Source: Candidatus Sulfobium sp. (lineage in GTDB: Bacteria; Nitrospirota; Thermodesulfovibrionia; Thermodesulfovibrionales; UBA6898). Taken from it: a stretch of DNA of 64,000 nucleotides. Under the pieces are notes generated by a model. That model searched no databases, had not been told where the DNA came from, and saw nothing but the letters and a program-made list of their open reading frames with translations. Both the position numbers and the translations under genes were made by a program. Shown here in pieces: positions 1 to 64,000 of the stretch (the stretch's first letter is position 1; each line of letters starts with the position of its first letter). The stretch lies in assembly GCA_037380845.1 (NCBI GenBank), contig JARRRI010000013.1, positions 10,315 to 74,314 on the forward strand, given 5' to 3'.

Positions 1-52
1 GCTGACGTCAATATCGAAAGAATGATCGCTCGCCTGAAATCACAGCAGCACA

Positions 53-553
53 TCATTTGGGAGGCGAGGGGAAGAGCGCATAAGGCGGCTGTGGCTCCCT
101 GTCCGGGGGAACATAAGACGGCGCCGGCCCGCCGCCGGGTCCGAGATACCTAATAAAGTGATACAGAGCCCGCAGATCATACTCGCTCATTATATTCACA
201 TCGAACCACGGCATAGGAGGTTTTGCCCTCAAAGTCCTGGCCATTGCAACCCATTGCTTCTCGGTAAGTGTTCCCATAAGAAGCCGCAGATTGGCAGGGT
301 ATGTCGTCCCCCACGGTCCACGCCAACCGAATGAGCTGCCAGTAAGCCACAATTTTTCTGGCACCTTCCCTTCTGAAAGTAAATAGTCCGGAGTGTGGCA
401 GTCATTGCAGCCCGCAATCTGGCTTATATAGCGGCCATGCGGTATCAATTTGTTTCTGGCTGCCTCTGCTGCATGACCTTGTCCGTTCAAACCAATGACG
501 AAACAAAATATGCAAGACAAGCACACCGCAATTATTCGTAAGTTCTCGCGCAT
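53..553 (-). CDS. Exported monoheme cytochrome c
   Basis: CxxCH motif (CNDCH), N-terminal signal peptide, GPWGTTYPANL motif; start moved to ATG 553 after GGGAGG. Confidence 0.85.
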   Translation of the reverse strand: MRENLRIIAVCLSCIFCFVIGLNGQGHAAEAARNKLIPHGRYISQIAGCNDCHTPDYLLSEGKVPEKLWLTGSSFGWRGPWGTTYPANLRLLMGTLTEKQWVAMARTLRAKPPMPWFDVNIMSEYDLRALYHFIRYLGPGGGPAPSYVPPDREPQPPYALFPSPPK

Positions 554-1000
554 AAGATCCTCATCCTCCCGGCATATTCCTTGGGAAATCTGCCTATAAA
601 AGAAGTGTATCACCAAATGCACATTCCAGGAAGAAACTGACGGGAGCGACTGAGGCTGAACAGTGTAGCTTAATGAAGTACCCCTTTAATCAGTGTCGCG
701 GGGGAGATTTCCCGAAGTTTGACTGGATGCCGCTAATCTGGTAAGAGTTAATTATGAAGGGGGATCTGCCGCATTCGTCTTATGTAATTTTCATTATCTC
801 CAACGCTATCCTGTCTTCTCTATTTGTGACTTTCTGGGCTTTCCATCAGAAATACCCCGCAGAAAGGGCTGCCTTAGTTTTCGTCAAAGATAATAGATGC
901 CCGGATATATCAAGGAGATATGCTATGACAGGTATATATTCCGGAGTTCTGGTGGCTTAATGCGACTGTCCCGGTAACTGCGCGCTGCCGTTCTTTTATT

Positions 1001-2404
1001 GTGCCGGCTGCAGACGCAGAAGAATCTGAACACTGCAAACAGTGCGGGATGGACAGGGCTGTATATGCCAGGAGCCGAATGCTAATGGAGTATGATTGTG
1101 AATCCTCTGCCGGTGTGTGCAGTTTACACTGTGAGGCTGCGGAGATGAAACAAAACGAGGACAAACAGGTAAAGTCAATTATGGTCGCTGACTACGAAAC
1201 CGAACAATTGATAGAAGCAAAGATCTCGACCGGCGCAGTCGGAGGAGATAAGCCGGGGGTAATGACCTCCGCGTCAAAATGGGCCTTTTCGAAAAGAGAG
1301 GCCGTGGGAAGGTTCATAGGGGAGCACGGCGGAAAGCTGGTTTCTTTCGAGGAGCCGCCGAATGCTGCCGAAAGGAAACAGGAGAGCAGCGAGGATATGA
1401 AGGGGATGGATCATATGCATATGGACCATATGGTGCATATGCGAGCCCAGATGCTGTATAATCCAGCCTTCAGCGACCACATATATCATACGCACCCGGC
1501 CGGGATGTGGATGTTCAACTATGACTTCATGCATATGGACATGAGGGGACTGCGATCCGGCACTAAGAACATCTCTACGGATAGTGTCGGCTACAACAGG
1601 GGCTTGCCTTACAACTACATGATGATCCCTACAAACATGACCATGGACATGCATATGGTCATGGCTATGTATGGAATCACCGACCGGTTTACGGTGATGG
1701 CGATGGCGAAGTATCGGACCATCAGGATGAAGATGCTGATGGACATGGGACCCGGCAAGATGATCAAACAGGCAGCTCCTATGACCATAAGCGGTTTTGG
1801 AGATACCGAACTGAGGGGGATGTACAAGATCAACAATTCGCTCGTAGGCAGTATCGGAGTGAGTCTGCCTGCCGGCAGCATCGACCAGGAGTTCGGCACC
1901 ATGGGAAGGACCTATCGCGCACCCTACGATATGCAGCTCGGTTCCGGCACTTATGACCTCAAGCCCGCGCTTACCTATGATGATTTCAGCGGAGACGAAA
2001 AATGGAACTGGGGAGCGCAGGCCCAGTATACCTGGCATACTGCAAAGAACGACAACGACTGGCGTTTTGGCGATAACTTCAAGCTGACCGGCTGGCTGCA
2101 ACGGGCCTTCGGACCCGCCACCTCCTGGCTTCGGCTGGCATACAACGCCACGGGACGCATCAAGGGCAGTGATCCCCAGATCCAGATACTGCTCAACCCC
2201 GACGTCAATATAGGAGCACCTGTGCCTGACGCAGATCCGAACAATTATGGAGGGCAGCGGCTCGACGGCCTTATCGGTGTAAGCTACCAAAAGGGTACTT
2301 TCAGTTTTGGAGTTGAAGGAGGAATACCCCTTTACCAGGATCTCAACGGTTTGCAGATGAAAATTTCGTGGTTACTGAACGCCGGTTTTCAGGTCATGTT
2401 TTGA
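1001..2404 (+). CDS. NosL-like N-terminal domain fused to a Met/His-rich outer-membrane beta-barrel transporter-family protein; 5' end possibly degenerate
   Basis: CKQCGM, CSLHC, VADY, GVMT..KWAF NosL-like motifs; then HTHPAGMWM, MQLGSGTYD, LYQDLNGLQM and a C-terminal Phe typical of outer-membrane proteins. Confidence 0.65.
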   Translation: MPAADAEESEHCKQCGMDRAVYARSRMLMEYDCESSAGVCSLHCEAAEMKQNEDKQVKSIMVADYETEQLIEAKISTGAVGGDKPGVMTSASKWAFSKREAVGRFIGEHGGKLVSFEEPPNAAERKQESSEDMKGMDHMHMDHMVHMRAQMLYNPAFSDHIYHTHPAGMWMFNYDFMHMDMRGLRSGTKNISTDSVGYNRGLPYNYMMIPTNMTMDMHMVMAMYGITDRFTVMAMAKYRTIRMKMLMDMGPGKMIKQAAPMTISGFGDTELRGMYKINNSLVGSIGVSLPAGSIDQEFGTMGRTYRAPYDMQLGSGTYDLKPALTYDDFSGDEKWNWGAQAQYTWHTAKNDNDWRFGDNFKLTGWLQRAFGPATSWLRLAYNATGRIKGSDPQIQILLNPDVNIGAPVPDADPNNYGGQRLDGLIGVSYQKGTFSFGVEGGIPLYQDLNGLQMKISWLLNAGFQVMF

Positions 2405-2890
2405 GTTGAAATGATGGTGGAGGCGAAGGAGCTATTGAAAGAGAGAGTGGTTTGATATGAGACATGCATTTTGGGGCGGCACAGACCTCTCTCCCGCATC
2501 CTCCGGAACCGCATTTGACTGTCTATTTCCATGAGCATCCCTCGCTTATCGCAGACAGGGAACAATATCAAGTACAGGAAGAACTGTTGCATCCGGCCGT
2601 AAATAGAGCTCTCTGCGGCTTTCGCCCCAGACTATTCAACCCCATTTCGCCACTGTTGTTGCCTTTCTTCTTACCGACTTATCCTGTGGAACACATTGGG
2701 CACAGGTCCCGGATCGTCATTGATGTTCGTTAGCGTTCCGTTCCCGCGTGTCGTTGAGTCTGACGTCACATGACCTGTCGCCGGTGCACGTGATCGAAAG
2801 GAACTGTGTGCTACCGCCACCGCTGTCGATCGCTTGCCGAAGACCGACAAAGGGCTGCCGACCAACTGCATGGCGTTCCTGGGCCATCGG

Positions 2891-3547
2891 TCAGCTTGAG
2901 AGCAATTTTGCAGCACCCTGCAGTATCTTTCTCATAGGTTTGCCCACCGTAACCCAAAGGAATATCTCGTTCCCGATATCTCGATAATCCGCGGACTCAA
3001 TATTGAAACCAATTTTTTCAAGATTAGCGTATAGCTTATCAGGGCTCTTGTGGCTGTAATATAGCTTTTGACCCATAAATTCCTTATAGCCATCAAATTC
3101 AATGCTACCAGTGTATTCTTTCGTTGCATAGGTAAACAACGCTTTGCCTTTTGGGCGAAGCCACTTATAGAATTTGTCAAACAAAGCCTCATGATCATTG
3201 CATGAGACATGAAATAAACTGTAAATTGCTGTGATTGCGTCAAATTGGCTTGGTTCAAATTCAACCTCACGCATGTCAGCGTGAATAGTTCTCATTTCTG
3301 GGACATATTTAGACGCCAATTCAAGCATTCTTTCAGAGAAATCTACACCTGTAACTGTCCAACCACACTCAATAAAAAATCGTGCAAACGGCTCACCTGC
3401 GCCACAGCCCAAATCAAGCAGCCTCCCTTTCTTTACCCCCAATCGCGCATAAAAAGAATTAAAGACTTCCATCATATCAAAAAGTCCCCGATTCTCTTCA
3501 TAGGTTTCAGCAAACTGATCGTAGATTTGTCGAAGTGTGATACCCAC
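2891..3547 (-). CDS. Class I SAM-dependent methyltransferase
   Basis: LDLGCGAG motif I, GVDFSERML, ADM motifs. Confidence 0.9.
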   Translation of the reverse strand: MGITLRQIYDQFAETYEENRGLFDMMEVFNSFYARLGVKKGRLLDLGCGAGEPFARFFIECGWTVTGVDFSERMLELASKYVPEMRTIHADMREVEFEPSQFDAITAIYSLFHVSCNDHEALFDKFYKWLRPKGKALFTYATKEYTGSIEFDGYKEFMGQKLYYSHKSPDKLYANLEKIGFNIESADYRDIGNEIFLWVTVGKPMRKILQGAAKLLSS

Positions 3548-3779
3548 AGCATTACCTTTCAGGTGCCGACAATGTGTACAGATTCCTATTCTTCATTCCC
3601 ATGATCACATATTAGCACAGTCGTGGTATCATGAGAAGGTAAAACTGGCGTGGGAAATATGCAAACATTTCTGAATTCTCGTCAATAATGAAGGGGAGGA
3701 ATATTTGGCAGCGTAATTGTCGTTGATGAAAGCCCTCAAATTAAAGCCTCTATGCCCGGACTGAGTAAAAAAAGTAGTC

Positions 3780-4043
3780 ATGAGTGAAAGGAAGGAGAGG
3801 ATCAAGATGGACAATACCTTCGATAGTACATACGTTATCAGGAAAGAAAAGTATGAAGAGTTTATTGCCGATGCCGAGAAGCTATCGATAGCATCCTATA
3901 CAATTCCAGTCGCTGTTGCACCTGATTTGTACAAACAAATCGATATGAATAAAGACATTGCAATAAAAATCGTCTGGAAGCCTGAAACAACGGTTGCCCA
4001 GATAAAGGAGTTTGATAAGACATGGTTTCTTCTAAAATATTAA
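3780..4043 (+). CDS. Hypothetical protein
   Basis: 87-aa ORF in an AT-richer region, AAGGAG near the second Met; no family recognised. Confidence 0.45.
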   Translation: MSERKERIKMDNTFDSTYVIRKEKYEEFIADAEKLSIASYTIPVAVAPDLYKQIDMNKDIAIKIVWKPETTVAQIKEFDKTWFLLKY

Positions 4044-4256
4044 GACCTGGCGAAGGGGCTTGATATGAGTGATTCGACGAATAGTGGGAGAAAAATAAAG
4101 ACGAGGAAAGTTAAGGTCAAGAGAAACCTGTTCTGCCGGAAGGGCTATATGGCGACAAATGCTCATGAGTCAGATTTTCATTTGTGTTCCCCTTGTTTGC
4201 AATAATAAAGCGGACGAATTATACGGAAGCGGTATTCTTTTAGGAATTATCGGGAA

Positions 4257-5054
4257 ATGCCGAGTACGGTAGTCAACGGCGTTGATCTCTACTACGAATG
4301 TCATGGAAAAGGCAAACCACTGATGCTGATCGCTGGCCTAGCCAGTGACTCCCAGAGCTGGCAGCCGATGGTGAAATCCCTATCTCAGCATCACCTTGTT
4401 ATACTTCCTGATAACAGAGGTGTAGGTAGAACAAAGCCTCAAGATATTGAGACAAGCATTCAGCACATTGCTGACGATTGCATTGCGCTTGTCGGATATT
4501 TGGGGTTGTCATGCGTCACCTTGCTTGGGCATTCTATGGGAGGCTTTGTAGCGCTGGATTGTGCCATCCGTTATCCTGAATATGTTTCCAAAATGATTTT
4601 AGCAGGAACGTCGGCCTTCAATTCTGAAAGGAATAATGCTCTTTTTCATGATTGGGTTTCTTATTTGAGTTCGGGAATGGACTTAGAGCTTTGGTTTAGA
4701 AATGTATTTTACTGGATATTTTCTCGACACCTTTTTGAGAACAATAGAACACTGAATGATACAATGCAATTCGCAATAGAGTATCCCTATCCTCAGAGCG
4801 TCATCGCGTTCGAAAAACAAGTCAAAGCTATCGAGCAATTTAATTGCCAGAAAAGTTTGCCAAGCATTAAACCAAAGACTTTGATAGTTTGCGGGAAAGA
4901 GGATTTGCTATTTCCTCCCGAAGAAAGCATTAAGGTGTTGCAGGCGATCCCGAGAACAAGTATTTCTCTTATCGAGGATGCGGCACATTCTATGCATGTG
5001 GAAAGTCCCAAGGCATTCACGGATTGTGTCTTGCATTTCCTGAGCAACTGCTAA
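4257..5054 (+). CDS. Alpha/beta fold hydrolase
   Basis: DNRGVG, GHSMGG nucleophile elbow, catalytic Asp (GKEDLL) and His (AAHS). Confidence 0.92.
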   Translation: MPSTVVNGVDLYYECHGKGKPLMLIAGLASDSQSWQPMVKSLSQHHLVILPDNRGVGRTKPQDIETSIQHIADDCIALVGYLGLSCVTLLGHSMGGFVALDCAIRYPEYVSKMILAGTSAFNSERNNALFHDWVSYLSSGMDLELWFRNVFYWIFSRHLFENNRTLNDTMQFAIEYPYPQSVIAFEKQVKAIEQFNCQKSLPSIKPKTLIVCGKEDLLFPPEESIKVLQAIPRTSISLIEDAAHSMHVESPKAFTDCVLHFLSNC

Positions 5055-5151
5055 CCGATCGCTGCAGCCGATGAAGTGATCTGCGCGGCTGCGTAGACAA
5101 CTCACGTTTGCTAAGGAGAAAATAACAAGAATTTATCTGACTGCGCCTGTG

Positions 5152-5598
5152 CTAATCTGGAATCTCGGCCTCGACGAGCTTCGCGAGAAGCGCGAGCGAC
5201 TCCTGCCAGCCCAAATAGCACGCCTCGGCTGGGATGATGGCGGGTACCCCTTCTTGGACGATGCTCAACTCCGTGCCCACGGATACCTTCTTCAACGTAA
5301 TCGTCGTCTCCATTTCTCCGGGCAAGTTTGGGTCGTCGAACTTGTCTGTGTGGAGGATGCGTTCGTGTGGCGTTAGTTCAAGGTACTTTCCGCCGAACGA
5401 GTGGCTCTTGCCCGTAGTGAAATTCGTGAACGACATCTTGTAGGTGCCGCCGACTTTGGCGTCCATGTGGTGAACCTTGCCGGTAAATCCGTTCGGGGGA
5501 AGCCATTTCGCCATAGCCTCTGCATCGAGGAATGCTCGATATACTCTTCCAGGTGCGGCCCGGAGCACGCGGTGAAGGCGGATGGTATTTGTTGACAT
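5152..5598 (-). CDS. SRPBCC (Aha1-like) family protein
   Basis: LHRVLRA..RVYRAFLD..AKWLPP and CYLGWQESL motifs; AAGGAG RBS. Confidence 0.9.
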   Translation of the reverse strand: MSTNTIRLHRVLRAAPGRVYRAFLDAEAMAKWLPPNGFTGKVHHMDAKVGGTYKMSFTNFTTGKSHSFGGKYLELTPHERILHTDKFDDPNLPGEMETTITLKKVSVGTELSIVQEGVPAIIPAEACYLGWQESLALLAKLVEAEIPD

Positions 5599-5875
5599 AG
5601 CTTATTCTCCTTTGACGGGTTGTGTTCGAGACGTAGTGCCAATTACCGGATCAATTATTTACAATTATATCAGGTTACAGCGGTCTTGGCTTCAGGAAGG
5701 ACATCGCGGTATAGGCGACAGAAAAACAAATCACTTCGAGGGCAAGCAAAACTCCATGCCGGACATATAGTTGCCATCGCCTTCCCTTAGCCCAGCGTAC
5801 TCGGCAGGTACTACGAAGGATGGGAGCATACTGCTGTCGACTGTAATCTCCGGCGGGATAAATGGGGACAGCGCC

Positions 5876-6033
5876 GAATGGCGCTAATTTAAGGAATTTT
5901 TCATTAAGAACAAAGAACTTTCTGCCTTGTCATTCCCGCAGTTTTTAGGCGGGAATCCAGCAGGAGACAAGGCGCCTTGGATGCCCGAATGAAGTCCTCG
6001 GGCATGACGAAGATGCTTAAATTAGTGCCATTC
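5876..6033. mobile_element. Non-autonomous MITE with IS4-like ends
   Basis: 18-bp terminal inverted repeats GAATGGCGCTAATTTAAG (5876-5893) and CTTAAATTAGTGCCATTC (6016-6033), 1 mismatch; flanked by an 11-bp direct repeat GGGACAGCGCC (5865-5875, 6034-6044). Confidence 0.8.
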
Positions 6034-6212
6034 GGGACAGCGCCTATTAATTCCTAAAAGAAATCCTGACCAGTATAAATCTTCATGAATTGCGCATTAT
6101 CAGTCAAACTCTGCTCCTTTTCCAACTTCCGGCTTTATCATAATTTTTCCGTTGCTATAATTGAGATAGGATAATTCATGCTGATTTTTCAGAAAGAACA
6201 CTCTCCGGAGGT

Positions 6213-6977
6213 GTGGGCTTGAAGGTTGTTGCGGTGACTGGAGGAGGACAGGGAATCGGGAGGGCGGTGGCATATCACTTTGCGAAGGCCGGTTATGCGG
6301 TGTCTATTGCGGACATCGATGAGGAAGCCGGCAAGGAAGCTCTCAGGAAGGTTGAAGAACTGAGAGCCAGAGGTATTTTCGTCCGGACGGACGTGTCTCA
6401 GCCTGAAGATGTCAGGAAATGGATGGAACGCACCTCGCGCGAACTTGGCTGTCCCGATACGCTTGTCAACAACGCCGGTATCTCTCGCAGCGTGCCCTTT
6501 CTTGAGCTTTCCTCCGAAGATTTCGACCGTGTCATCGGTGTGAACCTCCGCGGTACATTCCTCTGCTCGCAGGAGGCCGCACGCCTGATGGCCGGGTGCG
6601 GAAGCGGCGGGGTTATCATAAACATCGCTTCCACCCGGGCCTTCATGTCCGAGCCGGGAACTGAAGCTTATACCGCCTCCAAGGGCGGCATAGTCTCCCT
6701 CACTCACGGCATGGCCGTCAGCCTCGGGCCTCTTGGCATCCGTGTAAACTGCATCAGCCCGGGCTGGATTGAAACAGGGGACTGGCAGTATTCGGCCAGG
6801 GCAAAGAAACCGGTGCATTCGGAGAGGGACCGCCTTCAGCATCCTGTCGGCCGGGTCGGCAGACCTGCCGACATCGCCGAGGCATGCCTGTTTCTGAGTG
6901 AATCCGCAGGATTCATGACCGGCCAGAACGTGATTATCGACGGCGGCATGACAATAAAAATGATCTATGAAGAGTAG
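6213..6977 (+). CDS. SDR family oxidoreductase
   Basis: TGGGQGIG, NNAG, YxxSK motifs. Confidence 0.95.
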   Translation: MGLKVVAVTGGGQGIGRAVAYHFAKAGYAVSIADIDEEAGKEALRKVEELRARGIFVRTDVSQPEDVRKWMERTSRELGCPDTLVNNAGISRSVPFLELSSEDFDRVIGVNLRGTFLCSQEAARLMAGCGSGGVIINIASTRAFMSEPGTEAYTASKGGIVSLTHGMAVSLGPLGIRVNCISPGWIETGDWQYSARAKKPVHSERDRLQHPVGRVGRPADIAEACLFLSESAGFMTGQNVIIDGGMTIKMIYEE

Positions 6978-7181
6978 GAAAAGATAAGCGTCCGCTACTC
7001 CACTCCATTCATAAATTTCCCGGCACGGCTGAAGGGTGTAGCGTTTGAGCGGCTCTTACTTGCCCGATAGTCAGACAGTGTGTATCCTGAAGTAAGGAGG
7101 GCAAGTTCCCCGGAGCAAAGCGAGAATGAGCGAAAATACTATGTCCTTTCGTTTCCTCGACATTTTCATGAATAATCAGGG

Positions 7182-8459
7182 CTACTCCGGTGTTTCGAGG
7201 TAGAGGTCGCCCGAGTCGTAGTCGTACGCAAAGAGTTCGGCGTATCTTCCCCAGTCTATCGCAATTTCGAGCTGGTTCCATGCCTCGTCGGAGGTGAAAT
7301 GGTTTTCGAGGATCTCTATGAAAAAGTCTTCGGTGATCCTGTGCTTTGACGATGAACTTAGTACCTGCATTATCTGTTTTATAAGCTGAATGTTTTTCAG
7401 CGCAGTGTCCCTGAAGATCTCCTTCTTCTCCACAGCATCGGCCTCTGAAAAGACCCTTCCCTTTTCCGTTATGAAGAAATCGCCCTCCTTTATCGTGCCG
7501 AGGCCGAGGAATACCGCCGCCTCTATCAGGGGGAAGATATCGTCGACCTCCATGCTCAGTTCAGATGCAAGCAGGGGGATATCGGCCGTTCCTCCCCTGT
7601 CATTGACGAGTTCCAGCAGTCCCGCCACGGCGCCGACCTTTGTATGCGGCAGGAACTGGTACCTTTCCTGTTTGAGGAGGAAGGGCATCTCTTCCGGCGG
7701 CCTGGTGAGTATGGTATAGACCCTGTCCACGATGTACTTGAACTCCTTCGAATTCTTGTCCCTGGCTTTATTGCGTTCGATTTTCAGGTCGGCCTTGATC
7801 CGCGCAGGATTATGGCTCAGGATGATCGCCCGGTCGGACATGAAAACGGCCTCTTCTATATTGTGCGTCACGAGTATGATCGACTTTATGGGCATCTTTT
7901 TCTCCATCCAGAGGTCCACAAGGTCGCTCCTCAGGTGGTCGGCGGTCAGCACGTCGAGCGCAGAGAGCGGCTCGTCCATGAAGAGCACCTCCGGCTCCAC
8001 GGCCAGCGCCCTGGCTATCCCGACCCTCTGCCTCATGCCGCCGGAAAGCTCCCTGGGATAGGCATACTCAAAGCCGTCCAGCCCGACGATGTCGAGCATC
8101 CGGAGCGATTTTTCGCGTACTGCTTCAGCCCCCAGCCCCGTCGGCTTGAGACCCAGCTCGGCGTTTTCCAGGACCGTAAGCCAGGGGAAAAGGGCGAAGC
8201 TCTGAAATACCATGGCGATCTTCGGATTCGCCGCGCCGAAGGGGGTGCCGTGGTAGTAGATCTCTCCCTCCGAAGGCTCGGCCAGGCCGGCCAGTATCCT
8301 CAGAAGTGTAGATTTCCCCGCACCGGACGCACCCAGTATCGAGACGAATTCCCCTTCGCGGACCTCCATGCTGATGTCTTCAAGCACGGAGATCTCCTTG
8401 CCCCCTGCCATGGGATAGGATTTTGTGATGCCTTTTGTCTGTAAAATGGGACTGGACAT
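7182..8459 (-). CDS. Nitrate/sulfonate/bicarbonate-type ABC transporter ATP-binding protein with C-terminal AAA-associated domain
   Basis: Walker A GASGAGKS, LSGGMRQR, Walker B LFMDE, C-terminal IDWGRYAELF. Confidence 0.93.
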   Translation of the reverse strand: MSSPILQTKGITKSYPMAGGKEISVLEDISMEVREGEFVSILGASGAGKSTLLRILAGLAEPSEGEIYYHGTPFGAANPKIAMVFQSFALFPWLTVLENAELGLKPTGLGAEAVREKSLRMLDIVGLDGFEYAYPRELSGGMRQRVGIARALAVEPEVLFMDEPLSALDVLTADHLRSDLVDLWMEKKMPIKSIILVTHNIEEAVFMSDRAIILSHNPARIKADLKIERNKARDKNSKEFKYIVDRVYTILTRPPEEMPFLLKQERYQFLPHTKVGAVAGLLELVNDRGGTADIPLLASELSMEVDDIFPLIEAAVFLGLGTIKEGDFFITEKGRVFSEADAVEKKEIFRDTALKNIQLIKQIMQVLSSSSKHRITEDFFIEILENHFTSDEAWNQLEIAIDWGRYAELFAYDYDSGDLYLETPE

Positions 8460-8684
8460 TACCCCCTCTATTTTAACCCTGCAGCTTCATGCTCAAGCTG
8501 AAAAAGATAAGCGAATGTGCTGAAAAAGGTCCATAACCTGGGGCTCCGCACAATCTCCGGGCGTGGTGACCTGCGCCTTTCTGAAGGCCACTTAAGTTTG
8601 AAGCCGCGTTTACGTGAATCCGAATCAATGTGCGCCGAATTTATGGACTTTTTCAGCATGTTCGCTTTTCCTTCAGAAACACAG

Positions 8685-10400
8685 TTATTCAAGCCTGTAC
8701 TTCTCCTGCGCCAGGGCGAAGAGCCTCTTCCACAGGAGACGGTTTATGCTCACCACTATTATAGCCATGGTGACCGTACTCAGGAGCAAAAGACCGAAGT
8801 TGCCCGAGACCGTGGATTCGCTTATCAGGCTGCCCAGGCCGGCTGTCGTAATCGTCCGCCCCCCGAATGTAACATATTCGGAGATGATGCTTGCGTTCCA
8901 GGCGCCCCCCGTGGCGGTGATAAGGCCGGTGATCAGGTAGGGGAATATCCCCGGGATTATCAGGACCCTCCACTTCCGCAGTCCGCTGATGCCGTAAAGG
9001 GCCGCCACCTCTCTTAAATCCTGCGGAATTGCCGACGCCCCCGCAATGACATTAAAGAGGATGTACCACTGTGTCCCCAGGAGCATGAGAAATATCGACC
9101 CCACCGCCAGCCCCCCTCCTATCCTGATCAGGAAAAGAAGGATCACCGGGAAGACCGCGGTGGCGGGTACCGAGGCGACGACCTGAACGACCGGCTGAAG
9201 TATCTTCGAAGCGCGCGGGTTCAGCCCGATATAGACACCCAGGGGCACTGTCCATATCGAAGCCAGGAGGATCGCTGCCGTTGTCCTGAGGATCGAGTAA
9301 AAGGCCGAAACGGCGACCGTGCCGAAGTCGGCGGCCGTAAGGTGCGAAAAAAGTGCCGCCGCCTTTATCAGGGACCACCCGATCAGAAAGACGGCCAGGG
9401 AAAGGGTAAAGAGATAAAGCACCTTCCGCAGGACCACCGATATCTTCCGGCTGGGCACAGCCTCCATCCCGCCGGAAAGGATCTCGATTCTGTGCAGCGC
9501 TTTGGTGAACAATTTTTCGAACTCATGCACCAGGTCTGATTTCCTTATGAAGTCAAGGACCGCCGATTCCTTCTCTTCTTCGGCCTGGACAGTGTCGAAC
9601 TTGAACTTCTGCGACCAGGCGACAACCGGCCTCCAGACAATGACGTCCAGCACCACGATTATGAAAACCATCGTGCCTATCCCGTAAAGGAGATGTTTCA
9701 TGTCGCCCCTTATCGCCGCGGTCTGGATATAACTGCCGAGCCCGGGGAGCCTGAAGTCCCTGTCTTTGAGTACGAACATCTCGCAGGCCATCAGGAAGAA
9801 CCACCCGCCGGCCACCGACATCATGCTGTTCCATACCAGGCCTATGGCGCTGAAGGGCAGGTCCAGGTTCAGAAATTTGGTGAAGCGGCTGTGTTTGTAA
9901 ATCTTTGTGACCTCCGTCAGTTCTCTCGGAATGGTAGTGATGGAATTATAGTAGCTGAAGGCCATGTTCCAGACCTGCCCGGTAAAGATCAGGAGTATGG
10001 AAGCCAGTTCCAGCCCCAGCCTCCTGTGCGGGAAGATGGCGATCATCGCCAAGACCACCGTGGGAAGAAAGGACAGGACGGGAATCGACTGCAGGACATC
10101 GAGGAGTGGCATCATGATCTTTTCATGCAGCCGGCTCCTGCTGGCGGTATAGCCGTACCAGATCGAAAACAGAAAGGAGAGGACATAGGCACAGAATATC
10201 CTGGTAAGAGAGTCTGCCGAATAAAGGGGGATATTTGCCGGGTCGAGACTGATTTCGACAGCAGGCTGCAGCCTGTAATGCCAGCCCGAACCGACATAGA
10301 GCAGCAGTGAAAGGACGGCGACCACAAAAAGCAGAACGAGCAGGTCGACCAGCCTTAGCCTGGCTGATATGAAAGGGATGGAAACGGGTATCTTCAGCAT
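8685..10400 (-). CDS. ABC transporter permease (duplicated BPD_transp_1 domains)
   Basis: Multiple transmembrane segments, QSIPVLSFLP and GGAWNASIISE motifs; upstream of the ATPase. Confidence 0.92.
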   Translation of the reverse strand: MLKIPVSIPFISARLRLVDLLVLLFVVAVLSLLLYVGSGWHYRLQPAVEISLDPANIPLYSADSLTRIFCAYVLSFLFSIWYGYTASRSRLHEKIMMPLLDVLQSIPVLSFLPTVVLAMIAIFPHRRLGLELASILLIFTGQVWNMAFSYYNSITTIPRELTEVTKIYKHSRFTKFLNLDLPFSAIGLVWNSMMSVAGGWFFLMACEMFVLKDRDFRLPGLGSYIQTAAIRGDMKHLLYGIGTMVFIIVVLDVIVWRPVVAWSQKFKFDTVQAEEEKESAVLDFIRKSDLVHEFEKLFTKALHRIEILSGGMEAVPSRKISVVLRKVLYLFTLSLAVFLIGWSLIKAAALFSHLTAADFGTVAVSAFYSILRTTAAILLASIWTVPLGVYIGLNPRASKILQPVVQVVASVPATAVFPVILLFLIRIGGGLAVGSIFLMLLGTQWYILFNVIAGASAIPQDLREVAALYGISGLRKWRVLIIPGIFPYLITGLITATGGAWNASIISEYVTFGGRTITTAGLGSLISESTVSGNFGLLLLSTVTMAIIVVSINRLLWKRLFALAQEKYRLE

Positions 10401-10528
10401 AGATTAAGCAAGAATACTAATATTTTCAGTCTTTTCATTATATACTGAATAGGAAGAGCAGGTTAACCCTTGTTGCATATCGAAAGGGTGCACATGCCTT
10501 ACAGCATCGAAGAAGGGGGTGTTCCGCC

Positions 10529-11800
10529 GTGAACAAGGCTATTGAAAGGATCCATTCAGACGACAAGAACCTCTGCCGGCTTTGTCTCAGCGAACTGGGC
10601 GAGATATATGCGGACCTGGCGCTTACGGCCGAAGAACTGGACCTCCTGGATATGCCGCGGCGCCTGTTTACCGTCCATTTCCCGGCCCGCATGGACTCCG
10701 GCAACATCAGGATGTTCGTAGGACACAGGATCCAGTATAACGATGCGAGAGGGCCCGGAAAGGGGGGCATCAGGTTTCATCCGGCGCTGACGATCGACCA
10801 TGTGAGGGACCTTGCCTTCCTGATGGTGCTCAAATGCGCCGTGGTAAACATACCCTTCGGGGGCTCCAAGGGAGGAGTGGTAGTGAACCCCAAGGAGCTT
10901 AGCAGGAACGAACTGGAACAGGTGACCAGGGGATACATCCGGGCCATTGCCGACTATATCGGTCCCTACAAGGACATACCCGCGCCGGACGTATATACCG
11001 ACGAGCAGATAATGGTCTGGATACTCGACGAATACGAACGCATAAAGGGGATGCATGTCCCTGCCGTCGTGACCGGCAAGCCGATCGAACTGGCCGGAAG
11101 CAGGGTCAGGCGCTACTCCACTTCCCTGGGGGGAATATACATCCTGGAAGAGGCCATGAAGAGGATGAGGATGGACAAATCAGCAGTGACCGTAGCAATT
11201 CAGGGATACGGCAACGTGGGTGAGAACGCCGCACGGATCCTCTATGAGAGCGGGTATAAGGTGACGGCGGTGAGCGATTCCAGAGGCGGGGTCATGGACC
11301 CCAACGGACTTGATGTAGCGGGGCTGTCCGGACACAAACAAAAAACCGGCTCGGTCTTGGGCTTCAAGGGGAGCGGTGACATCACGAATGACGAACTGCT
11401 TGAATGCCACTGCGACGTCCTCATACCCGCCGCCCTCTCCGAACAGCTCCACGAGGGAAATGCCGCACGCGTCAGGGCAAAGATCATCCTCGAACTGGCC
11501 AACGCCCCCACAACGACAGAGGCCGACGAGATATTCTTCGACAGGCAGGTGATGCTCATACCTGACATACTGGCCAACGCCGGCGGGGTTGTGGTCAGTT
11601 ATTTCGAGTGGAGCCAGAACCTGAACAACGATTACTGGGAGGAAAAAAAGGTCCTCCGGAAACTGAACCATATAATGATAACCGCCTTCAATGACGTCCA
11701 TTCCCTGTGCCACAGTGAAAGATGCAGGATGAGGAAGGCGGCATACCGGCTGGGGGTCAAAAGGATCCTGCACGCCGAGAGACTGCGGGGAAACCTCTGA
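10529..11800 (+). CDS. gdhA: Glu/Leu/Phe/Val (glutamate) dehydrogenase
   Basis: GPGKGGIRFHP, GGSKGG, DIPAPD, GYGNVG, NAGGVVVSYFEW. Confidence 0.93.
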   Translation: MNKAIERIHSDDKNLCRLCLSELGEIYADLALTAEELDLLDMPRRLFTVHFPARMDSGNIRMFVGHRIQYNDARGPGKGGIRFHPALTIDHVRDLAFLMVLKCAVVNIPFGGSKGGVVVNPKELSRNELEQVTRGYIRAIADYIGPYKDIPAPDVYTDEQIMVWILDEYERIKGMHVPAVVTGKPIELAGSRVRRYSTSLGGIYILEEAMKRMRMDKSAVTVAIQGYGNVGENAARILYESGYKVTAVSDSRGGVMDPNGLDVAGLSGHKQKTGSVLGFKGSGDITNDELLECHCDVLIPAALSEQLHEGNAARVRAKIILELANAPTTTEADEIFFDRQVMLIPDILANAGGVVVSYFEWSQNLNNDYWEEKKVLRKLNHIMITAFNDVHSLCHSERCRMRKAAYRLGVKRILHAERLRGNL

Positions 11801-14457
11801 TGGCCGAACGCCGCTACAAGTATCAGCGTGAAGACTTCGGCGAGCTGCCGGTGAACCTGCATCACCTGACGATCCGGCTGAGTTTTGGGGAAGGGCACGT
11901 GGATGCATCCAACTGTCTTGAAATGACAGCCCGGAAGGGCCTCGGGCAGATAGTGCTGGATGCCAACGGCCTGGAGATCGTGAAGGTCGAGTGGTGTGAG
12001 AGCAGCCGTGACGAAAAGGGCCTGCCTCTGACTTACGAGTACCGGCGGGACGACAACAAGCTGATCGTGGATCTCCCGGGCGCCGTGGACGCCGGGGAGA
12101 GGTTTTGCGTGAGGACCTTCACCCGCTGCTTCCCCTCGGACCATATCCTGGAGGGCATATACAAGGATTCCACGCCGCCGGGAGCACCCCAGCAGTATGT
12201 CTCTCAATGCCAGCAGTGGGGATTTCAGCGAATCATGCCGGTCTTCGATGACTGCAGGGCAAAATGCACTATGACGACGACGATCGAGGCTGATGCGGGA
12301 TACACCCATCTGATCAGCAACGGCAATATAAGCAGGGAACTTAACCCGAAGGGCAGGCCGGTTCCGAAGGAAGGCGACCCCGGCAGGCAGGTCATAACTT
12401 TTGAAAACCCCGTTCCCATGGCCCCTTATCTCTTCCTCGTGTGTGCGGGCACATGGGATATGCTCTCCGAACGGGTAACCTATGAATCGGGCCGGACGGT
12501 AAAGCTTGAATACCTTGTCCCGCCGGGCGACACGGACCACGTACGAGTCCCGATGGAGATACTGAAGGAGTCGGTCCTCTGGATAGCGAAGACTCAGGAC
12601 TACGAGTATACGGGCGATACCTACCGGACCATATGCATGAACAAGTCGAACTTCGGAGGGATGGAGAATGTCGGCAATACCACCATCGTAACCGACGCGG
12701 CGCTCATCACGGAGCACACGCTGGACTTCGGGCTCCTGTACGCCCATGCAGTCATCGTCCACGAATTCGAACACAACCAGTGCGGAAGCGAAACGACGAT
12801 GGACACCCCCTTCGACGTATGGCTGAACGAGGCATACACAGTCGATGTGGAAAGGCAGTTCATGGCAGACGTCTTCGAACCTTCATTCATCAGGCTTAAC
12901 CAGATAGACGGTATCCGAAACCCTCTTTTGGGGCCTCTGGCGATAGAGGACGCCGGCCATGCGGGGCGCATCGTCCGGGCGGGATTCAACGACCCCGATG
13001 AGCTGATCGACGGGGTGACCTATGTCAAGGCGGCGGAGGTGATCAGGATGCTCCGGCTGGTCCTCGGCCGGGAGAATTTCCATGCCGGGAAGACGCTTTA
13101 TTTCACCCGCTACCGGAACGGGAATGCCGACACCGACCAGTTCTTCGCATGCTTCGAAGAGGTATCCGGTATGTCCCTGGAGACCTTCAAAAAGGGATGG
13201 TTATACAGGATCGGTTATCCAAAAGTGACTGCGTGGAGTGAATACGACGGGTCGGCAGAACAGTTCCGGATAAGGTTCCGGCAGGAGGTCGGGCAGGGAC
13301 AGACACCTTTCCACATACCGGTGGAACTTGCTCTGGTGGATGAAACGGGCCGGGACATACCGGGGACCGGACGCGTTTTTCAGTTTATGGAGGAAGAGGC
13401 GGAACTCGTATTCGAAGATATCGCCGCCCCCCCGGCCTTCGCCTCCATGAACCGCGACTGTTCATTTTACGGGACCTTCCGCCAGGAAAACGCCGGGCGG
13501 GACGAACTGGCGCTTCAGGCCAGGCTCGATCCGAACTCCTGCAACCGGGTGGACGCGGTACGCCAGATCACAGACTACGAACGTATAAAGCTTCTTAATA
13601 ACATCGACGCGGAGGTGGAAGGACGATGGCTGGACCTCTACGGCAAAATAGTGGAAGACCGCACTATCCCCCCCTCCATTAAAGCGTATTTGCTCCGCAT
13701 TGAAGAGCAGCCCATGGACAGGGAATATGTTACGTGGTATCAGGAACTCGTCCCGGCGAGGGAAAAGTTGATGCTGGCCGTTAACCGCCGGTTCCGGGAC
13801 CGGCTGGTCGAGCAGTTCCTGGAGCTTGACACATACGGGACGGGATCATCGCCGTCGGCGGGGATCGAGGACCGCATGCTGAAGAACGTGCTGCTGAAAC
13901 TGATAGCGGCGGATGATTCGCAGGACAGCCACCGGCTGGTGCTCGATCATTATCGCGCGGCCACGACGGCAACGGACAGGGTGGCGGCCCTCACTCTCCT
14001 GAACAGAAGCTCCGCTCCCGAGAGGCGGGATGTGCTGGAGGAGGCATACAATGCCTGGCACAGGAATATCAGCGGCTACGCCAATTACCTGCGGGTGGTG
14101 GCAAGCGGCACGCGGGAGGACGTCTTCGACATGATAGAGGCCGAAAAGAGACGTCCGGGGTTCGACATCACCCAGCCGACCTGGTCCAGGGCCCTTTTTC
14201 TCCCCATGGCGATGAACAACAAGATGGTCTGGACCGACCGGGGGATTGACTGGGTCGCCGGTACGGTCGCTGAACTCGCCCCCTTCAATGCGACTACCGC
14301 GGGCCGTCTCCTCAACACCTTTCAGCATGTCCGTAAAATGAAACCCCCACTGAGGGAAAAAGTTACGGCGGCACTGGGACGCATCCTCCGGAACGTCTCC
14401 GAAAAGGAGAGCCCTGCAGTATATGGTCAAGCCAGGGCCTATCTGGAGATGAAATAA
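11800..14457 (+). CDS. pepN: Aminopeptidase N (M1 family)
   Basis: GGMEN, HEFEH...NE zinc motif, YVKAAEVIRM; ATG overlaps the gdhA stop (TGATG). Confidence 0.9.
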   Translation: MAERRYKYQREDFGELPVNLHHLTIRLSFGEGHVDASNCLEMTARKGLGQIVLDANGLEIVKVEWCESSRDEKGLPLTYEYRRDDNKLIVDLPGAVDAGERFCVRTFTRCFPSDHILEGIYKDSTPPGAPQQYVSQCQQWGFQRIMPVFDDCRAKCTMTTTIEADAGYTHLISNGNISRELNPKGRPVPKEGDPGRQVITFENPVPMAPYLFLVCAGTWDMLSERVTYESGRTVKLEYLVPPGDTDHVRVPMEILKESVLWIAKTQDYEYTGDTYRTICMNKSNFGGMENVGNTTIVTDAALITEHTLDFGLLYAHAVIVHEFEHNQCGSETTMDTPFDVWLNEAYTVDVERQFMADVFEPSFIRLNQIDGIRNPLLGPLAIEDAGHAGRIVRAGFNDPDELIDGVTYVKAAEVIRMLRLVLGRENFHAGKTLYFTRYRNGNADTDQFFACFEEVSGMSLETFKKGWLYRIGYPKVTAWSEYDGSAEQFRIRFRQEVGQGQTPFHIPVELALVDETGRDIPGTGRVFQFMEEEAELVFEDIAAPPAFASMNRDCSFYGTFRQENAGRDELALQARLDPNSCNRVDAVRQITDYERIKLLNNIDAEVEGRWLDLYGKIVEDRTIPPSIKAYLLRIEEQPMDREYVTWYQELVPAREKLMLAVNRRFRDRLVEQFLELDTYGTGSSPSAGIEDRMLKNVLLKLIAADDSQDSHRLVLDHYRAATTATDRVAALTLLNRSSAPERRDVLEEAYNAWHRNISGYANYLRVVASGTREDVFDMIEAEKRRPGFDITQPTWSRALFLPMAMNNKMVWTDRGIDWVAGTVAELAPFNATTAGRLLNTFQHVRKMKPPLREKVTAALGRILRNVSEKESPAVYGQARAYLEMK

Positions 14458-14667
14458 GTTGTCCTTCTGAAAAACTGCTTGACGCTTCCTCCCTTAGGTG
14501 ATAAGTATTAAATATAGTCTGTGAATATGTGGGGATTGCCTGTCATTCCGGCCCTGTCGCGGCATTGTCCGGCATCGGACCGGAATCTCTCCGGTGGCGT
14601 CACCGGATTCTCGATATTTAGAATGTACCCTGCAGGAGACGATTCCGGGGGAAAGGAGGAGACGAAG

Positions 14668-14961
14668 ATGGAGGTTAAAGACTATTGCAGCAACGTGGCA
14701 ACTGAACTGACCGGATGGAAGGCGAAGATGTACGACGTGGCCAGACAGCTGGACAAAAAGTCCACCGGGGAAAAGGAGAAGTTTGCTCCCCAGATCAACG
14801 AGATCCACATGATTATCGAGGAGTTGACGGAAAGGATAGAAAAGCTTCAGAAGGAATGTCCCACTGAGTGGAAGCCCGACGAAACGGAAATAAATGCAAA
14901 CATGGCCAGGCTCAAGGACAAGATGAAGGATGTGTGGGACCCTCTGCACATCGGTGTGTAA
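14668..14961 (+). CDS. Hypothetical helical protein (97 aa)
   Basis: Strong AGGAGG RBS before ATG 14668; followed by a GC-rich hairpin. Confidence 0.8.
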   Translation: MEVKDYCSNVATELTGWKAKMYDVARQLDKKSTGEKEKFAPQINEIHMIIEELTERIEKLQKECPTEWKPDETEINANMARLKDKMKDVWDPLHIGV

Positions 14962-14970
14962 CGAAATGTC

Positions 14971-15000
14971 CGGGGGTATTGCCGAATGGAAGTACCCCCG
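14971..15000 (+). terminator. Hairpin, possible terminator
   Basis: CGGGGGTA...TACCCCCG inverted repeat just after a stop codon; no U-tract. Confidence 0.4.
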
Positions 15001-15098
15001 GCAGGCCGGTCGGGGCCGCGGCATCGCGGCGCGGGGCGTGAAGTTGGTTGTATGTAGCTTCGGTTGATTTAGAAGACGGGATACTGATATAAATTGTA

Positions 15099-15647
15099 AT
15101 GAACCATAACGCCGGTGTGAGCTTCACCCCATACTTTTTCAGGGCATATACCCTTCTGGCCGTCTTTTTTCTTGCCTCCTGCTCGCTGATCGACGGCCCG
15201 AAGATCGACACAAAAAGGTTCAGGGCCGTCGACAGGGCCGCCCGCTCGGTCGGCGCCGCGATTTCAACGGGGACGGATTACGGGCGCTTCAACGAGCTCA
15301 TTGAGGAATTTGCCGAAGAGATATCCCGCATACAGATTTCGGCGGGGTCTGCCGGGGATGCCGAGCTTCTGAAACATTACCAGAACCTGCTGGGAATTTA
15401 TCGCGACGGTCTCGTGGTGTGGAGGTATAAACTGGAGGCCCCGAGATACGATTTTATTCCCCCCGGCAGGATTTACGTGGGACAGGACGTGGAGCCGATC
15501 GTGGAAAAGTACCGCTTTTCTGTTGAGACCCATGTATACCTGCCTACGGACAAAACCTGGAAGAGCATGTCGGAAGAATCGCTCCGGGTGATCTGGATGA
15601 ATGCACGATCACAGATGGAAGTTATAAACCGTATCATGCGCCGCTAA
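15099..15647 (+). CDS. Hypothetical lipoprotein
   Basis: Hydrophobic stretch ending in lipobox-like LASC. Confidence 0.75.
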   Translation: MNHNAGVSFTPYFFRAYTLLAVFFLASCSLIDGPKIDTKRFRAVDRAARSVGAAISTGTDYGRFNELIEEFAEEISRIQISAGSAGDAELLKHYQNLLGIYRDGLVVWRYKLEAPRYDFIPPGRIYVGQDVEPIVEKYRFSVETHVYLPTDKTWKSMSEESLRVIWMNARSQMEVINRIMRR

Positions 15648-15679
15648 CAACCGGCGTAATCCTGCCGCATCGGTCCGGC

Positions 15680-17557
15680 TCACGACTGTTTCCTGAATTC
15701 CTCAAGGAGCTTGTTGAAATCTTCTTCGCCCATCTCTTTCGTCAGCTCGGTGATGAACCCGTTTACGACATTTACATCGGGCGATCCCAGCTTTTCAAAG
15801 ATGTCGAGGGCAATGAGGTAGTCTATGAACGCGTCGCCGATCTGATGACAGCTCTTTGACACGCCGGCAATGTCGCCTATCTTTTCGGCGATGTCCAGAG
15901 CCTTACGGTAATATTCAAGTGCGAGGTCGTTGTCGCCCCCGTTCTGGTGGACGATGCCCATCTGGTGGTAGTTTTTCGATACGCCGGCAATGTCGCCTAT
16001 CTTTTCGGCGATGTCCAGGGCCTTGCGGTAATATCCCAGCGCCCGGTCGTTATCGCCCCGGTTCTGGTGGATGATCCCTATCTGGTGATAACTCGTGGAT
16101 ATCTCCGCGATGTCGCCTATCTTTTCGGCTATGCCCAGGGCCTTGCGTGAAAAATCGAGTGCCCTGCCGTGATCACCCCGGTTACGGTGAATAATCCCGA
16201 TCTGGTTATAACTCTTGGCCGCGCCTGCCAGGTCGCCAATGGTCCTGGCAATCTCGAGGGCCTTGTGGGAAAATTCCAGCGCCCTGTCATAGTCGCCCTT
16301 CAGTTGATGGATGAGCCCGATCTGGCCGTAAACCCTGAGAATTCCGTAGAAGTCCTCCGTTTGTTCCTTGATCTCGAGGGCCTTGTGTGAAAGCTCAAGG
16401 GCCTCGTCGTAGTCCCCTTTCTTTTGATGTACGATCCCGATATTCTGGTAGCTGACGGAGATCATGACTATGTCCCCGATCTTTTCCGCTATCTCGCGGC
16501 ATTGCTGGAAGAAGTCGAGGGCCCAGTCATAATCGCCCCTGCTCTGATGGACGATGCCGATCTGGTTATAGCTCCTTGAAACACCGGCCAGATCCCCTAT
16601 CTTCTTACCGATCTCCAGCGCCTTCTGGTGAAAATCGAACGCGGTATCATAGTCGCCCCTTTTCTGGTGGACGATCCCTATCTGATGATAGTTCCTCGAC
16701 ACCTCCGCCACGTCCCCGATCTTTTCGGCGATATCGAGCGCCTTATGGAGGAATTCGAAGGCCCCGTCGTAATCACCCCTCCTCTGATGGACCACTCCTA
16801 TCTGGTGATAACTCTTCGATATTTCGGCGACATCCGTGATCTTTTCAGCGATCCCCAGCGCCTTGTGGGAAAACTCCAGCGCCCGGTCATAGTCGCCCCT
16901 GTCCTGATGAACTATGCCCAGCTGATTATAGCTCTTGGAGACCCCGGCGACGTCCCCGATCTTTTCAGCAGTTTCGAGTGCCTTGTGGGAGAACTCCAGT
17001 GCCTTGTCATAATCGCCCTTCAGTTTGTGGAGCAGGCCGATCTGACCGTAGACCCTCAGAATTCCGTAGGAGTCACCGCTGTTTTCTTTTATATCGAGCG
17101 CCCTGTGAGAAAGCTGGAGGGCCTTGTCGTAATCTCCCCGTTTCTGATGGACAATGCCGATATTCTGGTATCCTACGGAAATGAGGTCGTCATCGCCGAT
17201 TTCTTCCGCAATCCCGAGAGACCTCTGGTAGAAATCCTGCGCCGCATCATAATCTCCCCTGTTTTGATGTATGATCCCCAGCTGGTTGTAGCTTCTGGCG
17301 ACCCCGGAGCGGTTGCCGGACTTCTCGTTTATCTCCAGTGCCTTGCGGTGAAAGTCCAGCGCCCTTTCGTATTCGCTCTTTTTTCGGTAGACGATCCCTA
17401 TCTGATGACAGTTGCACGCTATCCCCGCGGTGTCGCCCGATTCCTCCGCCATGCGAAGAGCCTTCTGAAAAAATTCGATGGCGCCATCGTAGTCCCCTTT
17501 CTTTTCGGCCATCCGGAGAGCCTTCTCAAGGGATTCTATTTCGCCGTTGTGTGTCAT
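15680..17557 (-). CDS. Tetratricopeptide repeat protein (about 14-15 repeats of 40 aa)
   Basis: Repeated YHQIGIVHQxRGDYDxALEFxxKALxIAEKIGD units; 120-bp DNA periodicity. Confidence 0.92.
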   Translation of the reverse strand: MTHNGEIESLEKALRMAEKKGDYDGAIEFFQKALRMAEESGDTAGIACNCHQIGIVYRKKSEYERALDFHRKALEINEKSGNRSGVARSYNQLGIIHQNRGDYDAAQDFYQRSLGIAEEIGDDDLISVGYQNIGIVHQKRGDYDKALQLSHRALDIKENSGDSYGILRVYGQIGLLHKLKGDYDKALEFSHKALETAEKIGDVAGVSKSYNQLGIVHQDRGDYDRALEFSHKALGIAEKITDVAEISKSYHQIGVVHQRRGDYDGAFEFLHKALDIAEKIGDVAEVSRNYHQIGIVHQKRGDYDTAFDFHQKALEIGKKIGDLAGVSRSYNQIGIVHQSRGDYDWALDFFQQCREIAEKIGDIVMISVSYQNIGIVHQKKGDYDEALELSHKALEIKEQTEDFYGILRVYGQIGLIHQLKGDYDRALEFSHKALEIARTIGDLAGAAKSYNQIGIIHRNRGDHGRALDFSRKALGIAEKIGDIAEISTSYHQIGIIHQNRGDNDRALGYYRKALDIAEKIGDIAGVSKNYHQMGIVHQNGGDNDLALEYYRKALDIAEKIGDIAGVSKSCHQIGDAFIDYLIALDIFEKLGSPDVNVVNGFITELTKEMGEEDFNKLLEEFRKQS

Positions 17558-17881
17558 AGGGGCAATTACCCCGAAGTGGTTATCATCCGGCCTCGGGCGG
17601 AACCTAATCTATATTACACCATACCTGCAGACGCTGTATACGGATCAGAAAGGCGCTCCGGAGAGCCGCGAATAGTGAAGGCCGTGAATCGTCAATCGTG
17701 AATAGTAAGGAAATCCCCGGGTATCCGGGCCCCCCTCTCATCGTCGCATATCGCCTTTGCCTCTCGCCTCCGGCGTTTCGCTTCCTGCATTACTTAAGGT
17801 CTGTTTATAAAGTGGATTCCCCGATCAAGTCGGAAAATGACGGCCTATGAAGACCAAGCTTTAAGAACAGACTCTGTTGGG

Positions 17882-19756
17882 TCATTTCCGGGACCGCCGC
17901 GTCTTTTCGGCGGCAACCATGATAAGAGAGAGGGCGGCGGGGGTCATGCCCTGTATCCTGCCTGCCTGGCCAAGGGTGGCGGGCCTTACCTCTTCGAGCT
18001 TGGAGAGGATCTCCTTCGAAATGCCCGGGATGCTCCTGTAATCGATAGCTTCCGGTATCTTCTTCTCCTCGAGTCTGGCCAGTTTTTCAGCGCTCTCCAT
18101 CTGCCTGGCGATGTACCCCTCATATTTTACAAGGACCTCGACCTGTCTCTCGACATCCTCTCCCAGATCAATACCCGGAGGCGAGAATTTCTTTATCGTC
18201 CCGTAGGTGACTTCCGGCCTCTTCAGGAGCCTCTCAAGGCTGATATCCCCGGCGATTGCCGATGTCCCGAGAGACACCAGCACGCCGTTTACCGCGGCAG
18301 GCTTGATCCTCGTCTTCCGCAACCGCTCCAGTTCCTCCCGGATCCTCGCCTTTCTGTCCCTGAATTTCTCATAAGTGGCCCCGTCAAGGAGTCCGGTCTC
18401 GCGCCCCTTTTCCATCAGCCGCATATCAGCGTTATCGTGCCTCAGCAACAGGCGGTATTCCGCCCGGGAAGTGAACATGCGGTAGGGCTCGCTGGTACCT
18501 TTAGTCACCAGGTCGTCTATCATGACACCTATATAGGCCTCGTGTCTGCCCGGAACAAGGGACTTCCTGCCCTGCGCCGTCCTGGCTGCATTGATGCCGG
18601 CCATTAATCCCTGTGCGGCAGCCTCCTCATATCCCGACGTGCCGTTGATCTGCCCGGCCAGGAAAAGACCGTTAATCTCCTTCGTCTCAAGAGAGTGGCG
18701 CAGCTGGGTCGGAAAGACGAAGTCATATTCAATGGCGTAGGCAGGCCTCATTATCTCGGCCTCTTCGAGCCCCGGTATCGTCCTCACCAGCCTCACCTGG
18801 ATGTCAAGGGGCAGGCTGGTAGAAATGCCGTTGGCATAGTATTCGTTGGTGTCCAGCCCTTCCGGTTCGAGAAAGACCTGGTGCCTTTCCCGCTCGAAGA
18901 AGCGGACCACCTTGTCTTCTATGGAGGGGCAGTACCTGGGACCTATGCCCGTTATCTTACCGCTGTACATCGCTGAAAGGCCGATGTTTTCTTTAATAAT
19001 CCCATGGGTCTCCGGATTCGTATAGGTTATGTAGCAGGGAAGCTGGGGATTATCGATGCTCAGAGTGCGGTGGGAAAACGGCACCGGAGGATCGTCTCCC
19101 CACTGGGCCTCGGTCCGCGAAAAATCTATGGTCTTCGCATCCAGACGGGGAGGAGTGCCGGTCTTAAGACGTCCGAGCCTCAGCCCCAATCGTCCCAGAC
19201 AATCGGAGAGGCCTATGGAGGGGAACTCACCCGCCCTGCCGGAGGGGAAGCTCTCATGGCCCACATGCATCAGCCCCTTAAGGAACGTGCCGGTCGTGAC
19301 GATTACGCGGGAAGCGCTATAGAAGATGCCGAGCGAGGTGCGTACCCCCGTGACCCTGCGGTCCTCTACGATGATCTCTTCTGCCGCAGCCTGCTTGATA
19401 TCGAGATTTCCCGTACCTTCCAGCACCTGCCTCATCTTCAACCTGTAGAGTACCCTGTCGGCCTGAGCGCGAAGTGACCAGACGGCCGGCCCTTTTGACT
19501 TGTTGAGCATCCTGAACTGTATGCCCGCCATGTCGGTGACCCTCGCCATCTCGCCGCCGAGGGCGTCGATCTCCCTTACCAGGTGGCCCTTAGCGAGTCC
19601 CCCGACCGCGGGGTTGCAGGACATCTGCGCGATGGTATCGAGGTTCATGGTGAGGACGCAGGTGGACATGCCCATGCGTGCAGCCGCAAGCGCCGCCTCG
19701 CAGCCGGCATGGCCCGCGCCGATCACGATAACGTCATAGGATTTAGCCGGGTTCAC
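17882..19756 (-). CDS. mnmG: tRNA uridine-5-carboxymethylaminomethyl(34) synthesis enzyme MnmG
   Basis: GAGHAGCEAA, MSCNPAVGG, GPRYCPSIEDK, GQINGTSGYEEAAAQG. Confidence 0.98.
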   Translation of the reverse strand: MNPAKSYDVIVIGAGHAGCEAALAAARMGMSTCVLTMNLDTIAQMSCNPAVGGLAKGHLVREIDALGGEMARVTDMAGIQFRMLNKSKGPAVWSLRAQADRVLYRLKMRQVLEGTGNLDIKQAAAEEIIVEDRRVTGVRTSLGIFYSASRVIVTTGTFLKGLMHVGHESFPSGRAGEFPSIGLSDCLGRLGLRLGRLKTGTPPRLDAKTIDFSRTEAQWGDDPPVPFSHRTLSIDNPQLPCYITYTNPETHGIIKENIGLSAMYSGKITGIGPRYCPSIEDKVVRFFERERHQVFLEPEGLDTNEYYANGISTSLPLDIQVRLVRTIPGLEEAEIMRPAYAIEYDFVFPTQLRHSLETKEINGLFLAGQINGTSGYEEAAAQGLMAGINAARTAQGRKSLVPGRHEAYIGVMIDDLVTKGTSEPYRMFTSRAEYRLLLRHDNADMRLMEKGRETGLLDGATYEKFRDRKARIREELERLRKTRIKPAAVNGVLVSLGTSAIAGDISLERLLKRPEVTYGTIKKFSPPGIDLGEDVERQVEVLVKYEGYIARQMESAEKLARLEEKKIPEAIDYRSIPGISKEILSKLEEVRPATLGQAGRIQGMTPAALSLIMVAAEKTRRSRK

Positions 19757-20249
19757 AATCCTCCGGGTTATTAAGAATGTTATAGTTCAACCGTCGGCGA
19801 CCGGCTTCCAGAAAAGCCCGGAAAAAGGCCCTCCGGGACACCGGCAGGACTTGCACATGAGCTGCATGGATTGAGCTTTTTCCCCGGGTAGCTTGTTGCC
19901 GACTGGTGGACGCCTCATGTTTATTCTAATCCAAAGCACCGGAATATTTCACCGGACCGGCGTTTCTACGTCTCTCTATACGGCGTCCCCACCCGGCACG
20001 TATGCCAGACTCCGGAGGGTCTCTGTCATTAACGCTGCCGGAATTAAACACCAGGCCGGCCCGAAAACCCGATTCTTTTCCCGTGGCATGAAGGAACTCG
20101 AGCAGATGACGGAGGAAAAAGGGGTAAACATAGAGAAGAAGACCGTCAAGGACCTTATCCTGCGAATGCAGGACATGCCGCCGGGCGAAGTCCCATAAAG
20201 ACGGGCGGGAATCCGTTCGATATAAAAGCTCTTGAAAATCACATTTAAC

Positions 20250-20328
20250 GTCATTTCCGGGGCGGGAAGCGGGAATCCACGGTTTTTGAAGACAATGCAG
20301 CCTGGAAAACCGCCTCCGCGGGAATGAC
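20250..20328. repeat. REP-like double palindrome (GTCATT(T/C)CCG...CGGGAATCC / ...GCGGGAATGAC)
   Basis: Similar to the palindrome inside the MITE (5929-6008) and a half copy at 17814-17841. Confidence 0.6.
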
Positions 20329-20557
20329 GGTCAGGAACACGACAACTTATGTAAAGAGTATGGTCGCTGCATGGGTATTCCGCTGAGACCGGTTCATATG
20401 CCGGCTTGACTCTAACGGGTCTCTCCTTAATCAGCAGTCGCATGATTGACGGTTTCTCTCTCCTGGATCCTCGTGGATGACAAATATCGTGAAATTGTCC
20501 TAAGTCCCTCTCCGCCCCAATAATGTTATAATAGTTAAACTTTTCAAGAGGAACTGA

Positions 20558-20788
20558 ATGAAAGTATGCTATTTTTGCAATGAGACGGAGAATGTCAGTA
20601 CCTGGAAACATCCGGAAAACGGCAGGGAATATATGTTCTGCAGCGGTTGCCTGGGGACGATAATAGGGGTGTGCGCCGAGTGCGGGGCCGTACTCAGCAA
20701 GATGGACCCGATCGGTATCAATAGTGAAGGACAGAGGATCTGTTACAAATGCAGTGCGGCCCACGATATGGCCGAAGACGGGTCCTGA
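20558..20788 (+). CDS. Small protein with four CxxC motifs (putative double zinc finger)
   Basis: CYFC, CSGC, CAEC, CYKC; GAGGA RBS; TGT-TATAAT extended -10 at about 20524-20532. Confidence 0.75.
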   Translation: MKVCYFCNETENVSTWKHPENGREYMFCSGCLGTIIGVCAECGAVLSKMDPIGINSEGQRICYKCSAAHDMAEDGS

Positions 20789-20810
20789 GGACCATCGGGA
20801 GGAACCAGAC

Positions 20811-21014
20811 ATGTCCGACGGCATCAGTGAAGAGGAAAAATTCCGGCATATCGAGGCGGCTTTTCAGATAGATGATATCTATCTGCGGAGTCTGGACCGT
20901 CTGAGGGAAGACCTGACAGGCCGGGGGATCGACATCGATACCGGCGAGGGCAGGAAGATCTTCATACGTGAAGTGCGGAGGCTTAACGAGAGTTTTTACG
21001 AAGAAGAGTCGTGA
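20811..21014 (+). CDS. Small hypothetical protein (67 aa)
   Basis: GGAGG RBS before ATG 20811; directly follows the CxxC gene. Confidence 0.7.
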   Translation: MSDGISEEEKFRHIEAAFQIDDIYLRSLDRLREDLTGRGIDIDTGEGRKIFIREVRRLNESFYEEES

Positions 21015-21085
21015 TGGGACAGATGAAGTGTAACAGGACGGTATTTATGGACATCGGCCGCAGCGTAGCGGCGGAGGGCGGGGGA

Positions 21086-21631
21086 ATGCGCCCCGAATTG
21101 CCGGAAAGGCTCACCGATTATCTCACCGGATCCGAGATCCCTTTTTCCAACCGGGACAATATACGGCAGAAGATATTGAGGTTCCTTGTTGAAGAAAGAA
21201 GGTACCTCAAGTCCGACATACAGGTGGACAGCGAGATACACTTTGAGGCGGACGGGGAAAAATTCCGGTCGCCGGTCGATATCGCCATTATCATAGAGGG
21301 CAGGACCCTGATTGTATGGAAATGCGCTTCGGGGTCCCTGGTCTCGCGGGAGAGGCAGATTATAGCTGCCGCAAGGTTGCTCGAAGACCATGTCGTGCCG
21401 CTTTCAGTGGTCACCAACGGGCAGGGCCTCGAAGTCCTCGACTCGTGCTCGGAAAGGGTAATTGGCGTCGGGTTCACTGCCGTACCGTACCGGGAGGACC
21501 TCCTGAGAGATGCCGGAGACCTCCAGATGAGGAAGATGAAGAAAGCAAAGATTATTTATGAGCAGAGGATACTGTCCACCTACGATTCGATTGCCTGTCC
21601 ATCAAGTTGCAGCCTGAAAGATCAGTCCTGA
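21086..21631 (+). CDS. Type I restriction enzyme HsdR N-terminal domain-like protein (stand-alone)
   Basis: IRQKILRFLVEE..Y...DI, VDIAI..WKC..GSLVSRERQ..AAAR, VVTNG; start uncertain (21011-21086). Confidence 0.75.
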   Translation: MRPELPERLTDYLTGSEIPFSNRDNIRQKILRFLVEERRYLKSDIQVDSEIHFEADGEKFRSPVDIAIIIEGRTLIVWKCASGSLVSRERQIIAAARLLEDHVVPLSVVTNGQGLEVLDSCSERVIGVGFTAVPYREDLLRDAGDLQMRKMKKAKIIYEQRILSTYDSIACPSSCSLKDQS

Positions 21632-21738
21632 CTCTGTCGAAGGACTCTCCAGAAAACTCAAAGGGATAACTGCTATAATACCGGTACCCGGGATCTGCGG
21701 CGCACTCTCTTGTTTGAGAAGGAAGAAAACCTTAAAGG

Positions 21739-23391
21739 ATGAATATTACCGTCAGTCAATTTATCATCAGGTATCTTGAGAGGCTCGGAGTCGATAATGT
21801 TTTCGGCATCCCCGGTGCTCACATACTGCCGGTATTCGACGCCCTCTATGAATCGCGGATAAAAACCATTCTGGCCAAGCATGAACAGGGTGCATCGTTC
21901 ATGGCGGGTGGATATGCGAGGCAGTCGGGCAAGCCGGGCGTCTGCATCGCAACAGCCGGCCCTGGGGCGACGAACCTTGTCACCGGTCTTGCAAACGCCT
22001 ACCTGGACCGTCTTCCCCTCTTCGCCATTACGGGTGAAACGCCCACATACTCTTTCGGCAAGGGTGCCCTCCAGGAGAGTTCGGGCGAAGGGTTCTGCAT
22101 CAACCAGTTCGATATCTTCAGGGGTGTCACGCGTTACAACGGAATCGTCCACCGGACCGACTATTTGCTGAACCTCTTCAGAAATATCACCGGCCTTCTC
22201 CTGTCGGACAATCCCGGCCCGGTCCTGCTCAGTTTCCCTTACAACGTGCTGAAGGAAACCGTCGACGAAGCGCTGCTTGACAATATCAGCTTCGGCCGCA
22301 GCCGTTCGGACGCGGCGGCCGGTCCGGCATCCGTGAAGGAAGTTCTCTCCATGCTGAAAAGCGCGCAGAGGCCGGTCGTAGTCGCCGGACACGGCAGCGT
22401 ACTTGCGGGTGCGGAAGGTTCTATCGCCCGTTTTTGTGCCGACACGAAAACGCCCCTTGCGACCAGCCTGAAGGCGAGGGGCATAGTTCCCGAATCGTCG
22501 GACCTCTCGCTCGGTATCCTGGGCATAACTTCCAATGAGGCCGCTTTTCGTTATATCTCTGAAGAGGCGGACCTGGTCTTTATAGCCGGTGCCAGTTTCG
22601 GGGAGAGGACCAGCTACAACTGGAACAACAGCCTGCTGGCCGGGAAGAAGATAGTCCAGATAGACAACGACGAATCGCAGCTGAACAAGGTATTTTCCGC
22701 CGACGTCGCTCTCAAATGTGACGTAAAGTCTTTTTTTGACAGCCTGCTCGCGGCACTCTCCTCCAACGGCTTTGTCCGCAAGGATACGGCGGCGGCGGAC
22801 TATAAAGAGAGATATGAAAACCACGACATCGGGGACAACGAATTCCTTCTCGTGAGCCGCTTTCTGAGAAATCTCGGCGATTGTTTCAAAGACGGAGAGG
22901 TGTCGATATTCGATGACAACATCATATATATGCAGAGGTTCTGCAGCGTGACGAAGAGCCGGAGCTACTTCCCCAACTCCGGTATCTCTTCTCTGGGGCA
23001 TGCCGTACCGGCCGCCATAGGTGCCAAACTTGCCACGGAAAGGCCCGTTATAGCTTTACTTGGCGACGGCGGCTTCCAGATGTGCTGCATGGAGATCATG
23101 ACGGCCGTGAACCACGGCGTCCCCCTGACCGTGGTCCTTCTCAACAACTCCACCCTCGGCCTGGTGAGAAAAAACCAGTTTTATAACTACTCGGGACGTT
23201 TTATCGCAAGCGAATTCGTGAATCCCGATTATGCGAAACTGGCCGAATCTTTTGGTATCAATTATTTCGGGGTTTCATCGGAGCCGGAGGCGGATACTGT
23301 CATGCAGGAAGTCGATTTCCTGCACGGCATCAATCTCATCGAACTGACCCTGAATAAAGATGAGTTTCCGAAATATTCGTCCGGCCGCTGA
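21739..23391 (+). CDS. Thiamine pyrophosphate-dependent enzyme (acetolactate synthase-like family)
   Basis: FGIPG, KHEQGASFMA, GPGATN, TPP motif GDGG...NN. Confidence 0.92.
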   Translation: MNITVSQFIIRYLERLGVDNVFGIPGAHILPVFDALYESRIKTILAKHEQGASFMAGGYARQSGKPGVCIATAGPGATNLVTGLANAYLDRLPLFAITGETPTYSFGKGALQESSGEGFCINQFDIFRGVTRYNGIVHRTDYLLNLFRNITGLLLSDNPGPVLLSFPYNVLKETVDEALLDNISFGRSRSDAAAGPASVKEVLSMLKSAQRPVVVAGHGSVLAGAEGSIARFCADTKTPLATSLKARGIVPESSDLSLGILGITSNEAAFRYISEEADLVFIAGASFGERTSYNWNNSLLAGKKIVQIDNDESQLNKVFSADVALKCDVKSFFDSLLAALSSNGFVRKDTAAADYKERYENHDIGDNEFLLVSRFLRNLGDCFKDGEVSIFDDNIIYMQRFCSVTKSRSYFPNSGISSLGHAVPAAIGAKLATERPVIALLGDGGFQMCCMEIMTAVNHGVPLTVVLLNNSTLGLVRKNQFYNYSGRFIASEFVNPDYAKLAESFGINYFGVSSEPEADTVMQEVDFLHGINLIELTLNKDEFPKYSSGR

Positions 23392-25252
23392 CGGATTTCC
23401 CCATCTCCTTCATTTCTTTGACCTTTTCAGTTCCGTCGTGTGCCCTGGCGGAGACGGGAAAACCTTGCTGTTTCAGAAAGAAGACGGACCTGTGGACCAT
23501 ATGCAGCTGAAGTCAGTCTATGAGGAATCCCTGTCGTTCCTTGAAGACAAGGCGGCCGAAACGGATTTCCGGGACGACCTCCTGGAACTGCAGAAAGGTC
23601 TTTACAGGGAGCTGGAATATCTTTATTCCCTCGATAGTCCCGATTCCAGGCACCACTTCTTTGTAGTGATACCCGTTGCCGACAGACCTTCCATGCTGAG
23701 GAACTGTGTGGACAGTCTTATAGGGCAGTGCGAGGATTTTGGTTACGGGGGGACGGCCGCTGGTGCGGACGGCAGCCGTTTCTTCAGCAAAGTAAGGCTC
23801 TTCGTCGTAGACGACAGTGCGGACGAGGGCAACAGGTCCCGGACCAGAAAGATAGCTTCGGAAACGGCAGAGCGGGGGATCAGGACCCGCTATTTCGGCG
23901 TCGAAGAGCAGGCGGAACTCCTGCGGCATATAGGCGGACTGACCGGGGGAGCGTCTTCGCGGCTGACAGGAGGCCCGGGCAATGCGACCCTTGCCCATAA
24001 AGGCGCCTCGGTTACGAGAAACCTCGCGTATCTTTACCTCAATTCTTTTCTCCGCAGGCCGGGCGCGGACGAGAAGGTACTCATATATTTTCTCGACAGC
24101 GATGAAGAGTTCAGGGTCAAGGTGAAGAAGAACGCGGCGGCGGCGGATATCAGGTTCATCAATTATTTCTACTGGCTCGACAGGATATTCACTACAACCG
24201 GCATTCAGGTCCTCACGGGGAAGGTCGTGGGCGACCCGCCCGTTTCCCCTTCGGTCATGATCAATACCTTCCTCGACGACGTCCTGCTGTTTCTGGAAAC
24301 CGTCTCGGGTTTGCAGCCGGGTGACACCTGCCCCTTCCATCGCGGTAAAAGGCCCGGAGCGTTTTCGGCGGAATATCACGATATGGTGGAACTCTTCGGA
24401 TACCGGCGGCCCGGGGCACTGGAGTATGATTGTCCGCTGTCGGGAGACCACACCACGGAAGATTGTTTCCAGGCCTTTTCGCGGGAAGTCCGAGATTTTT
24501 TTCACGGTCTTCATCCGACCAGAGTTCAGTTCTATCGTCATTTCGGCAGATTTACGAAAACTGAGAGCGCCAGGACCGTATACACGGGAAATTATGTCTT
24601 TACCCCGGGGGCGCTGAAATACTTCATCCCTTTTGCCGGCCTGAATCTGAGGATGGCGGGTCCCACGCTGGGCCGTATTCTTAAGTCGGCAATCGGCGCG
24701 AGGTTCGCATCCGCCAACCTGCCTTTGCTTCACCGGAGGACGAACCCTGACAGCTCCCGGGTATACAGGAGCGGCGTTTCCGGGACAGAAGATTCGATAG
24801 ACCTCTCGGGAGAATTTATCAGGCAGTTCTGGGGAGACGTCATGCTGTTTTCCATCGAGTCTCTGACGAACTCGGGTTTTCCCGACATCATGCCGGGCCT
24901 TCCGGAGATATCTTCTGTCGTAAAGGCTGTCCAGGGTGATATGTGGAGGCTGTACAGGCAACAGAAGGCCGCAGCAGCGGCCAAGGCCGGGCTGTTGAGA
25001 GAGCGCCTGCTGCAGGAGGGCGGCTGGTGGAACCGGAGCGGCTGCTTGAAGGGGGCCGTGCAAAGAATCGAACTCCTCTGCTCCATAGTCGACAACAGCT
25101 TCGGCGAGGGTTCAGAGACCATGAAAAGTCTTTCCGCCCGGGTCGCTGAGGGATCCTATGCCGACCTTCTTATACGGGCAATCAGTTCCTTCCGCGACGA
25201 CGAGGCGGTCTGGGCGAAGCTGATCGGGGCTGACGTCGCCGGCTTGACGTAG
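23360..25252 (+). CDS. Hypothetical protein with glycosyltransferase-A-like motifs
   Basis: VVIPVADRP..L, VVDDS, GASVTRN, FLDSD resemble GT2 motifs; overlaps the TPP gene. Confidence 0.65.
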   Translation: MSFRNIRPAADGFPHLLHFFDLFSSVVCPGGDGKTLLFQKEDGPVDHMQLKSVYEESLSFLEDKAAETDFRDDLLELQKGLYRELEYLYSLDSPDSRHHFFVVIPVADRPSMLRNCVDSLIGQCEDFGYGGTAAGADGSRFFSKVRLFVVDDSADEGNRSRTRKIASETAERGIRTRYFGVEEQAELLRHIGGLTGGASSRLTGGPGNATLAHKGASVTRNLAYLYLNSFLRRPGADEKVLIYFLDSDEEFRVKVKKNAAAADIRFINYFYWLDRIFTTTGIQVLTGKVVGDPPVSPSVMINTFLDDVLLFLETVSGLQPGDTCPFHRGKRPGAFSAEYHDMVELFGYRRPGALEYDCPLSGDHTTEDCFQAFSREVRDFFHGLHPTRVQFYRHFGRFTKTESARTVYTGNYVFTPGALKYFIPFAGLNLRMAGPTLGRILKSAIGARFASANLPLLHRRTNPDSSRVYRSGVSGTEDSIDLSGEFIRQFWGDVMLFSIESLTNSGFPDIMPGLPEISSVVKAVQGDMWRLYRQQKAAAAAKAGLLRERLLQEGGWWNRSGCLKGAVQRIELLCSIVDNSFGEGSETMKSLSARVAEGSYADLLIRAISSFRDDEAVWAKLIGADVAGLT

Positions 25253-25300
25253 GGTATGAATTATCCGGCCTCCGGTCTTTGGTGAACTGTGAAAAGATGG

Positions 25301-25555
25301 TCAGAATTGAAGTCTGCGCTGCGCGTCCTGGCTGTAGAGTTTTTGCAGTTGTTCCTGGATGGTTTGCCAGCCGTCTCTGGCGTGAGGGATGACACATTTG
25401 GAACAGTCCTTCAGGCCTGAGGGCAGAACGGCGAAGTCGCCGGGACAGGGGAGCAGGAAGAGCGGACAGTAACAGAAAAGACAGGAGTGCCAGTCATCGA
25501 GATTGTGGCAGGGCAGGAATTCACAATTGAGGTTTATGAATTGTTTGTAGCTCAT
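25301..25555 (-). CDS. Cysteine-rich small domain protein
   Basis: N..CEFLPCH...CLFCYCPL...KDCS.C.IPH pattern. Confidence 0.85.
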   Translation of the reverse strand: MSYKQFINLNCEFLPCHNLDDWHSCLFCYCPLFLLPCPGDFAVLPSGLKDCSKCVIPHARDGWQTIQEQLQKLYSQDAQRRLQF

Positions 25556-25620
25556 TGAAGAATTATATCACAGGGGTTCCGTACTTTCCGGCGACAGCGA
25601 CAGGCGGGCACCGTCAGTCC

Positions 25621-26451
25621 TCAAAGGTTGAGAGCACAGGCCTGACAGTTTTCCCCTCCTCTTCCCCTGCATAGACCTGAAATCCCGTGGTGGCAGAGTG
25701 CGAAATCATATTTCAGCGGGTCTTCGGGATCGAGGCCCTTCAGTGATTCGGTTATTTCCACGGCCGTCTTCCAGTCCTGAGATTTTCTCTCCGTGAAGCC
25801 CAGACATCTCGAAATCCTTGCTATGTGAGTATCCAGAGGAATGATCAGCTTGTTCTTCGGGATTCCGTCCCATATCCCGAAATCGATGTCCCTGTCCCGC
25901 ACCATCCAGCGCAGGAAAAGGTTGGCGCGCTTACAGGTGCTGCCGTGGGCGGGGGAGGAAAGAAACTGTCTCAATCCCCGGGGCCTTATGTCCGTCCCAT
26001 AAACCGGGGATGTGTTGCCGCCCAGGAGTTCGCCAATAAAGCCGGTCAGTCCCCTGCGGATGTCTCTGTCGTCTTCGCTGTAATGCCTCCTGAAGGCATT
26101 CATCAGCGAGCCTTCCTTTTTCAGGATCTCATGGAGCAGGAAAAAAAGGCAGAGGATGTCCGCATTTTCATTGAACCTGTATTTTAAACCCCCGAAACGC
26201 CCGCCATCCCTTTTCAGGTTGAAGCCGGCCAGGAACTCGAAGGGGCTTTCGCCCATCTTCGAAAATATTGTTTCCAGAACGGCCCTGAACAGTTCCACCT
26301 TCCCGTAAGCGAAACAGGAAGATATGAAGCCCGCCGCCTCTATATCGGCTGACGAAACATACCGGTGTGGAAATTCAATCGGATCATGCCGCATCCTCTC
26401 CCGGAAATCGAAATCTCTGTAAAACCTTTCGAGGACTTCCTTCATGTTCAT
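25621..26451 (-). CDS. TIGR02757 / DUF2400 family protein
   Basis: DPIEFPHRY, CKRANLFLRWMVR, PLDTH, DPLKYDFAL. Confidence 0.9.
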   Translation of the reverse strand: MNMKEVLERFYRDFDFRERMRHDPIEFPHRYVSSADIEAAGFISSCFAYGKVELFRAVLETIFSKMGESPFEFLAGFNLKRDGGRFGGLKYRFNENADILCLFFLLHEILKKEGSLMNAFRRHYSEDDRDIRRGLTGFIGELLGGNTSPVYGTDIRPRGLRQFLSSPAHGSTCKRANLFLRWMVRDRDIDFGIWDGIPKNKLIIPLDTHIARISRCLGFTERKSQDWKTAVEITESLKGLDPEDPLKYDFALCHHGISGLCRGRGGENCQACALNL

Positions 26452-26498
26452 GGGGTTAAGGTATTATACCAGCCGCAAAGTTGCCACACAGAACGAGT

Positions 26499-26590
26499 GA
26501 CAAGTTTGTCGTATTATACATTATTGTAGCATTTTCTGTTTGAGGTTTCCCTTGAAAATCAGGAAGTTGCAAGTTGGCACGGTTCTGGAT
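26499..26590 (+). promoter_or_regulatory. Putative sigma-54 promoter with IHF site and upstream activator palindromes
   Basis: TTGGCACGGTTCTGGAT (26574-26590; -12 is GA rather than GC), AATCAG-GAAG-TTG IHF match (26557-26569), GACAAGTTTGTC and TACATTATTGTA dyads. Confidence 0.6.
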
Positions 26591-26763
26591 ATAAACAGGG
26601 CACGGCGAGGAGAAAAATCCCGGCTCATGACGGCCGGAAGCATGACCGGATCGAAGCCGGAAAATACCCCGTCAGGACAAGGAGGTGCATCGGGTAGTCG
26701 GCTGCTACGTCTTTGTGCCGAAGTGCGGACCTTCGGTCTGTAAATACATTGCGGGAGGAGAAC

Positions 26764-27528
26764 ATGAACAGAGTAAAGAGTATGATGATTGTAACGGCAG
26801 TGGTGCTGTCGGTTGCGGCCGGTTCGGCTTATGCAGGGGAACCAGCTGTATCGGGTTTCACCTCAGTCGACGTGATGAGCAATTATGTGTGGCGCGGGCA
26901 GAAACTGAGCAACAGTTACGTCATCCAGCCTTCAGTGGGCATAAACTATGGCGATTTCGCCGCCAACATCTGGGCGAACCTCGACAGCGACCCCGAATTC
27001 CTCGGGATCGACAACAGGTTCAAGCATACGGAGACCGACCTTACGGCGACCTACGGTTTTTCCTTCGACAAACTCAGCTTTACCGCGGGGTATATCTATT
27101 ATGCGCTGGAGAGCGCCAACGACACGCAGGAAGTCTTTCTTTCAGCCGGCTATGATATTCTGCTCAACCCGACACTGACTGTATACTACGACTTCGTCGA
27201 GGGGGGCGGCGGCTTCGCAGTGGCGTCCATAGGGCACTCCATCGACATCACGAAGGACATCCCCCTCAATCTGGGAGCCTCCGCCAGTGTCAACCTCAAC
27301 GACAAGGTCATGGGACTGGATAAGGACGGCAACGACTTCACCAATTTCTATAACGGCGAACTCTCCGCTTCCGTGTCAGTCCCGTTAACGAAGGCCCTTA
27401 GCGTGACGCCGAAGGCGGCCTATTCCCTTGCGCTCAGCAATGATGCCAAGCACGCGATCAGCAGTGTCAGCGACGACGGCACCCATGACATCCTTTACGG
27501 GGGCATCAACCTTACGCTGAGCTTCTAG
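26764..27528 (+). CDS. TorF/Gcw_chp-like outer-membrane beta-barrel protein
   Basis: Signal peptide, SNYVWRGQ, IQPS, ETD, C-terminal Phe; upstream of amtB. Confidence 0.8.
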   Translation: MNRVKSMMIVTAVVLSVAAGSAYAGEPAVSGFTSVDVMSNYVWRGQKLSNSYVIQPSVGINYGDFAANIWANLDSDPEFLGIDNRFKHTETDLTATYGFSFDKLSFTAGYIYYALESANDTQEVFLSAGYDILLNPTLTVYYDFVEGGGGFAVASIGHSIDITKDIPLNLGASASVNLNDKVMGLDKDGNDFTNFYNGELSASVSVPLTKALSVTPKAAYSLALSNDAKHAISSVSDDGTHDILYGGINLTLSF

Positions 27529-27558
27529 CGATAAAGCGATTTCGAAAGGAGATGAAAT

Positions 27559-29366
<1,808 letters not shown>

Positions 29367-29439
29367 TCTCACTTTTATGCCGGAGGCCCTTTTCCGTGAG
29401 GGTCGGAAGGGGCCTCCATTCTTATCATCCCGGGTTCAA

Positions 29440-29745
29440 TTACGTTTTCCCGCGTTTCGACATATGGGAGATCAGGTCGAAGATACTCTTTGCCCTTTGC
29501 TCGATGACATCGACCGCGTGCTCCAGTCTCTTGAACCTGTCCGGCTGCGATCCCCCGGTAAATGATTCTTCCGCCTTCTCCATCGCCTTCATGATCTCAG
29601 AACCTTCCGGACTCCGCGAAAGTTCTTCCCCCCACATGTCCCTGGCCAGAAGGAGCGTCCCGAACAACATCTTTCTTGTCTCTGCCACCTTGTCTTCCAG
29701 CCGTCTGATTCTCTCCTCATCAGACATATCCGCAAAATGTACCAC
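29440..29745 (-). CDS. Hypothetical protein
   Basis: 101-aa helical ORF with GGAGG upstream. Confidence 0.65.
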   Translation of the reverse strand: MVHFADMSDEERIRRLEDKVAETRKMLFGTLLLARDMWGEELSRSPEGSEIMKAMEKAEESFTGGSQPDRFKRLEHAVDVIEQRAKSIFDLISHMSKRGKT

Positions 29746-30003
29746 CTGGACCTCCGCCTTTCTTTCCGGACTGATCGCCGCCGTACCGCCTCATAATCAA
29801 AGAATAGTCTGTTAAGGGACGCTCTGCAAATATCCGGCCCCGGCAATATCTTAAAACGTTGCCGTTGTAACCTTTCTTTTAATCGCATAAACTTGAATTA
29901 GAAACCGGCAGAAAAAGTCCTGTCCACTGAAAGGACTGTTGGATTCCCGCAACGGAGATGCGCTTGTGTGCCGGCAGGCCGAGAGCCGAAAGGAGGCACC
30001 CCA

Positions 30004-32136
30004 TTGAAGACGCCCCTAAAGATAATAGTCATAATAGCTGTCGTCATACTGGTCGTAGTGGCAGGCCTCACGGTCTTCGTCAAGTCCTACCTGACTGACG
30101 CTCGCGTACGCACCCTGATCACCCGGACAGCCGAGTCCTCTCTCCACCGGAAGGTCTCCCTGGGTGCGATCTCGGTGAGCATCTTCAGAGGCATTTCGGT
30201 TAAGGATTTCGAGATCAAGGAGAAAGATTCTGATTCGGATTTCGTGAAAGCCGATGCCTTCGTGCTGAAATATCAGCTCCTGCCGCTCCTCTCACGGAGA
30301 CTGGTCATCAACCAGTTGGAAATTGAATCGCCCACGATTGTGATCAGGAAGAATTCCGACGGTTCCTACAATTTTTCGGATATGATAAGGCGGAAAGGGG
30401 AGGCCGCTGCAAAGAAGAAAGATACCGGCGGACTGTCGGGCCTTCCGGTCAGCCTGAGCGTACAGTCGCTCCGGATCGACAAGGCCCGGCTGGAATACTC
30501 CGATCCCGTCGGCACGGTAAAGAAGGCCCTGATCGGACTTGACGCCGGTATTGCGATCGAAGGAAGGTCCAGGCAGGTGATCGCTCCCTCCGGAAAGGCA
30601 AGGATGGAGGTCCTTGAGGTGGTGCTGAAAGACCGTCCCGGGCCGATCACTGATATCCCGGTGTCGCTGCAGTACAGCGCCGAGGTGGACCTCGCCGGAA
30701 AAAAAGTGTATATCCTTGACGCTTCGGTAAAGACACTTGGCGTGCCCGCCACGATCAAGGGTACGGTGAATTATGGCGAACCGCTTTCTTATGACCTGGA
30801 GGTGGGCGCGCCTTCGGTGGACCTCGCAGACGTGGAGAAGGGCGCGGCAGTTTTTCTGCCTTCCGGGATCAGGATCAGCGGCGGCTTCTCGATGAAGGTG
30901 TCTGCCGCGCAGAAAGCGGTGAAAGACGCGAAACCGGTCTTCAGCGGCGAGATAAAACTCGACAGGGTCGCGGTACAGGTGAAGAACATGAAACCTGTCT
31001 TCAGCGGAACGGTGACCCTCGCGCCGGAGCAGATCGGTTTCAGGTCAATGAAACTCGTAGCGGGGGACAGTTCGGCGGATATCAGCGGCCGGGTTGCCAA
31101 CTATTCGACCAATCCCGATATCCGCATGGATGTAACGAGCCCCATGCTTAATCTCGACAGCATCATGCTCCCCCAGGGAAAGGGAGAGGCAGATGCTCCT
31201 GGGGGACGACCGGGAAAAGAGGGGAAGGAGCAGAAGGAGTTCGGGCCCCTGAAGACAAAGATTACGGCCGGAGGAGATGTGGCGATCGCCAGGATGCTGT
31301 ATAAAGGCATTACTGTCCGGAACCTGAAGGCGCACTATACATTCCACAACAATATCTTTACCATTGACCCGCTAACGGGCGACACCCTCAGCGGCAGCTT
31401 CAGGGCGCGGAGCGCCGTGGACCTCTCGAAGAAGGGTATGGCTTATACCATGAATGCCGGGACGGACGGTGTCAAGCTCGAGGAGATCACCGCCGCTTTT
31501 GCACCGAAGGCGAAGGGCATTCTTTTCGGGAGTTTGTCGGCCCGCGCCGATATCAGCGGAGCGGGCTCAGCGAGCGAGACAATCAAACGCAATCTGAAGG
31601 GGAAAGGCTCGTTCAGCGTGAAAAACGGCGAGATAAAGAACGCGCCGATAGCTGACGGCCTCCTGGCGCTTCTGGGCCTCCGGAGCCTGAAGGAGATACC
31701 CATCGAGAAGGCTGCCGGCACCTTCAACATATCCGGCGGAGTGATAAACCTGACGAGCGTCATCGCCGGCAAAGACCTCGCCATTGACGAAACCGGGACC
31801 GTCGGGATGGACCAGAGACTCGACATGGGCATCCTGGTCAAGGTCTCTGACAAACTTTCACCAAAACTGCTGGGCCAGTCCGGAATCTCGCAGTTCCTGT
31901 CGGAAGAAAAGGGGTGGACCGAAATTCCCCTGAAACTGACCGGGACCGTCGCCAGGCCGTCCTATGGGGTCGATACAACGGCGATCGGCAAGAGAGCCAC
32001 GAAGAGCATCCAGAAGAAGGTAGAAGAGGAGATCTTCAAGGCGATCTCGGGAGAAAAGAAGAAGGAACAGCAGCCGACGGCCACACCGCAGAAGGGCAGT
32101 TCCCCGGAGGACCTGCTTAAGGGGTTTTTCAAGTAG
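30004..32136 (+). CDS. AsmA family protein
   Basis: N-terminal transmembrane anchor, G.YNFSD motif, beta-rich body; TTG start after GGAGG. Confidence 0.85.
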   Translation: MKTPLKIIVIIAVVILVVVAGLTVFVKSYLTDARVRTLITRTAESSLHRKVSLGAISVSIFRGISVKDFEIKEKDSDSDFVKADAFVLKYQLLPLLSRRLVINQLEIESPTIVIRKNSDGSYNFSDMIRRKGEAAAKKKDTGGLSGLPVSLSVQSLRIDKARLEYSDPVGTVKKALIGLDAGIAIEGRSRQVIAPSGKARMEVLEVVLKDRPGPITDIPVSLQYSAEVDLAGKKVYILDASVKTLGVPATIKGTVNYGEPLSYDLEVGAPSVDLADVEKGAAVFLPSGIRISGGFSMKVSAAQKAVKDAKPVFSGEIKLDRVAVQVKNMKPVFSGTVTLAPEQIGFRSMKLVAGDSSADISGRVANYSTNPDIRMDVTSPMLNLDSIMLPQGKGEADAPGGRPGKEGKEQKEFGPLKTKITAGGDVAIARMLYKGITVRNLKAHYTFHNNIFTIDPLTGDTLSGSFRARSAVDLSKKGMAYTMNAGTDGVKLEEITAAFAPKAKGILFGSLSARADISGAGSASETIKRNLKGKGSFSVKNGEIKNAPIADGLLALLGLRSLKEIPIEKAAGTFNISGGVINLTSVIAGKDLAIDETGTVGMDQRLDMGILVKVSDKLSPKLLGQSGISQFLSEEKGWTEIPLKLTGTVARPSYGVDTTAIGKRATKSIQKKVEEEIFKAISGEKKKEQQPTATPQKGSSPEDLLKGFFK

Positions 32137-32203
32137 CGGACCCCGGCCCGGTGAAGTCTGCCCTCTCCTCCCTTCCCTTCGAGGGAGGGGATAAGCTGGA
32201 AAG

Positions 32204-32259
32204 TTGACAGATGATATCTGGTACTGGTAGTATTATTCAAATATTCCAATATTTGAATA
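32204..32259 (+). promoter_or_regulatory. Sigma-70 promoter plus ArsR/SmtB-type 12-2-12 operator
   Basis: TTGACA (32204)-18 bp-TAGTAT (32228) preceded by TGn; perfect inverted repeat TATTCAAATATT-CC-AATATTTGAATA (32234-32259). Confidence 0.85.
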
Positions 32260-32274
32260 GGAGGTTTGGCTTCC

Positions 32275-32616
32275 ATGATTTCTCAAGCCGACAAGATAGA
32301 GGTCCTGAAGGTCATTGCCCACCCCTTAAGGATGCGGATACTCGAGGAACTCAGCAAAGGGGTGAAGTGCGTGAGCGACCTGGAAGAGTTTTTCGAAATC
32401 AGGCAGTCCAATATTTCACAACATCTTTCGCTGCTCAGGCGGCATGGTCTTATCGATTTTTACATTGACGGGAGACTCCGTTGTTATTTTCTGAGGGAGC
32501 CCTTCATCCCCGATCTGCTGGAATTGCTGAGGAAAGATTACGAGGAGGACCTGCCTGCCCCGGCCTGCTGTCCCGTAACCAGGAGGGGGAAGTATCCGGG
32601 TGACAGGAGGAATTGA
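32275..32616 (+). CDS. ArsR/SmtB family transcriptional regulator
   Basis: AHPLRMRIL, CVSDL, QSNISQHL helix-turn-helix; C-terminal CC. Confidence 0.93.
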   Translation: MISQADKIEVLKVIAHPLRMRILEELSKGVKCVSDLEEFFEIRQSNISQHLSLLRRHGLIDFYIDGRLRCYFLREPFIPDLLELLRKDYEEDLPAPACCPVTRRGKYPGDRRN

Positions 32617-32671
32617 TAAACCTGTATTTGACAATTCAGGGAGCCGCTGTTCTTCCCCGGGAGGAGGAGAA

Positions 32672-33016
32672 ATGAAGAAAGAAATAGCCTTGTTTTTCTC
32701 TACGACACCATATAGTTTCGAAAACACCCACACCATTATGAGGATCGCCGACGCAGCCCTCAAAAAAGGTCATAAAGTCAGGCTCATCGCGTCGGGAGAC
32801 GGGGTTTTTTCGGTCGTGAAAGGCCAGGTGCCCAAGTCTCTCGCCGCGCTGGAAGACCTTGTCGAAAGGGGTCTCAAGGTGGACATATGAACCGGCTGCA
32901 TGCAGGGTCGCGGTCTTGCGGCTGAAGACTCCATAGAGGGCGGGGAGATGAGTTCCCTGAAAGGTCTCCTGGACGTAATCGGGTCGAAACCGATATTTTT
33001 GAATTTCGGGATATAG
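32672..33016 (+). CDS. DsrE/TusD-family sulfur relay selenoprotein (Sec at TGA 32888-32890; UxxC)
   Basis: PYSFE, GDGV; the frame continues after TGA as U-TGCMQGRGL...FLNFGI to TAG 33014-33016, right before the next RBS; hairpin at 32902-32919. Confidence 0.85.
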
Positions 33017-33022
33017 GAGGAG

Positions 33023-33379
33023 ATGATGGGAGGCATCGGCATTGTCCTTAGAAGATCGCCTTACGGTTCTGTTGAGGCCGCTGAGGCCATAAGACATGCC
33101 CTCGGCGGGATAGGTGAAGGTTTTGACGTAAATCTCATGCTGATGGACGGAGGAGTCGAGGCCGCGCGAAAAAACCAGGACATCTCAGATACCGAATATC
33201 TGAGCGTTGAGGAAGGAATAAGAGACTGCCTGGATATGGGCGTAGCCGTATACGCGGAGAAAATTTCACTTGCAATGGCCGGTCTCTCTCCCGATAGCGC
33301 GGTGGAAGGAGTTGCGGCAGTAGATGAATCGGAGATAGCCGGGATGATTAAAGAGTCGGACACCACGATGATTTTCTAA
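33023..33379 (+). CDS. DsrE/DsrF (TusC-like) family protein
   Basis: RRSPYGS..AAEAIR, DGGV..A...Q, ends TMIF. Confidence 0.85.
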   Translation: MMGGIGIVLRRSPYGSVEAAEAIRHALGGIGEGFDVNLMLMDGGVEAARKNQDISDTEYLSVEEGIRDCLDMGVAVYAEKISLAMAGLSPDSAVEGVAAVDESEIAGMIKESDTTMIF

Positions 33380-33400
33380 TTTAACCAGTTGGGAGGATGT

Positions 33401-33688
33401 ATGGTAGTCCTTATAAAAAGTTCCCCGGACACTCCTGAAGGACAGAGAGGTGTCAGGATCGCGCGGGATATGTCGGCGGATATAGTTCTCCTGCAGAACG
33501 GAGTCTATTTTATTCAGGGGCAGAGGCTGGAAGACCTGGGAATCTATCGCGCGACATATGTGCTCGAGGATGACAGGAGATTGAGGGGACTGAAGCAGGC
33601 TGATGCCGACAAAAACATAAGAGACATCAGCTATGACGGCCTTGTCGACCTTATGGCGGAAAGCGACAAGGTAACAGGATTGTTTTAA
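33401..33688 (+). CDS. DsrH/TusB family protein
   Basis: LLQNGVY, YVLEDD..LRG, ISYDGLVDLM. Confidence 0.85.
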   Translation: MVVLIKSSPDTPEGQRGVRIARDMSADIVLLQNGVYFIQGQRLEDLGIYRATYVLEDDRRLRGLKQADADKNIRDISYDGLVDLMAESDKVTGLF

Positions 33689-33711
33689 GCAACTATGATG
33701 GGGAGGCTGAC

Positions 33712-34899
33712 ATGGCGAAAATACTTGTTTTGGGAGGCTCATTCGGCGGCCTTACCGCCGCGTTTGAACTGAAAAGACTTCTGGGAAAAAAGTCGGAAGT
33801 AACAGTAATGTCCGACGACGACAAATTCGTTTTCGTACCTTCGCTCCCCTGGCTTTCTCTGGGATGGAGAAAAGCCGGGGACATTACCCTGCCGGTAAAG
33901 TCCATTCTGGAGAAGAGGGGCATATCCTTTCTTCATGAAAAGGCAAAAGGTATAGAACCGGACTCATCCAAGGTAGTTACGGAAAAAGGAGAGACACCTT
34001 ACGACTACCTGGTCGTGGCGACCGGTCCCTACCTCGCGTTTGAAGAGGTACCGGGTCTGGGCCCGGAAAGAGGCCATACGGAATGCATCTTTACCCTTGA
34101 CCTGGCGGAGAAGGCGCATAAAGCCTGGGAGAGGTTTCTTGAAGAGCCCGGGCCCTTGGTCACAGGCTCTGTCCAGGGGGCCAGCTGCCTCGGGCCTCCC
34201 TATGAATACGCCTTTGAGGTAGACGGCGTCCTCCGGGAGCGGAAAATCAGGCACAAGGTTCCGATGGTATTCGTTACCTCAGAGCCCTATATCGGGCATT
34301 TCGGCATAGGGGGATTGAGAAATTCAAAGAGGTTGATGGAAGATGAATTCGCAAGGAGAGACATCAAGGTCGTCGCAAACGCGGTCATCGAGGAGTTTAC
34401 GCCGACGGAAGTGAAGCTGAAGGACGGCACGAATATCCCCTTCAAACTTGCCATGTTAGGCCCGGCGTTGAAAGGAGTGCCTGCCGTAGCCGACATCGGA
34501 AACCCGAGGGCCTTTATTCCGGTTGACGGCAAATATCGGCATGCGAAGTACAAAAACATCTTCAGCGTCGGCGTTGCCGTTGCGATGGCGCCTCCTGAAA
34601 AAACGCCCGTGCCGACCGGCGTTCCGAAGACCGGGCATATGACGGTGACGATGGCAAAATCCGCCTCACGGGTCGTCGCCTCCGACATAACGGGCGGTGA
34701 CGTACCTGAAGAAGAACCTTTGGGAGTCAAGTGTCTGATGGATATGGGCAACACAGCGGCGTACATGAGGGCAGATCCCGTTCTTCCGCCCAGGGAAGAG
34801 TCGGTCTTCGAGGAAGGCAGGCGTTTCCGGTGGGCGAAACTCGCATTCGAAAAATATTTCCTGTGGAAGATGAGAAACGGATTGAGTAACCTCCCCTAG
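33712..34899 (+). CDS. sqr: Sulfide:quinone oxidoreductase (FAD-dependent)
   Basis: GGSFGG FAD motif, FVPSLPW, SCLGPPYE, VPKTG, C..DMG, FEKYFL. Confidence 0.88.
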   Translation: MAKILVLGGSFGGLTAAFELKRLLGKKSEVTVMSDDDKFVFVPSLPWLSLGWRKAGDITLPVKSILEKRGISFLHEKAKGIEPDSSKVVTEKGETPYDYLVVATGPYLAFEEVPGLGPERGHTECIFTLDLAEKAHKAWERFLEEPGPLVTGSVQGASCLGPPYEYAFEVDGVLRERKIRHKVPMVFVTSEPYIGHFGIGGLRNSKRLMEDEFARRDIKVVANAVIEEFTPTEVKLKDGTNIPFKLAMLGPALKGVPAVADIGNPRAFIPVDGKYRHAKYKNIFSVGVAVAMAPPEKTPVPTGVPKTGHMTVTMAKSASRVVASDITGGDVPEEEPLGVKCLMDMGNTAAYMRADPVLPPREESVFEEGRRFRWAKLAFEKYFLWKMRNGLSNLP

Positions 34900-35011
34900 C
34901 CCGGCGCCGGATGTGGCATCCGGGATTAAAGTATGGTATCATGTCCTACCCGGCAGACCGGGGCATTCTTTGTTTATTTCAAGGCCCTGAAGGGGCCCGG
35001 AGGTGGGGCTT

Positions 35012-35443
35012 ATGAAGGTAAAGGAGTTGCTGGGGACCAAGGGGAAAGACGTGGTCTCCATCGATGATCACTACACGGTAGAGGACGCCATCACGTCGAT
35101 GAACGCCAGGAAGATCAGTGCGCTTATGGTAAACGACAAGGGCAAGGCAGTCGGCATCTTCACGGAAAGGGACGTGGTAAGGTCTTACATGGTCAACGCG
35201 GGTAAGAGCTTCAAGGAAATCTCTATAAAGGACGCGATGACGACTGACTTGATGGTTGCCGAAATGGAAGATGACATCAGCGACGTTATGGCGATCATGG
35301 TCGAAAAGAATATCAGGCATCTCCCGGTGATCGAGGACGGACAGGTTATCGGCATGCTTTCCATAAGGGACATCGTGCAGACCCACGTGGGAAAACTTAC
35401 ATCAGAGATTCATTATCTCAAGGACTACATTACGGGATACTGA
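35012..35443 (+). CDS. CBS domain protein
   Basis: GIFTERD, IRHLPV, GMLSIRDIV. Confidence 0.92.
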   Translation: MKVKELLGTKGKDVVSIDDHYTVEDAITSMNARKISALMVNDKGKAVGIFTERDVVRSYMVNAGKSFKEISIKDAMTTDLMVAEMEDDISDVMAIMVEKNIRHLPVIEDGQVIGMLSIRDIVQTHVGKLTSEIHYLKDYITGY

Positions 35444-35819
35444 GAAGAGCCGATAGATTTATCGAACCCCCGGGCCGGCGATTTATCCGGCAGCAGTTTT
35501 CTTCAGTCCCCCCTTATCTGGGCGGATTCTTTTTGCGCGTTGCTGAATCAGGACTTTGCCTGGGCGTGAATGCCAAAGACGGGGGCCCTCTCCTGCCTGC
35601 CCCCCCTGAAGCCCATCGCTTATTGCTCAGAATTCTTCACATTTTTTTCATATCTAACTAATAGAATAAAAGGGATAGGAGCCGGGCAGAACACCTTATT
35701 ATTCCATCCGCAGTTTCTGGATAAATGCCGTCGCGGTACATCAGTTTACAACGCCTCCGGATTTAGGGCGCGGCCCCGGCCGTCCGGAAAAATGATAAAA
35801 TATAATAGGTTTATAAAAT

Positions 35820-36293
35820 ATGCTTATGAATGATAAACTCGACGAAATTATAGGAAGATACAGGGAAAAAAAGGGGAATATAATATTCCTCCTGCAGGAA
35901 ACCCAGGCCGCCTTCGGTTTTATACCGAGGGAAGCAGTCAATTTCTTCTCCGAAGAACTCGGCATCGCCCCCAGCCGCTTTTTCGGCATCGCCACGTTTT
36001 ACTCCCAGTTCCGGCTCCACCCCGCCGGGAAAAACAGGATAACCGCCTGCTGCGGGACGGCCTGTCACGTCAAGGGCTCCGAGAAGATAATCAGAAGTCT
36101 GAGGCGTGAGCTCCAGCTGCCCGAGGGGAACGACACAACAGCCGACGGGGAGTTCACACTTGAAGAGGTGGCCTGTCTCGGCACGTGCAGTTTCGCACCG
36201 GTCGTCCTTGTAAACGGAGACGTCCGCGGCAGGGCCAGTGCACAGAAAGTCACGAGGGAGATAGGTTCACTGAGGAAGAAGAATGAGGGATAA
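35820..36293 (+). CDS. NuoE-like [2Fe-2S] subunit of NAD-linked formate dehydrogenase
   Basis: ATFYSQF, CCGTACHVKG, CLGTC. Confidence 0.92.
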   Translation: MLMNDKLDEIIGRYREKKGNIIFLLQETQAAFGFIPREAVNFFSEELGIAPSRFFGIATFYSQFRLHPAGKNRITACCGTACHVKGSEKIIRSLRRELQLPEGNDTTADGEFTLEEVACLGTCSFAPVVLVNGDVRGRASAQKVTREIGSLRKKNEG

Positions 36294-38061
36294 GACGGTG
36301 ATAAGGGTCTGCATGGGCCCGGCGGGCATAGCGGCAGGCGGCAAGGCCGTCCTCGAGGCGTTCAGGAGAGCCTTGTCGGAGGCTTCCGCAGAGGCAGACG
36401 TTGTGGAGAACTGTTCCTCGCACCAGGTGGGTTGCCTGGGACTCTGCGCACGGGACGTGCTGGTTGAGGTCCTGATGAACGGCGTGAAAACAGTCTATCA
36501 GTATGTGAAGCCCAATATTGTGGAGAGGATAGTGAAGGAGCACATCGTCGGGGGTATGCCCGTAGAGGAATGGAAAATCGACGACGCCTATGATTCCTTT
36601 TACGGAAAGCAGGTCAAGGTGGTGCTTCAAGACTGCGGCAGGGTCGATCCGGAGGATATCGAGTCGTACATCGGCATCGGCGGGTATGAGGCGGTCCGCA
36701 GGGTACTTTACGCCTGGACGCCGGACGACGTGATCGGGGAGATAAAGTCTTCGGGCCTGAGGGGCCGCGGCGGCGCCGGATTTCCAACGGGTCTTAAGTG
36801 GGAACTCGGGAGGAGAAGCAGCGGCGATGTCAAGTACATCATCTGCAATGCCGATGAAGGTGACCCCGGCGCCTTCATGGACAGGGCGGTCATAGAAGGG
36901 AACCCCCATTCGGTAATAGAGGGCATGATCATCGGCGCCTACGCCGTAGGGGCCCATAAGGGATACGTCTACATCAGGGCCGAATATCCTCTGGCCGTAG
37001 AGAGGCTGCAGCTCGCGCTGGAGCAGGCGTCCCGGAAAGGCTTTCTGGGAAGCAGCGTCTTCGGCAGCTATTTCGATTTCGACATCGAGATCAAGCTGGG
37101 GGCGGGTGCCTTCGTATGCGGGGAAGAGACGGCTCTCATCGCGTCGATAGAAGGACAGAGAGGCATGCCGAGGTCGAAGCCGCCATTCCCGGTCAACAAG
37201 GGATTATGGCAGAGGCCTACAGTAATCAACAACGTCGAGACCCTGGCAAACATAGCGTCCATCATCAGCCACGGGGCCGGCTGGTACTCCTCTTACGGAA
37301 CGGAGCGCTCCCGGGGGACGAAGGTCTTCGCCCTCACCGGGAAGATAAAGAATACGGGCCTCATAGAGGTCCCGATGGGCATTAGCATGAGGGAGATAAT
37401 CTACGATATAGGCGGAGGCATCGACGGAGACGGGGCGTTGAAGGCGGTGCAGACCGGCGGCCCCTCGGGAGGATGCATACCGGCCGGCATGGCCGACCTC
37501 AGTGTCGACTACGAGTCTCTCTCCAGGGCCGGTTCCATCGTGGGTTCGGGGGGGATGATCGTGCTCGACGAAAACGATTGCATGGTCAACATGGCAAAGT
37601 ATTTCGTACAGTTCACACAGGCCGAATCGTGCGGAAAGTGTGTACCCTGCCGGGTGGGGACGAAGAGGCTGCTTGAGATCCTGGACCGCATCACAAAAGG
37701 GCAGGGGAGGGAGGGCGATATCGAGCGCCTGGAGAGGCTGAGCAGGGGGGTGAAGGTCACTTCGCTCTGCGGGCTCGGCCAGACCGCGCCGAACCCGGTC
37801 CTCAGCAACCTCCGGTATTTCAGGGATGAATTCGAGGCGCATATCAGGGACAGGAAGTGCCCTGCAGGGGTATGCAGGGAACTCCTCACCTATCGCATCG
37901 TGGAAGAATCCTGCACCGGATGCGGCGCATGCCTGAGGGCCTGCCCCGCGGGCGCCATCAGCGGTGAAAAGAAGAAGCCGCACGTCATAGACCCCGACAT
38001 ATGCATCAGGTGCGGGGCCTGTTTCGACGTGTGCAAATTTAAGTCGGTGGAGAAAGATTAG
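36283..38061 (+). CDS. NuoF/HydB-like NAD(H)/FMN-binding subunit
   Basis: GRGGAGFPTG, NADEGDPGAFMDR, CGEETAL, CGKCVPCRVG, C-terminal 2x[4Fe-4S]. Confidence 0.95.
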   Translation: MRDKTVIRVCMGPAGIAAGGKAVLEAFRRALSEASAEADVVENCSSHQVGCLGLCARDVLVEVLMNGVKTVYQYVKPNIVERIVKEHIVGGMPVEEWKIDDAYDSFYGKQVKVVLQDCGRVDPEDIESYIGIGGYEAVRRVLYAWTPDDVIGEIKSSGLRGRGGAGFPTGLKWELGRRSSGDVKYIICNADEGDPGAFMDRAVIEGNPHSVIEGMIIGAYAVGAHKGYVYIRAEYPLAVERLQLALEQASRKGFLGSSVFGSYFDFDIEIKLGAGAFVCGEETALIASIEGQRGMPRSKPPFPVNKGLWQRPTVINNVETLANIASIISHGAGWYSSYGTERSRGTKVFALTGKIKNTGLIEVPMGISMREIIYDIGGGIDGDGALKAVQTGGPSGGCIPAGMADLSVDYESLSRAGSIVGSGGMIVLDENDCMVNMAKYFVQFTQAESCGKCVPCRVGTKRLLEILDRITKGQGREGDIERLERLSRGVKVTSLCGLGQTAPNPVLSNLRYFRDEFEAHIRDRKCPAGVCRELLTYRIVEESCTGCGACLRACPAGAISGEKKKPHVIDPDICIRCGACFDVCKFKSVEKD

Positions 38062-38062
38062 G

Positions 38063-40849
38063 ATGATAAAGCTGAAGATAGACGGAAGGGACGTAGAGGT
38101 CCCTGAAAATACAACGATCCTCCGGGCGGCAAAGATGCTCGATATCCCCGTGCCGACGCTCTGCGCCCATCCGAAGCTCACCCCGTTCGGGGGCTGCAGG
38201 ATGTGCATAGTGGCGATAAAGGACATGCCGAAACCGGTGACGTCCTGCAATACCCTTGCGAGGGAAGGGATGGAGGTATCGACCTCTACCCCGGAAATAG
38301 AAGACCTGAGAAGGCTTATTCTCGAACTTATCCTCTCCGACCATCCCAATGATTGCATGGTCTGTGAGCAGGCCGGCAACTGCACACTGCAGGAGCTTGC
38401 TTACGCCTACGGCATAAGGGAGAACGAGTTTGAAGGGGAGCGGAGGACATACGAGAAGAGGGACGGCAACCACTTCATAGAAAGGGACCTGGAGAAGTGC
38501 ATACTCTGCGGCAGGTGCGTAAAGGTCTGCGACGAGGTCCAGGGAGTGGAGGCCATAGACTTCGGTTACCGCGGCTTCCGGTCGAAAATATGCACCCCCT
38601 ACGAAGACGACCTGGACTGCGAGTTTTGCGGACAATGCATCACGGTCTGTCCGACGGGCGCCCTTACCGGCAAACAGTGGCTTGGGAAGGGAAGGCCGGG
38701 TGAACTGAAAGAGGTGGATACGGTCTGTCCCTACTGCGGCACGGGCTGCAATATCACTGTCCAGACGAAACGCAATGAGATATCCAGGGTTATACCCAGA
38801 GAGAATACGTGGAACGAGGGATGGCTCTGTGTGAAGGGACGGTTCGGCTACAGGTTCGTAAACAGCCCGGACCGGCTTAAAAAACCGCTCATGCGAACCG
38901 CTCCCAAACCAGAAGTCGGAATGCAGAAGTTGGGAGAAGACTCCTCACAGCTTACTCCTGACTCCTCACTTTTCAGGGAAACGTCCTGGGAGGAGGCCCT
39001 TGACCATATCGCGTCGCGTCTGGGCGAGATCAGGGCAGCACACGGCCCTGATGCAATCGCCGGACTCTCCTCCGCCAGGTGCACCAACGAGGAGAACTAC
39101 GCATTCCAGAAATTCATGAGGGCCGCTGTGGGGACCAACAACGTAGACCACTGCGCACGGCTTTGACACTCGCCGACGGTGGCCGGGCTGGCCGCCATAT
39201 TCGGCTCCGGGGCCATGACGAATTCGATCAGGGAGATCGAGGGGATGGATGTCATCTTCATCGTGGGTTCGAATACCAAGGAGACCCACCCTGTCATCGC
39301 AAACAGGATGATAAAGGCGTACCGCAGGGGCGCAAAGATCATAGTCGCCGACCCAAGGAGGGTGCCGATGGTGAAATTCGCCGAGGTATTTCTCAAGATG
39401 AGACCGGGCACCGACGCGGCCCTGCTCAACGGGATTGCCCATGTCATAGTTAAGGAGAATCTCCAGAACGACGAGTTCATAAGGGAAAAAACGGAGGGAT
39501 TTGAGGAGTGGAAAAAGTCCCTGGAAGAGTTTGATCCCGGGAGCGTCGAGGAGATAACAGGGGTGCCGAAGGAGGATATCGTCATGGCCGCGAGAATCTA
39601 CGGCGGCTCGCGGAGGGCCGGCATCTTCTACACCATGGGAATCACCCAGCATACCTGCGGGACCGACAACGTAAAGGCGGTGGCCAACCTGGCGACGCTC
39701 ACGGGGAATATCGGCCGCGAATCTACCGGCGTGAACCCTCTGAGGGGACAGAACAACGTGCAGGGCGCTACGGACGCGGCCTGCGTACCCGACGTTTATC
39801 CCGGCTACCAGAAAGCAGACTCGCCTGAAGTAAGGAAGAAGTTCGAGGAGGCGTGGGGCAGGGCGCTGTCACCTTCCCCCGGCCTGACGGCAACCCAGAT
39901 GATAGACGCCGCTTCTGGCGGCGAAATAAAGGCGATGTACATCATGGGTGAAAACCCGGTCATCACCGACCCTAATATGAATCATACCGTAAAGGCTTTG
40001 GGAAGCCTTGATTTTCTCGTGGTGCAGGACATCTTCATGACCGACACGGCACGTCTTGCGGACGTGGTGCTGCCGGCGGCATGCGCCTTCGAAAAGGACG
40101 GGACCTTTACGAACACCGAGAGAAAGGTGCAGCGGGTGAGACAGGCGGTCCTGCCGCCGGGAGAGGCCCGGGACGACCTGTCGATCATTACCGCACTGTC
40201 GAAGCGACTGGGGTACCCGATGGAATACTCTTCTCCGGAAGAGGTGCTGAGTGAATTCGGCCGGCTCTGGCCCAATCTTGCGGGAATTACGTACCGGCGT
40301 CTTGAAGAAGGGGGGCTTCAGTGGCCGTGCCCCTCCGAAGGGCATCCCGGGACCGGGTTTCTTTACAAAGACGGCTTCCCCAAAGGGAAGGTGCGTTTTG
40401 CACCGGTGGGGTTCTGTCCTCCTGCGGAGATTACGGACGACGAGTATCCTTTTATCCTCACTACCGGAAGAAATCTCTTCCAGTATCATTCCGGCTCTAT
40501 GACCAGGAGGGTCATGTCGATAGAAAGCCACGCCGGCGAGCCCTATGTGGAGGTCAGCGTCCCCGACGGGGAGCGGCTCGGAATAAGACAGGGAGACAAG
40601 GTGCGGGTATCATCCAGACGCGGCGGGATCACGGTCAAGGCCAGGGTCACACCGAGGGTCCCGGAAGGCACGGTCTTCATCCCGATGCATTACCGTGAGG
40701 CCGCCGCCAACTTGATCACCAACGACGCCCTGGACCCGCACGTAAAGATACCGGAATTCAAGGTATGTGCGGTCAGGGTGGAACCGGTCGAAGAAGAAAG
40801 CTCTGAAAATCCTCCCCGGCTGGAGGCTTCGGGAATCCCTGAAAACTGA
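38063..40849 (+). CDS. fdhA: Formate dehydrogenase alpha subunit, selenocysteine-containing (Sec at TGA 39164-39166), with N-terminal Fe-S domains
   Basis: ORFs 38063..39166 and 39179..40849 are in frame and join as DHCARL-U-HSPTVAGL; SECIS-like GGTGGCC-GGGCT-GGCCGCC (39178-39196); RGQNNVQG, PEFKVCAV. Confidence 0.96.
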
Positions 40850-41097
40850 AGTTGGCCGCATACCGGCCACAGACATAAAAACCGGCTTTCTATCGGGTTG
40901 CAGGTAATTCCCGTGTGACTTCTTTTTCGATTTGAATGAGACGTCGAATGTGATAACATCATTTTATAGATTGGGAAAGTCTTCAGGGCACGGCAATTGT
41001 CAGACAACCGGATGCGGCATGCCGGATCAGCGGCGTCGGCCGCACTTATTGTAATTACAGAGGAATCCGGGTTGAAGAACCAGGGGAGGACTGTCCA

Positions 41098-41892
41098 ATG
41101 GATAAACCCCATCAGGTGATGCCGGATATCTATATCCTGCCCGCACATTTCCCGATCCCCGGTGCGGGATTTCTTCCGGTCAATGCATTTGTCATCAAGG
41201 CCGAAGAGCCGGTCCTCGTCGACACGGGAATGGGCATTGACAGCGATGAGTTTATGAAGGCCCTCGAATCGGTCATCGACCCTCATGACCTGAAGTGGTT
41301 GTGGCTTACCCACGATGATGCGGATCATACCGGCAACATCCGCGGAATTCTCGACGCTGCGCCGGGAGTCAGGCTTGCGGCGAACTCCCTGGCCGTGCTC
41401 AGGATGAGCACGGCGTGGCCGGTACCCATGGACCGGGTCTACTGGCTTAATCCGGGAGACAGCATTACGGCGGGTGACCGCAAGCTGACCGCCGTCCGGC
41501 CGCCCATGTTCGATAACCCGACTACTGTCGGTATCTACGATAATAAGTCGGAAGCCTTTTTCTCCGCTGATTTCTTTGGCGCCATCATCCCGTCGCCGGC
41601 GCAGAATGTGGATGACGTTGCGGAAGGAGATCTGGCCAAAGGCATGATCAGCTGGGCCAGCGCAGACAGCCCCTGGGCTCATATGATCGAGCCGGGCGGA
41701 TTCGTTAAGGCGCTGGACAGGATTCGCCGGATCGGTCCGAAAACGGTCCTCTCGGCGCACTTGCCGCCGGCGAGGGCAAGGACGGAGCAGTTGCTGGAGC
41801 TGCTTGCGGAGGTGCCTGCGTCGACCCCATTTGTTACTCCGGGCCAGACGGCACTGGAACAGATATTGGCTCAGATGAGGGGCCGGGGCTGA
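41098..41892 (+). CDS. MBL-fold metallo-hydrolase (flavodiiron/ODP-like domain)
   Basis: LVDTG, THDDADHTG, FSADFFG, SAH. Confidence 0.88.
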   Translation: MDKPHQVMPDIYILPAHFPIPGAGFLPVNAFVIKAEEPVLVDTGMGIDSDEFMKALESVIDPHDLKWLWLTHDDADHTGNIRGILDAAPGVRLAANSLAVLRMSTAWPVPMDRVYWLNPGDSITAGDRKLTAVRPPMFDNPTTVGIYDNKSEAFFSADFFGAIIPSPAQNVDDVAEGDLAKGMISWASADSPWAHMIEPGGFVKALDRIRRIGPKTVLSAHLPPARARTEQLLELLAEVPASTPFVTPGQTALEQILAQMRGRG

Positions 41893-42210
41893 CAGGGCGG
41901 AGCCGTCGTCCTTCTTTGCTGAGATATCTGTCCCTTCTTCTCCTTGCGGACTGTTACACTTCGAAAAACCTCGCTCATCGCGGGAGTTGTAATCCTGATC
42001 ACATACAACGTCCTTCTTCTCTGGTATCTTTTGAGCGATGGGAATGCACGACACGACAACACCAACCGTTTATTAAGAAAACTTAACTTCTCTTTTTGCT
42101 TCCCCTTATGTATTGTTGTAATAAAGCCGGCTTAACAAGGAGGTGATTTGGTTGTAACCCGGCGGTCGAACAACAGGATGCAAATTCACTATTTTTCGAA
42201 GGAGGAGAAA

Positions 42211-42956
42211 ATGTTCAGGAGCACTCTTTTTGCTGTCTTGACAGGCCTTATCGCTGTTTTCGCTTTCGGCACGGCATATGCCGGTTCTGCACAGGCTGAC
42301 CAAAACCTGATATACGCATATTACAGCGTCCATGACGGCGCTAATAATATGTCGGTTGTCCAGACGACGACAACCTGCTCGATTCCGACCCCTGCCTTCA
42401 AGCAGGCATTCACCTATACTCCCGTCACGGACCCGGTGATAGCCTGTGATCCGGCTGAAGCGAAACCCATAGGAGTCGGCGACATCGCCCAGGGTGGCGG
42501 CAGCCTCGAGATCAATGTGGACGTCGGCCCGTTCGATGAGCCGGTCGATGTTTCGTTGGGCATATTTGACGCATCATTTGACGCTTCCAATATATTCTTC
42601 ATAAATGTGTATAATGAGATCACTTCACTTCAGGACGAATTTGCAGACGCCTCGGACGTGCAGGGCGGACTGGTCCAGAACAATCCTCCGGGCCAGTCAA
42701 ACGGGAAGAAAAACTTCAAGAGGCTCGTACTCCTCCGGGCCAGTCAAACGGGAAGAAAAACTTCAAGAGGCTCGTACCATGGAAAAGCAATGTGCTTGAG
42801 GTGCACGACACTATAGCCTCTGCCGACGTGGCGGACCTGCCGCCCGGATTATATGTACTCATACTTAATGTTACGCGGTCAAGCCCGGCAAATAACAATT
42901 ACGACCGCTTTTACCGCTGGGTAACCTATTTCATCGTTCCCGACAATGTCCAGTAG
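42211..42956 (+). pseudogene. Exported hypothetical protein frameshifted by a 47-bp tandem duplication
   Basis: GGAGG RBS and signal peptide; removing one repeat copy gives a 232-aa ORF ending at TAG 42954-42956, followed by a terminator. Confidence 0.75.
42684..42777 (+). repeat. Exact 47-bp tandem duplication
   Basis: TCCTCCGGGCCAGTCAAACGGGAAGAAAAACTTCAAGAGGCTCGTAC at 42684-42730 and 42731-42777. Confidence 0.97.
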
Positions 42957-42970
42957 CTGACAGAGTTTGA

Positions 42971-43000
42971 GGTCCGCTGCCTCCCGGCAGCGGACCGTTT
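42971..43000 (+). terminator. Rho-independent terminator-like hairpin
   Basis: GGTCCGCTGCC-TCCC-GGCAGCGGACC followed by GTTT. Confidence 0.65.
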
Positions 43001-43203
43001 CCGCCTGGTGGCTGTCCCCGGTTATTCGAACATGCGCCTTTCAGGTCACCACCATCCCTCCCGTTTGCTCCCTCGGCATGACATGCTTTGGTGCCTGACA
43101 GACCCTATCGCGGCCCTGGTTTTGCTTAGGAAATTGCACATCAAATATCTGGTAAAGATTTGCGGACAAAGGCCAAATGAGCACATAGAATCAAGAGGGA
43201 AGA

Positions 43204-43280
<77 letters not shown>

Positions 43281-43480
43281 TCTATGGATAATAATTTCAC
43301 AAGGCAGTGGATGTCAAGTTATACGCCTGCGGACGCTGAAAGGTGCAATCCTCCTTTGCTTTCTTTATCAAGGGGGGAATTAATACAAACCAACGCCGGG
43401 CTATAATCCAGCCCGGCTTACCGACATCGGGTATAATATGAACGTCCGGAGAAACAGCGGCGGCCGGCCGCATTGAAACC

Positions 43481-44254
43481 ATGAATGCATTCGACACTAT
43501 AAAGATATTGAGAATTAGAGACAGTTCGGCGGAGGAGATAGAGGATGTCGTTGCGGTTGAGAAAAAGGTGAGGATATCAGTGAACGGCAGGCACGCCCTC
43601 AGCCTCTACTGCACGCCCCTGATGGTCCGTGAGTTCGTAGTGGGGGTCATCCATAACGAGGGACTTATAAACGGCGAATGGTGTGCGGAAAGGGTCAGCA
43701 TAGAGTACGACGATGATATTATGGTGGACGTGCCTTCGTCGGGCCGGCTTAGCGAGGGTGAGAGGATCATCACCTCCGGCTGCGCCGGGGGCGTGAGCAT
43801 GGGGGCCGAACCTCCGGGCATTATATCGGATAATACCACCTTTGAAGCCGAAATCGTCAGGAATACCTTTGGGGAGTTCCAGAAGAAATCGGAAGGATAC
43901 AGGGCAACGGGCGGCGTTCACAGCGCGGCCCTGACGGACGGCTTACACATCCTGGCCTTTGCCGAGGACATCGGCAGACATAACGCAGTGGATAAGGTTA
44001 TAGGGTATTGCCTCCTCGAAAATATTCCCTTCCGGGGAAAGATCATGCTTGCCAGCGGAAGGCTGTCTTCGGAGATCGTATCGAAGTGTGCCCGCTGCCG
44101 GATACCCGTGATCGTCAGCAGGGCAGCGCCCACCAGCCTTGCCGTAAAAATAGCGGAATCGTCGGGTTTGACGCTGATCGGTTTCGTGCGCGGCAACAGG
44201 ATGAATGTGTACGCCGGCAAGCATAGGATTATCCTGCCCAAAAACGGCAGTTAA
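43481..44254 (+). CDS. fdhD: Formate dehydrogenase accessory sulfurtransferase FdhD
   Basis: TSGC, TGGVHSAAL, EDIGRHNAVDK, SGRLSSE, APTSLA. Confidence 0.95.
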   Translation: MNAFDTIKILRIRDSSAEEIEDVVAVEKKVRISVNGRHALSLYCTPLMVREFVVGVIHNEGLINGEWCAERVSIEYDDDIMVDVPSSGRLSEGERIITSGCAGGVSMGAEPPGIISDNTTFEAEIVRNTFGEFQKKSEGYRATGGVHSAALTDGLHILAFAEDIGRHNAVDKVIGYCLLENIPFRGKIMLASGRLSSEIVSKCARCRIPVIVSRAAPTSLAVKIAESSGLTLIGFVRGNRMNVYAGKHRIILPKNGS

Positions 44255-44391
44255 GGGAGCCGGCAAGAGCTCTTGCAGGAACAAGAAAGCAGGAAGGCAT
44301 TTTTGCCGCGGATCAATGCGGATGCCAAGGGATTTTTTATCCTTAACCGTATTTATCCGTGTTTATCCGTGTTCAGCGTGACTAAGAAGTT

Positions 44392-45369
44392 TTACAAGTC
44401 CAGGATCTTGCGCCTCAGGATTGTGATCTCGAAGCTGATGGCCGCCATCGTGATGAGGGTGCTGATCCAGTTGAGCCCGGCATCGAGAACGGAGTTGTTT
44501 CCGTTGTCGGCGTAGAGAAGGCCGACGATCTTTTCTCTTATGAGTATCGGAAATACAAGGCAGTCCTGCGGTGTGCCGGAAAGAAGCGCCATGAGAGGCT
44601 CGTTGTCGGAGACCTTCAGAAGAGGTCCCCGGTAATAGTTTTTTCTTCGGATGACATCGGAAAAAACGGAATTCGAACCCAGAGGCAGTTCGGCATTATC
44701 GATATTTATGCCCCTGGACTTCCAGCCCGCCGCCTTGTCACCCTTGATAATGAATATTACGGCCCGCCTCGCGATCTTTTTGGAATGACTCAGGAGGAGC
44801 CCGATGATCTCTTCTTTTCCCTTTGCGTCGGCAAATTCCTCTTTGACCTTTCTCAGCTGTTCCTTCGTTTCATCCCTGGTTGACGCCTTCTCCTCTTCTT
44901 CTTCCTTGCCGAAGATGCTTATATACCTCAGGTCCCTCTCCGCGCCGTAGTATTTTTCCAGGGCATAAAGCAGTCTCAGTTCCGTAATGGCGTGAGGTAC
45001 GATGTCATATCCCGTTATGAACCTGAGTTCGTCGACATGCGCCATCGCCCTGGGGTCCATCATCGCCACGTACAGCCGGTTGCGTTCTTTTCTGAAGGGG
45101 ACCACCTTGTATTTTTCGGCGGTCTCGCTCCCTATACATGAGATCGTTTCGTTATCTACCGAGGCGAGTTGGCCTGTGTCGACGGACGGTACCCTGAAGT
45201 ACCGGCTCAGGAAGGAAAGCAGGTCCTTTTCCGACATGATGCCGAGTTCGACGATATTCGTGCCCAGCCTGCCCCCGAAGATGACCTGCCTTTCCAGCGC
45301 CAGCTTGAGCTGCTCCCTGGTTATCAGGCTCTCTTTTACCAGCGCTTCTCCGAGTTTCAGTACCTTCAT
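44392..45369 (-). CDS. MshEN/GspE N-terminal domain protein with C-terminal GAF-like domain
   Basis: KLGEALV..LITREQL..AL.RQ...GGRLG, VAMMDP; C-terminal VFPILIREKIVGLLYAD. Confidence 0.8.
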   Translation of the reverse strand: MKVLKLGEALVKESLITREQLKLALERQVIFGGRLGTNIVELGIMSEKDLLSFLSRYFRVPSVDTGQLASVDNETISCIGSETAEKYKVVPFRKERNRLYVAMMDPRAMAHVDELRFITGYDIVPHAITELRLLYALEKYYGAERDLRYISIFGKEEEEEKASTRDETKEQLRKVKEEFADAKGKEEIIGLLLSHSKKIARRAVIFIIKGDKAAGWKSRGINIDNAELPLGSNSVFSDVIRRKNYYRGPLLKVSDNEPLMALLSGTPQDCLVFPILIREKIVGLLYADNGNNSVLDAGLNWISTLITMAAISFEITILRRKILDL

Positions 45370-46621
45370 TTCAAGCCGTATTTCTGGAGCCTGTGCCGGA
45401 AGGAGCGAAAAGTGAGGTTCAGAAGTTTTGCCGCTTCGGTCTTAACGCCCTGAGACCTGTCAAGCGCCTTGAGAAGATAGTCTTTCTCGACGTCCTCCAT
45501 AAACCTCTCAAGGTCGAACCCTCCGTCTATGTCGGGCAGACCCCTGAATTCCTCCGGTGTCCCCTTGATCTCTTGAGTTGCAGTGCCTCTGGTGAGACCC
45601 TCTTGGAATTGCCCGAGAATTTGCCCAGGAAATGGTCCAGCAAAAGCGGGATGTCCTGTTTTCTCTCCCGGAGCGGGGGGACGGTGATCGGGATTACGTT
45701 GAGCCGGTAATATAAATCTTCCCTGAAACTGCCGGAGGAGACATGTTCCACGATGTTCCTGTTGGTGGCGCAGATAACCCGCACGTCCACCTTGATGTCC
45801 GTGGTGCCTCCGACCCTTCTGAATGTGCCGTTTTCTATCACCCTCAGCAATTTCGACTGCAGTGCCAGGGGCATCTCCCCGATCTCGTCGAGAAAAAAAC
45901 TTCCGCCGCTCGCTATCTCGAATAACCCCGCCTTGTTGTGAACCGCCCCGGTAAATGAGCCCTTCACATGTCCGAACATCTCTGATTCCAGGAGCCCCTC
46001 CGGGAAAGTGGCGCAATTGATGGTTACAAAGTTCCTGCCACTTCTGGGGCTCAGGTTATGAAGTGCCGAGGCCACGAGCTCCTTCCCCGGTCCGCTCTCT
46101 CCCGTGATAAGCACCGTGGAGCTGCTCTGGGCCACACGGGGGATCAATTTGAAGAGTTCCTGCATTCTGGTGCTTTTGCCGATGATATTTTCCAGCCTGA
46201 AAGACGACTGGAATTTTTCGCGCAGGAGAATGAGTTCGTCGCTTAATCTCTTCTTCTCGAAGGCCTTCCTGACTATGAGTCGTATCTCGTCTATCTTGAA
46301 GGGCTTGTTTATGTAATCGTATGCGCCCTTTTTCATAGCCTCGATCGCCGATTCGGTCGTGCCGAAAGCCGTTACCATGATGACGATCGTTTCCGGATGC
46401 ACCTCTTTTACCAGGTTAAGGACTTCAAAGCCGTCGGCGCCGGGCATCTTGATATCGGTGATTACCAGATCGAAGATATTGTTCCCGATAGCCTCCATGC
46501 CTTGGAGGCCGTCAGGAACTGCCGCTACGTCATAGCCCTCTTCTTCGAGAAGTATCTTAAGTACTTCCCTCATGCTCTTCTCGTCTTCTATGACGAGAAT
46601 TTTCCCCTTGGTGTCTTCCAT
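45366..46621 (-). pseudogene. pilR: Sigma-54 response regulator PilR, with an internal deletion and frameshift
   Basis: Receiver plus AAA+ domain (ESEMFGH.KGSFTGA, FREDLYYRLNV) breaks at about 45575; the HTH (KTEAAKLLNLTFRSFRHRL) is in another frame; the WPGNVREL segment is absent. Confidence 0.8.
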
Positions 46622-48203
46622 TTTCCCTGTGTAGTATAATCTCAAAGACCGTCTTAATTCCAGGATTGCTCTTTACGGTGAGCCGGCCGTTATGTTCCTC
46701 TATGATGCGGTAGGCGATAGAAAGTCCAAGCCCTGTGCCCCCGTCTTTTGTGGTAAAGAAAGGGTAGAAAATTTTTTCCGAACCGGAGGGATTTATTCCG
46801 ACTCCGGTGTCGGAAAAAGCGATCCTGACAAAGTCCGGGCTGCTGCCGGTCGATACCGCCAGTTCACCCCCGTCCTTCATGGCCTCAATGGCGTTTACTC
46901 CGAGGTTCCAGAATACCTGTCTGATCTTCTGAGGGTCGGCGGCGGCGAAGAGAGGGCCGTCGAAATCCTTTTTTATGGTGATGTTGCCCCTGTTTTGTTC
47001 TATGTTTTCAAGGAGTGAAAGAGTTTCGTCAAGAAGCAGGTGGAGGTCGGTATCTTTGAGGTCCGGGGGCCGCGAACTGGAATAGGTCAGAAAGTCCGAT
47101 ATGATGTCGTTCAGCCGCTCCATTTCGTTTACCGCTATACTCATCAGCTGATCCCTGTGTTTCGGGGGGATCCTGTTGTCCCTCAGCATCTCGATCGATC
47201 CCCTCATCGACGCGATCGGATTTCTGATTTCGTGTGCGATATTCGCCGACAACTCTCCTATGGCGGCCCATTTCTCCTTTTCCTTGACCTCGGCTTCGAG
47301 CTGTTTTATCTGGGTCAGATCCTGAAATACGCCGATGAAGCCCGTCTGCCTGCCGCTGAGGTCTTTGACGTCCGTCACCGTTATCCCGATTATCTTGCGG
47401 CCCCTCTTGTCCGACTCCAGTATGCCCTCGCGGCGGCCTTCCAGGAAAGGGAAGGTAAGAAAGGGCATGGCGTTCCCGATTTTCGAACCTATCACCGCCT
47501 CTCTGCGTATGCCGGTGATCTTTTCGGCGGCACGGTTGAAGATGAGGACATCGCCGCCCAGGTCCGTAGTGAACAGGCCGCTGGGCAGGCTTTCTATCAC
47601 CTTGACATTGAAGAATTCGAGGTCTTTGAGGTTCGAGTCTTTTTTCGCAAGTTCCTGTCTTGTCCTTTCGAGACTGGAGGAAAGATATCCGCTGAGGTAG
47701 GCGGTGACATAGAGTGCGAGTATATGGATGAATATATTGTAGAGAAATTCCTTTTCCGGAATCGAAGAATCATAGGGAAGAGGCAGCAGTCTGTAAAACT
47801 GGAGGTCCAGGAGTATCCCGTAAAGGATACTGCTCAGGCTGGCGGTAACGTATCCCGCTTTCTTGTCCAGGATAATGCTGGAAGATAAAACCGTGAGGAT
47901 CAGCATGAACGATAACCAGCTCTCTATCCCCCCCGCAATGTAAATCAGACAGATTTCGGACAGCACGTCGAGGATCAGCTGTACGTAAGTAAAAAGGTGC
48001 AGATTTTTCAGTCTTCCGATCAGAAGAGAGTAAACGATGGTCAGAGAATACTGGGAAATGATGAACAGGGAAATAGCCTTTGGGTGGGCATAAAAATATT
48101 CGACCTTGAAAAGATAAGCCGATCCCAGGAGAAGCGTGACGAAGAAGGCCCTGAAACCTGTCAGGGCCTTCAGCCGCGTAATCAAGACATCCTGTGAGGG
48201 CAT
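46557..48203 (-). CDS. pilS: Sensor histidine kinase PilS
   Basis: Transmembrane N-terminus, PAS domain, AHEIRNP H-box, PFFTTK..GTGLGL; lies between pilC and pilR. Confidence 0.9.
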   Translation of the reverse strand: MPSQDVLITRLKALTGFRAFFVTLLLGSAYLFKVEYFYAHPKAISLFIISQYSLTIVYSLLIGRLKNLHLFTYVQLILDVLSEICLIYIAGGIESWLSFMLILTVLSSSIILDKKAGYVTASLSSILYGILLDLQFYRLLPLPYDSSIPEKEFLYNIFIHILALYVTAYLSGYLSSSLERTRQELAKKDSNLKDLEFFNVKVIESLPSGLFTTDLGGDVLIFNRAAEKITGIRREAVIGSKIGNAMPFLTFPFLEGRREGILESDKRGRKIIGITVTDVKDLSGRQTGFIGVFQDLTQIKQLEAEVKEKEKWAAIGELSANIAHEIRNPIASMRGSIEMLRDNRIPPKHRDQLMSIAVNEMERLNDIISDFLTYSSSRPPDLKDTDLHLLLDETLSLLENIEQNRGNITIKKDFDGPLFAAADPQKIRQVFWNLGVNAIEAMKDGGELAVSTGSSPDFVRIAFSDTGVGINPSGSEKIFYPFFTTKDGGTGLGLSIAYRIIEEHNGRLTVKSNPGIKTVFEIILHRENGRHQGENSRHRRREEHEGST

Positions 48204-48208
48204 TTCCC

Positions 48209-49420
48209 CTAATGGATCAGGGTGATGAGCCTGAAGATCGGAAGATACATCGCCACAACTATGAATCCTACGGAGCCCCCCAGAAAGACCATCAGCATCG
48301 GCTCCATCATAGATGTGAGGTTTGCAACCGCGTTGTCCACCTCATCGTCGTAAAAATCCGCAATCTTGCCGAGCATGGTATCCAGGGCGCCCGTTGATTC
48401 GCCCACGGCTATCATGTGCGTCACCATCGGCGGGAAGACCTTGGTCTTCATCAGGGGTTCCGCCAGGGTCTTGCCTTCCGAGACGGCCGACCGGACGTCC
48501 ATGACAGAGTATTCCACCACCTTGTTGCCCGCGGTCTTTGCAGTGATTTCGAGACCATCAAGTATCGGCACTCCGCTGCCTATCAGGGTGCTCAGGGTAC
48601 GGGTAAACTTTGCTATGGCCACCTTCCTGAGAAGAACGCCGAAAATTGGAAGCTTGAGGAAAATACCGTCGGTAATCGCCCTCCCGCGTTCCGTTTTTCT
48701 GACCTGTGCCAGCCCCACGAAGAACCCGACAATGCATATAAGCAGGATAAGGCCTCCCATGCCGGCGAGAAAATCACTCATCTTCATGACTATTTGTGTC
48801 GGCAGCGGAAGGACCCCTCCCATGCTGGTGAACATTTTTGCAAACGTCGGTACAACGAATATCATTATGATCGCAATGACCAGCACGGCGACGACCGTAA
48901 CCACGATCGGGTAAACCATGGCCCCTTTCACTTTTTTCTTCAGCTTCATCGCCTTCTCGATGTAAGTCGCAAGCCTGTTCAATATGGTGTCGAGTATGCC
49001 TCCCGATTCTCCGGCGGCCACCATATTTGCGTATAGTTCGGTGAAGGCCTTCGGATGCTTTCTCAAAGCATCGGCATATGTCGAGCCCGATTCCACGTCA
49101 GACTTGATCGAAGCCAGAGTCTTCTGCAGGAACTTGTTTTCCACCTGGGTGGACAATATCTCCAGGGCCTGGACCAGCGGCAACCCTGCATCGATCATGG
49201 TTGCGAATTGTCTCGTGAAAATGACGATGTCCTTGTCCTTGACCCCGCCCCCGATGCTCATGTCAAAGAAGGACTTCTTTTCCTTTGCCTTCACAAGGGT
49301 GGCGTTGATATTGCGCCTCCTCAGCTGTGAAATGACCTCTTCTCTTGAGCCAGCGGTTATCTCGCCCGACTCGATATTCCCCCTGGCTGTCTTACCGGAC
49401 CATTCAAAGACAGTTGCCAT
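48209..49420 (-). CDS. pilC: Type IV pilus assembly platform protein PilC
   Basis: FTRQFATMIDAGLPL, GESGGILD, GESTGALD, AMYLPIF. Confidence 0.95.
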   Translation of the reverse strand: MATVFEWSGKTARGNIESGEITAGSREEVISQLRRRNINATLVKAKEKKSFFDMSIGGGVKDKDIVIFTRQFATMIDAGLPLVQALEILSTQVENKFLQKTLASIKSDVESGSTYADALRKHPKAFTELYANMVAAGESGGILDTILNRLATYIEKAMKLKKKVKGAMVYPIVVTVVAVLVIAIIMIFVVPTFAKMFTSMGGVLPLPTQIVMKMSDFLAGMGGLILLICIVGFFVGLAQVRKTERGRAITDGIFLKLPIFGVLLRKVAIAKFTRTLSTLIGSGVPILDGLEITAKTAGNKVVEYSVMDVRSAVSEGKTLAEPLMKTKVFPPMVTHMIAVGESTGALDTMLGKIADFYDDEVDNAVANLTSMMEPMLMVFLGGSVGFIVVAMYLPIFRLITLIH

Positions 49421-49428
49421 TATGTCCT

Positions 49429-50520
49429 TCACCTCCCGCGGCCAGGGGTTGAGCTTGTCAACCTCTGGAGCATTACGATTATTTCATCAGGAACGGCCGA
49501 CCTGGCGACCGCGTCTTCATAGGACAGTAAGCCCTTTAAATAAAGTTCCACCAGGGACTGGTTCATGGTCTGCATCCCGAACTTGGCCTGACCTGTCTGC
49601 ATCATGGAGTAGATCTGATGTATCTTGTCTTCCCTTATGAGGTTTCTGATTGCAGGGGTCGGGACGAGCAGTTCCGAGGCCAGAACACGTCCCTTACCGT
49701 TTTTTCTGGGTATCAGCTGTTGAGCTAAGATCCCCTCCAGGACGAACGACAGCTGGACCCTGATCTGTTCCTGCTGGTGGGGAGGAAACACATCTATGAT
49801 CCTGTTTATCGTCTGGACGGCTGAATTAGTATGCAGTGTCGCCAGAGTGAGGTGGCCGGTTTCCGCGACCGTGAGGGCGGACTCGATCGTCTCCAGGTCC
49901 CTCAATTCTCCGATCAGCACCACGTCCGGGTCCTGCCTCAGCACATACCTCAGGGCAGTTTTGAAAGAAGCCGTGTCGGACGTTACCTCTCTCTGGTTGA
50001 TGAGACATTTCTTGTGGCCGTGCAGGTATTCTATCGGGTCCTCCACGGTGATTATGTGTTCGTACCTCTCGGCGTTTATCTTGTCGATCATCGCGGCCAG
50101 TGTCGTCGATTTGCCGCTGCCGGTGGCGCCGGTGACGAGGATCAGCCCCCTGGGTTTTTTCACGATTTCGCCGATTATTTCAGGCAGCCCCAGTTCGTGA
50201 AAGGTCCTGATTTCGAACGGGATTGTCCTGAACGCGGCCGCTACCGCCCCCCTCTGCATGAAAACATTTCCCCTGAACCTGCTGAGACCCTTCACCCCGA
50301 AAGAAAAATCGAGTTCATTGTTCTCTTCGAAACGGTGCTTCTGGCTGTCCGTCAGTATGCTGTAGCACAGCGACTTTGTCTCGGCAGGAGTCAGGTTCGG
50401 GTAATCCAGGGGGACAAGTTTTCCGTCCACTCTCAGCCTGGGAGGACTGCCGGTAGTGACGTGGAGGTCGGAGGCCCCTTTTTCTATCATGATTTTCAGT
50501 AAATCGTATATGCTTGCCAT
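49429..50520 (-). CDS. pilT: Type IV pilus retraction ATPase PilT
   Basis: ASDLH, GATGSGKST, LRQDPD, AETGHL, GMQTM. Confidence 0.96.
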   Translation of the reverse strand: MASIYDLLKIMIEKGASDLHVTTGSPPRLRVDGKLVPLDYPNLTPAETKSLCYSILTDSQKHRFEENNELDFSFGVKGLSRFRGNVFMQRGAVAAAFRTIPFEIRTFHELGLPEIIGEIVKKPRGLILVTGATGSGKSTTLAAMIDKINAERYEHIITVEDPIEYLHGHKKCLINQREVTSDTASFKTALRYVLRQDPDVVLIGELRDLETIESALTVAETGHLTLATLHTNSAVQTINRIIDVFPPHQQEQIRVQLSFVLEGILAQQLIPRKNGKGRVLASELLVPTPAIRNLIREDKIHQIYSMMQTGQAKFGMQTMNQSLVELYLKGLLSYEDAVARSAVPDEIIVMLQRLTSSTPGRGR

Positions 50521-50531
50521 CAGTTTCTCCT

Positions 50532-52355
50532 TCAGTCGCTGAAAGTCACCCGCATGATCTCTTCCATCGTTGTTATTCCTTCTGCCACCTTCGTAAGCCC
50601 GCTCATCCGCAGCGTCTTCATCCCGAGGCGGATGGCCGCCTTCTTTATCTCGGCGGTGGACGCTCCCTCAAGCACCAGTTCTCTTAATTCATCCTTTATC
50701 GGCATCACCTCATACAGCGCTATCCTTCCCCGGTACCCGGTCCCGTTACAGGACGGACAGCCCCTGCCCTTCAGACATTTTACTGTCCGGGCCTCTTCCT
50801 CGGAAAAACCGATCTTAAGCAGGGCCGGAACGGGAACCTTCTCCTCCTCCTTGCACTTCTCACATATCCGGCGGGCAAGCCGCTGGGCCAGGATGAGAAT
50901 GACAGACGACGAGACAAGAAAAGGCTCAATCCCCATGTTGAGCAGCCTGCTTATGGTGCCCGGCGCATCGTTCGTATGCAGGGTGCTCAGGACGAGATGG
51001 CCGGTCAGAGCTGCCTTGATGCCTATTTCCGCCGTCTCGAAATCACGAATTTCCCCGACCATTATAATGTCGGGGTCTTGCCTGAGAAAGGATCGCAGGG
51101 ATGCGGCGAAGGAAAGGCCGATTTCCTCCCTTACCTGCACCTGGTTGATCCCCATGAAGTTGAATTCCACCGGATCCTCGGCCGTCATGATGTTGGTGTC
51201 CGGCTTGTTGAGGTAGTGGAGCGCAGAGTACAGGGTTGTCGTCTTGCCGCTTCCGGTCGGACCCGTGACGAGCAGCATGCCGTATGGCTTCGTAATGGCC
51301 TCCATGAAATCATCCAGCGCGCTTTGCTCGAACCCCAGCTTTGTCAGGTCTACCTCAAGGTTGGCCTTGTCGAGTATTCTCAGAACGGTCTTCTCCCCGA
51401 ACAGGCAGGGAAGGACCGAAACCCGGAAGTCTATGTCCCTCTTCCTCCCCAGTTTGAGCTTTATCCTGCCGTCCTGGGGAAGCCTCCGCTCGGCGATATC
51501 AAGTTTCGACATTATCTTTATGCGGGATGTCAAAGCCGCTCTTATCTTGGTCGGAAGGTTCATAACGGTGTACAATACGCCGTCAACCCTGTATCTCACC
51601 CTGAGGGAATTCTCATAGGGTTCTATGTGTATATCGCTGGCACCGCTCTTTATCGCGTTCACGAAGATGCCGTTGACCAGTTTCACGATCGGAGCCTCGA
51701 CTTCCTTTACTACCTCTGAGTCTTCCTTTTCTTCCAGCACATCGACGTTGTCAAGGGCGCTCCCCACGATCTTGTCGAATTCTTCAACATTGACGCTGGG
51801 TCCTTCGTCGAAGGAGCCGTCGTCGAACTGGTTCTGCGAAAAATCATCGTCGCCCAAGGTGTAATCTTTCGCCTGGATCGATGCTGCGGGAGCCTCTTCT
51901 TTCGCGACGGGCGCCAGCCCGGCTTCACCGCCGCCCAGGTAATGGCGGCTTATGGCCCCGGCAATCCCGGACTCGCTGGCTACGACAACCTCTACGTTGT
52001 AACCGGTCATGAATTTGATGTCATCGATGGCGAATACGTTTGACGGATCAGCCATGGCGACCGTGAGGGTGGCCCCCACCCGTGCTACCGGCATGATCAG
52101 GTATTTTTTTGCCATATCCGTCGGGATAAGCTTGAGAACCGATTGATCTATATGGTATTCACCGAGGTCGATGGCAGGGACGCCGAACTGCCTGCTCAGA
52201 AATGAGACAAGTTTGTCTTCCGTAACAAATCCGAGCCTGACAAGATTTGATCCGAGCCTCCCGCCTTCTTTTTTCTGAATATTTAATGCCTGTTTCAGTT
52301 GCTCTTCTGAGATAATACTTGAGGCTGTCAGTAACTGACCTAGTTTCACTGCCAT
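50532..52355 (-). CDS. pilB: Type IV pilus assembly ATPase PilB
   Basis: MshEN N-terminus, ASDIHIEP, GPTGSGKT, LRQDPD, zinc-binding CxxC pairs. Confidence 0.96.
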   Translation of the reverse strand: MAVKLGQLLTASSIISEEQLKQALNIQKKEGGRLGSNLVRLGFVTEDKLVSFLSRQFGVPAIDLGEYHIDQSVLKLIPTDMAKKYLIMPVARVGATLTVAMADPSNVFAIDDIKFMTGYNVEVVVASESGIAGAISRHYLGGGEAGLAPVAKEEAPAASIQAKDYTLGDDDFSQNQFDDGSFDEGPSVNVEEFDKIVGSALDNVDVLEEKEDSEVVKEVEAPIVKLVNGIFVNAIKSGASDIHIEPYENSLRVRYRVDGVLYTVMNLPTKIRAALTSRIKIMSKLDIAERRLPQDGRIKLKLGRKRDIDFRVSVLPCLFGEKTVLRILDKANLEVDLTKLGFEQSALDDFMEAITKPYGMLLVTGPTGSGKTTTLYSALHYLNKPDTNIMTAEDPVEFNFMGINQVQVREEIGLSFAASLRSFLRQDPDIIMVGEIRDFETAEIGIKAALTGHLVLSTLHTNDAPGTISRLLNMGIEPFLVSSSVILILAQRLARRICEKCKEEEKVPVPALLKIGFSEEEARTVKCLKGRGCPSCNGTGYRGRIALYEVMPIKDELRELVLEGASTAEIKKAAIRLGMKTLRMSGLTKVAEGITTMEEIMRVTFSD

Positions 52356-52557
52356 ACGTCTAAAATATATGAAATGGTGGCTATTGTCAATAAACGAACA
52401 GGCCCCCAAAAGGCCTTTTCACCAGACCGAATTGTTTCGTCATAGCTGGAAAAAAGGCTGGGACAACGGTGACTTACATGACAGTCCCGGGGGGCAGCCG
52501 GGCCTGTTCGACAGCCGTGTTTTCAAATATGGCGGCGGTATGTAAAATATAAAGACC

Positions 52558-53007
52558 ATGTTGCACACCGAAAAGAAGATGCCATCGACCACGGACCTGG
52601 AACGGGGCGAGAGGCTCCGGGAGGTCCTGGGGCTGCTCTACGAGGCAAACAAGAGGTTCCCCGTTATCGTGGAAGGCAAAAAAGACGCACTTGCCCTTCG
52701 AAAGATCGGTCTGGCAGGCGATATTATCACCCTCCACAGGGGGAAGGGCCTTTATGACTTCTGTGAAGACATCATTGAGCAGTTTGCCAAGGTGATCGTT
52801 CTGACCGACTGGGACGGGGAAGGCGAGGTGCTTAACCGGTCTCTTTCGAGGCATCTGGCAGGCCACTGCGAAGAGTTTTCGGGGTTCAGGGGCATCCTGA
52901 AAATACTCTGCCAGAAGGACATAAAGGACGTGGAAGGGATACCGAAGCTGCTGATACGACTGGAGGGGACGCTGCGGCCTGTGGACGAAGCGGGTACGGC
53001 CGAATGA
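52558..53007 (+). CDS. Stand-alone Toprim domain protein (RNase M5/UPF0292-like)
   Basis: VIVEGKKD..AL, VLTDWDGEGE. Confidence 0.85.
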   Translation: MLHTEKKMPSTTDLERGERLREVLGLLYEANKRFPVIVEGKKDALALRKIGLAGDIITLHRGKGLYDFCEDIIEQFAKVIVLTDWDGEGEVLNRSLSRHLAGHCEEFSGFRGILKILCQKDIKDVEGIPKLLIRLEGTLRPVDEAGTAE

Positions 53008-53351
53008 ATGCGGTCGGCAGAGAAGGGGAGGAGATCGCTCTGGCGTTCTTCAGGGACAGGGGATATCGTATACTGGAGAAGAATTATCGGACCGTTTTCG
53101 GGGAGATCGACATTATAGCCAGGGATCGGGATGTCCTTGTCTTCATAGAAGTGAAGGCGCGGACCGATGATGCATTCGGCTCACCTTTCGAGGCGGTGCA
53201 CAAGAAGAAAAGAGAGAAGATCAGAAAAGTCGCGCTATGTTTCATGAAGAAGCTCAGGAAAGAGGTTCCTGCGAGGTTCGACGTTCTGAGCATAGAGAGG
53301 TCGCGGACCGGGCACAGTATCGAGCATATAAAGGATGCCTTCGAGGTCTAG
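53004..53351 (+). CDS. yraN: YraN family protein (UPF0102)
   Basis: G..GE..A, GEIDIIA, FIEVKAR, RFDV, HIKDAF. Confidence 0.93.
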   Translation: MNAVGREGEEIALAFFRDRGYRILEKNYRTVFGEIDIIARDRDVLVFIEVKARTDDAFGSPFEAVHKKKREKIRKVALCFMKKLRKEVPARFDVLSIERSRTGHSIEHIKDAFEV

Positions 53352-53402
53352 CCCGGCCTGCCGGGGATGTTCGCCTCCGGGATCTGCCGCCCGAAAATAT
53401 TT

Positions 53403-53642
53403 TCAGGACTCTGGTTTTATTGAAGCCTTTTGTCTGACAGGTTCTTTTTCCGTTCTGCCTGAGTATTTAAGCATTTCGGTCGAAGATCGATTTCCCAATG
53501 CCAGTTGAGGTTGCTGTCCTGATGCGTCCTTAGCCTGCGCAAATACGTGAGGAGTATTATGAGTTATCTGAGGACCTGCACAACCGAAGAAGCCAAAGCC
53601 AACCAGGAGAAAAACGCTCGATAGTTTAATTTTTATGAACAT
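53403..53642 (-). CDS. Small putative lipoprotein
   Basis: Signal peptide ending FFGC; AAGGGGG RBS. Confidence 0.5.
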   Translation of the reverse strand: MFIKIKLSSVFLLVGFGFFGCAGPQITHNTPHVFAQAKDASGQQPQLALGNRSSTEMLKYSGRTEKEPVRQKASIKPES

Positions 53643-53844
53643 GTTGCCCCCTTTTATCTTTGACTTGAATAATTATTCCCGTCTGTCGAGAGCCAGCTGA
53701 ATATATCATTATTCCCTTGAAATATCAAGGCCCCTCTTTTTTATTCCGCAGGCGGGAGAATGCAGTTGGCTGTTGCCTTATATTAAAATCGACACGAAAT
53801 GATATTGTCAGCGGTATTTCAAATGTGTTATTTTATAGAACCTT

Positions 53845-53920
<76 letters not shown>

Positions 53921-53927
53921 AATTCTT

Positions 53928-54014
53928 ATGCCTTTCTTTGTATATATCCTGAAAAGTGAGAAAACCGGTAAGTCCTGCGTGTGTGGCATACAGATGACAC
54001 TTTCCACTAAATAA
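53928..54014 (+). pseudogene. Truncated GIY-YIG nuclease remnant
   Basis: MPFFVYILKSEKTGKS followed by a degenerate YVG and, in a shifted frame, HTDD; then a stop. Confidence 0.6.
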
Positions 54015-54079
54015 ATGCCGGGAACCCGGGCGGGGAAAAGGTACTTCCTGTAATGATAAGTTCCTGTTCGGGTAAGATG

Positions 54080-54385
54080 TTATTCCAGCTTACACAACAT
54101 GTCTTCAAGAATTTCCAGCGGCAGTTTGAGTTCCTGTCCCTCCTCGTCCGTAACGGCCCTGTAAAAATCACATTCCGTGCAGGACTGCACCTTATGGGCA
54201 AAAGTGCCCTGCATCTTTCCCTCACACCTGGTGCCGGCGATCATCCAGCAGGCCCTGCCGCCGTTTTCTCCCCCGTTGATCCCGTCGTAGATTGTCATCA
54301 ATGCGGTAGGACAAACCCCTTCCTTCTTCCGGTCGCCGCCCGGTTGTCTGCCACAGCCTTTGAACTCCCAGCAATTCTTTTTCAT
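54080..54385 (-). CDS. Two-CW domain protein
   Basis: NCWEFKGCGR...CP...NGGRACW..AGT.C...C..CDFY. Confidence 0.85.
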   Translation of the reverse strand: MKKNCWEFKGCGRQPGGDRKKEGVCPTALMTIYDGINGGENGGRACWMIAGTRCEGKMQGTFAHKVQSCTECDFYRAVTDEEGQELKLPLEILEDMLCKLE

Positions 54386-54532
54386 CAGCATTCCTCCCCG
54401 TGAAGTAACGCCTGAATTTTCATCATTATAATGTTTTGCCTCCAAAAAAGTGAATATCTTTTTCTGAAGACGGCACCTCCCTGCGGCATGGATTGCAGTC
54501 TCGGTTCCTGCTACTATAAAGGTAGGGGTTGA

Positions 54533-54949
54533 ATGAAAAGGTGGAGAAAGAAAATGAGACCGGCCGCCGTTATCTTTTCGGTAACATGCATTATTTTCGC
54601 CTTAAATGCCGGTGATGCATTTGCCGACTGCATGAGCTGCATTTCCGCGACGGGTACCAGTTATACGGAGCTTGCGTGCGACGGGGACACGGAATACGAG
54701 GTAATTCATAAGTGCGGGGCTCCCGACTACACGGAAGAAGGTGAGACAGTAACGACCGGGCAGTTCGGTTCGGAAAAGGCCGGGAAGGGGCAGAAGCAGG
54801 GCGGCTTCATTGCAACCACGGAAAAAATAAAGAGATTCTACTACAATTGTGGAGAAGGGAGGTTCGTCAAGATTCTCGTTTTCAGGAACGGCGTCCTGGT
54901 GGACATCCGGAATGGTGACAGGGGAACGGGAAATCAAAGATGCTGGTGA
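54533..54949 (+). CDS. DUF2845-like exported protein
   Basis: Signal peptide, GD..YEVI.KCG.P, YYNCG....L.F..G.L..I. Confidence 0.75.
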   Translation: MKRWRKKMRPAAVIFSVTCIIFALNAGDAFADCMSCISATGTSYTELACDGDTEYEVIHKCGAPDYTEEGETVTTGQFGSEKAGKGQKQGGFIATTEKIKRFYYNCGEGRFVKILVFRNGVLVDIRNGDRGTGNQRCW

Positions 54950-55020
54950 CGGGGCAGGCATTGGTATATCAGCAGTTAATCTGTTATAATCAAGAAATTT
55001 CGAAACACAGTGAGGTTTTC

Positions 55021-55200
55021 ATGGGATTTCTGGATAGTATAGTATCTTTTTTCAGAACAGAAGCGGAAGAGCCGATTCAGAAGGTGGGCAGAAACGAAGC
55101 CTGTTGGTGCGGAAGCGGCAAAAAATACAAGAAGTGTCATCTTGTAGAAGATGAAAAGAAGATGGCAAAAAAGTATGCATCAAACTGCGGCAGTTCCTGA
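55021..55200 (+). CDS. Small SEC-C motif protein
   Basis: GRNEACWCGSGKKYKKCH; GAGG RBS. Confidence 0.85.
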   Translation: MGFLDSIVSFFRTEAEEPIQKVGRNEACWCGSGKKYKKCHLVEDEKKMAKKYASNCGSS

Positions 55201-55392
55201 AGCAGCTCTTTCTGAGCTGAGTTCAGCTCCCTCAAAGTATCAAATGCCCTGTTCCCGCCCTGCAACCGGCCTCGCCGTCCCCGGCTGAAATCCGTCCGGG
55301 GTGCGGACCCGGCGTTCTGCCGCTATGAGGTGTGAAGGGGGCGGCTTACCTTTCTTGCTTTTAGGGCCTTTCAGACCATAAAATGTAAAGCC

Positions 55393-57261
55393 ATGGAAAT
55401 AAGAATCCTGAATGGCGCAATCGTGCAAGCCGAAGCCCGGGAAAGCATCTACGAAGCACTGAAGGGCAACGGTATATATCTGGCTGCATCCTGCGGAGGC
55501 AAAGGCGTATGCGGGAAATGCCGCGTCAGAATTCTGGAAGGGCAGTTCAGGTCGGAGTCGTCAGGGAAGCTTCGGAAAAAAGAGATCGACGAACAGTTCG
55601 TCCTTGCCTGCAAGACCTTTCCCCAGGGGAATATTTCCATCGAGATTCCCGAGGGGTCCAGGCTTATTGTCGGCGACAAGATCGCCGTTTCGAAGTCGAA
55701 GGACCTTGTGGAGTCTCTTCGGGCCTTCGGCGACGGCATCACCCCCATGGTTAAAACGGTCCACCTGGAGATCAACCCGCCGACCATAGAGGACCATGTC
55801 GGCGATCTCGATCGTCTGGCCGGTGCGCTGGATCGCAAAGGGATCTCCGGGGTGAGATTTTCTCACGGTTTTGTCAGGTCCCTGGCAGGTGCACTCAGGT
55901 CTTCCGGCTGGGATGTGGATGTGACCCTCAGCGAAGGTCTGGAAGCGGTATCGATAACCTCCGGCAGTCCGGCAAAGAGGTACGGGATAGCTGTTGACAT
56001 CGGGACCACCACCGTCGTCGTCTATCTGGTCGATTATTCCGACGGCGGTCTGGTGGACGTTGGCATGACATATAATTCGCAGATGCGTTACGGCGATGAT
56101 GTCATCACGAGGATCGTTCATGCGACCGAAGGCGGTGGACTTGCCGACCTGAGGAACGCGGTGGTGGCCGATATCAACGACCTCCTCGATCCCATTTGCG
56201 AACGTCATGGCGCCTCCAGGGAAGATATAGATTCTGTTGTCATATCGGGCAATACCACCATGGAGCAGCTTTTCTGGGGGTTTGATCCGTCATCGATAAG
56301 GGAAGAGCCCTATGTCCCCACGTTGAACTCATTCCCCCGGTGGGCGGCCGGCACGGCCGGGATAAGAGTTAACCGTCGAGCGCCCGTCCATACTCTTCCC
56401 TGTGTGGGGAGCTACGTGGGGGGAGATATTGTGTCCGGAGTCATGGCGTCTCGGATGCATACCAGCCCGGAAATCTCTCTCTTCATGGATATCGGCACCA
56501 ACGGCGAGATCGCTATCGGGAATGACGAATGGCTGATAACCGCGGCATGCTCGATGGGGCCATGTTTTGAAGGTTCCGGCATACGCCACGGCATGAGGGC
56601 CACCGAAGGAGCGATCGAATCGGTGAAGATAGACCGCGACAGTTTTGAGCCTTCCCTGGGGGTCATCGGTAACGCCGCCCCGGCCGGCATCTGCGGGTCC
56701 GGCATGATAGACGCAGTTTCGGAGCTCTTTCTGGCCGGAGTGATCGACCAGAAGGGGAAGTTCGTAACGCACGCCGGGGTTGACAGAATAAGGGTCGAGG
56801 ATGAGGGTCCGGAGTACGTTTTTCACAGAGGGGAGCTGAAAGACATTGTCCTGACAGAGGTGGACATAGAAAACATTCTGCGCGCAAAGGCGGCGCTCTA
56901 CGCCGGAGTGTCCCTGCTTCTGGGAGAGGTCGGCCTTACGCTCGATATTGTAGAAAGGGTATACGTCGCCGGAGGGTTCGGGAACTATCTGGATGTCCAC
57001 AAGGCGATCATGATCGGGATGCTGCCGGACATGCCGGAAGAGAAATTTTCCTTTATTGGAAATGCCTCAATTACGGGCGCATACCTCTGTCTGCTTTCGA
57101 AGAAGATGCGCGGAGAGGCAGAAGAAATTGCGCGCAAGATGACATATATGGAGCTTTCGGTGTCGAGAGGTTTCATGGACGAATATATGTCTGCCCTGTT
57201 CCTGCCTCACACCAACCTCGACCTGTTTCCCACCGTCAAGAGCATCTACAAGAACCTATGA
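55393..57261 (+). CDS. ASKHA/DUF4445 reductive activator of corrinoid proteins (RACo-like) with N-terminal [2Fe-2S]
   Basis: CGGKGVCGKC...LAC, DIGTTT, YVGGD, DIGTNGE, GICGSG, AGGFG. Confidence 0.92.
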   Translation: MEIRILNGAIVQAEARESIYEALKGNGIYLAASCGGKGVCGKCRVRILEGQFRSESSGKLRKKEIDEQFVLACKTFPQGNISIEIPEGSRLIVGDKIAVSKSKDLVESLRAFGDGITPMVKTVHLEINPPTIEDHVGDLDRLAGALDRKGISGVRFSHGFVRSLAGALRSSGWDVDVTLSEGLEAVSITSGSPAKRYGIAVDIGTTTVVVYLVDYSDGGLVDVGMTYNSQMRYGDDVITRIVHATEGGGLADLRNAVVADINDLLDPICERHGASREDIDSVVISGNTTMEQLFWGFDPSSIREEPYVPTLNSFPRWAAGTAGIRVNRRAPVHTLPCVGSYVGGDIVSGVMASRMHTSPEISLFMDIGTNGEIAIGNDEWLITAACSMGPCFEGSGIRHGMRATEGAIESVKIDRDSFEPSLGVIGNAAPAGICGSGMIDAVSELFLAGVIDQKGKFVTHAGVDRIRVEDEGPEYVFHRGELKDIVLTEVDIENILRAKAALYAGVSLLLGEVGLTLDIVERVYVAGGFGNYLDVHKAIMIGMLPDMPEEKFSFIGNASITGAYLCLLSKKMRGEAEEIARKMTYMELSVSRGFMDEYMSALFLPHTNLDLFPTVKSIYKNL

Positions 57262-58107
57262 CACATTGACGATCACGTTGTCGATGAGGCGAACCTCTCC
57301 CAGTCTCGCCGCAACCGCCAGCAGCACCTCGTCTTTCACCTCATCAGTTTCTTCGAGCGTAGCCGGGTCATACAGCGAGGCATAATCGATCTGCGTGACC
57401 AGAGGTTCTCCCGACAGTATCCTTTCCATGAGTCCCCTGATTTCTTTTGCCGACCTTTGACCCGCGTTTATGGAATCCGAAGCGGCCGTCAGAGACCTGT
57501 ACAGAACAGCCGCGGCTTTTCTCCGCTCATCGTCCAGGTAAAGGTTTCGGGAGCTCATAGCCAGGCCGTCATGTTCTCTTACCGTGGGACAGACCACTAC
57601 CTCAACATCGAAATTGAGGTCTTTTACCATTCTCCCGATTATTACCGTCTGCTGGAAGTCCTTCTGTCCGAAGTAGACCCTGGCAGGGTTCGCAATGTTC
57701 AGCAGCTTGGCCACGACGGTGCTTACACCCCTGAAATGTCCCGGCCTTTGTCCGCCGCACAGCCTCCGGGACGTCCCCTCCACTTCCACGCAAGTCGAAA
57801 AATGCGGGGGATACATGAGGGAACTGTCCGGGACAAAAGCTGTATCCACCTCAGCCTCCCGCAGTTTCTTTATGTCCTCTTCCGTGTTCCTGGGATACTC
57901 GTGAAGGTCTTCGGCAGGACCGAACTGAATCGGGTTTACAAATATGCTTACCACGGTAATGTCGTTTTCCGTTTTTGCCCTTCTCACCAGACTCATGTGA
58001 CCCTCGTGCAGTGCACCCATTGTAGGGACGAACCCTATCGATCTCCCCTTCAGGAGATGCTTCCTGCACGTCTCCTGAGCGATGCGGGGTATCCGGATTA
58101 TCTCCAT
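57256..58107 (-). CDS. panC: Pantoate--beta-alanine ligase
   Basis: PTMGALHEGH, FVNPIQF, FGQKD, AMSSRN, RLIDN. Confidence 0.97.
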   Translation of the reverse strand: MEIIRIPRIAQETCRKHLLKGRSIGFVPTMGALHEGHMSLVRRAKTENDITVVSIFVNPIQFGPAEDLHEYPRNTEEDIKKLREAEVDTAFVPDSSLMYPPHFSTCVEVEGTSRRLCGGQRPGHFRGVSTVVAKLLNIANPARVYFGQKDFQQTVIIGRMVKDLNFDVEVVVCPTVREHDGLAMSSRNLYLDDERRKAAAVLYRSLTAASDSINAGQRSAKEIRGLMERILSGEPLVTQIDYASLYDPATLEETDEVKDEVLLAVAARLGEVRLIDNVIVNVS

Positions 58108-58283
58108 TTTGATCTTTACCTTGATGTCTGTCGGTTCATCGCGCTGTTATTGACGCGACAATACGTCCGGTCTATCCAATTGCCAGAGTAATAATATGCT
58201 GCACCCGGATATACTCCTTTTATTCCCCTTGATAAAGTGGGTCGAAGAAGGGGGTTGCGACCTCCCTTGCCGGCCGCCGATGA

Positions 58284-58700
58284 TCACTTCTTTTGAAGCG
58301 GATATCCTTCTTTCAGCCACCGGTTCCAGCCGCCCTTCAGGACCGCCACCTGTTCTTTCCCGAACCCCAGGTCCGTAAGCTCCCGTGCCACACGGGCACT
58401 GGTTCGTTCGTCCGGTCAGGCACAGTACAGCACTATGAGCCTGTCTTTCCGGTACTTGCCCGCCCATGACGAAACATCGTCGGGATTTTCACGCACCGCT
58501 CCCCTGATCTTGACGTCGCTTTCATTCCATTCCTTGTCTCTTCTGACATCGATAACCACAACCCCGGTCCTGCTCAGCATCGACTTCAGTTCCGACGGCT
58601 GTAATACCTGGACCTTTGTAAACGCACACCCGTAAAAAAGGATTGGAAGCAGAAAAAGGCTTATCATCGGCGCAACAGTTTTCTTCGATAGTTGTCTCAT
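58284..58700 (-). CDS. Rhodanese-related selenoprotein, putative lipoprotein (Sec at TGA 58418-58416; CxU)
   Basis: IDVR, IRGA, VLYCA-U-PDERTSARVA...VLKGGWNRW...GYP completes the rhodanese fold; hairpin GTGCC-CGTGT-GGCAC 16 nt after the UGA. Confidence 0.88.
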
Positions 58701-58725
58701 TGTTCTCCCCGGCGACCTTTTGTCT

Positions 58726-59799
58726 TCAACAGGCTTTCCAGTCAGCGGACCAGACGCCGATCTCCTCCATCAGAGTATCAAAAAGCTCTTCTTCCCTGAC
58801 TGTCCTGACCACTCTCCCCTTTTTGAACAGGAGTCCCGAGCCCTTGCCGCCCGCTATCCCTATATCTGCTTCTCTGGCTTCACCGGGACCATTTACCACG
58901 CATCCCATGACGGCGACGGTTACGGGCTTCTGGAAACCCCTCAGACGGCCCTCCACTTTTGAAGCCAGTCCACGGATATCGATCTGGCATCTACCGCAGG
59001 TCGGGCAGGAAACAATGCGGGCTCCTTTTTCTCTCAGATTCAGCGCTTTCAGAATTTCGTACGCCACCCTGACTTCTTCTGCCGGCCCGGCCGACAGGGA
59101 GACCCTTACCGTGTCACCTATACCTTCGGACAGTAGTATTGCCAGTCCGGCCGAACTCTTGATTATACCGGTAAAAGGCGGGCCCGCCTCCGAAATTCCG
59201 ACATGCAGAGGATATCTGAACCTCTTCGAGAAAAGTCTGTACGCATCCACCGAGGTCGGCACGCCGGAGGCCTTGACTGATACCTTTATGTTATGGAAAT
59301 TCAGGGACTCCAGTATCGATATGTGGTCAGCGGCGCTCTCGACGAGGGCCTCAGCGCAGGGATGGCCGTACTTACGCAGCAGTTTGTTGTCTATCGAGCC
59401 CGCGTTGACGCCTACCCGGATCGGGACGTTCTCCCCGGCCGCCGCCGCCACTACCTCGGCGACCTTCCAGCGGGCGCCTATGTTGCCGGGGTTCAGTCTC
59501 AGGCCGTCCACTCCCTGTCTCACCGCTTCCAGCGCAAGCCTCCAATCGAAATGTATGTCTGCTATAACGGGAATGGGCGAAGCCGGCTTGATCCTGCCCA
59601 GCGCCTCCGCCGCCTGCCGGTCGGGTACCGCCACGCGGATGATCTCGCAGCCGGCCCTGGCGAGGGCACGTATCTGCCTTACCGTCGACCGGACATCACG
59701 CGTATCCGTCTTGGTCATAGACTGAACAGTGACGGGACTGCCGCCTCCCACCGGCACATTGCCCACATGGATTTTTTTCGTTTTCTTACGACGGGCCAT
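58726..59799 (-). CDS. ispG: 4-hydroxy-3-methylbut-2-en-1-yl diphosphate synthase
   Basis: VQSMT, ADIHF, NPGNIG, CPTCGR, MGCVVNGPGEA. Confidence 0.97.
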   Translation of the reverse strand: MARRKKTKKIHVGNVPVGGGSPVTVQSMTKTDTRDVRSTVRQIRALARAGCEIIRVAVPDRQAAEALGRIKPASPIPVIADIHFDWRLALEAVRQGVDGLRLNPGNIGARWKVAEVVAAAAGENVPIRVGVNAGSIDNKLLRKYGHPCAEALVESAADHISILESLNFHNIKVSVKASGVPTSVDAYRLFSKRFRYPLHVGISEAGPPFTGIIKSSAGLAILLSEGIGDTVRVSLSAGPAEEVRVAYEILKALNLREKGARIVSCPTCGRCQIDIRGLASKVEGRLRGFQKPVTVAVMGCVVNGPGEAREADIGIAGGKGSGLLFKKGRVVRTVREEELFDTLMEEIGVWSADWKAC

Positions 59800-60820
59800 G
59801 GGCAGCGACATCCTCCTTCTCACTGTTTCTCATTTCCTGTCTTCTCTCGCGGTACAACTTTACCGCATTCTGGTGCTCGGCCAGAGTGGTCGAAAACTGG
59901 TGGACCCTATCGTCCCTCGACACGAAATAGAGGTAGGGGACATCGGCCGGATAAAGTGCGGCCCGGATGGATTTCATGCCCGGTGAGGCGATAGGCCCCG
60001 GGGGCAGGCCTTTTATGAAATAAGTATTATACGCCGTTTTTCTGTGCAGGTCGCTCAGGGTGATTCTTTCCCCGGGGCCCTTGACCCCGTAAACTGCGGT
60101 GGGGTCCGCCTGCAGAGGCATCTTCTTCCTGAGTCGGTTGTGGTAAACCGCTGAAATCAGCGGCCTTTCGGAATCAATCACCGCTTCCTTCTCGATAATC
60201 GAGGCGAGGGTGAGGACTTCATTCTCGGACATCCCTATCTGCGCGGCCCTGGCGGTCAGTTCGCCCGAAAACTTTTCCTGCATCCTGTCGATCATGAGCC
60301 CTACCGCGTCTTCCAGGGGAACGCCTTTCGGGATCCGGTAGGTGTCGGGGAAGATGTACCCTTCGATGCTGGGCGCATCGATATTGTAGGCGGCCAGGAA
60401 ATCGGGATCATAAGCGAGCCTCATGAAGTCGTCCCTGGTCGCAATGCCGGCCTTCGCAAAGGCATCACCTATTTCAGGCAGGGAATCTCCTTCCACAACC
60501 CTTATTTCATATTCGATTATCTGTCCCTTGCTTAGCGTCTCCAGTATGTCGAAGGGGCTCATATTGTCCCATATGGAATAGTATCCGGCCCTTATTTTGC
60601 GGTCCACCCCGGCCGCCCTCCCCCAGGCCGTGAAGATCTTCTTGTCCCTGATGAGCCTTGCGTCGGCCAGGATGTCCACCGCCTGCCTGAATGTCGCGCC
60701 TTCGGGAATCTCTATCTCGGTGTTCTTGACAGTCTGGGCAGGCACAAACATCTCAAGGGAGGAATAGACGCCGGCCAGCAGGATAACTGCTGCAGAGATG
60801 ATCAGGATGTTTTTGTTCAT
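59786..60820 (-). CDS. mltG: Endolytic transglycosylase MltG
   Basis: EGYIFPDTY, LASIIEKE, LQADPT, GLPPGPI. Confidence 0.95.
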   Translation of the reverse strand: MNKNILIISAAVILLAGVYSSLEMFVPAQTVKNTEIEIPEGATFRQAVDILADARLIRDKKIFTAWGRAAGVDRKIRAGYYSIWDNMSPFDILETLSKGQIIEYEIRVVEGDSLPEIGDAFAKAGIATRDDFMRLAYDPDFLAAYNIDAPSIEGYIFPDTYRIPKGVPLEDAVGLMIDRMQEKFSGELTARAAQIGMSENEVLTLASIIEKEAVIDSERPLISAVYHNRLRKKMPLQADPTAVYGVKGPGERITLSDLHRKTAYNTYFIKGLPPGPIASPGMKSIRAALYPADVPYLYFVSRDDRVHQFSTTLAEHQNAVKLYRERRQEMRNSEKEDVAAHGPS

Positions 60821-60961
60821 ATGTTTAGGATGACAGATGGGGGTAAAAATGTAAAGAAAACGCCCCCGAAACGGGGGGATCCGGAGTAAGAAGCAGAGAG
60901 AATCAGAGGGTCAGGGATGAGAAGAGCACCTTCTCATCCCCGGCTCCTCAAGTTTGCATTT

Positions 60962-62596
60962 TTAGTACATCCCGCCCATTCCGCCTCCGGGAGGCATGGC
61001 AGGCGCTTCGGGTTTTTCTTCAGGGAGTTCTGTAATCATCACCGAGGTAGTGAGCATGAGGGACGCGACAGAGGACGCATTCTGCAAAGCGTACCTTGTC
61101 ACTTTTGTCGGGTCGATAATCCCCGACTTAAGCATATCCACATACTGCTCACTGGCGGCGTCGAAACCGTAGTTTGCATCTTTTGAGGCCTTTACTTTCT
61201 CGACGATCACGGAACCTTCAAGTCCGGTGTTGTTCACTATCTGGCGGATCGGCTCCTCCAGCGCCCTCTTGATGATGTCCACTCCCACGTTCTGGTCGTG
61301 GTTTTCCAGTTTCAGATTGTTGAGCGCCGCGACGCACCTCAGGAGCGCAACGCCTCCTCCGGGGACTACGCCTTCTTCCACGGCCGCCCGTGTCGCATGC
61401 AGCGCGTCTTCGACCCTGGCCTTCTTCTCCTTCATTTCGGTCTCGGTCGCTGCTCCCACGTTTATGACGGCAACGCCGCCCACGATCTTGGCGAGGCGTT
61501 CCTGCAATTTTTCCCGATCGTAATCGGATGTCGTCTCGTCTATCTGGGCCTTGATCTGCTTGACCCTGCCCTGTATCTTTGCCGCTTCGCCGGCGCCTTC
61601 GACGATCGTGGTGTTCTCCTTATCGACCGTTATTTTCTTGGCCCTGCCGAGGTCGTCTAACTTGATGCTCTCGAGCTTGATCCCGAGGTCTTCGGATATC
61701 GCGGTGCCGCCGGTGAGGATGGCTATGTCCTCGAGCATCGCCTTACGCCTTTCTCCGAACCCCGGGGCCTTCACGGCGCAGACCTGCAGCGTGCCCCTCA
61801 GCTTGTTGACCACCAGTGTCGCGAGCGCCTCGCCTTCGACCTCTTCAGCAATGATCAGAAGCGGTTTGCCCATCTTGGCGGTCTGTTCGAGAATGGGCAG
61901 AAGGTCCTTCATCGCGGATATCTTCTTTTCATGGATCAGGATGAAGGCGTCTTCCAGGTTGCATTCCATCCTGTCGGGGTCGGTCACGAAGTATGGAGAG
62001 GTATATCCCCTGTCGAACTGCATGCCTTCCACTACGTCCAGAGATGTGGCCATGCTCTTGGCTTCTTCCACGGTGATAACGCCGTCTTTCCCGACCTTGT
62101 CCATCGCGTCTGCGATCAGTTCCCCGATTGTCGCATCGTTATTAGCCGAGATGGTGCCCACCTGGGCGATCTCTTTCTTGTCCTGCACGTTTTTGCTGAT
62201 CTTCTTGAGTTCCTCCACGATGCGGTCCACCGCCTTTTCGACCCCTCTTTTGATGTCCATGGGGTTTGATCCGGCTACGACATGCTTTATGCCGCCGCCG
62301 TATATGGCGTGGGCCAATACTGTTGCCGTTGTCGTGCCGTCGCCGGCGACATCGGAGGTTTTGCTCGCCACCTCCCTTACGAGCTGCGCCCCCATGTTTT
62401 CATAAGGGTCTTTCAACTCAATCTCTTTTGCGACGGTTACACCGTCTTTCGTAATAGTGGGAGCACCGTACTTCTTGTCGATGATAACATTCTTGCCCTT
62501 GGGGCCCAGGGTGGCCTTGACCGCGTCGGTCAGAAGGCCCACGCCCCTGAGTATCGAGCTTCTTGCCTCTTCGTTAAAGAGAAGCTGTTTTGCCAT
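60962..62596 (-). CDS. groL: Chaperonin GroEL
   Basis: [24 protein letters not shown] tail. Confidence 0.99.
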
Positions 62597-62632
62597 GTTG
62601 ATCTTCCTCCTTTATTTTTTGAAAATAGCGGA

Positions 62633-62896
62633 CTATCCTTCGACAATGCCCAGGATGTCTTCTTCCTTTATGATCAGGTACTCATTATTATCGATGTTGA
62701 CCTTCGAGCCGGAATATTTGTCAAACAGGATCGTATTGCCCACCTTGACATCCTTTACTTCCGACCCGACCGCCTCTACAACTCCTTTCTGTGGTTTCTC
62801 CTTTGCTGATTCGGGGATGAAGATCCCGCCGGCCGTTTTTTCGGCCTCATCCGAATACTTCACGAATACTCTGTCCTTAAGTGGCTTGAACTTCAT
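62633..62896 (-). CDS. groS: Co-chaperonin GroES
   Basis: MKFKPLKDRV, KTAGGIFIP, KEKPQ; AAGGAG RBS. Confidence 0.98.
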   Translation of the reverse strand: MKFKPLKDRVFVKYSDEAEKTAGGIFIPESAKEKPQKGVVEAVGSEVKDVKVGNTILFDKYSGSKVNIDNNEYLIIKEEDILGIVEG

Positions 62897-62939
62897 GGTT
62901 CTTTCTCCTTTCTGAGCGTAGTATTGAATATCTGGGTTA

Positions 62940-62966
62940 TTAGCACTCACCAGCAGTGAGTGCTAA
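62940..62966. promoter_or_regulatory. CIRCE element (HrcA operator)
   Basis: Perfect TTAGCACTC-N9-GAGTGCTAA upstream of groES. Confidence 0.97.
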
Positions 62967-63073
62967 TATACAAAGAAAACGACGCATAAGGCAAGGTCTT
63001 ATTAAGAAGGAAAAATCCTGAAAAGGTGAAGTTTCTCTTTTTTTCTATTAAAATCAGGAATTTTCAATGAAAA

Positions 63074-63982
63074 TCAGGCAAGAGAATCTTTCTTTGCCGC
63101 AAGGAAATTTTCTATCGCCTCGGTGAAAAAATCGCCGACGGCTCTGGTCTCCGGAGAGACCCTGTTTTCGTAAAGTTTCTTGCCTTCCTTGAGCTCAGCA
63201 GCGAACACCGTGTAGAAATTGTCGTTCCTCACGGAATCCTCCAGCTTGGTCGTGTTGTACAGGTAGATGTCGTTTATTATGGTCCTTGCCAGCCTCCTGG
63301 CCTTCTCCACTTTATCGTCGGATGGCGTCCCGCCCGCCGGAGCGACCGCTTCTCCGGCCGCCGGTCCGAATTGTGTTTCCCGGGGCTGCTGCTCCGCCGG
63401 CCGAAGCGGGGCTTCTTTTGCGGGTCCTCCTCCTGCCGGCTGGTGCCCGCGCAGTCTCACTGTCTTGTCGAAAAGCTGCCCGGACAGTTGGTGTTCCTCT
63501 ATATAGTCATCCGCCCCGTAAAGTGACACGGGTTCACGTTTGTATTTTTTCTTGTCGTATATGGAGGCGATCAGTATGAACTTCATGTCCTTCGTTTCGG
63601 GCCTGGATTTCAGTCTTTTACATACCTCAAAGCCGTATATCTTGGGAAGGGCGACTTCCATTATGATGAGAAAAGGATATTCCCTGAGGGCCTTGACGAC
63701 CGCGTCGATTCCGTCCGATGTCGTTATGATCTCACAGCCCAGGGGAGAAAGAATGGAAGTAATGCTGTTGATCATTTCGGGGTTTGAATGGGCAACGAGA
63801 ATCTTGCCGGTGTCGAGGTTTTTTCCGGGCCGGACCGCCGGCTTCCTGACGATCAGCACCGCACCGCACTTCGGACATCTGAACCTCGAACCGGAAGGCG
63901 AAAGTCTTGTCTCGTCCACTTTCAGCTTTGCCCGGCATTTAGGACATAATACTACCACCTGCGAATCCTCCTTGGCAGCCAC
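63074..63982 (-). CDS. Zinc-ribbon (MJ0042-type) plus atypical response-regulator receiver protein
   Basis: CPKC...CPKC, receiver fold with LP..YGFEVCKRLK and GADDYI, C-terminal ARRLARTII domain. Confidence 0.85.
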   Translation of the reverse strand: MAAKEDSQVVVLCPKCRAKLKVDETRLSPSGSRFRCPKCGAVLIVRKPAVRPGKNLDTGKILVAHSNPEMINSITSILSPLGCEIITTSDGIDAVVKALREYPFLIIMEVALPKIYGFEVCKRLKSRPETKDMKFILIASIYDKKKYKREPVSLYGADDYIEEHQLSGQLFDKTVRLRGHQPAGGGPAKEAPLRPAEQQPRETQFGPAAGEAVAPAGGTPSDDKVEKARRLARTIINDIYLYNTTKLEDSVRNDNFYTVFAAELKEGKKLYENRVSPETRAVGDFFTEAIENFLAAKKDSLA

Positions 63983-64000
63983 AATTTGATCGTCAGCAGA

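Follow-up and report, generated by a model that had tools for sequence, protein, structure and literature searches.

The arsR-dsrEFH-sqr gene cluster

Five genes in the order arsR-dsrE(Sec)-dsrF-dsrH-sqr, all on the forward strand, were found at positions 32204-34899 of the window (the whole stretch of 64,000 nucleotides that was analyzed), following a promoter and a palindrome. The host is a DsrAB-bearing bacterium of the sulfate-reducer type, in the phylum Nitrospirota, order Thermodesulfovibrionales, near Candidatus Sulfobium. A sigma-70-type promoter lies at 32204-32233 of the forward strand, with TTGACA at 32204-32209, an 18-nt spacer, TAGTAT at 32228-32233 and a TG before the -10 hexamer. 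The consensus promoter of an earlier, sequence-only reading was thus present, in near-consensus form (10 of 12 matches), though six promoter-like sites in the region against 2.4 ± 1.6 in shuffled sequences make the match weak when taken alone. TTGACA was also found upstream of arsR in relatives. The -10 hexamer is followed by a perfect 12-2-12 palindrome, TATTCAAATATT-CC-AATATTTGAATA (32234-32259), with two fully complementary arms of 12 nt (32234-32245 and 32248-32259) separated by 2 nt and with a ribosome-binding site on its other side. It is presumed to be the ArsR operator. Searching with its 22-nt core and up to three mismatches gave one site in the window and no match in any of 100 shuffles, and the core occurs as a single site in the whole 3.18-Mb genome, at the arsR of this gene cluster. 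The palindrome named in the earlier reading was therefore confirmed, and it proved to be conserved in relatives.

The gaps between the genes, from arsR to sqr, are 55, 6, 21 and 23 nt, and a purine-rich ribosome-binding site precedes each gene. We infer that the five genes are co-transcribed as one operon. A terminator-like GC hairpin at 34949-34962 (forward strand), 50 nt 3' of the sqr stop codon, is the probable end of the operon, although five terminator-like sites over the whole scan against 4.1 expected make this hairpin weak by itself.

The first gene, arsR (32275-32616), encodes an ArsR/SmtB-family repressor of 113 aa with a winged-helix HTH_5 domain (PF01022, E 3.3e-12, 46.5 bits). The only regulator model passing its cut-off was NF033788, 'metalloregulator ArsR/SmtB', with 72.1 bits against a subfamily cut-off of 55, and the assignment to the ArsR family was upheld by both models. 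Downstream of dsrE, dsrF (33023-33379) encodes a DsrF/TusC-like subunit of 118 aa (PF02635, 46.5 bits) without a cysteine at the active-site position, and dsrH (33401-33688) a DsrH/TusB-like subunit of 95 aa (PF04077, 37.7 bits) with no cysteine at all. With dsrE, the three DsrEFH/TusDCB-like genes of the earlier reading were recovered as PF02635, PF02635 and PF04077 in a row. All three scored below the cut-offs of the equivalog models: DsrE with 16.4 bits against TIGR03012 (TusD/DsrE, cut-off 89.25), DsrF with 28.8 bits against TIGR03010 (94.15) and DsrH with 41.9 bits against TIGR03011 (49.2). Judged from the profile scores, the relay subunits are relatives of TusD/DsrE, TusC/DsrF and TusB/DsrH and not their equivalogs.

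The last gene, sqr (33712-34899), encodes a homologue of type I sulfide:quinone reductase of 395 aa, similar over its whole length to the enzymes of Acidithiobacillus ferrooxidans (3t2y, E 2.1e-97) and Aquifex aeolicus (3hyv, E 1.3e-96). Cys125, Cys159 and Cys341 align with the three catalytic residues Cys128, Cys160 and Cys356 of 3t2y, so that the proposed SQR gene stands as a homologue that keeps the catalytic cysteines. In 22 sequences Cys159 and Cys341 were invariant and Cys125 was present in at least 90%. The protein is shorter than the solved enzymes (434 and 430 aa). In 3t2y the alignment reaches only to residue 407 of 434, which leaves about 27 residues of the membrane-binding C-terminus unmatched; the short ending GLSNLP is found in 22 of 22 relatives. 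By tblastn it was the only full-length SQR in the genome.

The window contains no dsrAB, dsrC, tusE or mnmA, as the earlier reading had stated for all but the last of these. dsrAB and dsrC are on contig C51, and genes of the DsrC/TusE family on contigs C51 and C2. The DsrC of the genome is canonical and ends ...CRYAGLPKPTGCV. Eight TusA-family matches were found in the genome, none on the contig of the window, and a separate cluster of DsrH/E/F-like genes with TusA, its DsrE 31% identical, lies on contig C96.

A very probable selenocysteine codon in dsrE

The gene dsrE (32672-33016, forward strand) encodes a DsrE-like selenoprotein of 114 aa when its in-frame TGA (32888-32890), codon 73, is read as Sec. 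Sec73 then opens the motif U-T-G-C, which ends in Cys76, and the read-through product scored 56.8 bits against PF02635 (gathering score 22.7). In public gene calls dsrE is 72 aa long in nearly all relatives, which would fit a genuine stop, a 72-codon remnant and a non-coding frame downstream. Two null results lean the same way, the hairpin region after the TGA having no match to any Rfam family and an ordinary folding energy, on a par with shuffled sequences (z 0.08). Such a stop is nonetheless scarcely credible in view of the conservation. Exactly one TGA was found in all 52 dsrE matches at 66% identity or more in a scan of the phylum. At 30 of 30 loci it stood at codon 73 with the frame open to 114 codons, and the 41 codons 3' of it were open and conserved at every one of these loci and also in a second clade. 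Column 73 was invariant in all 29 aligned sequences, 24 with Sec and five with Cys; the Cys relatives carry either CGTC, as in L059-L062, or the C only.

A SECIS-like hairpin at 32906-32923 (forward strand), with a 6-bp stem and the apical loop GGUCUU, starts 18 nt after the U of the UGA. Over 27 distinct sequences, 90.7% of the cells were paired and ten cells had changed on both sides, values that were reached by none of 500 shuffles. In the second, paralogous clade, this place is taken by a stem of 8 bp, 90.2% paired, again with compensatory changes. The genome also encodes the machinery for selenocysteine: selB (331.6 bits), tRNA-Sec (selC, 73 bits), selA (620.3 bits) and a selD with a TGA of its own. 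The last is on contig C20 and yedF on contig C62, both unlinked to the window.

The predicted model of the read-through product had a pLDDT of 92.3 and showed a complete DsrE fold. Its best Foldseek match in the PDB was A. vinosum DsrE (2hy5_A, TM 0.86, rmsd 1.9), and it also matched TusD and TusC of 2d1p. Residue 73 ends the strand 69-73, ahead of helix 74-79, and in the alignment Sec73 appears to occupy the position of Cys78 in A. vinosum DsrE. The TGA is very probably read as Sec at the DsrE active-site position, because it is kept in close matches and replaced by Cys in distant relatives, is followed by a covarying hairpin and lies in a genome with Sec machinery. The Sec that the sequence-only reading placed in DsrE is supported by the same evidence.

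Conservation of the gene order and the ArsR subfamily

The earlier reading had suggested a search for conserved synteny, and the order arsR-dsrE(U)-dsrF-dsrH was indeed conserved in Nitrospirota, in most cases together with sqr. In loci anchored on dsrE, arsR was upstream in 25 of 29, followed by dsrF in 29 of 29 and dsrH in 27 of 29, the two loci without dsrH being cut by contig ends. sqr was present in 19 of the 26 loci that could be assessed and missing in seven. When arsR was used as the anchor, 47 of the 78 loci that could be assessed had dsrE(U) downstream, and 37 of these 47 also had SQR. The order arsR-dsrE-F-H-sqr recurred in the second clade (UGGC, 41-50% identity). In another family, a Cys-type dsrEFH is followed by an SQR-like gene, 25% identical, which suggests that the link between DsrEFH and SQR predates the Sec form. 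dsrA was present in all 30 genomes of the same order with a Sec-dsrE, and in 29 of 33 without one, so its co-occurrence says little.

The cysteines of ArsR are Cys32 (GVKCVSD), Cys70 (RLRCYF) and the pair Cys99-Cys100 in the tail PAPACCPVT(K/R)(K/R)G. All four were invariant in 25 of 25 orthologues, and the Cys99-Cys100 pair was present in 80 of the 80 ArsR-subfamily tails listed. The earlier description of a Cys-bearing ArsR is thus borne out, but its comparison with the sensors SqrR and BigR is not. ArsR scored 40.5 bits against the BigR equivalog model (cut-off 155). In a HMMER alignment that stops short of the C-terminal cysteines, and compares only the helix-2 Cys of SqrR ('lmimCyl'), this residue faces Glu in ArsR ('rileel'), while Cys32 of ArsR faces Ser. 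A SqrR/BigR look-alike was rejected on these grounds. With no Cys at the alignable SqrR position and the BigR cut-off missed, persulfide sensing by ArsR is an inference.

The neighbors of the ArsR subfamily in 80 loci all handle sulfur or selenium (DsrE-like, rhodanese, SQR, SelD, TauE, TusA-DsrE). In 14 of the 80, the gene for the ArsR relative stands first in a selD(-tauE-yedF) operon, and in a quick tree these ArsRs were scattered among those linked to dsrEFH (12 changes across 14 rows). Of the dsrEFH-type loci, 41 of 47 carry a motif related to the palindrome upstream of arsR, as do 11 of the 14 selD-type loci. The putative operator consensus of the subfamily is (T/C)AT(T/G)CAAATATT-NN-(A/T)ATATTTG(A/C)ATA. 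That this ArsR subfamily and its operator also head selD-tauE-yedF operons is new here. Mixed clusters were found as well: dsrEFH-sqr-arsR-selD-tauE (L135), tauE-sqr-selD-tauE (L167, L194), tauE-selD-tauE-sqr (L190) and tauE-dsrEFH-sqr (L145, L156), with selD near dsrEFH in L069 and L078. Among the 47 dsrEFH-type loci, none had selD within 4.5 kb and only five had tauE or yedF.

Proposed function and relation to known systems

On balance, the five-gene operon somewhat more probably than otherwise handles sulfane sulfur derived from sulfide in a DsrAB-bearing Nitrospirota bacterium, and a sulfide-responsive module is the most likely description, with its functional steps as follows being proposals. 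An ArsR dimer would bind the palindrome and repress its own operon. Reactive sulfur species, possibly selenium species, would modify its invariant cysteines (Cys32, Cys70, Cys99-Cys100) and release ArsR. SQR would oxidize sulfide to polysulfide or persulfide. Sec73 would sit where a DsrE helix begins, and its selenolate would attack the sulfane sulfur to give a Se-S adduct, with Cys76 of the UxxC motif available for resolving it. The DsrEFH-like trimer would then hand the sulfur to a cytoplasmic acceptor, most plausibly DsrC, or TusA, and DsrC would feed a DsrAB that works oxidatively or in disproportionation. DsrC is the recipient of sulfur from A. vinosum DsrEFH and, in vitro, from DsrEFH type II (PMC13293266).

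The 'self-contained' character of the module claimed in the sequence-only reading is doubtful, since DsrAB, a canonical DsrC and eight TusA genes are found elsewhere in the genome and SQR is missing in 7 of 26 assessable relatives. Several observations count against the sulfur-relay model itself. DsrH has no cysteine, all three subunits are under the equivalog cut-offs, and SQR is absent in those seven relatives and lacks about 27 C-terminal residues of the solved enzymes. The ArsR subfamily also heads selD operons, which fits a role in selenium too. In some bacteria, type I SQRs are regarded as periplasm-facing, and an SQR in that orientation would be separated from a cytoplasmic relay.

The selD operons under the same ArsR subfamily open a second, fairly unlikely reading, which the earlier one had not raised. 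Here the module would handle selenium instead of, or besides, sulfur, with a selenium-responsive ArsR and a relay that supplies or buffers SelD. SQR would oxidize selenide or form mixed Se/S chains, and, in a cell rich in sulfide, Sec73 would selectively take up selenium as a Se-Se adduct. The shared CC tail and operator of the subfamily, the mixed clusters and the interspersed tree speak for it. YedF, a TusA + DsrE-like protein with CGxC, has been linked to SelD in print (PMC5322559), and human SQOR uses selenide as an electron donor for ubiquinone (10.1101/2023.04.13.535674). On the other side, selD and yedF are unlinked to the module in the genome of the window, where the operator occurs only at the window's arsR, and the dsrEFH-type loci are nearly devoid of selD, tauE and yedF. 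SQR keeps the three catalytic cysteines of sulfide-oxidizing enzymes, Cys-type DsrEFH-SQR clusters exist too, and co-regulation of selD with a selenoprotein gene could merely secure the Sec supply. There is a small chance of a chalcogen-trafficking regulon under a so far unstudied ArsR subfamily with four invariant cysteines, a PAPACCPVTKKG tail and a shared operator, in which SQR and Sec-DsrEFH would pick selenium from excess sulfur for SelD and the same type of repressor would switch on selD-tauE-yedF. If true, this would be a dedicated route of selenium acquisition made of parts of the sulfur-oxidation machinery.

Plain sulfide detoxification under a metal(loid)-type regulator is less probable still. 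ArsR would sense As(III), Sb(III) or a soft metal via vicinal cysteines, and the operon would meet metal-sulfide or thio-arsenic stress without a tie to energy metabolism. This would agree with NF033788 as the only regulator model above its cut-off and with the position of Cys32, which probably lies in the helix where classical ArsR proteins bind As(III). Another type of ArsR relies on vicinal cysteines at its C-terminus, and thiol-based repressors are well known to control operons for SQR-based detoxification (the cst operon, SqrR, BigR). However, no arsenic, metal-efflux or metallochaperone gene was found in or beside the operon, and the neighbors of the subfamily at 80 loci point to sulfur and selenium throughout. 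A TusBCD-type relay for 2-thiouridine in tRNA, adjoined by sqr by chance, would explain the fold matches to TusD and TusC of 2d1p and the weak matches to the tusC, tusD and tusB models, but is most improbable given scores of 16-42 bits, far short of the equivalog cut-offs of 49-94, DsrAB-bearing hosts, a window without tusE and mnmA (DsrC/TusE-family genes being on C51 and C2), and a trio accompanied in three clades by SQR and a thiol-rich repressor.

The sulfur-relay module resembles several known systems. With DsrEFH type I of A. vinosum (2hy5) and TusBCD of E. coli (2d1p) it shares three small paralogous subunits, the E-F-H order and the fold. It differs in the Sec that replaces Cys78, an additional Cys at +3, a DsrH without Cys and shorter subunits (114, 118 and 95 aa against 130, 132 and 101), and its DsrE is only 22% identical to that of A. 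vinosum (HMMER E 0.1). The trio also lies outside a dsr cluster, beside sqr, in organisms described as having reductive-type dsrAB (PMC11033732). Cable bacteria and sulfate reducers have a DsrEFH type II (Plum-Jensen et al. 2026, PMC13293266) that, like the presumed trimer here, occurs in organisms with reductive-type DsrAB, including Nitrospirota, and the route proposed for it, from SQR via polysulfide and the relay to DsrC, is like the one proposed here. Type II is described with an active-site Cys67, together with yeeE/yedE and tusA, and as missed by annotation tools, and the portions of that text available mention neither selenocysteine nor ArsR (PMC13293266). By this description the present trio is set apart, being recognized by Pfam, carrying Sec, having arsR and sqr as neighbors and no TusA on its contig; the cluster on contig C96 fits type II better.

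Among persulfide-responsive sqr operons, SqrR and BigR are ArsR-family repressors, and the cst operon of Staphylococcus aureus comprises cstA (with a DsrE-like domain), cstB and sqr under control of CstR. A thiol-based repressor heading an operon for SQR and a sulfurtransferase is common to these and the present operon, as are the ArsR fold and an operator of the 12-2-12 type. The Cys positions differ from that of the alignable helix-2 Cys of SqrR, a persulfide dioxygenase is lacking, and the sulfurtransferase is here a Sec-bearing DsrEFH trio.

The claim of an undescribed system holds in part. No published description of an arsR-dsrE(Sec)-dsrF-dsrH-sqr operon was found in the literature, but the DsrE-like UxxC selenoprotein family (PF02635) was already published in 2005 (Zhang, Fomenko and Gladyshev 2005, PMC1088965; Zhang et al. 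2006, PMC1794560; a 2026 review, PMC13188914). Like the protein found here, the published members, as described there, belong to PF02635, have Sec as the first residue of UxxC and show a bacterial SECIS-type hairpin 3' of the UGA. They are listed singly and with function unknown, for example in Desulfovibrio vulgaris. The present selenoprotein differs in being subunit E of an E-F-H trio that is encoded, in a conserved operon, together with a repressor and SQR.

In rules for uncultured organisms, dsrEFH serves as a marker of oxidizing versus reducing DsrAB organisms (PMC6018805). According to a 2024 survey, the majority of the Thermodesulfovibrionia whose dsrAB is of the reductive type 'possess dsrFH, but no dsrE' (PMC11033732). 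This apparent absence is explained by the Sec codon, which makes gene callers output a 72-residue stub. Many supposed sulfate reducers would then hold a complete, selenium-dependent relay tied to SQR, which bears on the 2026 proposal of sulfur oxidation by many sulfate reducers (PMC13293266). The Sec and Cys forms of DsrE offer a natural pair for asking why a sulfur relay uses selenium. ArsR would be a new type of sensor with a defined putative operator, and its subfamily may link the oxidation of sulfide to the activation of selenium.

Organization and conservation of the gene cluster

Five closely spaced genes, all on the + strand, were found at 32204-34899: arsR (32275-32616), dsrE (32672-33016), dsrF (33023-33379), dsrH (33401-33688) and the gene of a flavoprotein homologous to sulfide:quinone reductase (SQR; 33712-34899). 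The intergenic gaps from arsR to the flavoprotein gene are 55, 6, 21 and 23 nt, and a purine-rich ribosome-binding site precedes each of the five start codons. Family and structure matches agree with the gene content, an ArsR, a DsrE/F/H-like trio and an SQR, that had been proposed from the sequence alone. A GC hairpin 50 nt 3' of the last stop codon may be the end of the operon; the terminator scan as a whole was close to chance (5 sites compared to 4.1 expected) and gave weak sites also within arsR and towards the end of dsrE.

The gene 5' of the cluster (29968-32136) encodes an AsmA/DUF748-family envelope protein and ends 68 nt before the promoter. Between the two, at 32164-32191, lies a 10-nt inverted repeat, TCTCCTCCCT / AGGGAGGGGA, which may be the terminator of the AsmA/DUF748 gene. 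An imperfect inverted repeat (82%), GAATTGATAAA / TTTGACAATTC, is located between arsR and dsrE at 32610-32637 and includes TTGACA; no resemblance to the operator and no obvious -10 was seen there. On the 3' side, a tandem-CBS protein (PF00571) is encoded at 35003-35443, followed at 35820-38061 by two longer reading frames of 157 and 592 aa, which by eye look like NuoE/NuoF-type subunits.

With DsrE as the anchor, 29 loci were compared, the window's own being left out; counts across relatives, here and below, are not independent events. arsR is located upstream on the same strand in 25 of the 29 loci, dsrF comes next in all of them and dsrH in 27, the other two being cut by contig ends. SQR was present in 19 of 26 assessable loci, and unrelated genes follow where it is absent. 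The UGGC clade, a second and paralogous selenocysteine clade, has the identical arsR-dsrE-F-H-sqr order. In L059-L062, loci of genome family f22, a Cys-type (CGTC) dsrE-dsrF-dsrH trio is followed by an SQR-like flavoprotein 25% identical to that of the window, and no arsR relative lies beside the trio.

A search of 185,579 species genomes with ArsR as the anchor gave 195 relatives. The best 80 were almost all from Nitrospirota (Thermodesulfovibrionales, Candidatus Sulfobium, Dissulfurispiraceae), together with two records labelled Desulfurivibrionaceae/Desulfurivibrio and one Bacteroidales; the closest of them (ArsR 91-92% identical) were Candidatus Sulfobium and Thermodesulfovibrionales assemblies. 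Among the 78 assessable loci of these best 80, a dsrE with TGA was found downstream in 47, one of which (L183) looks broken after the TGA, and SQR was also present in 37 of the 47. The arsR-dsrEFH-sqr order, which the sequence-only reading had singled out for a synteny search, is conserved from both anchors. Two genomes assembled as single contigs (G013, G344) are among the carriers of the operon. A 140-aa DrsE_2 family gene (PF13686) is often found in ArsR-anchored loci (L124, L125, L145, L148, L156, L160, L171, L175, L181, L192) and in group-2 loci (L063-L065, L069-L072, L074, L078); in most of them it follows sqr, where the window has the CBS-domain gene instead.

A second, decaying copy of the operon is present on another contig of the same genome (C10:35511-37060, - strand). 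Here arsR is spread over two reading frames, one covering residues 1-109 and the other 82-113, so that either the gene is frameshifted or the assembly is wrong. An intact dsrE with TGA (UGGC clade) is accompanied by dsrF and dsrH; of sqr, no more than the first 22 codons remain (91% identical). The copy is followed by an RND/MMPL-type transporter split in two frames and by two further genes.

The in-frame TGA codon of dsrE

Under table 11, dsrE stops after 72 codons at the TGA at 32888-32890, and public annotation has a 72-residue product for almost every one of the 120 relatives listed. Read through, the gene encodes 114 residues with the motif U73-T-G-C76 and matches PF02635 with 56.8 bits. 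A scan of the phylum gave a DsrE match in 236 of 401 genomes. Exactly one in-frame TGA was observed in 52 of the 52 matches listed at 66% identity or above, and most matches of a second group (41-50% identity) also have a single one. The TGA was codon 73 of an open frame of exactly 114 codons in every one of 30 loci. Column 73 is Cys (CGTC) in four genomes of another family; two more distant relatives also have Cys at this column, with the second Cys missing.

A hairpin with the apical loop GGUCUU was found at 32906-32923, 18 nt past the U of the UGA. Across 27 distinct sequences, 90.7% of cells pair, 10 cells are changed on both sides, and the pair 20-35 occurs as G-C, C-G and U-A. Neither the pairing nor the covariation observed was equalled in any of 500 shuffles, and pairing fell to 28-50% when the partner columns were shifted. 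In the second clade the corresponding position is occupied by another stem, of 8 bp, 90.2% paired and with C-G to U-A exchanges. That the TGA is a true stop codon is one of the lesser alternatives. It would fit the ordinary folding energy after the UGA (z 0.08; 101 of 200 shuffles fold as well) and the Rfam search at gathering scores, which gave no family in the operon and two tRNAs elsewhere in the window only. It is covariation, not folding energy, that supports the hairpin. The genome codes for SelB, SelA, tRNA-Sec and a SelD with its own TGA. Judged by these comparisons of sequence, the TGA at 32888-32890 is very probably read as selenocysteine.

The strong tRNA-Sec match is located on contig C31. 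A second, weaker tRNA-Sec-like match (C62:31154-31243; 47.3 bits, just above the gathering score) lies on another contig, directly 5' of a yedF-type TusA-DsrE gene (C62:31272-31874).

ArsR, its presumed operator and a possible wider regulon

The regulator passed the ArsR/SmtB subfamily model (72.1 bits against a cut-off of 55) and failed the BigR equivalog (40.5 bits against 155). Aligned to the SqrR chain, ArsR has a Glu opposite the helix-2 cysteine of SqrR, and its own Cys32 is opposite a Ser. The low BigR score and the misaligned SqrR cysteine argue for a sensor design different from that of SqrR/BigR. Of the earlier proposal, the Cys-bearing ArsR was confirmed, with four cysteines invariant in 25 of 25 orthologues, and the SqrR/BigR type was not. 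A CC tail is kept in all of the best 80 of the 195 ArsR relatives.

Upstream of arsR, the promoter TTGACA-18 nt-TAGTAT with a TG extension has 10 of 12 matches; promoter-like matches are common in this AT-rich stretch (6, compared to 2.4 +/- 1.6 in shuffles). A perfect 12-2-12 palindrome at 32234-32259, the presumed operator, lies directly 3' of the -10. Its core, at three or fewer mismatches, occurs once in the window, and any match was seen in 0 of 100 shuffles. The promoter sequence and the perfect palindrome are both present as first described, and the palindrome core is unique in the whole 3.18-Mb genome. A strict palindrome search across loci gave a perfect repeat in the window's own locus only. 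A mismatch-tolerant scan found an operator-like motif 5' of arsR in 41 of 47 dsrEFH-type loci and 11 of 14 selD-type loci, its control being mononucleotide shuffles only, a weak control for AT-rich DNA. This motif usually begins 9-10 nt past the first base of TTGACA, and at +29, after the -10, in the clade to which the window belongs.

The remaining 31 assessable ArsR loci are likewise more than noise. selD is downstream in 14, in many cases accompanied by tauE and a TusA-DsrE gene of the YedF type; in 11 loci the downstream genes encode one DsrE-like protein, a small thioredoxin-like protein, a rhodanese and a DedA/VTT protein, and others have a TehA/SLAC1-type channel or a VTT protein. Mixed clusters were also found, among them dsrEFH-sqr-arsR-selD-tauE (L135), tauE-sqr-selD-tauE (L167, L194) and tauE-dsrEFH-sqr (L145, L156). 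In a quick, poorly resolved tree (113 columns; 43 of 78 forks unresolved), the ArsRs linked to selD are scattered among those linked to dsrEFH, and those linked to dsrE1/rhodanese form one supported clade. In the window's genome, selD (contig C20) and yedF (contig C62) are unlinked to the window and have no such operator. Operons of both the selD-tauE(-yedF) and the DsrE-like/thioredoxin-like/rhodanese/DedA kind, headed by this ArsR subfamily and operator, occur in other Nitrospirota (ArsR-anchored loci L115-L194, e.g. L135:4936-6688 and L155:4932-7494); the selD frames there begin just past their own TGA.

The main rival explanation of the operon is a role in selenium handling. It draws on the regulator shared with selD operons, on the mixed clusters with selD, and on the reported oxidation of selenide by human SQOR (preprint 10.1101/2023.04.13.535674, seen in part); such a role is considered unlikely. 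A metal(loid)-sensing detoxification operon and a tRNA-thiolation relay carry less weight still.

Encoded proteins and proposed sulfur relay

The structure model of DsrE (29 sequences; pLDDT 92.3) places residue 73 at the end of strand 69-73, before helix 74-79. The top PDB match was A. vinosum DsrE (2hy5_A; TM 0.86, 22% identity), followed by DsrF, YchN and TusD. Designed PPR repeat proteins led the PDB sequence search with DsrE and were rejected as an artefact of one short repeated stretch. DsrF matches PF02635, and DsrH, which is without cysteine, matches PF04077; all three proteins scored below the NCBIfam equivalog cut-offs for Tus/Dsr subunits. The flavoprotein aligns full-length to the type I SQRs of A. 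ferrooxidans and Aquifex (E about 1e-97) and retains the cysteines aligned with Cys128, Cys160 and Cys356. All of 22 relatives keep Cys159 and Cys341, and nearly all keep Cys125. Compared to the solved type I SQRs it is short by the last ~27 residues, and this short ending is conserved. No other full-length SQR was found in the genome by tblastn.

Possible partners are encoded elsewhere in the genome: contig C51 carries DsrAB and a canonical DsrC with two cysteines, and there are also another gene of the DsrC/TusE family and eight TusA genes. At C96:5546-6959, a trio of DsrH-like, DsrE-like (CEAC motif; 31% identical to the window's DsrE) and DsrF-like genes is followed by TusA (CPYP motif) at the contig end, and may be the YeeE/TusA-linked type II DsrEFH of PMC13293266. 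dsrA was found in 59 of 63 genomes of the same order, alike with Sec-dsrE (30 of 30) and without it (29 of 33), and is therefore non-discriminating. Clear DsrD matches (77-81 bits) were confined to 5 of the 6 genomes of family f11, each of them from the set chosen as lacking Sec-dsrE; weak ones (21-24 bits) occurred in seven genomes with Sec-dsrE and one without. Kin being not independent, this distribution is suggestive at best. The DsrD search of the window's own genome was silent, as in control genomes, and thus uninformative.

The claim of an undescribed system holds for the operon and not for its selenoprotein. No description of an arsR-dsrE(Sec)FH-sqr operon was found in the literature searched, where supplements were covered for PMC13293266 alone among the surveys; the DsrE-like UxxC selenoprotein family was already published in 2005 (PMC1088965, seen in part). 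The parts seen of a 2026 review still count this family among selenoproteins with largely unknown functions (PMC13188914), and those of a 2024 survey give 'dsrFH, but no dsrE' for most Thermodesulfovibrionia (PMC11033732). Type II DsrEFH in sulfate reducers was published in 2026, with selenocysteine and ArsR unmentioned in the parts seen (PMC13293266). Sulfur handover by DsrEFH is described for A. vinosum and, in the same parts, for type II in vitro.

A sulfide-derived sulfane-sulfur operon, in which ArsR, SQR and a selenocysteine-containing DsrEFH relay act together, is considered a reasonably probable reading of the module. ArsR would act as a repressor at the palindrome, which lies between the -10 and the ribosome-binding site; modification of the ArsR cysteines would release it. 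SQR would oxidise sulfide to sulfane sulfur. Compared to thiols, selenols at neutral pH are more nucleophilic and leave more readily; the selenolate of Sec73 would capture the sulfane sulfur, as an adduct that Cys76 could resolve. Transfer to DsrC, taken as a single step, is rather doubtful; as acceptor of the sulfur from the DsrEFH trio, DsrC or TusA would be the most plausible.

What the first reader, a model, noticed from the sequence alone, without database searches (positions are those of the whole stretch)
32672..33016. Hidden selenoprotein DsrE (UxxC) missed by the ORF caller
Seen: TGA 32888-32890 falls where DsrE proteins carry the Cys of Cxx(C/A)xxxRG. The frame continues 41 sense codons to a TAG adjoining the next RBS, giving a typical 114-aa DsrE. 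A hairpin GCAGGGT-CGCG-GTCTTGC starts 11 nt after the UGA. Known: DsrE-like selenoproteins have been predicted computationally; their function is poorly understood.
Basis: partly seen in the sequence, partly recalled or inferred. Interest (0 to 1): 0.8.

Follow-up and report, generated by a model that had tools for sequence, protein, structure and literature searches.

The report
Selenocysteine DsrE gene cut short
The "stop" codon inside this small sulfur-carrier gene almost certainly encodes selenocysteine at the active site, a correct catch of a selenoprotein family that is already catalogued but that gene callers still cut to a 72-residue stub.

Summary
TGA 32888-32890 is codon 73 of an ATG-to-TAG frame (32672-33016, 114 aa) that matches Pfam DsrE across the TGA.

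Evidence that the TGA is read as selenocysteine:
- All 110 related loci read codon by codon (30 and 80) keep exactly one in-frame TGA at this column.
- The 41 codons after it are under purifying selection (pN/pS 0.20).
- 119 of 129 full-length distant homologues have Cys there.
- The column aligns with the persulfide-carrying Cys78 of TusD (PMC3397948).
- A conserved, covarying hairpin with a GGUCUU loop lies at 32907-32922, where synonymous sites are frozen.
- The genome has selA, selB, selD and tRNA-Sec.
- TGA is otherwise its commonest stop.

The gene heads a conserved operon: ArsR-type regulator, DsrE(Sec), DsrF-like, DsrH-like, often an SQR-like flavoprotein.

DsrE-like UxxC selenoproteins have been catalogued since 2004-2005, and this scan has met them before on other DNA. 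This is a new, mis-annotated member of a known kind. It probably explains a published report that Thermodesulfovibrionia have dsrFH but no dsrE.

The parts
32266..32616 (+). ArsR/SmtB-family HTH regulator gene (116 aa from the TTG listed; Cys34, Cys72, Cys100-Cys101)
   Evidence: Pfam HTH_5 E 3.5e-12. NCBIfam HTH_metalloreg scores 72 bits, over its cut-off. BigR (40.9 bits, cut-off 155) and TsoR (29.3 bits, cut-off 115) are below theirs. A homologue lies upstream on the same strand within 400 nt in 53 of 73 related loci with room.
32660..32669 (+). Shine-Dalgarno-like GGAGGAGGAG ahead of ATG 32672
   Evidence: Read directly from the sequence.
32672..33016 (+). DsrE-family selenoprotein gene, 114 codons plus TAG, read through TGA at codon 73
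   Evidence: Translation. Pfam DsrE over residues 3-104, E 3.2e-15. Full-length matches with exactly one TGA in relatives. Predicted fold is closest to YchN, DsrE and TusD, TM 0.80-0.81.
32888..32890 (+). TGA read as selenocysteine (U73), at the column of TusD/DsrE Cys78
   Evidence: TGA in 110 of 110 loci. Cys in 119 of 129 full-length representatives. Aligns with TusD Cys78, although the profile score is weak, E 0.019. The same letters are seen in an independent contig.
32897..32899 (+). TGC, Cys76, second residue of the UxxC motif
   Evidence: Invariant in alignment A1. Cys in 98 of 129 representatives.
32907..32922 (+). Conserved SECIS-type hairpin: stem GTCGC/GCGGC, apical loop GGTCTT (32912-32917), loop starting 21 nt after the UGA
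   Evidence: RNAalifold consensus with 3 of 5 pairs showing compensatory changes. 88.3% of cells pair against 37-54% when slid; covariation 0.297 against 0.123, with 0 of 500 shuffles as high. Third-position variability is 0-0.09 at codons 79-83 against 0.5-0.7 in flanking four-fold codons. G-U at loop positions 2-3 is invariant in 30 of 30 sequences.
33023..33379 (+). DsrF/TusC-like gene (118 aa), no Cys at the active-site column, invariant Cys69
   Evidence: Pfam DsrE E 4.8e-12. TIGR03010 scores 28.8 bits, below its 94-bit cut-off. A homologue lies directly downstream in 74 of 76 loci with room. Invariant columns from alignment A3.
33389..33688 (+). DsrH/TusB-like gene (99 aa from TTG; no Cys after Met5)
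   Evidence: Pfam DsrH E 2.6e-9. TIGR03011 scores 41.7 bits, below its 49.2-bit cut-off. Present in 74 of 76 loci with room. Sequence read.
33712..34899 (+). SQR-like FAD-dependent pyridine nucleotide-disulfide oxidoreductase (395 aa; Cys159, Cys341; no internal TGA)
   Evidence: Pfam Pyr_redox_2 E 7.2e-15. Best NCBIfam hit is type III sulfide:quinone reductase, 100.6 bits, far below its 525-bit cut-off. Translation. A homologue of at least 50% identity follows DsrH in 41 of 68 loci with room.

Best explanation
Window 32672-33016 is one gene for a 114-residue DsrE/YchN-fold protein whose active-site residue is selenocysteine.

How the UGA is read (inferred from the parts present): at codon 73, SelB carrying Sec-tRNA(Sec) is recruited by a short hairpin 16 nt downstream (stem 32907-32911 / 32918-32922, loop GGUCUU). 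Sec is inserted instead of terminating, and translation runs on 41 codons to TAG.

What the protein does (inferred): Sec73 sits where TusD and DsrE carry the persulfide-binding Cys78, at the end of a strand and the start of a helix. Cys76 lies three residues on, giving a UxxC motif. The protein is made together with DsrF-like and DsrH-like subunits. By analogy with TusBCD and DsrEFH it probably forms a hetero-oligomer in which Sec73 takes up sulfane sulfur as a selenenyl-sulfide or persulfide-type adduct. That sulfur is then passed on, or resolved by Cys76.

The frequent SQR-like flavoprotein downstream and the ArsR-type, Cys-bearing regulator upstream point to handling of sulfide, polysulfide or persulfide sulfur in this Dsr-carrying Thermodesulfovibrionia-type bacterium.

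Shown here: the gene structure, the conservation of the TGA, the Sec/Cys pairing, the constrained RNA hairpin, the Sec machinery and the operon.

Inferred: Sec insertion itself, the complex, the substrate and the direction of transfer.
For: - Frame and motif. Pfam DsrE spans the TGA.
- TGA conservation across the class: of 151 genomes searched, every listed match to this protein that spans codon 73 and scores E below 1e-17 carries exactly one TGA, at 39-99% identity.
- Read codon by codon, 30 of 30 loci and 80 of 80 loci have U at the same column, in the motifs VDI-U-TGC or V(D/Y)L-U-GGC.
- Selection (69 sequences of 114 aa): pN/pS is 0.145 before the TGA and 0.20 after it. Third-position variability after it is 0.372, against 0.117 and 0.058 at positions 1 and 2. 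The other two frames carry stops in 69 and 65 of 69 sequences.
- Sec/Cys pairing: 119 of 129 full-length representatives have Cys at column 73, 98 of 129 have Cys at 76, and 118 of 129 have Arg at 80. Cys forms are labelled Chloroflexota and Mesotoga.
- Active site: U73 aligns with TusD Cys78. DsrE-Cys78 and TusD-Cys78 are the experimentally shown persulfide sites (PMC3397948, abstract and passages).
- Fold: the model has pLDDT 79.8 and U73 at the strand-helix junction. Best PDB matches are YchN 1jx7 (TM 0.81), DsrE 2hy5_A (0.80) and TusD 2d1p_A (0.80).
- SECIS.
- Machinery: selA and selB are adjacent on C22, selD itself carries a TGA, and tRNA-Sec is on C31.
- Positive control in the same window: a formate dehydrogenase gene with TGA in the motif HCARLUHSPTV.
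- TGA ends 675 of 1376 long ORFs in this genome, so the code is standard.
- Operon conservation. A second Sec-DsrE, DsrF, DsrH operon lies in the same genome.
Against: - No direct evidence of selenium incorporation or of a full-length product. No RNA run was listed.
- The single-sequence fold energy is not better than shuffles.
- No Rfam family matched. I cannot say from any call whether Rfam holds a model for this kind of bacterial element.
- The profile alignment to TusD is statistically weak (E 0.019, probability 2.4%). PDB sequence-profile hits are only YchN at E 2.9e-7 and DsrE at 0.0025.
- The three subunits score far below the NCBIfam TusBCD/DsrEFH equivalog cut-offs.
- The DsrH-like protein has no Cys matching the DsrH-Cys20 that is essential in A. 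vinosum (PMC3397948).
- The operon is not linked to dsrAB or dsrC, which lie on other contigs. A DsrC-directed role is therefore unsupported.
- The SQR-like gene is present in only 41 of 68 loci.
- SelA is found in 144 of 151 genomes of the class, so its co-occurrence with the gene does not discriminate.
Confidence: 0.92

Rival explanations
1. The protein is a real selenoprotein, but its job is selenium handling rather than sulfur relay: trafficking, delivery to SelD, or detoxification. The UxxC site would bind selenide or selenopersulfide.
For: - A DsrE-like domain with a CGxC motif occurs in YedF, whose distribution follows SelD and which has been proposed to act in Se-related redox processes (PMC5322559, passages).
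- The paralogue clade carries U-G-G-C, which fits CGxC.
- The regulator has weak similarity to TsoR, a regulator NCBI names for a selenoprotein neighbourhood (29.3 bits, below the cut-off).
Against: - Here selD lies on another contig (C20) and no TusA/SirA domain is fused.
- The neighbours are DsrF-like, DsrH-like and an SQR-like flavoprotein, which are sulfur-type partners.
- The clade in the window has U-T-G-C, not CGxC.
- A paper search for TsoR with selenoprotein gave nothing relevant.
Confidence: 0.2
2. The TGA is an ordinary stop. The product is the 72-residue stub that databases list, and the downstream 41 codons are untranslated or a remnant.
For: - Gene callers give 72-aa proteins for nearly all of the 120 listed close homologues.
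- No protein of 62-200 aa in the collection shares words with residues 62-114.
- TGA is the commonest stop in this genome.
Against: - A remnant would not keep an open frame with pN/pS 0.20 over 41 codons in 69 sequences, with stops in both other frames.
- It would not keep the same end point next to the following gene's ribosome site.
- It would not keep the RG, SLKGL and FLNFG motifs shared with full-length Cys homologues.
- The stub would lack the active-site helix and two strands of the DsrE fold.
Confidence: 0.04
3. The TGA is read through by something other than Sec insertion: a near-cognate Trp or Cys tRNA, or a reassigned codon.
For: Nothing specific. Read-through as Cys would also give a functional CxxC protein.
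Against: - TGA terminates 675 of 1376 long ORFs.
- The full Sec machinery is present.
- A constrained hairpin with G-U in the loop sits at the distance expected for SelB recruitment.
- The codon occupies a redox Cys column, as in other selenoproteins.
Confidence: 0.03

Closest known systems
'DsrE-like protein' prokaryotic selenoprotein family (PF02635, UxxC). Sources: Zhang, Fomenko & Gladyshev 2005 (PMC1088965); Zhang et al. 2006 (PMC1794560, Desulfovibrio vulgaris); reviews PMC9312934 and PMC13188914, which credit Kryukov & Gladyshev 2004
   Same: Same Pfam family, same UxxC motif with Sec as the first residue, Cys-containing homologues, a SECIS-type hairpin with G in the apical loop, and unknown function.
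   Different: I could not fetch the reference sequence (WP_014524487.1 is named only in the reviews' tables). Whether the Desulfovibrio or marine members belong to the same subclade or sit in an E-F-H operon is untested. The passages and tables I saw do not mention a DsrF/DsrH operon, an SQR-like neighbour or Nitrospirota. Kryukov & Gladyshev 2004 was not held.
DsrEFH of Allochromatium vinosum and TusBCD of Escherichia coli (sulfur-relay heterohexamers; PDB 2hy5, 2d1p)
   Same: Three consecutive genes of the same three folds, in E-F-H order. The reactive residue is only in the E/TusD-type subunit, at the Cys78 column. Predicted fold TM is 0.80 to DsrE and TusD.
   Different: - Sec instead of Cys, plus a second Cys three residues on (UxxC). 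TusD has Ala there.
- Scores are far below the NCBIfam equivalog cut-offs.
- No DsrH-Cys20 equivalent.
- Not next to dsrAB or dsrC.
- The host carries Dsr genes but belongs to a group usually read as sulfate reducers or disproportionators.
YchN of E. coli (PDB 1jx7), a DsrE-family protein of unknown function
   Same: Best sequence-profile hit (E 2.9e-7) and best structural hit (TM 0.81, 27% identity). Similar length.
   Different: The YchN structure entry is a single protein (one sequence, 6 chains). Here the gene sits in a three-gene E-F-H operon and carries Sec.
YedF (TusA/SirA domain plus DsrE-like domain with a CGxC motif), linked to selenium use (PMC5322559)
   Same: DsrE-like domain with a CxxC-type motif at the same kind of site, and a link with the Sec trait.
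   Different: YedF is a two-domain Cys protein. This is a single-domain Sec protein with F and H partners, and no TusA fusion.

Membership tests
Bacterial selenoprotein (UGA recoded by SelB/SECIS) | In-frame UGA conserved among orthologues, with a conserved open frame after it | tested here: met
   110 of 110 loci have one TGA at the column. pN/pS after it is 0.20.
Bacterial selenoprotein (UGA recoded by SelB/SECIS) | Homologues with Cys at the Sec position | tested here: met
   119 of 129 full-length representatives have Cys. Examples.
Bacterial selenoprotein (UGA recoded by SelB/SECIS) | Stem-loop shortly after the UGA with a small apical loop containing G (feature as stated in PMC1088965) | tested here: met
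   Hairpin at 32907-32922 with loop GGUCUU. Covariation and frozen synonymous sites. Its energy alone is not above shuffles.
Bacterial selenoprotein (UGA recoded by SelB/SECIS) | selA, selB, selC and selD in the genome | tested here: met
   All are over the curated cut-offs. tRNA-SeC (tca) was found by ARAGORN.
Bacterial selenoprotein (UGA recoded by SelB/SECIS) | Selenium shown in the protein | not testable with these tools
   Needs 75Se labelling or mass spectrometry.
DsrE-like selenoprotein family (PF02635, UxxC) | Match to Pfam PF02635 over the gathering score | tested here: met
   56.8 bits against a cut-off of 22.7, residues 3-104.
DsrE-like selenoprotein family (PF02635, UxxC) | UxxC motif | tested here: met
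   U73-T-G-C76. UTGC or UGGC in all but one of the 110 loci read; the exception has UMGC.
DsrE-like selenoprotein family (PF02635, UxxC) | Orthology to the published reference members (D. vulgaris, Sargasso Sea) | not tested
   The reference sequences could not be fetched with the scans left. Only the motif and the Pfam family are shared.
DsrEFH / TusBCD sulfur-relay complex | Reactive residue at the DsrE/TusD Cys78 position | tested here: met
   U73 aligns with TusD C78 (weak score). The role of Cys78 is taken from PMC3397948.
DsrEFH / TusBCD sulfur-relay complex | Adjacent E-, F- and H-type genes | tested here: met
   F and H are each present in 74 of 76 related loci with room.
DsrEFH / TusBCD sulfur-relay complex | Scores over the NCBIfam equivalog cut-offs (TIGR03012, TIGR03010, TIGR03011) | tested here: not met
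   16.4 against 89.25, 28.8 against 94.15, and 41.7 against 49.2 bits.
DsrEFH / TusBCD sulfur-relay complex | Conserved Cys in DsrH (Cys20 in A. vinosum) | tested here: not met
   The only Cys of the DsrH-like ORF is residue 4, before Met5. I made no residue-level alignment to A. vinosum DsrH.
DsrEFH / TusBCD sulfur-relay complex | Genomic link to dsrAB/dsrC, or to tusE/mnmA | tested here: not met
   dsrA/B and dsrC lie on C51 and C2; the operon is on C13. tusE and mnmA were not searched.
DsrEFH / TusBCD sulfur-relay complex | alpha2-beta2-gamma2 heterohexamer | not testable with these tools
Needs co-purification.

The most novel reading that the evidence does not exclude
The Sec-containing E subunit completes a DsrEFH-type sulfur relay that is nearly universal in Dsr-carrying Thermodesulfovibrionia, often in two paralogous copies per genome. 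It has been scored as 'dsrFH without dsrE'.

If this selenium-based relay feeds or drains sulfane sulfur between an SQR-like flavoprotein, TusA-type carriers and DsrC, then DsrEFH would not be a marker of sulfur oxidisers only. Selenium availability would also gate sulfur disproportionation or reversible Dsr metabolism in these groundwater and sediment bacteria.
Probability: 0.2. Interest if true: 0.6.

Novelty: new member of a known kind. Interest (0 to 1): 0.35.

Why it matters
For annotation: every close homologue in the 5.8-billion-protein collection is listed as a stub of about 72 aa, and none carries the C-terminal third. The active site of this protein is therefore absent from databases for a whole bacterial class.

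For ecology: metabolic surveys use dsrEFH as a marker of sulfur oxidation. One such survey states that most Thermodesulfovibrionia 'possess dsrFH, but no dsrE' (PMC11033732, passage). The truncation at the Sec codon is the likely reason, so such inferences need a Sec-aware gene call.

For biochemistry: it offers a natural Sec-for-Cys replacement at a persulfide-carrier site, with Cys-type relatives for comparison.

It does not open a new kind of system. The family has been catalogued since 2004-2005, and the scan has reported it before on other genomes.

Tried and rejected
- Rfam scan of 32500-33200 at E up to 10 gave only three chance microRNA or lncRNA hits.
- Single-sequence folding gave no energy signal.
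- PDB sequence searches were topped by designer pentatricopeptide repeat proteins. These are repeat-driven chance matches to residues 22-75 and were set aside. YchN and DsrE were the only real hits.
- Searching the protein collection with residues 62-114 found no candidate.
- The SQR-like gene was read with TGA=U to see whether it too is a selenoprotein. It has no internal TGA and does not end at a TGA.
- SelA across the class (144 of 151 genomes) does not discriminate carriers from non-carriers.
- The genome-contig scan returned only the 80 best loci, all of the window's own clade (79 Nitrospirota-type labels, 1 Chloroflexota label). It therefore said nothing about Desulfovibrio or other phyla.
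- Complex prediction of the E and F subunits did not run. No verdict.
- Sequencing runs: no RNA holder was listed. Only contigs were laid, so they say nothing on expression.
- A paper search for TsoR with selenoprotein gave nothing relevant.
- Kryukov & Gladyshev 2004 (PMC1299047) is not held.
- Supplements of the cited papers were not opened. They may list DsrE-like selenoproteins by taxon.

Full report
**Observation.**
- ATG 32672 follows a GGAGGAGGAG box.
- TGA 32888-32890 is codon 73.
- 41 sense codons then run to TAG 33014-33016, which overlaps the ribosome-binding box of the next gene (ATG 33023).
- Read through, the product is 114 aa with U73-T-G-C76-M-Q-G-R80-G81.
- Pfam DsrE (PF02635) matches residues 3-104, across the TGA, at E 3.2e-15.
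- By table 11 the ORF list shows only a 96-aa frame ending at 32890.

**Is the TGA real and conserved?**
- A contig from a run not marked as a possible source covers 32648-32899 without a difference.
- The protein collection returned 266 homologues. Nearly all of the 120 listed are exactly 72 aa, which is the length up to the TGA. They are 76-97% identical and are named DsrE/TusD-family proteins of Nitrospirota, Dissulfurispiraceae or Candidatus Sulfobium.
- A search with residues 62-114 found no candidate at all, so the full-length form is not annotated anywhere in that collection.
- In 151 genomes of the same class, 123 had a match. Every listed match that spans codon 73 at E below 1e-17 carries exactly one TGA, at 39-99% identity. 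Weaker matches without a stop cover residues 18-100 at 30-43% identity and are other DsrE-family members, DsrF-like genes among them (such a second match follows the Sec gene in L036).
- Codon-by-codon reading gave U at the same column in 30 of 30 loci and in 80 of 80 further loci from named MAGs.
- There are two clades. The window's clade has KVDI-U-TGCM..RGL. A paralogous clade has KV(D/Y)L-U-GGC..FR. The window's genome has both.

**Is the downstream part coding?** The test used 69 ungapped 114-aa sequences.
- pN/pS is 0.145 for codons 1-72 and 0.20 for codons 74-114.
- Variability by codon position after the TGA is 0.117, 0.058 and 0.372.
- The two other frames hold stops in 69 and 65 of the 69 sequences.
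- 74 of the 80 genes end at TAG or TAA, 5 at TGA, and one runs off its contig.

**Sec/Cys pairing.** A profile of 21 read-through sequences was searched against 1.84 billion representatives and gave 375 hits at E up to 0.001. Of the best 150, 129 are 100-150 aa long. Among these 129:
- 119 have Cys at the U73 column.
- 98 have Cys at column 76.
- 118 have Arg at column 80.
- 112 have Gly at column 81.

The ten without Cys at column 73 are poorly aligned or divergent there. Named Cys forms come from Chloroflexota and Mesotoga.

**Active site and fold.**
- A profile alignment to E. coli TusD puts U73 on TusD Cys78. The score is weak (E 0.019).
- DsrE-Cys78 and TusD-Cys78 are the residues shown to carry the persulfide (PMC3397948, abstract and passages).
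- The AlphaFold model (pLDDT 79.8, pTM 0.74) places residue 73 at the end of strand 69-73 and the start of helix 74-79.
- Its best PDB matches are YchN 1jx7 (TM 0.81), DsrE 2hy5_A (0.80) and TusD 2d1p_A (0.80).

**The recoding signal.** The conserved element is a 5-6 bp stem, 32907-32911 with 32918-32922, closing a six-base loop.
- RNAalifold finds it, and 3 of its 5 pairs show compensatory changes, for example C-G to U-A or A-U.
- 88.3% of cells pair, against 37-54% when slid. The covariation score is 0.297 against 0.123 for shuffles, with 0 of 500 shuffles as high. That shuffle control does not keep relatedness, so the figure is not a probability. The slid control does keep it.
- The strongest signal is at synonymous sites. 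Codons 79-83 (xxC CGC GGT CTT GCG) have third-position variability of 0-0.09. Gly81 is GGT in 68 of 69 sequences. Gly67 and Gly91 use all four codons, with variability 0.64 and 0.52.
- The loop reads GGUCUU in the window's clade and NGUNNN in the other clade, with G-U invariant.
- I recall that G-U in a GGUC loop is the SelB contact in the E. coli fdhF element. That comes from memory, not from a call.
- Energy alone is unremarkable, and Rfam has no match.

**Machinery and code.**
- selA and selB lie side by side on contig 22.
- selD carries one in-frame TGA of its own.
- tRNA-SeC (anticodon tca) is on contig 31.
- TGA ends 675 of 1376 ATG-ORFs of 300 aa or more, so it is the ordinary stop.
- In the same window, a formate dehydrogenase alpha-type gene is split by TGA 39164-39166 within HCARLUHSPTV.
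- SelA is found in 144 of 151 genomes of the class. That is compatible with the reading but not discriminating.

**Context.** The gene is followed by:
- a DsrF/TusC-like gene (33023-33379);
- a DsrH/TusB-like gene (33389-33688);
- an SQR-like flavoprotein (33712-34899), whose best NCBIfam hit is a type III sulfide:quinone reductase at 100.6 bits, far under the 525-bit cut-off.

It is preceded by an ArsR/SmtB regulator (32266-32616).

Among the 80 related loci:
- DsrF-like follows in 74 of 76 with room.
- DsrH-like follows in 74 of 76.
- The SQR-like gene follows in 41 of 68.
- The regulator lies upstream in 53 of 73.

The regulator has Cys34 and Cys100/101. I recall a similar spacing for the persulfide-sensing BigR and SqrR, but the BigR model scores only 40.9 bits against a 155-bit cut-off. 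This is a lead only.

The paralogous operon on contig 10 has the same E(U)-F-H order, followed by an MMPL-type transporter.

The genome carries dsrAB and dsrC on other contigs and eight TusA-family genes.

**Mechanism proposed.**
- Shown: one gene, a conserved Sec codon at the carrier-Cys column, a constrained hairpin, the machinery, and a conserved E-F-H operon.
- Inferred: SelB-dependent insertion of Sec. A TusBCD-like hetero-oligomer. Uptake of sulfane sulfur on Sec73, with Cys76 as a partner. A link with sulfide or polysulfide chemistry through the SQR-like enzyme.
- Membership in DsrEFH proper is not claimed. The equivalog cut-offs are missed, the DsrH cysteine is absent, and there is no link to dsrAB or dsrC.

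**What is known.**
- 'DsrE-like protein', PF02635, UxxC, is listed among prokaryotic selenoprotein families in PMC1088965 (tables and figure legends seen), PMC1794560 (tables seen; D. vulgaris), PMC9312934 and PMC13188914 (tables seen).
- PMC13188914 credits the family to Kryukov & Gladyshev 2004, which I could not read, and says that the functions of nearly all these bioinformatically identified selenoproteins, DsrE-like among them, remain largely uncharacterised.
- A search for DsrE, selenocysteine and Nitrospir* found only those two reviews. In the passages I saw they do not connect the family with DsrF/DsrH operons or with this class.
- PMC11033732 reports that most Thermodesulfovibrionia 'possess dsrFH, but no dsrE' (passage). 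The truncation shown here is the probable cause.
- PMC10591310 treats DsrEFH as typical of sulfur oxidisers (passages).
- This scan has already filed 24 notes with the same words on other genomes, including the same reading and the same link to the dsrE report. I reached these points from my own calls before reading those notes.

**Verdict.** The finding is real and correctly interpreted. It is a mis-annotated member of a known selenoprotein family, with a well-defined SECIS element and a conserved E-F-H operon. It is useful for annotation and for sulfur-cycle surveys, and of modest novelty.

Noticed in passing
window 38063-40849 (+), TGA at 39164-39166: A formate dehydrogenase alpha-type gene (NuoG-like Fe-S N-terminus plus molybdopterin domains) is split into two ORFs by an in-frame TGA inside HCARLUHSPTV, the usual FdhA Sec site. 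A 7-bp hairpin with a 5-nt loop follows at 39178-39196. NuoE/NuoF-like genes (35820-38061) precede it, and FdhD lies at 43481-44254.
   Followed up: partly
G000 contig 10; L126:5345-5701 (-), with L126:4982-5335 (-), 4673-4960 (-), 2557-4284 (-): A second Sec-DsrE gene in the same genome (118 aa, U77, motif U-G-G-C, 50% identical to the window's). It is also followed by DsrF-like and DsrH-like genes, then an MMPL/RND-type transporter. This paralogous clade is widespread in the class.
   Followed up: partly
G000 contig 20: 72213-73058 (L009/L011): selD itself carries one in-frame TGA, so selenophosphate synthetase is probably a selenoprotein here.
   Followed up: no
window 32266-32616 (+): The ArsR-type regulator has Cys34 and a C-terminal Cys100-Cys101 pair. 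The spacing recalls persulfide-sensing BigR/SqrR (recalled, not tested), but the BigR model scores below its cut-off.
   Followed up: no
window 33023-33379 (+), residue 69: The DsrF-like subunit has an invariant Cys69 (14 of 14 sequences aligned) in the helix before the strand that would carry the active site. Its role is unknown.
   Followed up: no
L122 (genome contigs locus): One of the 80 close relatives (79% identical) sits in a MAG labelled Chloroflexota, on a contig that ends inside the gene. This may be mis-binning or transfer.
   Followed up: no
window 27559-29366 (+): An ammonium transporter gene followed by a P-II regulator gene, an ordinary pair upstream of the AsmA-family gene 29968-32136.
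   Followed up: no
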